Source: Octopus vulgaris
Taxonomy: Eukaryota
NCBI GenBank assembly: GCA_951406725.2
Contig: OX597832.1
Span: 69,564,001 to 69,628,000 of the forward strand
Direction: 5' to 3'
Length of the DNA stretch: 64,000 nucleotides
In this document: piece after piece, positions 1-64,000 of the stretch
Position numbering within the stretch: the stretch's first letter is position 1
How the letters are laid out: each line of letters starts with the position of its first letter
Position numbers and translations under genes: made by a program
The notes under the pieces: model-generated
Databases searched by the model: none
What the model was told of the DNA's origin: nothing
The model's input: the letters and a program-made list of their open reading frames with translations, nothing else

Positions 1-16079: not shown

Positions 16080-17590
16080 GCCATAGGGGACGGTCGAAGA
16101 AGAGAGCCAGGAAGCAAGCTGCCTCTCTAGGTAACCCATGTAGGTTTATCGAAACAACAGCAGTGGCAGCGGTGTAATGGTTAATTCATCTGCTCCAAAG
16201 CCGTGTTCAGCATTCACCTTAGTGCCACCTTCAGAAATGATTCTAGGGATCAAGTCCCAGGACACTGAAACTTCTTGATTGATCCGACTGCACCTAATAT
16301 TGGAAAGAATCTGAATTGGAAAGAGACCCCGAATGTGGTCAGGAAGGCAAGAGGAGGTGCAACATCAGAGTCGAGTGGGGGTTCTTTACAAGGTTTATTA
16401 GAAGGGCCAAAGTGTGCTCCACAGGCTCTAGATCACTCTTATGGTTATTTGGAGAAGAGTAAGTTGGCTCAGCAGTTGAGATATGTTGATGGGATACACC
16501 TTAAGCTCGCGAGCCTGCAGTTTGAATAACATCAAAGCAACGCAAGCTCGAGAAAGCCATTATCACTGGTTCTACCATTTCAGTGAGTCTTTTTGCAACG
16601 AAAATGTTGGTGAGGTGAGCGGAAGTGCAGTGTCCAGGGCCACTCATCTAGTTCGAGATTCAGCAGCGTCCCATTTTGGCTGACCAAACTTTGACAATAA
16701 CAACTTTTATGAGAAGTAGGTAGATTCTAAAGTGCCGTGAGGAATTGATGATTTGGACTGGCATAAGTTTCGAGCCAGTCAAGAGAGCTTGTGCTGAAGA
16801 AAGGCTGGGTTTCTGGCAAGTTCGGCTTTCGTTCAGTAACATTTAGATGCTGTTCACCACCGAGAAACTAGTGAAGAGCCTAGGAAAGGTGTTTAAGAGT
16901 AGTCTGAAAGACATACATTCCATTCAGGACGAGTCAGTGATGTCTACCTGGAAATTTGTGGTCTGGATTTACCAGCATAGCACCTCTGCAATTAAAGAAG
17001 TTCATCACTTTTATCAAGGTTTGAGAGAAGATGGCCGCTGCAAGTTTTCACCTCGGGCCAACTTGCAACGACTAAAAAATTGGGAGCTAAAACTCGACTT
17101 GAGAGGCATCGGAAGTTCCCAGAAACTGTCACCTCAATATTACTAAGGCTGAATATGATTCTGATATCAGAAATTTCCACTCAGGTGGTTCTGTTGGATC
17201 TCTCCATTCCATAGAGTGTTAATATGAGTAAGGGGAGGAAATATATTATGAGCAAGTGAACTCATGCCAAAACAATGGCTGGCAAGCAAGGTTTGGGACC
17301 CAATCAACGTGGGATGCAGCAGGTTTTCAGGTCAAACTCTGAACAGAGTTTACGGCATTACAAGGACCAATAGGTCGAATGCTATCAGGTTGACTGCGGA
17401 TGTAGCAGAGGTTACCACAAAGTGGCAATGGATCAGGAGATGTGAGCACTGGAAGTGAGCGTGCCACCAGATGTAGTGCTAACTGGACATATGAAGCTGG
17501 GTAAGTGAGAGTGTCCAATGTTCAAGAACCCGAAACACATAATGAAATCATTGAGTATGTGTCCAGGTACGCCACAGGATGATGTCGATG
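16080..17590 (+). mobile_element. Heavily deleted HERO/NeSL-like RLE non-LTR retrotransposon relic
   Basis: Fragments VVRKAR..., EKLVKSLGKVFKSSLKD, WIYQH, WELKLDL, and a C-terminus PINVGC.RFSGQTL....GI..AIRLTADVAEVTTKWQWIRR resembling HERO ends. Confidence 0.7.
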
Positions 17591-17980
17591 AAAAAGTGCT
17601 TTTAGCAGATTCTTTAAAGAAGTTGACTGATTTTAGTTGTTTTTTCTCTGCAGCCACCTAGCAGCTTAACCAGTCACACGTACAATATTTCTTTTCTCGT
17701 TGGCTGGCACTGCAATGATTTTGACAAGGAGTGTGGTAGACTAACTGCTAAGACAGCCATACCATAAATCTTAATAAATTTTTACGAACACACAGAAATC
17801 GAAGCGAATCAATCGGAGACAACCGAACTTTGAGGAATCAATTTCTTCGGAAAAATCTAATTGAATTTATTGCATATTTTCCAAGTATCGATAAAAGACA
17901 AGAGACAAGTTAGTAATTGGTGTGAACTGTAAAAATAATTAAATGATTATGAACAGATCAGGTGCATCTTATCTAATGGT

Positions 17981-18053
17981 AAGGAGGAGGAGGAGGAGGA
18001 AGAAAAGAAAGAAGAAGAAGGAGAAGAAGAAGAAGAAGAAGAAGAAGAAGAAG

Positions 18054-18084
<31 letters not shown>

Positions 18085-18160
18085 GGAAAAGGAAGAAGAT
18101 GAACAACAACAACAAGAATGAAAAGAAGAGCATGAAGGAGAACAAGAAGAAAAAAGAGAG
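17981..18160 (+). repeat. (AGG)/(AAG)/(AAC) trinucleotide array
   Basis: Direct reading. Confidence 0.95.
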
Positions 18161-18248
18161 ATTAGAATGTGCTAGATGCTATAACAGCTGATTAAATTCG
18201 ATAATATTTGTATGTGGGTGTATATGTGTGTATATTAACTGTGTTCTG

Positions 18249-18288
<40 letters not shown>

Positions 18289-18420
18289 ACACATATGTAA
18301 TCAATGGTATATATATAGGTATAGAGAATACGCATTGCTTCTCTATCTCCATGAGTAAAACTTCGTCACGCATACACACGTGTACACACACGCACTCGTA
18401 AATAATGTATGTATACACAC

Positions 18421-18535
<115 letters not shown>

Positions 18536-18907
18536 CATACATACATATATATATATACTTTTTAGTACAACGTATGTATATACGTACTTATAGATGCATA
18601 CATATGTAAGTATCCATATATCAACTCATTTCCATCTTTACCAGTCTTGTATATATAGGGTATATGTGATTGCAAGAATATGTAAGCTTCACTGCTTTAT
18701 ATCACTTTCTCTCTCTCCCTCTCACTCTGTGTGTGTGTCTCTCTCTCTTTCTCTCTCTCCCCTCTCTCTCCCCACGAGTCATTGGAAACAAAAAGTTCAG
18801 TAATCGTGTAAAGATCATGTAATTATCATTGTAATAAAGTTTTTAGTGCTAGAAAGTAAGGAACAGACTCGTTAATGAATTTAAGAACACACACACGCAT
18901 ATATATG

Positions 18908-19022
<115 letters not shown>

Positions 19023-19832
19023 GTATTTATGAATATGTATATGTATATATATACTTTTGATAAACTATAATAGAATGACGAAGAATAAACACTTCCACAA
19101 ATGCACGGGAGCACACACCTACACCTCTGAATATGTATACATATGTGTATGACTCTCTTTTTGCCTTCTGTCGTCGCCTCTTAGCTGATGCTGCAACCAT
19201 GCTTCCATCATCTCCCGCTGTTATATAACACTTTTCCTTTCAGGTTCTTTAACTGTTGTTTACTTTTTGTCCGTTTATATTTATTCAGTTGTAATTAAAA
19301 TGTGATTTGCGACACTCTTCTAACACGCATTTGCATTTCCGTTAAAATACTTATTCCTTCAATTTCTCTTTGATTTTAAAATCTGCATCTACTTAATTTG
19401 TAATGAATCGGCCACAAAATGAAAGACTACATTTGGTCGTGACCTTAATTTGAACTTGTATTCATAAATCTGACTTCTCGTTGAAATTAATTCCAGTCAG
19501 GTAATACGTCGTTTTACAATTGGTGACACGTCTTACTAAGCTAATCACTAACACTTCGGAAGATCATATGTTGTAGAGCAAGTGCAGATTACGGTCAGAG
19601 TGAAGTGTAGTTGTCCCTTTTATAAGTGATTCGCAACAAAGACGTTTCCAACTATAACGACAAGGAGAGAACGTGTTGTACTCAAAACCATTCTCTCTTG
19701 ACAAACGTCTGAGCACTCTGAACGAGGCAGAAACAGACGGGCAGCAACGACAATTGAAACATAGGAATACAGCTAAGAACGCAACACCTCTGTATGCAAT
19801 GATTTACATCCACACACACACACATATATAGA

Positions 19833-19873
<41 letters not shown>

Positions 19874-20318
19874 TTCCAGGTATACTACTCACGCACAAAC
19901 GCATATATAGACATAACCTAGGCACAACTTGCAGAAAAGTACTCAGACACATAACTGCGCACTTGCACACTCACACTTACCAGCCTATATATGTATAGTA
20001 TATATAAAGCGGAAACGTCCCTAAGCGCCTTAATTAATGCACGAATGAAGGCCGAGAGCCTCTTATCTATACGTAAAGTTGGTTGATTTAAGTTTCCACT
20101 TATTTTTCCCTTTATTACTAAAATACAATCTTTAAACGCTATTCGTGTTCCTTATCTATTTCTCTTTCTTCCTTTTAGAGAGCGGACGCTGCTTGGGTGG
20201 GGAGAAAGCGGGAAATTCTGAAAATCTCGAAAAAATATAAATAAGAAGGTGATGATTGTGGGATAATATAGAAAAAGGAATCAATGATGTGTAAGAGTTG
20301 AAACAAGTGTGTGTGTGT

Positions 20319-20372
<54 letters not shown>

Positions 20373-22288
20373 ATTCTTTCACTTTCTAACAACATTTTCG
20401 ATTTCAGTGATAAACAATTACACAAATAGAAGTGTATGAATATATTTTGCAATTATTTATATTTGCATTTACGTTGTCAGTAGTTTCTTTTTGAATGTCG
20501 AAGCATTTCAAAGTTTCAGAAAATGAAATTAATCATAGTATAGGTTTGAACTATTGATTGCAAATTAACTTCTAATCTCTTTATCTATTGATTACACATT
20601 ACTTCCCTCAGTTCTTCCGTATACAAAACATTCCACTAGCCGTCAGTAGTGCTGTATAGTTTCAATAGAACTATTGACATTTTTCAGTCCCGTACATTTC
20701 TTTCTTCATCATTGGAAATATACAAGCCTTTGTTTCGTTATTTACTGAATTGTGTTATTTTTTTATGCATAAAAATCTCTATACACACAATTTCAAAGGA
20801 CTTCATTACAAAGGTTATTAAAAGAAGATCCCACTAAATAATGTGGTGTAATAGGTTGTCAAATACATGAGGTTCCTTCTTTCGAAATAATACTCTCTTC
20901 ATAATTTCGTTGTAATCCCTAGAGCCGAAGATTTTTGTTTTCAATTAGCAGTCTCGAAAATGGAAGGACAGAATATCTAAGAAACAATGTGATTTGACCA
21001 ATGGAATGTCATCCCTAGAAATTCCATTTGTTGAATTACTTTTATTTTCGGAATGTCAAAGTATTATTTAAAAAACAAATTGCATATAAATCATTAAACA
21101 CGCCAACAATATTCTATCAATAATGAATTAAAGTATCATTGAAATAATAAAATTAAAAAAGTAATTTGCTGTAATATTTTCCTACAGAGATCCTCTTCTA
21201 AAACTGAAAACCAAAAGACCACTAATAACTTACTGAAATATTTATCAAGTGTTTTTTCCCGATATTTGTTAAAATATAATTTTCAGTCCATTTAACCATT
21301 CATAGTGCAATCGCCAGACAATGTAGAATATATTTCTTGATTTTCATTGTCTTAAATTGCATATCACACTGAAGACGTTCTGTTTCTACTGAAACAACTA
21401 TATGTAATTGGAGATTCATGATATTTATTCACCGCGAAATATATTCAAGATATCTGAAATACGATTCTGCATTTATCTTAAAATGATTATATTTATTATT
21501 AAGATATAATTGTGAAGAGAATATATTTTCTCTTCCTCGTAAAGTGAAACGTCTTGACCAATCACAATTACGGTTATGAAAGAAAGAAACCAAGTCATCT
21601 ATTGTTTATTATGGATTCATTTTAAATAAATATGTATGTATATTTATGTAGATGTGTATGCATATGTATGTATATGTATATATGTATGTATATATATTGT
21701 GTATGTGTGTACAACAGCTACAGAACACCTAATTCGAAACCGAATATAATTTCCTACTCGTTGTCAAACAAGTCCTCGACCTAATACTTTCGCTTTTCTT
21801 CACAGAGATTAATGGGAGTGAACTGGTCGCTCAGACCTTTCTCCAGTGATATGGTGAAGAATCCCATTGTTCTCGGTTGACCTAATGAGATTAACAGAAT
21901 CTTAAATACACAAGCAATCGTTCTCTGACAGTCATCCTACGTCTGGCCGAGATTGTGGACCTCTTACCGTCGCGCTCTAAGAGATCTGTGCGTGCATACG
22001 TAGACCTCTTACCGATTCTATCTGCATACATTCCTTTGCTTGTCTTAATCTAGTAATAACAGGGATGAAACTTAACTTTTATACAGAATGGTAATCTACA
22101 AATATGCTATGTAAAAACAAGCAGCTCAATGAAGTTGTATGTTTCTTACATATTGTAACGACCAATATTGTAATCTTCGTTATAAATGACCAACTGGATA
22201 ATTAGCTAATAATGTTCTTCAATCATTTCTCCAATATATAATTTTAATTCCCTTTCTACATACATTTTTCATACATACACACATACAG

Positions 22289-22328
<40 letters not shown>

Positions 22329-22340
22329 GTATATATATAT

Positions 22341-22462
22341 TGGCCTGCTGGCTTAGGCAGCGGGGTGGCGTCATTTGAAGGCTAAAACAATGCGAAGCGC
22401 ATTGTGACCAGCGATGTGTAGCAACATCTGATAGCCTGGTCGGTTACGGTGATCACGGTGAT
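22341..22462 (+). mobile_element. Probable LINE 3'-end fragment inserted in (TA)n
   Basis: GC-richer 120-bp block ending in short tandem ACGGTGA units, with TA on both sides. Confidence 0.5.
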
Positions 22463-22482
22463 ATATATATATATATATATAT

Positions 22483-22935
22483 AATCAATGATTAAGGGTA
22501 AAATCAATTAATTATTAATTAATTTCACCAAGTAGTGTTCAGTATGTAAAAGGCGTAGTACTTTACATACTGAACACTATTACATACTGAACACTATTAC
22601 AAGGCGTATTCAAAATATTACGTTATATAATTAGGGCTCAGTAAAATAATTTACTTTGCCACATACTGAAATTTTTAGAAATAGCAGCCAAAAAATGTCG
22701 AGTTTAAATTCGACTAATCTAGAAACGTGAGCGTTCTCAAATAATCTTTGTACATGTGATATTTTGGTGTTTTCCCTCCATATCTACGTGAATTATTTTT
22801 GAGTAAACACTATCTGGGAGACTCTTCTTAAAGTAGTAGAAATGGTTAAAAAAACTTTTTGGCTGCTATTTCTAAAATTTTCAGTATGCGGCAAAGTAAA
22901 TTATTTTACTGAGCCCTAATTATATAACGTAATAT
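22483..22935. mobile_element. Fold-back mini-element in (TA)n
   Basis: 80-bp inverted arms 22615-22694 and 22856-22935 (2 mismatches), with a ~130-bp extension beyond the left arm. Confidence 0.75.
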
Positions 22936-22951
22936 ATATATATATATATAC

Positions 22952-23345
22952 ACTCTTTACTCTTTCTCTTTTACTTGTTTCAGTCATTTGACTGCGGCCA
23001 TGCTGGAGCACCGCCTTTAGTCGAGCAAATCGACCCCGGGACTTATTCTTTGTAAGCCCAGTACTTATTCTATCGGTCTCTTTTGCCGAACCGCAAGGTG
23101 ACAGGGACGTAAACACACAAGCATCGGTTGTCAAGCAATGCTAGGGGGACAAATACACACACATACATATATATATATACATATATACGACAGGCTTCTT
23201 TCAGTTTCTGTCTACCAAATCCACTCACAAGGCATTGGTCGGCCCGGGGCTATAGCAGAAGACACTTGCCCAAGATGCCACGCAGTGGGACTGAACCCGG
23301 AACCATGTGGTTGGTAATCAAGCTATTTACCACACAGCCACTCCT
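22952..23345 (-). mobile_element. Full-length SINE family C with internal TA/CA microsatellite
   Basis: Minus strand GGAGTGGCTGTGTGGT (A box), GGTTCAGTCCC (B box), CORE-like CTTGGGCAAGTGTCTT, internal microsatellite at 23153-23187, tail ending in AAAGAG repeats. Confidence 0.9.
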
Positions 23346-24180
23346 CATATATATATATGTGTGTGTGTTTGTGTATGTGTGTGTTTGTGTGTGTATGTGT
23401 GTGTGTGTGTGTATGTGTGTGTACATACATATAAATAGATAGAGAGAGAGATAGACAGACATGAATATATGTGAACTATTGTCTTCGTATATCTGTGTAT
23501 TAGGATGCCTGAGGACGTCATTGTTCATAGTTGACCATGTCTATGTGCTGCGGTGCTGTGCGGTAAGCATAATGGCCGATGCACTTTGTGTTTACTTGTG
23601 TGTTTTTGTTTGCAGAGTATACGGCAACAAAGCATACACAGACATAAAGCCACAAATATATCTACACGCAGAGATAAATATATAAACGTATTGATATAAA
23701 TCAGTGTATTTACATACGTAAAATAACAATCGTTAGTCTTTTGATAAAGCATACATAATTAACACTATTGTCAGTCTAGAATGAAAGATGGATCTGCAAA
23801 AACTAGGAGGGGAACAGAATACCTTCAAGTGTTTAATCATGTCTAGCAATGTTTTACGCTCAAGTCACCCAGGTCATGATTTTTTGATACATCACAAAAC
23901 AATTTACAGTTTCATTAATGGCACTACAGTTCTCGAAAATAAATATCCCCCGAAATACATGGCTGTTTGCGTCAGTTTGTAATAAGTGGTGTGTGCGTCC
24001 CTGTGTTAGGGATAACCTGGCTGTTCAGTAAAACAGAACGATATAATAAATGTCAAGCTTTTCAAAAAAGTACCGCAAGGTGAGGGTTATTCGTTCGTCT
24101 ACAACCCTTTAAGGTGGTGCCCCAGCCTGATCGTAGTCTGTAGACAAGTAAAACATAAAACACACACTCAAACTTATATG

Positions 24181-24246
<66 letters not shown>

Positions 24247-24327
24247 CGTGTGTGTATGTGTGTATCTATATATACATACACACACATATACTTATATAAA
24301 ACTTATGTATATAAATATAAATATATA

Positions 24328-24793
24328 TGAGGTATATTTGCCATCTCAATATAGCTAACCACTAAGGGTGGGTGTTACAAGCTACAGTAACACCCATCCT
24401 TAGTGGTTAGCCATATTGAGATGGCAAATATTCCTCACATTGTCGTGCAGTTACTGTTTATACCTCGTTCAGAGATTTATTATTGCTTGCATACAGTTTT
24501 TCGAGATCAGTGACGAAACGTTACTGGAAAAATGATATAAGTATTTGCATTGGGACCCCTTTTATCGAAAACCGGTGATTGTCGTACACTAATGACACGT
24601 CAATACCTAGAAACTGCAGTCCGTGCGTATCACCTAGGTTGACTTAAGTGCACAGAAAGTGTGACTAAAGCCAGTTCTCCTGGGGCTACAAGCTACAGTA
24701 ACACCCACCCTTAGTGGTTAGCCATATTGAGATGGCAAATATACCTCACATTGTCGTGCAGTTACTGTTTATACCTCGTTCAGAGATTTATTG
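24328..24793 (+). mobile_element. Retrozyme/mini-PLE-like element: 51-bp inverted arm plus a 311-bp-period partial tandem with hammerhead motifs (second copy ~25784-26249)
   Basis: Direct repeats 24376-24481 and 24687-24792, hairpin 24328-24437, hammerhead-like motif 24584-24626, (TA)n on both sides. Confidence 0.75.
24584..24626 (+). ncRNA. Minimal type I hammerhead motif with one core substitution (duplicate at 26040-26082)
   Basis: GTACA-CTAATGA-CACGTCAATACCTA-GAAAC-TGCA-GTC-CGTGC: palindromic TGCA loop and GUC site; helix II is weak. Confidence 0.65.
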
Positions 24794-25630
24794 TATATAT
24801 ATATATATATATATATAGTGTGTGTTGTGTGTGTTTGTGTGTGTATGTGTGTGTGTGTGTGTATGTGTGTGTACATACATATAAATAGATAGAGAGAGAG
24901 ATAGACAGACATGAATATATGTGAACTATTGTCTTCGTATATCTGTGTATTAGGATGCCTGAGGACGTCATTGTTCATAGTTGACCATGTCTATGTGCTG
25001 CGGTGCTGTGCGGTAAGCATAATGGCCGATGCACTTTGTGTTTACTTGTGTGTTTTTGTTTGCAGAGTATACGGCAACAAAGCATACACAGACATAAAGC
25101 CACAAATATATCTACACGCAGAGATAAATATATAAACGTATTGATATAAATCAGTGTATTTACATACGTAAAATAACAATCGTTAGTCTTTTGATAAAGC
25201 ATACATAATTAACACTATTGTCAGTCTAGAATGAAAGATGGATCTGCAAAAACTAGGAGGGGAACAGAATACCTTCAAGTGTTTAATCATGTCTAGCAAT
25301 GTTTTACGCTCAAGTCACCCAGGTCATGATTTTTTGATACATCACAAAACAATTTACAGTTTCATTAATGGCACTACAGTTCTCGAAAATAAATATCCCC
25401 CGAAATACATGGCTGTTTGCGTCAGTTTGTAATAAGTGGTGTGTGCGTCCCTGTGTTAGGGATAACCTGGCTGTTCAGTAAAACAGAACGATATAATAAA
25501 TGTCAAGCTTTTCAAAAAAGTACCGCAAGGTGAGGGTTATTCGTTCGTCTACAACCCTTTAAGGTGGTGCCCCAGCCTGATCGTAGTCTGTAGACAAGTA
25601 AAACATAAAACACACACTCAAACTTATATG

Positions 25631-25702
<72 letters not shown>

Positions 25703-26245
25703 CGTGTGTGTATGTGTGTATCTATATATACATACACACACATATACTTATATAAAACTTATGTATATAAATATAAATATATATGAGGTATATTTGCCAT
25801 CTCAATATGGCTAACCACTAAGGGTGGGTGTTACAAGCTACAGTAACACCCATCCTTAGTGGTTAGCCATATTGAGATGGCAAATATTCCTCACATTGTC
25901 GTGCAGTTACTGTTTATACCTCGTTCAGAGATTTATTATTGCTTGCATACAGTTTTTCGAGATCAGTGACGAAAAGTTACTGGAAAAATGATATAAGTAT
26001 TTGCATTGGGACCCCTTTTATCGAAAACCGGTGATTGTCGTACACTAATGACACGTCAATACCTAGAAACTGCAGTCCGTGCGTATCACCTAGGTTGACT
26101 TAAGTGCACAGAAAGTGTGACTAAAGCCAGTTCTCCTGGGGCTACAAGCTACAGTAACACCCACCCTTAGTGGTTAGCCATATTGAGATGGCAAATATAC
26201 CTCACATTGTCGTGCAGTTACTGTTTATACCTCGTTCAGAGATTT

Positions 26246-26302
<57 letters not shown>

Positions 26303-26307
<5 letters not shown>

Positions 26308-28115
26308 TAAAATATGAAAAATCAACGAAAATGCGCATTGCAAATAAAAAAAGGCTTTTTATGAAAGGTAACGACAAATATATACATTTACATAGACGGA
26401 TGTAGTCATAAGAGTCATAAAAGTCATTATTATGAGATGATTATAAGATGATAAGAAAGTAAGAAAACATTACAACCCACAGAAAACACTGAAAAACTAT
26501 CCTCCTTACTCCAAATTTATGGAAAGGGTCTCACTACACATGAAGTAGACTATTTATCCAATTTCAAATGCAGTTCTAGTCTATTCTACGGATTATCCTC
26601 GAACTCAAGTTATACCAATCATCACTAGAAAAATATGGCGCCTCTTTTAATTGCTACTTAAAGGAAGAGATATTTGGATGATTGCTTCATACTTTGGAAA
26701 GACAGCATGGATAAACTCCTTGATTTCAAATGAATGCTCAACAACATACACAGCAATATACAATTCACTATGGAACACAACAGTAAACAACTCCCTTTTC
26801 TAGACATCTTGATTAGAATAGTTAACAACCACATAGAAATAGACATCTTTTATAAACCCACAGATTCTAAACAATACTTATCATTTAACTCCTGCCACCC
26901 CAATTACATAAAAATCAACATACACTTTAACCTAGCGAAAAGAATCTGCACCATAGTTTCGGATACATTTACTCGAGAACAAAGACTCCTTGAACTTAGA
27001 TCTACACTAACTAAAAGACATTACCCAATCTCATTAATAAATGAAGGCATCAAAAGAGCTAAGGAAATAGATATACAAATGTTAAGGAAAACTAGCCGAA
27101 ATACTAAACAAGACTTAAAAATACTCCCGTACATTTCCACACATAACCCTAGAAACAACGAAGCCTTCAAAATCATCACCCAAAATCTTCCCATCCTCAC
27201 AGCAGACAAAACAATGAGCGAAATTTTAAGCTCATACAAAATTATAAAAAGCAAAAATCAACCGAAGTCACTGAAAAAATATTAACCAGCGCAAGACTGT
27301 ATCCACTAACAACAGAGCCAAAAGTGACAAAATGTGGACGTACTGTTGAACATGTCCCCACCTTCTGGAGGGTTAAGAATTTCACTTCAAACAAGAAGAA
27401 ATATTTAAGATCAAATCAAATTTCACCTGCGTCTCAGTAAATATAATCTATGTCATGACATGCATAGGATGTGGTAAACTCTATATTGGACAAACAGTAA
27501 TTTCACTCCGTCAAAGAACCGCCATTCATAAAGAGCAAATTCGCCACCCACAATACAGACAGTTAAAGGTGAGTGAACACATAGAAAGGTGTGCCAGGAA
27601 TCTTAATCCCGATTTCCAAATCTTTCCCTTCTATCAATGTTCACAGAAAACCACAATTCAACAAAGGTTGAATAATGAGGCATTTTTCATCAATAAATAT
27701 CTCCCCCAACTAAATATGAACACACAACTCAATACAGAACACCACTAACTCTTCAATTTAAACCACTAACCCCTATACACTTCCTACACCACTCACATCT
27801 CTTAATCCAGAACTACTTACCTCCCTTACAAATAATCAATTTTTTCAGGAACTATTATGTTTTCAAAGCGAGGAATAGCTTTTTGCAGAAACCATGGTTC
27901 GCTTTGTTTTCTTACTTTATTATCATCTTAAAATCATCTCATAATAATGACTTTTATGACTTTTATTACTACCTCAGTCCATCTAAATATATATATTTGT
28001 CGTTACCTGTCATAAAAAGCCATTTTTTATTTGCAATGTGCATTTTCGTTGATCTTTCATATTTTACACTTACATCTCCACGTGTATTTTATATTTTCTT
28101 TTTGTAACATATTTC

Positions 28116-28118
<3 letters not shown>
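26303..28118 (+). mobile_element. Penelope-like element (RT remnant + GIY-YIG endonuclease, Neptune/Naiad-like), disrupted, with an inverted terminal repeat, in (TA)n
   Basis: RYLDDCFILW, IQFTMEH..QLPFLDI, YKPTDSKQYLSFNSCHP, KCGR..C.TC, FTC.S.NIIYVMTCIGCGKLYIGQT..LRQR..H..VSEH..E..FI. Inverted repeat 26307-26469 / 27905-28067. Confidence 0.92.
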
Positions 28119-28163
<45 letters not shown>

Positions 28164-28244
28164 GTATACATATATACAAGGGACATATAAGTGTATGCAT
28201 AAATACATTACATACTGGCGTAGGTACATGCATCATAGATATAT

Positions 28245-28378
28245 AGGGAGAATTCATAAAAAAAAACAAAGGACGAAGAGAGGTGGTGTATACAACAAAC
28301 AGATGTATCACTTTGACGCTCGGGAAGTGAAAAAAGTCTTTAACGTTTCGAGCCTACGTTCTTCCACAGAAAGAAATA
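28245..28378 (-). mobile_element. Family H1 fragment with an ultra-minimal hammerhead-like motif (28337-28374)
   Basis: Minus strand TCTTT-CTGTGGA-A-GAAC-GTAG-GCTC-GAAACGT-T-AAAGA. Confidence 0.65.
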
Positions 28379-29104
28379 TACATACATATGTGTGTGTGTG
28401 TGTTTGTACATACATATGCATTTATATGTACATTTATCTATCTATCTATTTATCTATCTACGTATATAAACTAATATATAGTGAGATACATATATAAGTA
28501 TACCTGTGTATGTTGGCGTTATTCTTTATTTTTCTTTTGTGCTTGTTTTTTTATTTTTACCGCAGTTATTCACCTCATCCTGAATGTGGTGGATATGAAA
28601 ACAATATAAAACAAATATCTGGATACATATATAAGCACAAACACAAACACAGACACACGCATATAGAAACTAAAACTTAACATATTACTGTATATTAACA
28701 TACCACTATATATTTATAGTTCTTCATACTTCTTCATTCTGCCATATTGTTATCGAATATCGAATATAGCACCGTTTTTAGTGATTCGGATATTTTTAGC
28801 TTACGGTAATTTTCATAAGCTGCAAACTTTTTAATATTTGATGCGTTCTCTCAGTTTACCGAGATGCTTGATTGTAACAATATACAAACTGAGTGTTAAT
28901 TTTGCTCTATCTTTAGAAATGTTCTCCGAATTGGCCGTTCATATTTATGATACGAGTTTTTTTTTATATATATATTTGAGTAAACCTTACGTCGTTCAAT
29001 CATCATTTAGAATATATTGAAAGAACCACCGAAGATGGACTACATAACCTGGCTCACCCTCTTACTCCCAGGATGATATCTACATACTTGAGTATATATA
29101 TTTA

Positions 29105-29610
<506 letters not shown>

Positions 29611-29659
29611 ATACATACATACATACATACATACATACATACATACATACATACATACA

Positions 29660-29691
<32 letters not shown>

Positions 29692-30349
29692 CCTGTTATA
29701 TATATGGTGTCAAAGATGTTCAGTTGCTTCATATTTTCAAGCTGTTGTATTTCAAAAGATTATCTTTCAGCGTAAGAAGAAATATCTGGTATTTTTGTGG
29801 TCCTCGATAGACGACTTTAGTTGTCAATGTTACTGTCACTAAGAAAACTTAAGGGAATATATTCCTCTCACTGATGACCTTTTGCCGGTGTGTAGGTAGC
29901 CTTTTTTTCTGATGACCTCTTGTAATAGAAATTTGGTATTTCTCTGGGTATAAACTGACGGTTGTCAGTCAGGGTATACTTTCTGAGAATCTCCTCCTGA
30001 GAAATTCCAGATATTTCTATTCTCTTTATTTCACTCATATCTTGAGAATGGCATGACAGCTACAACATATAATCAATGAAAAACTCTCGACAAGTCATGC
30101 GACAGATTATTACTCATTGATACATGACAGCGATGAAGAAACCTCAAGGAATCGATTGTATATGTGACGCATAACTATTTGGCAACACACACACACACAA
30201 GCGCGATCGCACGCACGGAGCACGCACACACAAACACAGACACAAAACAAATACGTAAAAACATACAAGCAGTCATACCCATGCATACATTTCTAAGTAT
30301 TCTTTACCGTTTAATCAGTAATAGAAGGATAGCTTCCAACACCCTTTCC

Positions 30350-31900
30350 TTCTTTTTCAGACCTCCTTAGAGTGTTAGGAGAAAAATATCCCCTCCCTTC
30401 AAGTCAGAGACCAGGACCGAATGCTTACACCAGAGTGAACTGGGCGACAGCTTCTCCATTTCCAAAGGGACAAGTTCTCTTCTTTAAGCGATTTTACTGT
30501 CAGGATTGGGAAACAATATTCGCTCTCTAGTTGAGTAATTAGGAAAGAAGGAGGTGGCAAGACCGATGCCAACGGAACACATCGTCTTACCAGAAATGCT
30601 GGACAAGATCTCATGATTACGAATGCCATATTTCGCTAGAATAAAATGTCTTCGAGCAGTACCCAGCACATCAAAGATTTATGCCCTATTCACAATATCT
30701 TCAAAATATCTCGGCATCAACAATAATATTACACAAAAAGAACGCTTGTTACTGGTGCTGACGAGTTTTGCAAAGATGTTATCTTATCTCGTCGAACGTG
30801 AAAATGACAATTCGGCCATATTGAAAGGAACTGAATGTCATCATCTTAAAAATACAGCTAATTCTTAAAGAATAACTGCCTGAATAAATTCCACCTTGCG
30901 AAGGAGAATACCGGAATTGTTTGAAGGAAGCCCGTCCTTGTTCAAAATCGCCAGATAAATTATACTCTTCATGATACAGGAATGGTATCACAACTAAAAC
31001 GTTGGCTCTTGAACAACTCTTCAACGCATAGTACGACGGTTGCGCTGTCAAAGCTAAGGTGTATACTTTGAGACAAACGAAATTCGTTCGATAGGCCAGA
31101 ATAGCAGAGATACAGGGTGGTTATAAAACCACCATTCAGTCTTTCGTAGAGATACACTGAATACGTGTTACTTGGTTCCAGACAGACGTGTGCAGCTTCT
31201 TACAGCAATGCTGGAATCTTCAGAATGTGTGTGGGCGTGGATATGTGTGATTGTAGTATAAAATAAAGCCGTACATCGATGAAATGACGTCGAGCTATTG
31301 CGTAAAGCCGATGACGATAAAACCCAACGGAATGAGGAAAGTCATGTCTGACCGCATGAGGGGCAAATCACTTAGTATGGCGGATCTTCTGTACAAGCTT
31401 TACGATAAGATGACAGAATTGTTTAGTGATCTCTTAGCATCTCTCAGTTGCAACTCACAAGGAAATGGCATAATTGCCAGTCCTGTTATCTGAGGAGTTG
31501 TATCACTACTGAGTAAAGAACCGAACTTGGAGACTACTTAGATCATGTTCGTCCTATAACTCCGCTACATAGAGAGTCCATCACTTTGGTTGAAAGGGCT
31601 GAAGAAAATCACTTTCTTCGTAAACCAATTCCTTATCATGTTTTTTTGGTTTCATTCGGAAGAAAAAAAAGAGGATGGAGAGAAAAATGTTGCCTTCCAG
31701 CAAATTTGTTGAAGGTTGGTTGATAGTAGTTAGCATTGTGGGAATAAACGGGTGTGCTCTGAGTATCTGATTGTAGATTAGAGTAAGACTAAATGGGGAC
31801 TGTCTTGCAATATGGGTCAGGTTGACCTTGCTTTCCGCGAGGTTTTCACGAATATTTCTCGGATGACAACCCAACAATTCTGAAAATTTTCTGAGTTAAA
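30350..31900 (-). mobile_element. Highly decayed DIRS-like (tyrosine-recombinase) retrotransposon relic, tentative
   Basis: Minus-strand fragments in plausible order: LGCHPRNIRENL, LP.RSD, DFEQGR, PSFL.TQ...VKSL...EKL.PVHS (compare the YR motif CPVRAL). All are weak and frameshifted. Confidence 0.35.
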
Positions 31901-32002
31901 ATTTCTTGTCACCAACTTGATTTTTGCTAAAAATTAGTCTACACTTACAAATCCCTGTCTGTTTTTCTGTTTTCTATCAATGTATTTTGTGTCTTTCATT
32001 AT

Positions 32003-32172
32003 TGCTGGCAGAATCGTTAGCACGCCGGGCAAAATGCTTAGTCCGATTTCATGTTCTGAGTTCAAATTCCACTGAAGTCCACTTCGCCTTTAATCCGTTC
32101 GAGGCCAATAAAATAAGTGCCAGTTGAGTTCTGTAATCGACTCACACCATCCACCAATTTTTCAGGCCTTGC
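32003..32172 (+). mobile_element. Diverged SINE family B
   Basis: GCTGGCAGAATCGTTAGCACGCCGGGCAAAATGCTTAG...GAGTTCAAATTCC. Confidence 0.8.
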
Positions 32173-32767
32173 GCTTCTTCTTGCTGTTCTTGCTATTATA
32201 ATAATTATCGTTTTCATTACCATCATTATTATAAATGTAGCAGTAGTAGTGGTGGTGGTGGTGATGGTATTAGTAGTAGTAATAGTGGTGGTGGCGGCGA
32301 TGGTAGTCGTAATGATAATAGTAGCAGCAGTAGGAGCAGCAGCAGCAGGAGTAGCGTTGCTAGTATTGGTAGTAAAGGTTTTGTGACAGAGGTAGTGAGA
32401 GGGACGGCGGTATTGGTGATGGTAGGGGTGTACACCGTTTGATTGCCACCTGACTCGGTGGAGGGGTGGTGTGGTGTAGCAGCGGTGTCAGCAGGTTTGG
32501 AAAGAAAAGGGAAAGTAATCACGAAAACATGATAGGTGAAACACAATCAACAATCCACCAACGACCCTCTCTCCCATCCTCACACGAGGTGCCTTTTGAA
32601 GAAGTGAGCAAGCAAAGATGTGAGCAAATGCAATTTGAAAACACGAAGCTTTTGTGATTCAATCGTGATATAACCAAATGTGAATGGCCAGTGTAGTGGT
32701 GGCAATGTTGACACTGAACCATTAGCTAAATGATATGTTAGATCTCTGGTGGAGTGATATTGTACAT

Positions 32768-32795
32768 CAATAATAATAATAATGATGATGATAAA

Positions 32796-32842
<47 letters not shown>

Positions 32843-32913
32843 TAATAATAATAATAATAATGATAATAACAACAAGAATAATAACAATAGTAATAATGAA
32901 AATGATGATGATG

Positions 32914-32956
<43 letters not shown>

Positions 32957-33009
32957 GAATAATAGCAATAGTAATAGTAATAATGAAAATGATGATGATG
33001 ATGATGATG

Positions 33010-33087
<78 letters not shown>

Positions 33088-33190
33088 GTAACAAGTAGTA
33101 ATAATGGTAATATCAAAAATAATGATAATAACGGTAATATTAGAAATAAAAATAATGGTGATAATAAACATAACAACAACAATAATAACA

Positions 33191-33233
<43 letters not shown>

Positions 33234-33268
33234 CGATGATGATGACGATGATGATAAGGATAATAACT
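32768..33268 (+). repeat. 500-bp compound (AAT)/(GAT)/(AAC) trinucleotide array
   Basis: Direct reading; it stays in one triplet phase. Confidence 0.95.
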
Positions 33269-34390
33269 GAAATGCAAAGGTAAGGGTAGGAGTAATAAAG
33301 CTTTATTCACTTGACCTCGGCCACTGATTCCTCGTTTGTCAAAAATCTATGATTATGAGCTTTAAGTTCTTGCATCTATTCTGACATGGCTTTCTTCTAT
33401 CATGATATCATATTACATTCCATGTATGTATGCATGTATTTATATATGTATGTGTGCGTGTATATATATGCGTCTATTATATATACATGCATGTGCATAC
33501 ATAGATAAACCTACAAAATACATATATATATTGTATACATGCAGAAATAGAGTATGTGTGTACACTTATATAGATATATACTTGTATATATGTATACATA
33601 TGCACACATATATGTATATATCAATAAATACTTACTTGCATACTTACACATGCATGTATCTCTCACTTTCTCTCTCTCTATTTATGTATCTGTATAAATA
33701 TATGTGTGTGTGTGTGTGTGTGTTTGTGTGTATGTGTGTATTTGTGTGTGCATATGTGTGTGAAGAGGCTTACATTAATCAGTTTAGATGTTTCTTCAAA
33801 ATTGCTATTAGCTCGCTGTTCACTTCATACCACGTGGAATACAATTACGTATAGCAGAAAACAGTCATTAATATAAAGATTACTTTAACAGCGTTCACGA
33901 AAGCTTTGATTTATGGGATCACGGGTCAGATCCTAATTTTCGCATAGAATCGCATTCTGTAAAATTTAAATGCCACTTTCATAAAATGGAAACATTCTCA
34001 CTATGGTTTAAATTCTCCTCGATTTCTTTTTCTTTTGCTATTTCTTTTTTTTTTCCACCAAAATAAAATATTTCTAATACATATCTATATTTCCTAAATG
34101 ATTTATTGTTAAGCTAAGTTTTACATTTCACGACCATTAACCTTATTTCCTATTCTTTTCCTTTTTTTCTTTTTCCCTTTTTTTTTGCTTGTGCACGTTC
34201 TGTACAACCATTACGATTAGTTGATTCTAGAAATGTCTTCTGGCACTGCTATATTTCAGCAGATATAATTAACCTTTATTTTTAATGATGCTCGTCTTTA
34301 ACAGACGGTTAAAATAATGCTTCTCGTTATCGTTGATGGTGTGTGTGCTGTCTTTCTTTTTTTTTTTGCATTATTCTTTTAGCTCGAGAT

Positions 34391-34590
34391 CTGTGGTTCC
34401 CAACCATTTCACAGTGGTTACCAAAATTGATTTCCAACCCATTGATTTAAATAAGTGTTCCCAAGAATCCCATTTAATATACTTATCCATATGTATATAG
34501 ATATGTGAAATTTTGAATTTAGTTCACGGACCCCCAATACTATCTTTGCAGACCTCCAGGACTCTGCGAACCCCAGGTTGGGAACTGCTG
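34391..34590. mobile_element. hAT-Charlie/Buster-type MITE
   Basis: TIRs CTGTGGTTCCCAACC / GGTTGGGAACTGCTG. The flanks resemble the NTCTAGAN target but no clean TSD remains. Confidence 0.65.
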
Positions 34591-35492
34591 ATCTAAAGCA
34601 ACAGTGACTGAGTAATCGTGATAATCACAGACATTCTAGCCGTGACAGACACGCATATCTTCTGCGTGCAAGAATCAGACACTTTTAAAGACAAATGTGT
34701 ATCATTTAAAGGAAATTCGGCTAATTTTAAGAAATCTAGCGTCCTTACACGGATTCTCTCATTGTCTCTAAATCTTAGTGGTGGTGGTGGTGGTGGCCGC
34801 CGTGGTGATGGTAGAGGTGGCGGTGCTAGTGGTGATGGCGGTGATAGTGATGATGGTAGCGAAGATGATAGTGGTGGTTATGATTGTCATGGTAACAGCG
34901 GTACGTATTTCGTTACCCCCCAGGCAGCACTAATCGAGGATAAGTATGGCTAAATCGAACAAGCATGTCGGGTATTTTTAAGACAAAAGATCTCCGCAAA
35001 ATAGAAGTAAAATCTATCTCAATCTTAAAATATTGGAACGGCACATTTGTTATTGTTGACCTAGCAGCCCAGTTGTAGATGTGCACGATTAAGGCAGACA
35101 TCAATCTACAGACCCTCCCAAAATACAGGCGCACACCTCATCATCACTTCTTTTATTCCTAACTCCCCCAACTGGGCCCTCATCTTTATCATTCAATTAT
35201 TATTTATTTATATTTATATTTAAAAATTCCTTCCTTTTCTTTCTTCTTTGCGCTCTTTCATCTGATAAAAGACCAGCGTGCGCAACATTCTGTTTCTTGC
35301 CCTTCTTTTTAAATATGAAACTTATAAACATTTTATTAATCTTTCTCTCTCTCGTACTGCATATTTTATGTGCTCCTTGCTTTTTCTTAATACATAGACA
35401 TATCCATATTTTCACGTACCACACTCATGTTCTTGTATATATTTATATGTGTGTGTGTGTGTATGTATATATGTATGTGTGTGTGTATGTAT

Positions 35493-35872
35493 GACATTAT
35501 TCAGTTTTATTTCAAGATTTCTTGCCAATAAAAAAGACCCAGTTTCTATTCTAGTGCAAAATCTCCCTAATAGGAATTACATCAACAATGTATTTTTGTA
35601 TGTATGTATGTATGCATGTAGGTAGGTAGGTAGGTATATGTGCAGCTTTTTAAATTTTGTTTTATGTATATACTATCATGCATATTGTTGCATGTCTAGA
35701 TATGCTCATATATACTTAAATGGTAAGCTTCTGGAAAGTTTTTCAGACTTTTAAAATTCCACTGATGGCTTCGATCTGTAGTCTTTAAATCAGCATTCTC
35801 TTTTCTGATTTTGAGAAGTCTAATTTCTCATGATTTGTATTTAGGCAGTGCGTTACATATCTCCATGCTCCA

Positions 35873-35873
<1 letters not shown>
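35493..35873 (-). mobile_element. 3'-terminal fragment of an R4/Dong-like element
   Basis: IGAWRYVTHCL....KLDFS.....RLQI.AISG..KV.KTF aligns with the C-terminus of the 36015-38008 copy. It ends AAATAAAACTGAATAAT, like the end at 8554. Confidence 0.7.
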
Positions 35874-35903
<30 letters not shown>

Positions 35904-36014
35904 TGTATGTATGTATGTATGTATGTTTGTTTGTATTTATGCACGTATGTATGTATGTATGAATGCATGTATGCATTTATGTATGTATGTTAATATATAT
36001 GTGTATCTCTTCTA

Positions 36015-38008
36015 TTTTTTTTAATTATTACAAATCTTCAACTGAAGAGGGAACCGGTTTCCTACAAAGATACAAGGCTCCATCTTTGGGATGTAGCTGA
36101 CACAGACAAATTCATATTTGGAGCTTGAGAAGAGTTTTGCATATTTTTGCTGTTCCATTCACAGATTGCACTTGTAATGTACGGACCAGCTGGTTAGTTT
36201 CTTTTTCTGAAAACTCCAGTTTATCCAGATTCTCTTTCAAGCATTTACCGACAAAACCTAGTGCTCCAATCATTATTGGTATGAATATGAATTCATAGTC
36301 TGTATATAGAAGCTAGAGGTTTCGAAGCAGTTGACCATAGATACCTCTGTCTCTTTGATTTTCAAAGAGATATTTATATCTGCAAGGCAGCTGGCTTCTA
36401 TGATGGTACATACCTTTACCCCTCTGTCCCAAACAACAATATTCGGCCTGTTATGTTTACATTTGACAGAAGTTTTGATGGAAATATTCCACCAGTATTC
36501 CTTAAGTTGGTGTTTATGAATGTATTCCATAACAAAGGGAATTTCTAAGTTTATTTCAGACAGTCTTTTAAATTGTTTTAGCAACAACGTCGTGCCGCAT
36601 AGTGAGGTAGTACCGTGATGGCATTTTCGGACAGCTGCGGATCACATGCGTAATTAATGTCATCCACAGAGAAATGACATAGACTACACTTTAGGATTAC
36701 AAGAGTGTTACTGTCTCTCTTGTTCACAAGGTACTTTGTGGCAATCTCCTCCTCCTGGATTGCAAACGCATAGCCTTCAATGTGTGATGTGATGTGGTCA
36801 TGTGTCAAACAGAGGATGTGGTTCGTGTCAATTCTTCTCTCTTCTTCAAGCTTTCGGACAACATACCCACCCATGGTAATTTCTTCTTTTTTTGGATGCT
36901 GAGTGATTTCCATCCAGATCTCCATGGTAAGAAAGCCCAGTTGTTTTAGGGCTGTATATGAGATCATCAGGAAGAGAGTGTTTCTTGAGGAGTTCATTGC
37001 CAATTCGTACAATGTTGCTCGCTTCATTTTTCGGCACTGCATTAATATATTTATTTTTGCTGCTGTTGTTCAGCAGGTGCTGCCTGAGTGGTACCATACG
37101 GCAATCGAAGGCCGCCTGCACTGATCTCAGCCCTCTACCCACTTCAGTTCGTCTTAGGTAGAGCCTGTCAACATCATTGTTTCTGTGGAAGTTCCCAGTT
37201 GTTGTCAGGCCTTTGCGGGTTTTGATATCTATAGAGTAGAATTCCTCTACAGACCAATCAAGTATCGCAAATGTTGGGATTAGCACTGGTATAGCAAATG
37301 AATTGTGAGATATTGTTTCGTTATAAGAGGTGAGTTCCGACTGCCATATTTTCCTAAGTCTGGTGTAATATGCTCGGGTCACTCTATCTTTATTCACTGT
37401 GCCTTCATATGATACATTTTCGTCTATGCCTAGGTACTTGTAACATTCTATGTGTGGAATGGGGGAGATAGGGAGACTGTTGATGCACAGGTTTTGGGAA
37501 TGGGGGAGATAGGGAGACCGTTGATGCACAGGTTTTGGGTTTGGGAGACTGACTTCCCTCGTTCTATAACAAAATATGAACATTTCTTTTGGTCAAATTT
37601 TATGCCTATATCAGCTGAAAATGCTATTAATCCCATGTGTTTTTTTTATTTTGGCATTGTTAACACTTTTAGCATAAATCTTGAGGTCGTCTACAAAGAA
37701 ATTATGAGCTACGTTGATATTTCTAGCGGTTGAAGATCCTAGTATGTAACCATTTGTTTTATGCAGTAGGAACAATAATGGATTCAGTGCCAAAATGAAA
37801 AGAAGTACAGAAAGACTATTTCCCTGGAATATTCCCTTGGTAATGCTTATACTCTCAGAAAAATTATTCTGTTTTCAGTTGTAAGGGTAAGAATAGTTGT
37901 CCATGTCTTTGCGAGTCTCTCTATAGCAGCAATTAAGGTAGTAGGTACCTTTGCCAGATGTAGGTACTTCAACAGCCATGAACGAGGGATAAGTCGAATG
38001 CCTTCTTA
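36015..38008 (-). mobile_element. Degraded 5'-truncated R4/Dong-type non-LTR retrotransposon
   Basis: KKAFD, KGIFQGNSLS.LLF.LALNPL, HNFFVDDLKIY, YKYLGIDE, DVDRLYL.R..GRGL, CSLC, NRPNIVVWD, IIGALG. Internal ~41-bp tandem duplication at ~37456-37538. Confidence 0.9.
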
Positions 38009-38016
38009 TGTCTGTA

Positions 38017-38051
<35 letters not shown>

Positions 38052-38280
38052 ATGTATGTATGTATGTATGTATGTATGTAGGTAGGTAGGTAGGTAGGTA
38101 GGTAGGTAGGTAGATAGGTAGGTAGGTAGGCAGGCAGGCACGTAGGTAGGTAGGTAGGTAGGTAGGTAGGTAGGTAGGTAGGTAGGTAGGTAGGTAGGTA
38201 GGTAGGTGAGTAGGTAGGTAGGTAGGTAGGTAGGTAGGTAGGTAGGTAGGTAGGTAAGCAGGCAGGCAAGCAGGCAAGTA
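38009..38280. repeat. Compound tetranucleotide array (GTCT)-(GTAT)-(GTAG)-(GCAG)
   Basis: Direct reading. Confidence 0.95.
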
Positions 38281-39250
38281 GTATATACCTACATCCTTTT
38301 CATCCCCCACTTTCATAGCAGCGCTTTTCAGCTGTAAGTCGGTCTCATTGACTTGCAGATGAGTCCAGGCAAATAATTGCTAGAGGGGTGCAGCCTGATA
38401 AAAAAAAACAACTGTCAGTTTTAAAACGTTTCCCGATAAACATTTTCGGCCACTCTTGTGGTACTGAGGCCCGCTCATTGATGCTAATATCACCACTGAA
38501 CATCACTCATAGCTTTTAAGCTCAGCCAGTGCAGACTGTTTCTAGAGGGTTCTACCTGCGAGCTTGATGAGAAATGTACATCATTCCTGAAGATTTTCAA
38601 CATGGCATCGACTTTGCTTTTATGAAGGAGTATGTACTGTCTCAACACAAAGACACTAGTATTAGTAAAGGACTAATTTTGTCATTTCGTATGCCCCAAG
38701 AGCCCTTGTGGCCCCTTACTGAATACCTGTGCACTTAGACGTTCATCTCATATTCCGGACCAGGGCCGCCTCAATCAGACATTTGACTATAATACTACTA
38801 CAAGTTAGAATGATTTTTATGTAAGGGTTAAGCGGGATAAACTATTAATAAAATGAAGAAAAATTACCCTTACTTGTCAGCATTTTATTTGGAAGACTAA
38901 ACGAAATGGTAGGATAATTGTTTCTGTGTGCAGAGCACGACTTCCCCATTATCAACACATTATCAAGTCGCGCGCCCGTACACATAGAGACACACACCTA
39001 GAGAAGCACACGCAAACATATGCACACACCATCGTATACATCTCGTTTGAGGTGTCGACTACATGTCGGGGGAAATTCCAGAGTAGCAGATGATTGGATC
39101 AGCTATAATATTCATAAGCTGACACAATACATGGAGTTATTCATATATAAACACACTTACAGTACTCTCTCTCTCACACACACACAAACACACGCACATC
39201 TATGTATAAGCATTTACGCATATATGTGTGTGCGTGCATATATATATATG

Positions 39251-39287
<37 letters not shown>

Positions 39288-39395
39288 ACATACATATATG
39301 TTTGCGAATGTATGGTTATATATGTTTCTATATCCATGTTTACATATTTGCATATTCAATATGCGCATACTTATTCGCCTGTATTCTAGTGCTTT

Positions 39396-39446
<51 letters not shown>

Positions 39447-40853
39447 ATGTACGCGCGCGCGTGTGTCTGTCTGTGTGTGTGTGCATGTGTGTGTATGTGT
39501 CTGCCTCTATGTATAAATTGAGTTGTTAAACGAAGTGACTCAAGAGACTGAGGAACACGTAGCGAGCAGCCCCAACACTTATGTGCTCACACTTCGAAAT
39601 TAATCGAAGATCTTTGGAATAAAGATATCGAATACATTTTTTTTTACTTTGTTTTAGTTTTTCTCATAAATTCTCTCAGAACTTCTGCAATGAAATACAT
39701 GAAGACTGAATAGATTCGATTATGCTAGTCTTGATTTATTTGAAAAAGAAACTGCTTTACACTTAAAGTACATTTGGTCTTCGATTTAATTTAGTTAAGT
39801 GATAGTAGTATACTGATGTTGTCTCTGTTGCTATTTAACCCCAGGTCGTCTATGATCCAGCCACAGCTGCTCTAAGATCAACGCCATTCTAGCTGTAACT
39901 ATTTTGCTCTCCTAACAATGTATCTAGGATCACATTCTCTAAAGAATCTTTTTATTTTTTAAAAACAGTAGAGTGTTATCTTAGGAAGTTGCAGCTGCTT
40001 TCTTGAGCAAGTCTATCCACCGTGGTGATGCTTTTTCATTATTTGTTATAGTGTTTTTGTTGTTATATTTAAAAAGTAAAAGAAATGAAGCTTAGCAAGG
40101 TCATATATTTTCGGGAATATATTTTCTTTATTACTACCTGACCAGTATCTATTCTAATCCCACCACGGTTTAGTACGACAAAGGAATAAATCGACCCCAC
40201 CGGGAGTAGAACTCAGAAAGTCAGATATTAAAGGGACTGAACGGAACAGTTTGTACTTTGTTCCAATAGAGTTTTTTGTTTCTTTATTTGTTGTGCTTTT
40301 TTGTTAGCCCACCACCTATTTCACATTTGGCATGTTTTGACCTTCCAAGATTCTTTTTAGTTTAGCGCTTTGCGCCGTATCGATCAGCAAGCCACACCAC
40401 CACAATTGAACAAAAAGCCGTCCATAGATATAACAATGACATAACGAGATGTCATTCCGTTTCTTTACTGATTCTGTTGGTAAAATAAAAGAAGCTAAAA
40501 ATAAAACGCATGAGAGCCCTACATTTACCACAAATACAATGGTATTTAATTTGTAAAGGAAAATAGAAAAGGGACGAGAAGACTCCGGACGTATAGTGGC
40601 GGGAGAAGTCGCGAAAAAATCGCTTTGAATTGTTCTGTTTACAATATTTTACAGTGTAAATTTGAGTTTCGGCAAGACCAAATTTGAGTTTCATCTTCTC
40701 AAAGTTAATATAAAATATACTACTTTGAATATGAATGAAGTTTAATTATCAAATGATTGATATTTTTTTCCTTTATAACTGTGGCTTCAGGCCAGGTAAG
40801 TGATCATTCAACTACAGAGGAAAAAGCAATCTAACAAATCGAATAGTGACAAA

Positions 40854-41095
40854 AACACTATCACTTACTCACTATGCCACTGACAGCAAAACGATGTTAT
40901 TTATTCAATACTCTGCTGGCAATACAACGATATCTCTAACCAATGATCCACCAGCAATACAACAATATCCTTTACTCAGTATTTTGCAGGTGAAGAAATA
41001 ACATCATTTAGTCAATGCTTTACATGTCATACAACAATATTTATTACTTTGAGTTTCTACAAGTGATAGAATGATGTCCTTTCCAATGCTTTACT
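40854..41095 (+). repeat. Degenerate ~36-bp tandem repeat, about 6.5 units
   Basis: Units start AAC(A/G)ATATC-like at spacings of 35-37 bp. Confidence 0.6.
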
Positions 41096-43838
41096 TTCGA
41101 CACATGGCGTCATTTGAGGCTTCGGAGGTCTCGCATATATAATATAAACAATATATAAAGCAATTTGTAAGCAAGACGCCGTGTATGGATTTTCAAAATC
41201 TACAAGAAAACTTCAAATATTACATCGCAAGTAGAAAGTTGTTTAAAATGCGCACTCTATTGCTTTCGCAATAAAGATAGATTCCAATAATCTGAAAAAT
41301 CTCTTCGAAAACATGATGTTTAACTCTGCTTAGCTGTAACTCAGCACCGTTCTTTTTAACCAATGATCCGCATATTCCAAGTAGTACCATGGCATCCTTT
41401 TGTGCGTCAATGAATTTCATATCATCATTAAGACGAAATTATGTGATTTGAGAGATAATTAGATTAAGGACTTATTTCTACCGATCTTTTTTTTTTTTTT
41501 TTTAGACATAGATACTCGTTTGAATGTATTAGGTACGACGGAATCAAACATTTCATGACCTCTGATCCTGAACATAAACATTATTTTTTGACACATTAAT
41601 TAACGCACGATTCGTTCATTAATACTGGTTTCTTATTCAATAGATACAAATATCTCTGTCTTTAGGAAAGCGATATCAATATTACAACATGTATGTCATT
41701 TACAATGACATATTTGATTTTAGAGGAAATGGCTGTGCTTCCGTAGCAAGATGAAAAAAAACCATTGCAGAATCAAATCAGATCAGTTACTGATTTTAAA
41801 TTACACAAATAAGCTGTATGATATAGGAAATAATTAAGGCCGTACTTACAGGAAGGCGGTGATTGTATTCTGTGACTTTCAACCCTTTCTTAATAAGAGT
41901 TTTAGGTAAGAAAAGAAATCTTCGGACGCAGAAACTAATTTTTACGTTTTGAGGTTGCACCTGTTCAAAGGTTGTTTAATTTTCCATTGCTGAAAATGAT
42001 GGATAGTTTTAAATGGCCGCTCTGCCTGTTTGAAATAACTGATAAATTGGCATCGAATCACATTGAAGTAAATTGGACATGGAAGGATATATTTGATGAT
42101 ACGATCCTGGGTAGAAGAGCTTTGAGAAGCAAACAAAAAAATGACAAAATCACGAGATATTAACGGTTGCTTCGCCTGTGATAGATTTGCATCAATCAAA
42201 AGTGAGCTGGGATTAAACAACAGCAACAACAGTAACATCATCAGCAATATTAACAACAACAACATTGTGGTATTACCTGAGTGATTATGTAAACTTATAG
42301 AAATGGACAGATTTGCAACTTGAAGCTGTCCCACACTTTGAACATTGATTTTATCCTTTCAGTTCATTCATATCATACATCCATAAGAAATGAATGAATG
42401 TTGCAACTTCTCATTACACCTAACATTAAATGAATTTATGCTCATTCGTTCTAAAGGCAGAATTTTATTATTTACTGCTTGAGATATGTTCATTTCAAAA
42501 TACGAATAAATTGATAAGTTATAAAGAGCAATGGCCACTTAAAGCATTAATGAACTGTATTGCTCTACGGTGGCCAGTTTACATCTAGGCACACAATACT
42601 GTAATGGCTGAGTTAAGTCTCTTAAACTAAGACACAGCTCAACATTCATTATGGAACCGAATGCATTGACCCATCAGTATTAAAGGCGGACACGGTAAGC
42701 TATCGTTTTGATCAGATGCGATTGGACACTGTACATTGAAAACAATAAATCATATATATATTCACCAGACGGAACGGCGAATATATTGCAGTGAAGCATT
42801 TCTATATTTGATGTCTTGGAAAACTTTCTCTGACGAGACATTCCCACTTGAGATTACAGAAGTACGTCTTCGGGAGTGAAAGGCAGAAAAGGAAATAAAT
42901 TTATTAAAAATTATTGAAGAAGCAAATATTTCAGATGAATACGAAATATGGTAGGAAAGGTTAATGCTGGGTTTCGTATGTACAATAGAAAAATCTAATG
43001 AAGTAAAGAACGTTAAGCAGCGTTATAATATGTTAAATATGGTGGAACCAAACATTGTAACTTGTGCAATTATAAGCATAAATATTGTTTATTGTTTAAC
43101 ATTGATTAATGGATGGCACCAAATGATTATATTGGTATAAAAAATATATAAAAGAAATTCTGTAGAACAACCCTAAAGTAAATCGATGAGTAATCTGTTT
43201 AAAAAAATTTTTTTATAATAAAATCAGGGAAGAAGGGCTGTATCTTTATTGTCTGCAGACCGAACCGAGGAACGTGATGGATGACTACCCAAAAGATTTA
43301 TAGATTAGTGATTGCAAGAAAAACCTGGACGAGCTCTCTCTGCAATTTCAGGTCTGACCCGCAAAATGTCTGTTACAGATTGAATTATGTTACTGGCCCA
43401 AGTGAGATAGGTGTTGCTTTAGTTTTTTGGCTTGTCTTGACAAAAGTATAATTATGATCAAGCAGGTTCGAAACATGGCAATCACTTCATTTCTTCCCAC
43501 GTGGTCATGTTTAGCATTACAATATCTTTGGAGTAAAAACCACATTCTGAAAATTCTAACGAAAATTTGTTGTTAGGTTTTGTACACCTCTTAAACTGTG
43601 CTGAACAGATCGTACGCGAAATCGCCTCAAACGAAATGCCTCGTCCTCTCACGTGATTGTGTTTACGACCTTTTTTAACCAGTCAGTAATCAGTTGCTGG
43701 CACAATTTGTTCTTGGAGTCCTCTTCATTACAAACGCTGCTGGGTTTTGGATCCAGATTTATGCTATCGACGCGTATCCTTGATTGACAGAGTTATTTTT
43801 AATTCTCCTCTTTGTATTTCATGTTTGGATTAACTATA

Positions 43839-43883
<45 letters not shown>

Positions 43884-43887
43884 AATA

Positions 43888-44161
43888 AATATTAGGGAAT
43901 AAATCCAAATTTACAGGGAAATATCAGATTTAGGATTGAATCCAATTTTATAGCAAAATATTATATAATATTAATTAGAGACAAAACCACTATTTTGCAA
44001 ATCAGACTTAATCCAATACATAAAAAAAATTTTTATATAAATTAAATTAAATAAAATAAAATTTAATTTAATTTTATATAATTTATATTAAATTTTTTTT
44101 TATGTATTGGATTAAGTATTTCTTTGTTTGATTTGCAAAATAGTGGTTTTGTCTCTAATTA

Positions 44162-44165
<4 letters not shown>
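43888..44165. mobile_element. Fold-back mini-element in TA/AAT microsatellite
   Basis: Inverted arms ~43968-44032 and ~44091-44165 (one ~10-nt indel), palindromic AT-rich centre, ~80-bp extension beyond the left arm. Confidence 0.7.
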
Positions 44166-44202
<37 letters not shown>

Positions 44203-44204
44203 CA

Positions 44205-44401
44205 TGAGTACGGTTGGCGATTTTTTTTTCCTCTGTCTTCCCTTCTCGGGATCTTTCCTTTTCCTATGTTTCCGACGAAGAGCTCCGCTCGAAACGTTAA
44301 ACCCTCCTTCTTCCCTTCTTTCCTGAGCGTCCAATAATACTTTATTTGTTCCACGTCCTCGCGTTGTTGTGTTTTTTGTTTTTTTGTGTTTTCTTGTTTG
44401 G

Positions 44402-44410
<9 letters not shown>
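44205..44410 (+). mobile_element. Family H1 element with an ultra-minimal hammerhead-like motif (44268-44302)
   Basis: GTTT-CCGACGA-A-GAGC-TCC-GCTC-GAAACGT-T-AAAC, then TTCCTGAGCGTC; (TA)n flanks. Confidence 0.72.
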
Positions 44411-44443
<33 letters not shown>

Positions 44444-45824
44444 ATGGTGGTGGTGTGGACATGTATAACAAATTTCTTCATGTAATATTTTACTTCGTGT
44501 ATTTCTGAACTCTTTCTTGCTTACATATCACAAAAAGAACATAACAAGCATTTCTTAATATGAAGACTGTCTTCGTTGTTTTTGTCGTTTCATGAGTGCC
44601 AGTGTCCTCTTGTCTGTAAGAAGTGTATATGAAAGCAGTCCTCCAAATTACTAAACATGATCTCGAGGCCCACCTCAGCACACACACACACATGCACACA
44701 CACACACACACGTACACAGACGCACACACACATAAACACATTAACTGTGTTTCCACCTAAGTTTGATACCTTGAAGAATTTTTTTATAGCAATAGATTTT
44801 TAAAAACAAATAAACACATGACTGACATCAATCGCATCTTCCGACGCGTGCTCCAGCGCAAACCCACACATACACAGGTCACATATATAAACGTACAAGT
44901 ACAAGCAACAATATATAAGAAAACAAAATTATAACACAGATACATATATGGAGAAACGCATATATACGTATATGGTTACTACCATGTTTAATGTAGTTAA
45001 GATTCCGATAACAGAGTCATTTGTCTCGGCTAGAAACAGGCTTTACCTCTGTTGGTGTGAAATCCGAAAAATAAAACTAGGAAAACAGGCATTCGTTCTT
45101 ACTTTCTCATTTGATTGTTGCTAAATATTCATGAACAGAAAACAGAAATTTTCAGTTTGCGAGTAATTGGAAACGTGCAGATGCCTGAGCTGATAAATAT
45201 TCGTTGTACTGCGACAACAGAATCCACTGATCTTATCGTGCTAATTCCATATAACTTATATGACACACTGTTTTCTCTTGCGACTACGTGTTACATTCAA
45301 CACGCCACCGACAGTGGTGTTTTTTTTTTTTATTTTGTTTTGTCGTTCAACAGCGCCTAACAAAGAAATATTTGGCCTTCCAACACTCTAAGTCGCTGAT
45401 TACTATCTTTGCCCTAGTCATTTGATTCGAGACCCTCTTCTGCTTAAAGAGAAAAGAAAGAGGGTGTTCAGGGATGTGCATATCTTGAACAAAAGGTGGT
45501 ATTTGCAATAGTAACAAACAGAGAAACAGAGGTGGGTGAGAGGGGCAGGTAGAAAAGAGATTAAGAGAGACGAACAAATGGAAAATACTAATATGTGTGC
45601 ATAATAGGCAAACAGCTTGCAGGTACGAGTGCTGCTAGGCGAAAGCTACGCGGCGGCATTGTTACTGAGACGAGACTTGCTTAGATCAGCTGTTTAACGA
45701 TTTCACTCAGTATTCTTCTCGCCATATATGTATGCATGTATGTATGTATGTATGTATGTATGTATGTATGTATGTATGTATGTATGTATGTATGTATGTA
45801 TGTATGTATGTATGTATGTGTATC

Positions 45825-46092
45825 TTTGTTGTTATGTTTGCCCCCTACAACAGCTAGATAACCGGTGTCGATTTGTTTACGTCCTCAGAACTTAGCTATT
45901 TTATAGAATAAGTGCCAAGTTAAAGAAAGAAGTAGCGGAGCCGATTTGTTCGACTTCATGCTTCGAGGCCGTTCCTGATAAGCCTGAAAAAAAAGAAAAG
46001 TTAAAAGACACAGTGAGTTGGCACGCTGGATGAAATGCTTGACGGCATTTCATCCGTCTGAGCTAAAATTCAGCATTGGTCGACTTTGACTT
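45825..46092 (+). mobile_element. Old SINE fragments (family C tail, then family B head)
   Basis: AACCGGTGTCGATTTGTTTACGTCC..TAGAATAAGT..CGATTTGTTCGACT, then GAAATGCTT..GGTCGACTTTG. Confidence 0.6.
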
Positions 46093-46097
46093 ACAGT

Positions 46098-46680
46098 ACT
46101 CTTCTTCCTATTTTTCTTGGTACATACAGTCTGTCTGTGTCACTTTTTGGGTGGTGTATCCCATATCTAGTCAGCAACTTTCTTGTCTTTCTCTCTAATC
46201 TGTTTAGTTCATGTCCATGCGATTACCCCTGCTCCATATCTAAGGAGTGAAACCACTCAGATGTTGATAGCTTCGATCTTATTTCGTCTGTTTAATTTCA
46301 ACTTGAGGATTAGTCCCAGTCTGCGCAAATACTCCACCTTAAATTTTCCTGTCAATCTGTCTCCATCAATGTATTTATTTTCAATATTCCTAAGTACTTA
46401 TAACTTGTCTCTTCTATCTACTTCATAAAGCGCACTCCCGACAGTATCGATAGTCCGTCCATACATTTGATTTTGCCTCTCTTCAAGACTAACACGCCAC
46501 ACTTTTTCAGTCCGAACATCATTCTGATATCAGCACAGAAAGTATACACAGTATCAACGAGGGAACTGACTTAGGATTCATTTTTACCATAAAGTTTGAT
46601 GTCATTCATGAATAACGAGTGATTGACTTGTTGTTAGCAGCTCATGAATACATACCCAGCCTTTGCTTTCCTCAGAACTG
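46098..46680 (-). mobile_element. R4/Dong-type RT fragment
   Basis: NHSLFMNDIKLYGK, FGLKKCGVLVLKRGK, YKYLGI, LRYGAG, HHPKSDTDRLYVPRK.GR. Its 5' end abuts (AAT)n on the same strand. Confidence 0.85.
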
Positions 46681-46707
46681 TTATTATTATTATTATTATT
46701 ATTATCA

Positions 46708-47152
46708 TTGAGTGAGAGAGCAGTGCATGTCATCAAAGTGACACTGGGGTAAAATATACGAAGCCCAATATACCCATCATGACTACCCGTCTGATAAGGG
46801 TACACCAGGCACATGCATCACAACCATATGTGCGCGACATGGTGATCTCATATCAAGATAAACAGCACATGACCTTGCAGGTGGGGCCCAGTTAGAATTT
46901 TCTTCAGGTTGAGTAGCCCATCCCACTCAAAAGGTCCCTGAATAAGGGTTGTTTAAGGATGTTGAAAGAACCACCCATGTTTCCAGAGGTGAATTATTCA
47001 AACCCCAAAGAATCCCTCTCAACACATGGCTATGATGCTCCCCCACTACTTCTGCTCGTGATCAGAGATGCACATATCGTCAGCCACTAAGGGACATGCT
47101 CAACTGGTTAAGGTCAAACAACTGACAAGCAAATCTGTGGTATTGAGCAGAA
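46708..47152 (-). mobile_element. ~445-bp non-coding element inserted in (TAA)n; strand inferred from target orientation
   Basis: Unique block with TTA arrays on both sides (46681-46705, 47153-47202), no TE-like ORF. Confidence 0.6.
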
Positions 47153-47202
<50 letters not shown>

Positions 47203-47386
47203 GGACTCCTTCCTGATCGCCAACTCACTTCTGCTTTCTTACCTCTTCATCTTGATATTTTCTTTATTATCCCGTACCTACACACCTATCCACCTACCTA
47301 CATACCTACCTACTCAACTACCTACCTTCGCGCCAACCTGCCTACCTACCTATGTATGTATGTATGTATGTATGTATGTATGTATG

Positions 47387-47427
<41 letters not shown>

Positions 47428-48569
47428 GTCTATATATCCATCTATCTACCTATCCACACACATACGCATACATACGCACGCACACATTTATACATCATCC
47501 ACGTTATTCGATATTACGTTCTCTTTCTTCATGTATATAAGTCATGGTAGACAGACTCTACTACACGTACCAACAAATAAACTTCCATTCAATAAAACAT
47601 TCAAATAACACGATTATCTTCAAAGGGAAGTCCGCCGGTGTGTAAGATCTATTACCTATTAGCTGGCATTCTGGCTTTTATAACCAGCGTTCAGGTTCAA
47701 AACTCAATAAAAACTTCTTTAATTTTCGTTCTTAATTTTACAGTTTCACTTTGCCTTGCGTGTGGCGTCGATTTTAATCTTCAAAGCCATAATTTGGCGG
47801 AGTTACGAAGTTGATACGTTTATTCCATTTCTTAACATTAGAAACGTTGTTAACGGGAAGACCGTCTAGAAATTTTAAGGACTTCATATTAAGCAAACAA
47901 AATTTATATGTGAACTCAATTCGTCGTTTCTCTTTGAATTCCTTAATTTCAATTTCAAATCTGTAATGTTGCTTTGAATCCTGAATTATGACGAAATCAT
48001 TATGTCTCTTGTAATAACTGTAATCATTAGTCGGAACAATGAGACTCATAGATTTCTATTTCTTGAATCTTTATTCTCTTCAGCGCCGCTGAGGGCGCTA
48101 CATCATTTGCAGAATGTGGGGCATTGCCCAGACAAACTTAGCATTAGATAGAGAATTCATCCAAGGCTGGGACCACGTGCCAAATTCTCCCTCCACAATT
48201 CAGTCGCACAACACATAAATTCACTGCAATACAATTTCTTTTCCTGAACGGAGCCCTACTCTATTTAACACTATCCCAAAACAAATCAAAGTAAAAATAT
48301 ATCATCAGCTCGCTAAACGAAACCTGTACAAATTTCTTCAAGGGAAACTAGATAAGCCCCCTATACGTGGGTACATCTCAGTCAACTCCCTACATGATTG
48401 GATCATGATACCACAAAACTTCGCTTAAAAATGACTGGCAGATCCTATCAAGTGGTGCTCTTAAGTTTGATATGGCCTGGGCTAATCTTTGGCCGAAACA
48501 TATCTAAGTTATCTAAGTTATATAGTATTTCTGAACTTACCATTACGTATCTCTTACCTTTCACCTTTT

Positions 48570-48905
48570 TCAGTCATTGAATATTGAACGGCGGCCATGC
48601 GAGGGCACCTCATTGAAGAATTTTTCCAACGAACTGACCACAGTGCATATTTTAAATCGGGTCCTTATTCTATCTTTCTCTTTTACCGAACCGATAATTT
48701 TCCAGGACGTAAACGAATCCACACTGGTTGTTAAACGGTGAGATACACCCCACCACACCCCAGCCCCCACACCATGGGCTACCATTACGAAGTTCACGCG
48801 CAAAGCATTAATTGAACCAGGGCTATAGGAGATACTTGCTTGCCCAAAGTGCCATATAGTTGGACTGAACCCGTATCCACGGAGTAACAAAGCGAGCACC
48901 CAAAT
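48570..48905 (-). mobile_element. Diverged SINE family C
   Basis: TTCAGTCATT..CGGCCATGC..GGACGTAAAC..GGGCTATAG..GGACTGAACCCG, as in 22952-23345. Confidence 0.7.
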
Positions 48906-49407
48906 CACATTCTTTTTACAATATTTCTCGTATAAATTGTTTCGAGTTAGCACAAGGTGTTTCTATTTTGTCAGCTACGAAGTCATGATTTTGGGAAAAT
49001 TGGAATTGTGAAGTTCATTGTTTTATCATAATTTCTACAGCAGTTGTCAGTGGGTTCCTAAACAGAGCTCCTCACCATTCTCATTGTATTTGTGTCTCTC
49101 TGCATCTGTGTGTGTGTGTCATTCTGCATCTGTGTGTGTGTGAATGTGTACGGACACTCGAGTCTTTGTGTTTATTGCTCCACAGCTAGCAAACCGGTGT
49201 TGGTCCGATTACGTCTCCCGTTACTTACTGGTAATAAAAATTGCTGACCTTGTGCAAAATTAAGAATTATTATGAAATATTTTCGGATCAGATTTAAAAT
49301 ATTATTCAATATTCCGAATTATTAATTCGAATTCTTTATCTTACCTTCCTCTCAGTTGCTTCTGTATATTCTCCTTTTATCTTCTTGTATCTCCATTTGC
49401 CATTTTG

Positions 49408-49488
<81 letters not shown>

Positions 49489-49811
49489 TGTGTGTATGTG
49501 CGTGCGCGTGTGTGCATACTAAGAGAATATTTTTTACTCTCTCTTCCTTTGAAATGCTAAACTTGAAGAATTTTGTCGCCAAGACACGCGAACCAAAGTT
49601 CTCACTCAATACTTTTCAGAAACTCATTTCACCAATTCCTGCGTAACAGAACCTTGGCGTTTAAGAGACAATATATAAGAACAGAAGTAATGAAGGGGGG
49701 AAAATATGACTGTCGCAATGAACATGCACACACACAAGCACACACACACACACACGTGTACATATATATTTGTATGCGTATGTATGTGTTTGTGCTTATA
49801 TACATACATAA

Positions 49812-49842
<31 letters not shown>

Positions 49843-49843
49843 C

Positions 49844-49895
<52 letters not shown>

Positions 49896-50226
49896 GTTTA
49901 TGTATGTATGTATATTTGTATGTAATCTTGTATATATATATCAATCTATATCGCCTTTCTCTCTGTCTCTCTCTCTCTCTCTTCAACTCTCACTTTCTCT
50001 CTCCCTCTCTCTCTATATCTATGCATCTACTTCTCTGTCTATATATATACATATATATTATATATGTATGTATATGTATGTATATATGAGCATTTCCATA
50101 TGTTTATATATTTGTATGCATACTGCTGCGTATGTATATGCATATTTATAAATATATATGTAAACACGCACGTATGTGTATAGTGTGTATGGATGCTTAT
50201 ACACCTTTTGATACATCTATGTATCA

Positions 50227-50324
<98 letters not shown>

Positions 50325-50539
50325 GTATTTCTAGAAAATCTGCTGACGCATCTAATCTCTGCCAATATTCATTGAGGATACGTATGTAAGGTTGGCTTGC
50401 GACAGATGACTTTTGCATAAGTCTACGTGATAGGAAGCTGCAAATATCAGGGCAGATAGATTTACGCATAGCAATGAAATTCATACCGGATCGTAAATTT
50501 GTCGAGTCGCATTGGGCCTGACAGCAGAACTTAGTCTCA

Positions 50540-50860
50540 CCACCACGGAAAGCAACACCGCCTGCAGCGCCGCCTGCTGTACCACTAGCAGTACCGCCAC
50601 CGACACCACCACCACCACAACAACAACAACGACAACAGCAACAACACCACCTCCACCACCACTACCATCACTACCACCACCACCAGCACGACCTGCTCAA
50701 TCACAAACAATACCGCAGCCGCCACCACTGCGAAGGCCACTACAACCACTGCAACTACAGATACAATAACAGCTACTACTACTAGTGCTACTAAAACTGC
50801 TGCTGCTACTACTACTACTACTACTACTACGACGACGACGACGACGACGACGACTACTAT
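50540..50860 (+). repeat. Cryptic (CAN/CTA/CGA) trinucleotide low-complexity tract
   Basis: Direct reading. Confidence 0.85.
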
Positions 50861-51168
50861 TAACGACAGGGGAAAAGTATTGATTTTGTGTTTTTCTTTC
50901 TTTTTCCTTGCCTTGTTTTCTATGCATCTCTCTCTAGTTCTAGTTTTTGGTATCGCTAAGTAAAATAAAATACTCCACATCAGAGTTTGACAGATAGGAT
51001 TTTATTGGACATTTCATTGCCTTTTAACCATGACCTTCTCTCACTCTCCCTGCCCCTCTTTCTCCCCCCTCTCTCTCTCTCTCCTTCCGGTGGCCTCTGT
51101 AAGTCGCCATCACTTTACGGCTTCTTCCTATTTATGTATATGTATGTATATCTACTTATACATTTGTA

Positions 51169-51207
<39 letters not shown>

Positions 51208-51222
51208 TTATTATATAGAAGG

Positions 51223-51273
51223 AGCTTCTACAGGACTAGTACTGTTTCATTCAAGAGAAATCTTCAGGAAGCT
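51223..51273 (-). ncRNA. Type I hammerhead ribozyme motif (mirror copy)
   Basis: Exact reverse complement of 53235-53285. Confidence 0.8.
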
Positions 51274-51729
51274 ATTTAACAAGAATTGTATTAGCATTTA
51301 TACATTTAGGCAGGTTTAAAGGAGTGGTGGTGGGGGACTTTTTGGGGGTAGGCATAGCGCAAAATATCATACTCGGGGGAGTGGTCAAGGAGTCAGTGGT
51401 AAGTTAGATGAAAGAATAGATAAATAAAATAGATAAATAAAAAAAATAAAATAAATAAAATAAAAAAATAAAAAATAAAAAAATAAAATAAAATAAAAAA
51501 ATAAAAAAATAAAAAAATAAAAAAATAATAAATAAAAAATATAAAAAATATATATAAAAAATATATATATATAAATAAAATATATATATATAAAAAAAAT
51601 ATAAAAAAATATATATATAAAAAGGGGGGATAGAGTTATAGGTAAATAAGGAGATTCTCACTTATACCTATACACACATGTATACGTATCTACACACACA
51701 TACATACATACACATATATATACACACAC

Positions 51730-51776
<47 letters not shown>

Positions 51777-52243
51777 CCTACACATACACACATACATACA
51801 TACAAATATACATATACATATATATATATATACAATCCAATACAGGCCCATTCCCTAATTTTAATTTTATTATCTTCATTTATTACTTTTGTTATCTTTG
51901 ATCGCTAGGGCTAAGAATCCTGGCAATGGCTGCCTGTCCATTTGTCTGTCTACTAGAAGGCAAGTACTCATTCCCGCACGCACACTCATTAGCACGTACA
52001 TTCACCCATTCGTACACTCATACACATACACGTACGCACGCGTTATATTCATACATACAAACATCTACATACGTTCACGTATATACACATACGTACTCGT
52101 ACCTACAGATTCGTGTCTACACTTTAGGAGGCTAGTCTATACATATACACCAATAAATATACATATATATATATATATATATACCCGCATATACATACAC
52201 ACACACACATATATATATACTCCTACATACAGATACATACCTA

Positions 52244-52295
<52 letters not shown>

Positions 52296-52481
52296 CATAC
52301 ACATACACACATACATATACACACACATACATACACATATATATATACATACACAAACATATATACACACATATATATATATACACATACACACATACAC
52401 ACATACATACGTATACATACATACATACATCCATACATCCATACTTACATGCATTTATACGCATACACACACCCATCTATA

Positions 52482-52526
<45 letters not shown>

Positions 52527-52806
52527 TCACACATGCATATACAAATCTACGCACACACATACATACATACACGTATACGCATACACGCACATACACATAT
52601 ACATGCGTACCCATACACGTGCACACACGCACGCGCATCCATATATATACACACACACACATATATATACACGTGTGCAAACATACATACATACTCATAC
52701 GCGCACACATACTTACAAATACATATATGCACCCACTTACACACATATATATACATACACATATACATGCATACATACACATATGCATACATACACACAC
52801 GCACTC

Positions 52807-52849
<43 letters not shown>

Positions 52850-52920
52850 CATATATATATACATACATAGACATATATACACATACATACACATACACAT
52901 ACATACACACATATACACAC

Positions 52921-52953
<33 letters not shown>

Positions 52954-53234
52954 TACATATATACACATATACATACATATACATACACACACACATACAT
53001 ATATACATATACACTGATACACATACCCATACATACACATGCATATACTTATATCACTACATACTTTTTATTTATCTATTTTATTTATCTATTCTTTCAT
53101 CTAACTTACCACTGACTCCTTGACCACTCCCCCGAGTATGATATTTTGCGCTATGCCTACCCCCAAAAAGTCCCCCACCACCACTCCTTTAAACCTGCCT
53201 AAATGTATAAATGCTAATACAATTCTTGTTAAAT

Positions 53235-53285
53235 AGCTTCCTGAAGATTTCTCTTGAATGAAACAGTACTAGTCCTGTAGAAGCT
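53235..53285 (+). ncRNA. Type I hammerhead ribozyme motif with intact catalytic core
   Basis: AGCTTC-CTGAAGA-T-TTC-TCTT-GAA-T-GAA-ACAG-TACTAGTC-CTGT-A-GAAGCT. Helix I 6 bp, helix II 3 bp plus U.U, helix III 4 bp, GUA cleavage triplet (cut predicted after 53279). Confidence 0.82.
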
Positions 53286-53368
53286 CCTTCTATATAATAA
53301 ATTAATTTTACTCTGCTATGTATTGAGTACCTTACTCACTGTGGTTAACCCCGAATCAACCCGGGACC

Positions 53369-53408
<40 letters not shown>

Positions 53409-53442
53409 TATACATACATACATTCATACATACATACATACA

Positions 53443-53475
<33 letters not shown>

Positions 53476-53659
53476 GTATATATTCCAGTCTTGATGACAA
53501 CTGTCCGACGAATAGAAACGTTAAAATCAGAGTAACAGTTCTTTGAGATGCATTCAACGTATATTTGCCCTCATCTCGGAGAAATTTCGAACCTGGGTTC
53601 TCATTCCTAAGGTATTTTTTGATATCATTATTATTATTGTTGTTGTTCAGGTCCATGCT

Positions 53660-55365
53660 TGGAATCGAAGGATATATTTGCGAAGTGTTGTATTACTCTT
53701 GAATACTGTCCTGATGTCATATAGGCTGCATATCTTTTGTATCTTTTCAGAGAGGCCTTTCGCATAGGGAAGACAGACTGTGGACAGTTTATTGGCCTCA
53801 TCCTCTCTCTTCTTCATAATTAGAGGGAATATTATACTTTTGGGGTAGTTGTTGCTTAGCAGATCGTTATTGAGCTTGATCATTTCTTGGTGGTGTGTAT
53901 CACGATCACTACTTATTTTCTTTGCACGATGTTTTAGGCACTGGGCATTCCTCCTCTTTATAATGTATGGATGGTGGGAATTGAGGTTGAGGTATCATCC
54001 AGTGAAGGTCGGCTTGCTGTATACGGATTTCCTGAATCCATACTTGGTGCATATTGTTAATACGTCCAGGAATGCCAGCTGATTGTCTTTTTCTTTTTCC
54101 ATTGTGAACAGTATGGATGGCTTTATTGAGTTCACATGATCTAACAGCACTTGGACATCTTCCTGGTGGAGCCCGAGTATAAAGGTGTCATCAACCTATC
54201 GTAGCCATAGAGTTGGTTTTAGTGGTGTTGATCCTAAAGCCAAATTCTCAAAGTATTCCATGTATATATTGGCTATTACAGGTGATAATGGCGAACCCAT
54301 AGCTAAACCCTCTTTTGTCGATATATATATTAGTGTCCATACTGAAATAGGTTGTTTTTACACAGAAGGTCAACATTTCCATCAAGTTTCTTTTTGGTAT
54401 ACTAGTGCGTTCTTTTAGATGGGTATCTGTCACTTTTTTCTTGTATCACCGATAGTGCTTCACCGTTGGGATTTTGGTGAACAGACTTATCACAAATTAG
54501 ACTCACCATCTCGTTGGATTCAATGAGGCTATCCTTGATCAATTCTGTGAAGTGGGTGGAATTCTTCATGTACGATGTTGACTTTCCTGCTAATGGACTG
54601 ATTATATCCACAAAGAAGCGGCTCAGTGGATGACATGTTGAACCTTTACAGCACATTATAGGTCTTAATGAAATACCATGCTTGTGAATCTGAGGGAGAC
54701 CGTATATGTGTGGTAGTTTACTGTTGTGTTGAGTCGGTTGTCTGTAAACTTCCTCTTTGTTTTCCGATTTGGGTCTTTCTTTTCTTTGCTTTAGCTACCA
54801 TCACTTATGTGACTTGCCAATTTTTCAGAGTAGTGAGACTTGTTCATCACTACTGTAGCATTGCCCTCGTCCGTTGGAAGTATCATGATGGAATTGTCAC
54901 TCTGCAGTCTTCCTTAGTGATGTTTGATTTAGGAAGTTTTGCTTTTTCTAGTACCTGTCTCACTTTCCACCTTAGTTCATCTCCCTGAGCTTTTGGTATC
55001 TTTATGGCTATCTCTTCGATAGGGGTATGGAATGCGCTTGATGGTTGTCGCAAAGTTGAGATCTTTATTCAGAACTGCTTCTTCAGAGCTGTCTAGATGT
55101 CGGCTACTTATATTAATTACTGATTTCACAGGTAGGTGACGGATTTCAGTCTTCATTCTCTGACCTTTGAGTTTCATAAACTTCTTAATCTGGCATGTCT
55201 TCACCATTTCAAATTCTTTCATGTACGATATTTCCAGATCTTGTTGGATTCTCGTTCTATCATCATTTCTCTTTGATTTCGTTTTTTAATCGATGTTTTT
55301 TTTTTTCAACGGTTGTAATGGATTCTCTCACGGACCACCTCCCCCTGTGGGATGGAACGATTCTG
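53660..55365 (-). mobile_element. Degraded Penelope/Poseidon-type PLE (RT region; endonuclease missing)
   Basis: VINISSRHL...VLNK.LNFA, IYGLPQIHK...LRPI, KNSTHF, GLAMGSPLSPVIANIYME.FE, WLR*VDDTF, FTMEKE....LAFLDV, LNSHHP, LPYAKGLSEKI. Confidence 0.9.
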
Positions 55366-55371
55366 ACACTT

Positions 55372-55651
55372 AATCTATCGTATTTATTTGCCAAACCATT
55401 AAGTTACGTGTAGGCAAACACACACCGGTTGTCAAACGCTTTGACATACACAAATACAAAAACACACACAAACACAAACACACGCACACAAACGCACACA
55501 CACGCGCACACACATACGATGGGATTCTTTCAGTTTCCGTTACATAGTCCACTCAAAAGGCTTTGGACGGCCCGAACCTATAGTCAAAGACAAGTGTCAA
55601 GGTGCCATGCAATGGGACTGAAACCTGATCCATGTGATTGGGAAGCAAACA

Positions 55652-55657
<6 letters not shown>
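55372..55657 (-). mobile_element. SINE family C, partial
   Basis: GGTTGTCAA + CA-rich insert + TTCTTTCAGTTTCCG...GGGACTGAA. Confidence 0.75.
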
Positions 55658-55713
<56 letters not shown>

Positions 55714-55720
<7 letters not shown>

Positions 55721-56841
55721 AATAAAATATATGCATATATATAAACATGTATGTACGTACCTACCTCTACATGTACATATACACGCATATATGTGTACAG
55801 GACACCAAAAGGACGTCGAACACATAGAGAGACGAAAAACATAGACACAAACCAAGGAACAAGACAAGCAAAAAAAGGAGATACAGGACAATAAGCACAA
55901 CGAAAAATCCCCTTCTTCAGTCGCTAAAGTTTCATCTACTAAACGTTTCGAAGGATAAAAGCGAGACGTATACTTCGAATGAAAAATTCCTTCCCGAGAC
56001 AAGCAAATCAATTAAAATTCTGAGATCTTGTCGCGGAGGGGTAAAAAAGGCAAGACGGTAACGACAGTACAAACATATAAACAGTAAAAAATATATATAT
56101 AAACAGTGGAAAAATAAATATATAACAGTGAGAGACAGGACAAGGAGAACAAGATAAGAAGGGCTGTTAACGCCAGACGAAAAAAGTATTGCAAACGCTG
56201 GATTATAGTGGACGACGAGAGAGGAAGATGTCGACCAGTGGCCTTAGAAGGCAGGTGAGGAAAGACAGGAAAGCAGTTACGACGGAAGTACGTCGCAGAT
56301 GGACGACGGGAATGGGGGAGGAGGAGCAAGAGGAAGAGAGAGAAGAAGGGGAATGGTGCGAGGAGACCATGAAGAACAGTGAGGGGGAGAGAGAGAGGAA
56401 GAGACAAGTTAAGTGAGGGAAAAAGGACGAAAAAGGGAATGGGAGAGAAAGAAAGAAAGAGGCAGAGTCGCGTGAGAGTTAATATCAAGGCGAACTTGAT
56501 AAACAGAACAATCTTACTTAATAGGGTGCGTGCGTTTAGTCGTATAATATGTTAATAAAATATATGCATATATATAAACATGTATGTACGTACCTACCTC
56601 TACATGTACATATACACGCATATATGTGTACAGGACACCAAAAGGACGTCGAACACATAGAGAGACGAAAAACATAGACACAAACCAAGGAACAAGACAA
56701 GCAAAAAAAGGAGATACAGGACAATAAGCACAACGAAAAATCCCCTTCTTCAGTCGCTAAAGTTTCATCTACTAAACGTTTCGAAGGATAAAAGCGAGAC
56801 GTATACTTCGAATGAAAAATTCCTTCCCGAGACAAGCAAAT

Positions 56842-56845
<4 letters not shown>
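55714..56845 (-). mobile_element. Non-coding partial-tandem element (299-bp direct repeats, 833-bp period) in (TA)n, PLE pseudo-LTR-like
   Basis: 55714-56012 and 56547-56845 are identical by eye. No TG..CA LTR ends or PBS were seen; both ends abut (TA)n. Confidence 0.7.
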
Positions 56846-56872
<27 letters not shown>

Positions 56873-56885
<13 letters not shown>

Positions 56886-57975
56886 GGGATGTCCGATGTA
56901 GCCTGGCCCATGATGTTGGTCTTCTTAAGGCTGATAACTAAGCCAAAGTCGTTACATGCTTGCTCAAAACAGTTAATGAGCCTTTGGAGGGCTTCTTCTG
57001 TGTGTGTTACCAGAGCGGCATCATCAGCAAATAACATCTCCTTGATCAGGACGTTTCTGATTTTGGTCTTGGCACGCAGGCGCGAGAGATTGAACAGTTT
57101 CCCGTCACTTCTACTGTGCAGAAACACTCCATCATCTGATGTCTGAAAGGCATGTGAAAGTAAGAGTGAGAAGAAGATGCCAAACATACATATTGGAGAC
57201 CACAGATTACAAGAGGTGGAGAAGTTTACTTATCTGGGCTCTACCGTCACCTACAACCTATCCCTTGACGCTGAGCTCAATATACGCATTGGCAAGGCAG
57301 CTGCTGCGATGGCCCAACTCTCCAAACGGGCATGGGACAACAATAAGCTGACCAAGACCACGAAAATGAAGATCAACCAGGCATGTGTACTCAGCACTCT
57401 ACTGTATGGCAGCGAGACCTGGACGCTATACACACGCCAAGAGCGTCGCCTAAACATCTTTCACCTGCGCTGCCTCCGAAAAATCCTCCGCATCAAAAGG
57501 CAGAATCATATCCCCAACAAAGATGTTCTCAGGCAAGCAGGAGTACCAAGCATGTTTGCACTCCTCACACAAAGACGTATGAGATGGCTTGGGCATGTTA
57601 GCCGTTACAGGGATGTTTGCAAAAGGGATATGAAGGCCTGCAACATCAATATTAGCGGTTGGGAGGCAGTTGCCGGCAACCGTGGAGAATGGCGACGTAC
57701 AGTAAAAGAGGGAATACAAAAGAGTGACAGAGAGAGAGAGGAGAAATGGAAAGAAAGGAAGAGACGTAAACAAGAGACTATGGCACTACAACCAGCCAGG
57801 AACAGTCTTCGCTACATTTGCGGTACCTGCCAGAGGGAGTGTTTGTCCAGGATAGGACTACACAACCACAGCAGGAAATGTATCAGGGCATGAAATATAA
57901 AAGCCGGACTAGACTACAAAAAAAAAAAAAAAAAAAAGAATGCGCAACTCCATTGTCTCCCGAGATGCCAATACA
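56873..57975 (+). mobile_element. RTE-clade LINE, 5'-truncated, with an inverted 5' segment (56873-~57187 on minus strand)
   Basis: Minus strand: FGIFFSLLL...DGKLFNL.RLRAKTK...MLFADDAAL...FGL.ISLKKT..PNIH. Plus strand continues PNIHIGDH.L.EVEKFTYLGS...LSTLLYGSETW...WLGHV...C..C.R.C.SRIGL..H...C. Confidence 0.93.
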
Positions 57976-57976
57976 A

Positions 57977-58020
<44 letters not shown>

Positions 58021-58213
58021 TTTCTTTCCTATATATATAGATATATAAATATATATGGCGAAAAACCATTCATTCAAACATTATATTAAAGAGAGCACTT
58101 TGTTCGAATTTAATTTTCTCGTATCGTTTTATGTATCCTTTATGTTTAAGTCTCACTTGCAAGTTTCCTACATTTCTGAATGTTTCAAGTTCATCTCGTC
58201 CATACCTTCTGCA

Positions 58214-58260
58214 CGAAGTGATGATAGTGACACGTGGTTGCCGAAGCTGTAGCGAATAAA
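58214..58260 (+). ncRNA. Decayed hammerhead-like relic in a PLE-terminus-like insert
   Basis: GTGATGA-T-AGTGAC-ACGTG-GTTGCC-GAAGCTGTA-GCG-AATAAA. The core is mutated and helix III is partly deleted. Confidence 0.4.
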
Positions 58261-59913
58261 ATATTCATTGATATTTAAAAGTGTGCAGCAGTTAACTCCT
58301 TTTACTTACATGTTTTAAATACCATGTGTTGTATTGATTTCTGGCTTGCAGTTTACTGTTAATAAGCACACCAGCTAATCTAGATTTGTATAGATTGCTT
58401 AATGGATGGATGTGTTATCAACCAAAGCAATTTTCTAACTTATTTTATTACGTGTTTGCTGTTAGAATGTGCTGCAATGGCTCCTCGAAATGCACGGCTA
58501 ATAGAAACAAAACTTGATAAATAAAAAAAAGAAGTATACATGAGTCGAAAACACTAACATCCTCAATATAATTCCATGAAAATACTAGAAGATAAATTCT
58601 AGATGTTTTATTCCAAGCCAAACAAAAATCACAAAACCCAGTGCACGGATACATCGTACGTGTAATAAACTATAAAAATAAACTGAAATTAGACAATTTT
58701 AAAGTTCAGGAGGAAGATGTAACCGGTTACCACAACGTTTCTCATGATCACGTGATGCTTAATACAAGAGGGAGCATCGACACATGGCCCGCGTCACTCC
58801 ATTTAAAAAAGGTACCAATAACGGCTCGAAATAATAAAAAGAAAAGGCTCGAAATAATATTATTATTAATGTATTTTGGAACATCATTGTATCACGTCTT
58901 CATACACACACACAACACACATGTTTATGTATGTATATATACAAACATACATACATATATATGCATACATACATCCATATATACACACAAACACATACAT
59001 TTATATATATACATTCATAGATACATATGTAAGCAAAAATGTTCATGTGTGTGTGTTTGGCATGTTTATGACCGACTCTGTATCTATGTTTTACGTCGAG
59101 ATTTTTTCGATAACGTTATTCTATGATTATGTTGTGTAACTTAATATTTCGATAAATAGTTATCAAACGTAAAGCATTAAAAAAATAATATAAGCAAGCA
59201 TGTATATTAAATTAAAAACCGTGGAGGTGGTTAGCCATCGTAGGAACACTCCAGTAAGTAAAACATGGAAAATAGTGAAAAATAGTATTGAAAAAAATTA
59301 ATGTGGTAGGCATTGTAGGAGCGTCTTTGATCGGCAAAAGCAATCTTCAAACGTCAGCAAGAACAACAAGAGTGGTTGGTCAAACACGTAGAGCTGCAAT
59401 ATATACACGTGAGGTATTTAATCATCAACAGCAAATTCTGGTTTGGAATATAAATGTATAAAAAATCTTGTATGACAAAACGGATAATAGATATTTTGAG
59501 GGTGAATGGCGAGAATGAACGTTTTAAATCGGAATTGACATACGGATATACAAAGTACCGGACCGGAAACACCTTTTGTCCAGTAGCCAACAGTTGACGT
59601 ACAATAGCAAACGGAATAATTATTGTGTGGAGAGCTAAGATGGACGAAGCTAGATAAACGTAGCCGATATTGACATAGGAGAAAATTATACAAGTTTACG
59701 GTAAGTGAAATGCATCTCACACAATAAAGAGTTCATGGAGAGAACATTTAACATGAAATAGAATTGCATATGTATACAAATGGATGTTTATATGTGTGCT
59801 TCAGTGGGTGCGTATGTATGCGCGTGTGTTTATGTGTATGCGTTGTGTATCTGAGTGAATGTGCGTGCATATATGAATATAATATTTCTATCTATCTATC
59901 TATCTATCTATCA

Positions 59914-59973
<60 letters not shown>

Positions 59974-60025
59974 ATATACATATATATATATACACACACA
60001 TATATAAATATATATATATATATAT

Positions 60026-60190
60026 ACGACGGGCTTCTTTCAGTTTCCGTCTACCAAATCCACTCACAAGGCTCTGGCCGGCCCGAGGCTACAGTAGAAG
60101 ACACTTGCCCAAGGTGCCACGCAGTGGGACTGAACCCGGAACCGTGTGCTTGGTAAGCAAGCTACTTACCACATAACCACTCTTGCGCCT
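60026..60190 (-). mobile_element. SINE family C, 5' half ending in microsatellite
   Basis: Close match to 23187-23345. Confidence 0.88.
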
Positions 60191-60258
60191 ATACTATATT
60201 ATATATATATATATACATATATTTATACATACATATATATATGTATACATATGCATAC

Positions 60259-60327
<69 letters not shown>

Positions 60328-60328
<1 letters not shown>

Positions 60329-62180
60329 TAGCAGAATTGCCCGGCGATGCTCGGGGCTGAATTGCTTGAAAGTACTGTTAATGATTGCACTGAATTATGA
60401 TGATTATTCAGGCAAATACTGATATAAGTTTACGGTGGGAGATAAGGACTTAACGATCAAACGTGTACCATTGCATTGTTTTGGGGGAACCAAATTTCTG
60501 ATGAGCATTATAGGAGCACCAACTTTAAGTTTGAGAATGTGTGGTGGTAGTCCGGGGTGCTCAAAGGAATTGAGTACCTCTATTGGATAGTTGATGACGT
60601 CCTCTGGGTCAGGAGTTGTATCGATAGACTTATATACATAAACTTCCCCAGGAATGAGTTTTAGCATTTCATCATTAATATGGTGAACAGTTTTATTCTT
60701 CGGGGCCAGAATAGCCCTTTGGCCAATCCAATCCATATTCTGACAATTAGCTTGTAGATCTGGGAACACTGCATCTCTGAGATCAGAAGGCGTTTTAACA
60801 ATGGTACAAATGGAATCGATGGCAATATTACCATTTTCATCCCCTGGTATTTTGCCTTCGCCAAGTGCAAGGAGGGTGTGAGGAAATGCTGCTGATGTGA
60901 TATTAAGTCGCATATGAGCACGCATATTGGTGTGAAGTTGAGAGTCTTCACCAGTGGCCACAATGTGGATGACTTAAGACAGGCACTTACTGCATCAGCT
61001 GTAGTCGCTTTGGGAATAACGGGAAGTGTTTGTCGGAAGTCCCCTGAAAGAAGAAGTGTTATGCCTCCCATGTGAGCTGAAGAGTGTTTGATGTCTCTGA
61101 GAGATCTGTTCTAGATGACGTCCTCAAGAGCATGGGTCAGGAGTTGTATCGATAGACTTATATACATAAAGCTTGCATCCCAGGAATGAGTTTTAGCATT
61201 TCATCATTAATATGGTGAACAGTTTTATTCTTCGGGGCCAGAATAGCCCTTTGGCCAATCCAATCCATATTCTTCAATTAGCTTGTAGATCTGGGAACAC
61301 TGCATCTCTGAGATCAGAAGGAAAGTTTTAACAATGGTACAAATGGAATCGATGGCAATATTACCATTTTCATCCCCTGGTATTTTGCCTTCGCCAAGTG
61401 CAAGGAGGGTGTGAGGAAATGCTGCTGATGTGATATTAAGTCGCATATGAGCACGCATATTGGTGTGAAGTTGAGAGTCTTCACCAGTGGCCACAATGTG
61501 GATGACTTAAGACAGGCACTTACTGCATCAGCTGTAGTCGCTTTGGGAATAACGGGAAGTGTTTGTCGGAAGTCCCCTGAAAGAAGAAGTGTTATGCCTC
61601 CCATGTGAGCTGAAGAGTGTTTGATGTCTCTGAGAGATCTATCTAGTGCCTCAAGAGCATGTCTGTGGGCCATCGTGCATTCATCCCAAACGATAAGCTT
61701 GCATCGTCTGAAGACTTCTGCCTGATCGGAGCTGTTACTGATGTTGCAAGTTGGCGTCTCAGTCTTCGCTAAGTGAAGCGGAAGCTTGAAAGTGGAGTGA
61801 GCTGTCCTGCCGCCTGGCAACAAAGTAGCCGCAATTCTAGATGATTCCACAGCTAGGGCAATGCCTTGTGTTCGCCTAATCTCAGCCAATATTAATTTGT
61901 TGACAAAAGTTTTCCCAGTGCCCCCAGGAGCGTCCAGGAAAAAAATCCTCCCAGTTTTGGCCCGGACTGAATTAACAACGGAGTTGTAAGCGAACTTGTG
62001 TTCTGGAAGGAGCTTTGGCTCATTGTCGGCTATGTACTCGGCAAGCTCATCAACATTAAAACATGTCTCACGCAGCAAATGTGAAGACAGAGTGTTTGTG
62101 CCTTCCCGGTTTGTTAAAGGTAGGCCATAGACCGGCAAGGAACTACCGCCCATATCAAGTACAGTATCTTCGAACGTAGT
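60328..62180 (-). mobile_element. Helitron fragment: PIF1-family helicase region plus canonical 3' end
   Basis: FLDAPGGTGKTF, IAATLL.GGRTAHS.FKLP, IVWDECTM, LSGDFRQTLPV, ILAPKN, LKLKVGAPIMLIRNL..CNGTRL. 3' hairpin CCCGAGCATCGCCGGG, then CTAG (60328-60331) followed by T. Confidence 0.95.
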
Positions 62181-62305
62181 TTGTTACCACACAGCCACAC
62201 CTGCCCCTATGTATGTGTGTGTGTGTGTGCGTGTGTGTGTGTATGGGTAGATATATTATGCATGTATATATGTGTATATATATATGTGTACATATAACAT
62301 GTACA

Positions 62306-62341
<36 letters not shown>

Positions 62342-62952
62342 TACACATAAAATACAAAATACAAAGTTATATCTTGATATCGCTAGTGATAACAATACTC
62401 AAAATATATAACAGACTGGAATTGTAGGCTCGTCTCTTGCAATTTCGATCAATTGGATCTTGTATAGAAGTGTACGGCTGCAGCGAAATTCATTTTTGGA
62501 CTTTCTTGTATCGAAGGCATTTTAACAAAAATGCTTCCGTAAAGACGGTGAAAATATTGTCAGTTTCCCCAAACAGGGACACAATTCAATTTTGAAACAA
62601 TAACCAAAGCCCCTTCTCCGAAAGGGGGAGGGTTACGGTTTACAATTATTTAACAAATACAACACAACAACGTTTCCTTGGCGAGGAACCAACAAACGTG
62701 ATTACAATAGTCAAACAGTAATAATAATAACAACAAACCTTTTTAATTTATCCTCATTTATGTGAAACCACTTATTCAAGTTCAAGTCATTGATGCGATT
62801 GTATACGAATTGCTAATACACACACACACATAATAAGGGTGAAAAATTGAATATTAATTTGATTAATATGAATTGAAAACCAGTGGTGTAGCATAGGGGA
62901 TCTTCTTCTTCTAGCAAAAAGGATGAGCAATCTGAATGGCTCATCCCTGTCT

Positions 62953-62990
<38 letters not shown>

Positions 62991-63049
62991 AGCTTACAAT
63001 TTTCTTTCAACAACTGACACTGTCGTATATATTTGCGTGTCTATGTGTG

Positions 63050-63556
63050 TAAAGAGGAAGTGGGAATAATAGGCAGAGTAAAGGCTTTGAAGTGAAAGAG
63101 TGAAATGGTAAAATATTGAGTTTTCTCGAATTTTTTCTTAATTGGTGGTCAAATTGAAAGAAATTTTGTATGGCATGACCGAATGGAAGTACTTGGAAAA
63201 ATCATAGGTAAACTCTAATTAAAGAAATTGTGTGAGGAGTAAATCATTATGTATTTATTTGTTTCTGTTTGTTGTGTATTTTTTTTTTGAGTAGTGGTTT
63301 AAGGTACACTTGCAAAGAGAAAGTAGGAGAAATTAGGGTGATAGCATGATTGCAGAGTTGCAAAGAGAAAGTAGCACAAAGTGTGGTGGTAATGGCATGA
63401 GTGAAGCAGTTAAAATGAAAGAGGGAAATCTAAAAATATTGAGTTTTCTCGAATTTTTGCTTAATTGGGGGTGAAATTGGAAAAACTGTACCTGCCACGA
63501 CCCGATGGATTCTACTCGTAAAAATGATAGGTAAATTCTAATTGAAGAAATTCTAT
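63050..63556. repeat. Two diverged direct copies of a ~190-bp unit (period ~320 bp)
   Basis: AAAATATTGAGTTTTCTCGAATTTTT..TTAATTGG...ATAGGTAAA.TCTAATT.AAGAAATT at ~63110 and ~63432. Confidence 0.75.
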
Positions 63557-63618
63557 ATTGTAGATTTGTATAATAAACAAACGGTTTGGGAGGCAGATAA
63601 AATCTGCCTTTTATCATA

Positions 63619-63650
<32 letters not shown>

Positions 63651-63653
<3 letters not shown>

Positions 63654-63796
63654 GCTGTGTGCTAAGTAGCTTGCTTATCAACCATATGGTTCGGGATTCA
63701 GTTCCACTGCGTGGCACCGTTGCACCTTCTACTATAGCCTGGGGCCGATCAAATTCTTGGGAGTGGATTTGGTAGACGGAAACTGAAAGGAGCCCG

Positions 63797-63842
<46 letters not shown>

Positions 63843-64000
63843 ATATGTTTGTGTGTCTGTGTTTGTCTCCCAGCATTATGGCTTGACAACAGATGTTGGT
63901 GTGTTTACGTTGCCGTAAGTTAGCAGTTAACCAAATGAGACCGATGGAATAAGCACTAGGCTTACAAAAGAATAAGTCCTGGGCTCGATTTGTTCGACTA
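63651..64000 (+). mobile_element. SINE family C with expanded internal (TA)n, cut by the window edge
   Basis: GTGGCTGTGTG..AGCTTGCTT..TTCAGTTCCACTGCGTGGCACC, internal TA tract, then tail as in 22952-23150. Confidence 0.9.

Follow-up and report, generated by a model that had tools for sequence, protein, structure and literature searches.

A probable head-to-head pair of 5'-truncated Penelope-like retrotransposon copies with hammerhead motifs in an octopus (TA)n repeat

The locus described here, which is part of a 64-kb stretch of octopus DNA (the window), very probably consists of two 5'-truncated copies, joined head to head, of a young Penelope-like retrotransposon that shows Hydra-clade motifs. 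The pair lies in a (TA)n target and likely goes back to one event, in which the protein of the element cleaved the two target strands and a separate cDNA was primed from each end. Its identity as copies of a young Penelope-like element (PLE) is close to certain. Taken singly, the locus is mostly an ordinary truncated transposon insertion with an architecture that has already been described. Across the family, each pair combines one long and one short 3' end, and this strict pairing likely reflects the mechanism of its copying into DNA.

Anatomy of the locus

The features of the locus are listed in Table 1. A perfect inverted repeat of 238 bp had been predicted originally, and it was found: the arms (51206-51443 and 53065-53302) comprise 238 nt each, are 100% complementary, and are separated by a spacer of 1,621 nt. 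The interior had been described as mostly microsatellite DNA lacking an RT. It indeed consists of 80% tandem repeat (TRF), versus 18% for the window, and neither an RT nor another ORF was found in the interior of the window copy.

Table 1. Coordinates of the features in the window
Feature	Position	Strand	Basis or remark
Left flank, (TA)n target	51183..51205	.	sequence
Left copy, 5'-truncated element (microsatellite-rich 3' region and pLTR)	51206..53064	-	1,859 nt; short 3' end, 23 nt past the hammerhead cut site
Left arm of the perfect inverted repeat, portion common to the right copy	51206..51443	-	complementarity
Type I hammerhead motif, left copy	51223..51273	-	mirror of right copy; C3 at 51267, predicted cut between 51229 and 51228
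Unpaired interior: 3' untranslated region of the element with 80% tandem repeat, in the longer copy only	51444..53064	-	marker order, alignments
Head-to-head junction of two truncated 5' ends, 1-nt (T) overlap	53064..53065	.	strand switch here
Right copy, short 5'-truncated element (pLTR and tail), long 3' end	53065..53375	+	about 311 nt
Type I hammerhead motif, right copy	53235..53285	+	core pattern, descriptor search; predicted cut after A53279
Alternative hairpin, takes helix I 3' strand and cut site	53278..53292	+	predicted; pair probabilities about 0.5 (78-nt context) and 0.9 (176-nt context)
AATAAA immediately 5' of the short 3' end (likewise in the second family)	53296..53301	+	sequence
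PLE tail (about 70 nt), from the short to the long 3' end	53303..53375	+	arm-end comparison; in full-length copies continuous with the ORF
Right flank, (TA)n/(TACA)n target	53376..53472	.	sequence

Two further proposals had to be revised, namely that the inverted repeat is the terminal structure of the element and that the microsatellites are cargo specific for this locus. At other loci, the markers of the interior keep a fixed order upstream of the pLTR, and, thus, the window contains a minus-strand copy of 1,859 nt and a plus-strand copy of about 311 nt, joined head to head. The left copy has the markers in family order on the minus strand. Past the junction point the family sequence carries on in five other loci, and the window changes strand there. 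Judged from these alignments, the "inverted repeat" is the stretch contained in both copies, i.e., the overlap of two independently truncated copies. The long arm including its microsatellites could be aligned over about 1.8 kb with locus L037, with six mismatches and 14 gap events (the best of 65 arms; median 21 mismatches), showing that the microsatellites travel with the element; they belong to the family's own 3' region and occur in fixed order in other copies.

The right end of the element, originally placed at 53369, was corrected to 53371-53375, and the last 4-5 bases are common to the target repeat. The tail terminus is a predicted stem-loop (53341-53371) with an A/C-rich loop. No target-site duplication was definable within the flanking (TA)n/(TACA)n repeat. 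At the start of the pLTR (53065-53140, plus strand), a pyrimidine-rich tract and branch-point-like words are followed by an AG, which resembles a splice acceptor; speculatively, the microsatellite 3' region could be a retained intron.

The original prediction was an inverted-repeat element of a retrozyme- or MITE-like type, which is non-autonomous, has hammerheads in its terminal arms, and has captured microsatellites. The absence of an ORF from the window copy, the perfect inverted arms and the (TA)n target would agree with such an element. It is nevertheless very improbable, as the interior is family sequence in a fixed order with an RT-EN ORF upstream, each locus has its own arm and spacer lengths, the two ends are unequal, and the loci examined showed no short tandem units with hammerheads.

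Several other elements or remnants were noticed elsewhere in the window. The region 53650-54794 (minus strand), directly right of the target repeat, contains what we take, from its motifs, to be RT ORF fragments of an older, broken PLE-like element. The region 26734-27745 (plus strand) resembles the 3' part of a further PLE, comprising a thumb and a GIY-YIG that contains cysteines and histidines; its profile match to the family alignment was weak (probability 74%). The regions 7106-8188 (plus strand), 36276-37592 (minus strand), 56765-57893 and 60404-62183 (minus strand) are presumably transposon remnants with LINE-like RT C-termini and a PIF1-like helicase typical of Helitrons.

The element family and its protein

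The genome (2.8 Gb, 227 contigs) was searched for copies of the family. A count of arm copies, as had been suggested, revealed many near-identical insertions: the right arm plus 67 nt beyond it yielded 928 first-look candidates, which is not a copy number, and the best 40, which were scored, were all 99-100% identical. This agrees with the prediction of a young mobile element with a hammerhead motif; the identity of the two arms, from which youth had been concluded, comes partly from a shared donor and not from youth alone. All 30 loci inspected stop at the same point, followed by (AT)n. In public sequencing runs, four organisms hold at least half of the sampled words of the sequence; RNA runs were not among the holders listed, which has no bearing on expression.

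The full layout, pLTR(hammerhead)-tail-ORF-3' region-pLTR, was seen with 35 loci chosen by an ORF fragment. Full-length members of the family are, therefore, protein-coding, in addition to what had been noted for the interior of the window copy. At locus L105 the unit spans 5,387 bp between the two cut sites, the ORF has 713 aa, and the distance from stop to cut is 3,108 nt, 67% of which are tandem repeat. This microsatellite-rich 3' region of 3.1 kb is common to the young subfamily and inherited from copy to copy. Part of it is 75-85% like a separate (TA)n-inserted repeat at 22495-22927 of the window, and, therefore, the 3' region may have grown by nested insertion and slippage in a source copy. 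The window segment 22480-22930 is a small repeat with inverted arms of about 80 nt in (TA)n; fragments of this repeat family are also embedded in the 3' region of the element and in L109.

Neither an RT nor a GIY-YIG domain was recognized by Pfam in the 713-aa protein, and PDB sequence searches returned nothing for it. Protein homologs were numerous, with 1,241 at E<=0.001 among 8,000 candidates scored, and the named members of the homolog clusters were from Acropora millepora and Sanderia malayensis, which would fit the Hydra clade. The structure predicted from a 116-sequence alignment had a pLDDT of 92.6. Telomerase RTs were the top structural matches (Foldseek E 4.6e-9; VIA Z 17.5, rmsd 4.2-5.3, about 300 aligned) in a search that covered residues 1-479, and a YRDD is present at residue 347. 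By this model, the ORF encodes a telomerase-related RT. The protein has a GIY-YIG-type end by sequence, with VY (587), YIG (603) and a downstream R/E/N pattern, and the endonuclease (EN) assignment is putative; the homolog P0001 was above the Pfam GIY-YIG cut-off.

The Hydra clade comprises PLEs with a C-terminal EN (EN+), e.g., Hydra-1_Obim, Penelope-13_HM and Penelope-1_NV (Craig et al. 2021, PMC8557442). In the accessible part of that paper, the clade is characterized by RWK, a change of DKG to DKT, a CxCX5C linker, and an EN without CCHH, in which CxxC and CxH flank a conserved E and N; further traits are a canonical pLTR hammerhead, (TA)n insertion, and a size generally <3 kb. In the octopus protein, RWR is present at residue 38, a conservative variant of RWK (RW[KR] in 113 of 120 homologs), DKT at residue 116, with no DKG, and the CxCX5C linker at residues 567-575 (in 110 of 120 homologs). 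CCHH is absent from the EN, which has a single cysteine between VY and YIG, and CDLC (CxxC) and CMH (CxH) are found at 667 and 695, respectively. Judged by these residues, the full-length protein carries the diagnostic motif set of the Hydra clade.

The PLE features named in PMC8557442, i.e., pLTRs from partial tandems, an inverted 5'-truncated partner and a one-sided tail, were all present. The same is true for the pLTR hammerhead and the (TA)n insertion of the Hydra clade, while the unit of 5,387 bp exceeds the size of generally <3 kb, which is a descriptive trait. A Neptune-type element was considered and dropped for Hydra on the clade definition of PMC8557442. Two other classes were rejected: non-LTR retrozymes are short non-coding tandem hammerhead units, and here a coding unit of 5.4 kb and a head-to-head arrangement were found; MITEs or foldback DNA transposons have symmetric terminal inverted repeats of fixed length, and here the ends were unequal and the arm lengths varied independently from 33 to 5,724 nt across 48 pairs.

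Most of the young copies (L071-L113) are frameshifted about 1.45 kb into the ORF (e.g., L084:4940-4990), at a C-run located past the RT thumb and ahead of the endonuclease linker. Of 39 matched arms, 34 were out of frame and five in frame; L105 and L106 are in frame and have an interrupted C-run. The cause is either a defective source amplified in trans, or ribosomal slippage, or an assembly homopolymer error. Another break, near residue 330, is shared by L109, L110 and L114.

A protein search of the genome for further Hydra families, made as a stricter first look, retrieved one second family only (L115-L124). This is also a young Hydra-type family, with 43% protein identity, a 727-aa open frame in most of 63 scored matches, and a unit of about 3.36 kb. 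A hammerhead built of other helices occupies the same position, and the family has two 3' ends of its own, at +37 and +104-108, with AATAAA right before the short end.

Two 3' ends, their pairing, and the insertion route

The ends of 145 distinct arms, numbered in nt past the hammerhead cut site, fell into two groups: 67 were located at +12 to +26, including 47 at +23, where the left copy of the window also ends, and 66 at +91 to +96. The other 12 run on or are parse stops in diverged copies, and none was at the cut site. Both ends share 3-5 A/T bases with the target.

The two ends were strictly combined. For 40 loci selected by the tail, 28 had an inverted partner with a short end and none had a partner with a long end; nine were without partner in the stretch examined or uncalled, and three were complex. 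The 35 loci chosen by the ORF fragment are blind to the tail, and here all 22 called head-to-head pairs consisted of one long and one short end, in the two orientations 12 and 10 times. The chance of this result is 0.5^22 if the ends were independent. The remaining tail-blind loci were single or uncalled (12) or complex (one), and L071, one of the 12, was a 23rd such pair by eye. The two sets together gave 50 script-called pairs; two of the 22 tail-blind insertions are also in the first set. The same pairing was observed in six of six pairs of an older subfamily and in two of two pairs of the second family. Complex loci (L031, L035, L057, L080, L097) have at least three arms; they apparently contain additional short inverted pieces, or one copy that went into the (TA)n of a second one.

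The two arms of a locus were also closely related to one another. Over 0.6-1.1 kb, the median distance between arms was 12 edits within a locus versus 79.5 between loci, the partner arm was the nearest one in 14 of 17 cases, and a length variant of about 400 nt was concordant between the arms in all 17. The signal was weaker on short stretches: the partner was nearest in 17 of 30 cases over 450 nt, and the 170-nt core gave only a weak contrast, with means of 0.4 edits within and 0.6 between loci. These distances indicate that both arms of one locus share a donor.

An assembly fold-back artefact would fit the 100% identity of the arms, and assemblers have been troubled by inverted structures of PLEs (PMC8557442, in the part accessible). 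In addition, the junction in the window lies outside of short-read contig coverage, as a masked repeat (52990-53055) kept it out in four runs. Such an artefact is nonetheless hardly credible. Each arm terminates at its own recurring biological point and adjoins its own flank, and 50 script-called pairs, from this locus and others, have the same architecture with different lengths. The arms of sister loci differ slightly in repeat lengths and are, therefore, not mirror images. The short end was also seen in independent runs, since the short-read contigs of runs X1, X3 and X4 depart from the sequence at 53302 into (AT)n.

The two 3' ends could represent two start sites of reverse transcription, each aided by pairing of 3-5 A/T bases with the target. 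The element protein would cut both target strands, and each cut end would prime its own cDNA, one per start site. The template of both cDNAs would probably be a single RNA that is read twice, or else two RNAs with a common donor; both cDNAs would stop early and would then be joined at their far ends. Since the start sites lie downstream of the hammerhead, the 3' hammerhead of the template would be uncut or re-ligated (circular RNA). To our knowledge, the RTs of PLEs are devoid of RNase H, and, thus, an RNA template could be read twice. For the Poseidon PLE in vitro, the accessible part of PMC11167929 reports that the protein cuts and extends both strands, that two internal RT start sites define the tail, and that the protein is predicted to be dimeric. 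Tandem copies such as L090 are consistent with the circle model of PMC4209133.

Judging from the anatomy of the insertions, priming of both cut strands, one per site and from one donor, is considered the probable route, with moderate confidence. A more far-reaching version is put forward tentatively: a dimeric RT-endonuclease on both cut strands might read one RNA twice, from two sites about 70 nt apart, which would result in exactly one tail per inverted pair and in donor-matched arms. The element might at the same time be a self-propagating vector of compound microsatellites; with every insertion into (TA)n, it would bring along (TA/TG)-rich DNA, up to about 6 kb, and would seed targets for itself and for other (TA)n-seeking elements.

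The main rival to two-site priming is self-priming of antisense RNA (PMC3846280). More generally, the same element could have folded back, with the antisense RNA or the first cDNA priming itself and the EN later trimming the two ends unequally. Fold-back has been proposed for head-to-head Penelope copies (PMC3846280), and the tail has been ascribed to EN-mediated resolution (PMC8557442). It would directly explain the shared donor, and in about seven of 48 pairs the arms were near-equal (within about 130 nt). However, fold-back of the first cDNA needs the tail-bearing arm to be the longer one. The tail was on the longer arm in 27 of 48 pairs and on the shorter arm in 21, including the window locus, where the right, tail-bearing arm extends 232 nt from the cut versus 1,819 nt for the left arm. 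The one-long-one-short rule and the donor matching, combined with a tail on the shorter arm, rule out a simple cDNA fold-back for these 21 pairs. In addition, the junction in the window has an overlap of 1 nt and no palindrome. Self-priming of an antisense RNA would be compatible with these data. All in all, fold-back is regarded as unlikely, and two-site priming is preferred.

The hammerhead motif and comparison with known systems

As originally predicted, each arm contains a hammerhead motif, and the helices, the core, the GUA and the AAUAAA were all located. In the right copy, helix I (AGCUUC/GAAGCU) is at 53235-53240/53280-53285, the core at 53241-53247 (CUGAAGA) and 53260-53263 (GAAA), helix II consists of a U.U followed by 3 bp, and helix III of 4 bp with an 8-nt loop containing ACUAGU, next to the GUA of the predicted cut site. 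All parts of the type I core (C3-A9, G12-A14, A15.1-U16.1, H17) and the three helices are present, labeled by what we take to be the usual numbering. A descriptor search gave two matches in the 64-kb window, one in each arm and no others, versus a mean of 0.05 per window in 60 locally shuffled windows. No Rfam hammerhead model matched at the gathering score or at E<=10, and the folding z-scores of three single-strand fragments were around 0, i.e., they fold no better than shuffles. Thus, the evidence for the motif comes from its core pattern and from comparison rather than from stability.

Constraint was analyzed with 55 arms from 34 loci, mostly of older subfamilies. Changes at the subfamily level were absent from all 38 positions of core and helices and affected 35 of the 238 others (Fisher p 0.007, the positions not being independent events); the changed positions outside of core and helices include N7 and loops II and III. 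This distribution indicates that the hammerhead is under selection across subfamilies, in source elements. Helix covariation among copies, which had also been considered, was not observed: there was no compensatory change within the family in the 55 aligned arms, and RNAalifold with four family variants recovered helix I only, with no compensatory pair.

A weak helix II, based on the U.U at 10.1-11.1, and a need for dimerization had been proposed. The U.U is not a defect, because it is present in 14 of 25 Hydra families (File S2 of PMC8557442, counted by eye) and, thus, a common state of Hydra-clade hammerheads. Helix III is near-palindromic, with a predicted energy of -15.2 kcal/mol for the homodimer versus -1.4 kcal/mol for the monomer hairpin; the ACUAGU palindrome is restricted to the youngest subfamily, and CUAG is retained in older ones. 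The two copies of the locus cannot dimerize in cis, because any one transcript carries one sense hammerhead together with its perfect antisense. Metazoan PLE hammerheads cleave weakly alone or need protein, according to the accessible parts of PMC4209133 and PMC11167929. In source elements, the hammerhead probably processes multimeric transcripts, with the help of protein or dimer formation.

The copy in the window is probably silent, because a read-through RNA would contain the sense hammerhead preceded by its perfect antisense, with predicted energies of -434 kcal/mol for the 238-bp duplex versus -7.3 kcal/mol for the hammerhead fold. Such a duplex would bury the ribozyme, and in a longer context the hairpin of Table 1 is also predicted to outcompete the hammerhead fold. 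A functional window copy, the read-through RNA of which self-cleaves or yields regulatory dsRNA, would be in line with the intact core and helices, with the 238-bp duplex that would form, and with the small RNAs from Penelope copies in rotifers (PMC3846280). It is considered improbable: duplex and local hairpin both compete with the ribozyme fold, stand-alone cleavage by metazoan PLE hammerheads is poor (PMC4209133, PMC11167929), and a simple ORF scan, which is a weak test, revealed no host exon in the window or in 10 kb on either side. In this truncated copy with an uncertain promoter, the hammerhead is probably a silent passenger. A read-through transcript might form dsRNA for ADAR or Dicer, as had been proposed, and sister loci have far longer potential duplexes (shorter arm up to about 4 kb).

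The octopus family shares many features with the Hydra clade as described in the accessible part of PMC8557442: a single RT-EN ORF of about 700 aa with RW(K/R), DKT, CxCX5C, CxxC and CxH and without CCHH, a (TA)n target, a pLTR hammerhead with an ACAG/CUGU helix III and a U.U pair, and an inverted 5'-truncated partner, noted there for Penelope-13_HM. It differs in its unit of 5.4 kb, versus 1.1-3.0 kb for the 27 families listed, and in a loop III of 8 nt versus 1-3 nt. The large unit is due to the 3.1-kb microsatellite-rich 3' region, which is unusually long given the sizes of these 27 families. The family is not Hydra-1_oBim, because the hammerhead helices differ (File S2 of PMC8557442, read by eye).

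With Poseidon PAc of Anolis (PMC11167929, accessible part) it has in common two fixed 3' ends that define a tail, both downstream of the hammerhead, an AT-rich target, and a long end beside a stem-loop with an A/C-rich loop. In contrast, PAc belongs to another clade, its tail has 30-40 nt versus about 70 nt here, and its priming has been characterized as non-homologous, in contrast to the 3-5 A/T bases that each end of the octopus element has in common with the target. In addition, the first ATG is downstream of the tail in the octopus family and not inside the hammerhead. Adineta vaga Pen1 (PMC3846280) also has a long spacer of apparently foreign DNA between ORF and 3' pLTR; that spacer comprises 0.9-1.5 kb of unique host DNA and is copy-specific, whereas the octopus region has 3.1 kb, is two-thirds tandem repeat, and is subfamily-wide.

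A type I pLTR hammerhead with a near-palindromic helix III is common to metazoan PLE hammerheads and non-LTR retrozymes (PMC4209133; bioRxiv 10.64898/2026.07.22.740005), and hammerhead pairs on opposite strands are already contained in PMC4209133. Unlike the non-LTR retrozymes, the octopus family is protein-coding and not a short tandem non-coding unit. Inverted 5'-truncated partners, one-sided tails, (TA)n bias and pLTR hammerheads are published PLE and Hydra features (PMC8557442), and the origin of tandem and inverted PLE copies is called unresolved there. In one octopus, 31 recently active Penelope-like families have been reported, and repeat libraries such as that one may hold this family (PMC13282606, accessible part). 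No description of the family, the strict end pairing, the donor matching or a microsatellite-filled Hydra 3' region was found in the literature searched, which contained few subscription papers and neither Repbase nor Dfam.

Since dozens to hundreds of nearly identical insertions carry microsatellite "barcodes" of their donors, models of priming are testable from the genome alone. A retroelement that carries kilobases of compound microsatellite is one way for such DNA to spread in a microsatellite-rich genome, and the family scatters long, perfect inverted repeats, which could form dsRNA where transcribed. Relative to the literature searched, the unusually long microsatellite 3' region and the one-long-one-short rule with single-donor arms are new.
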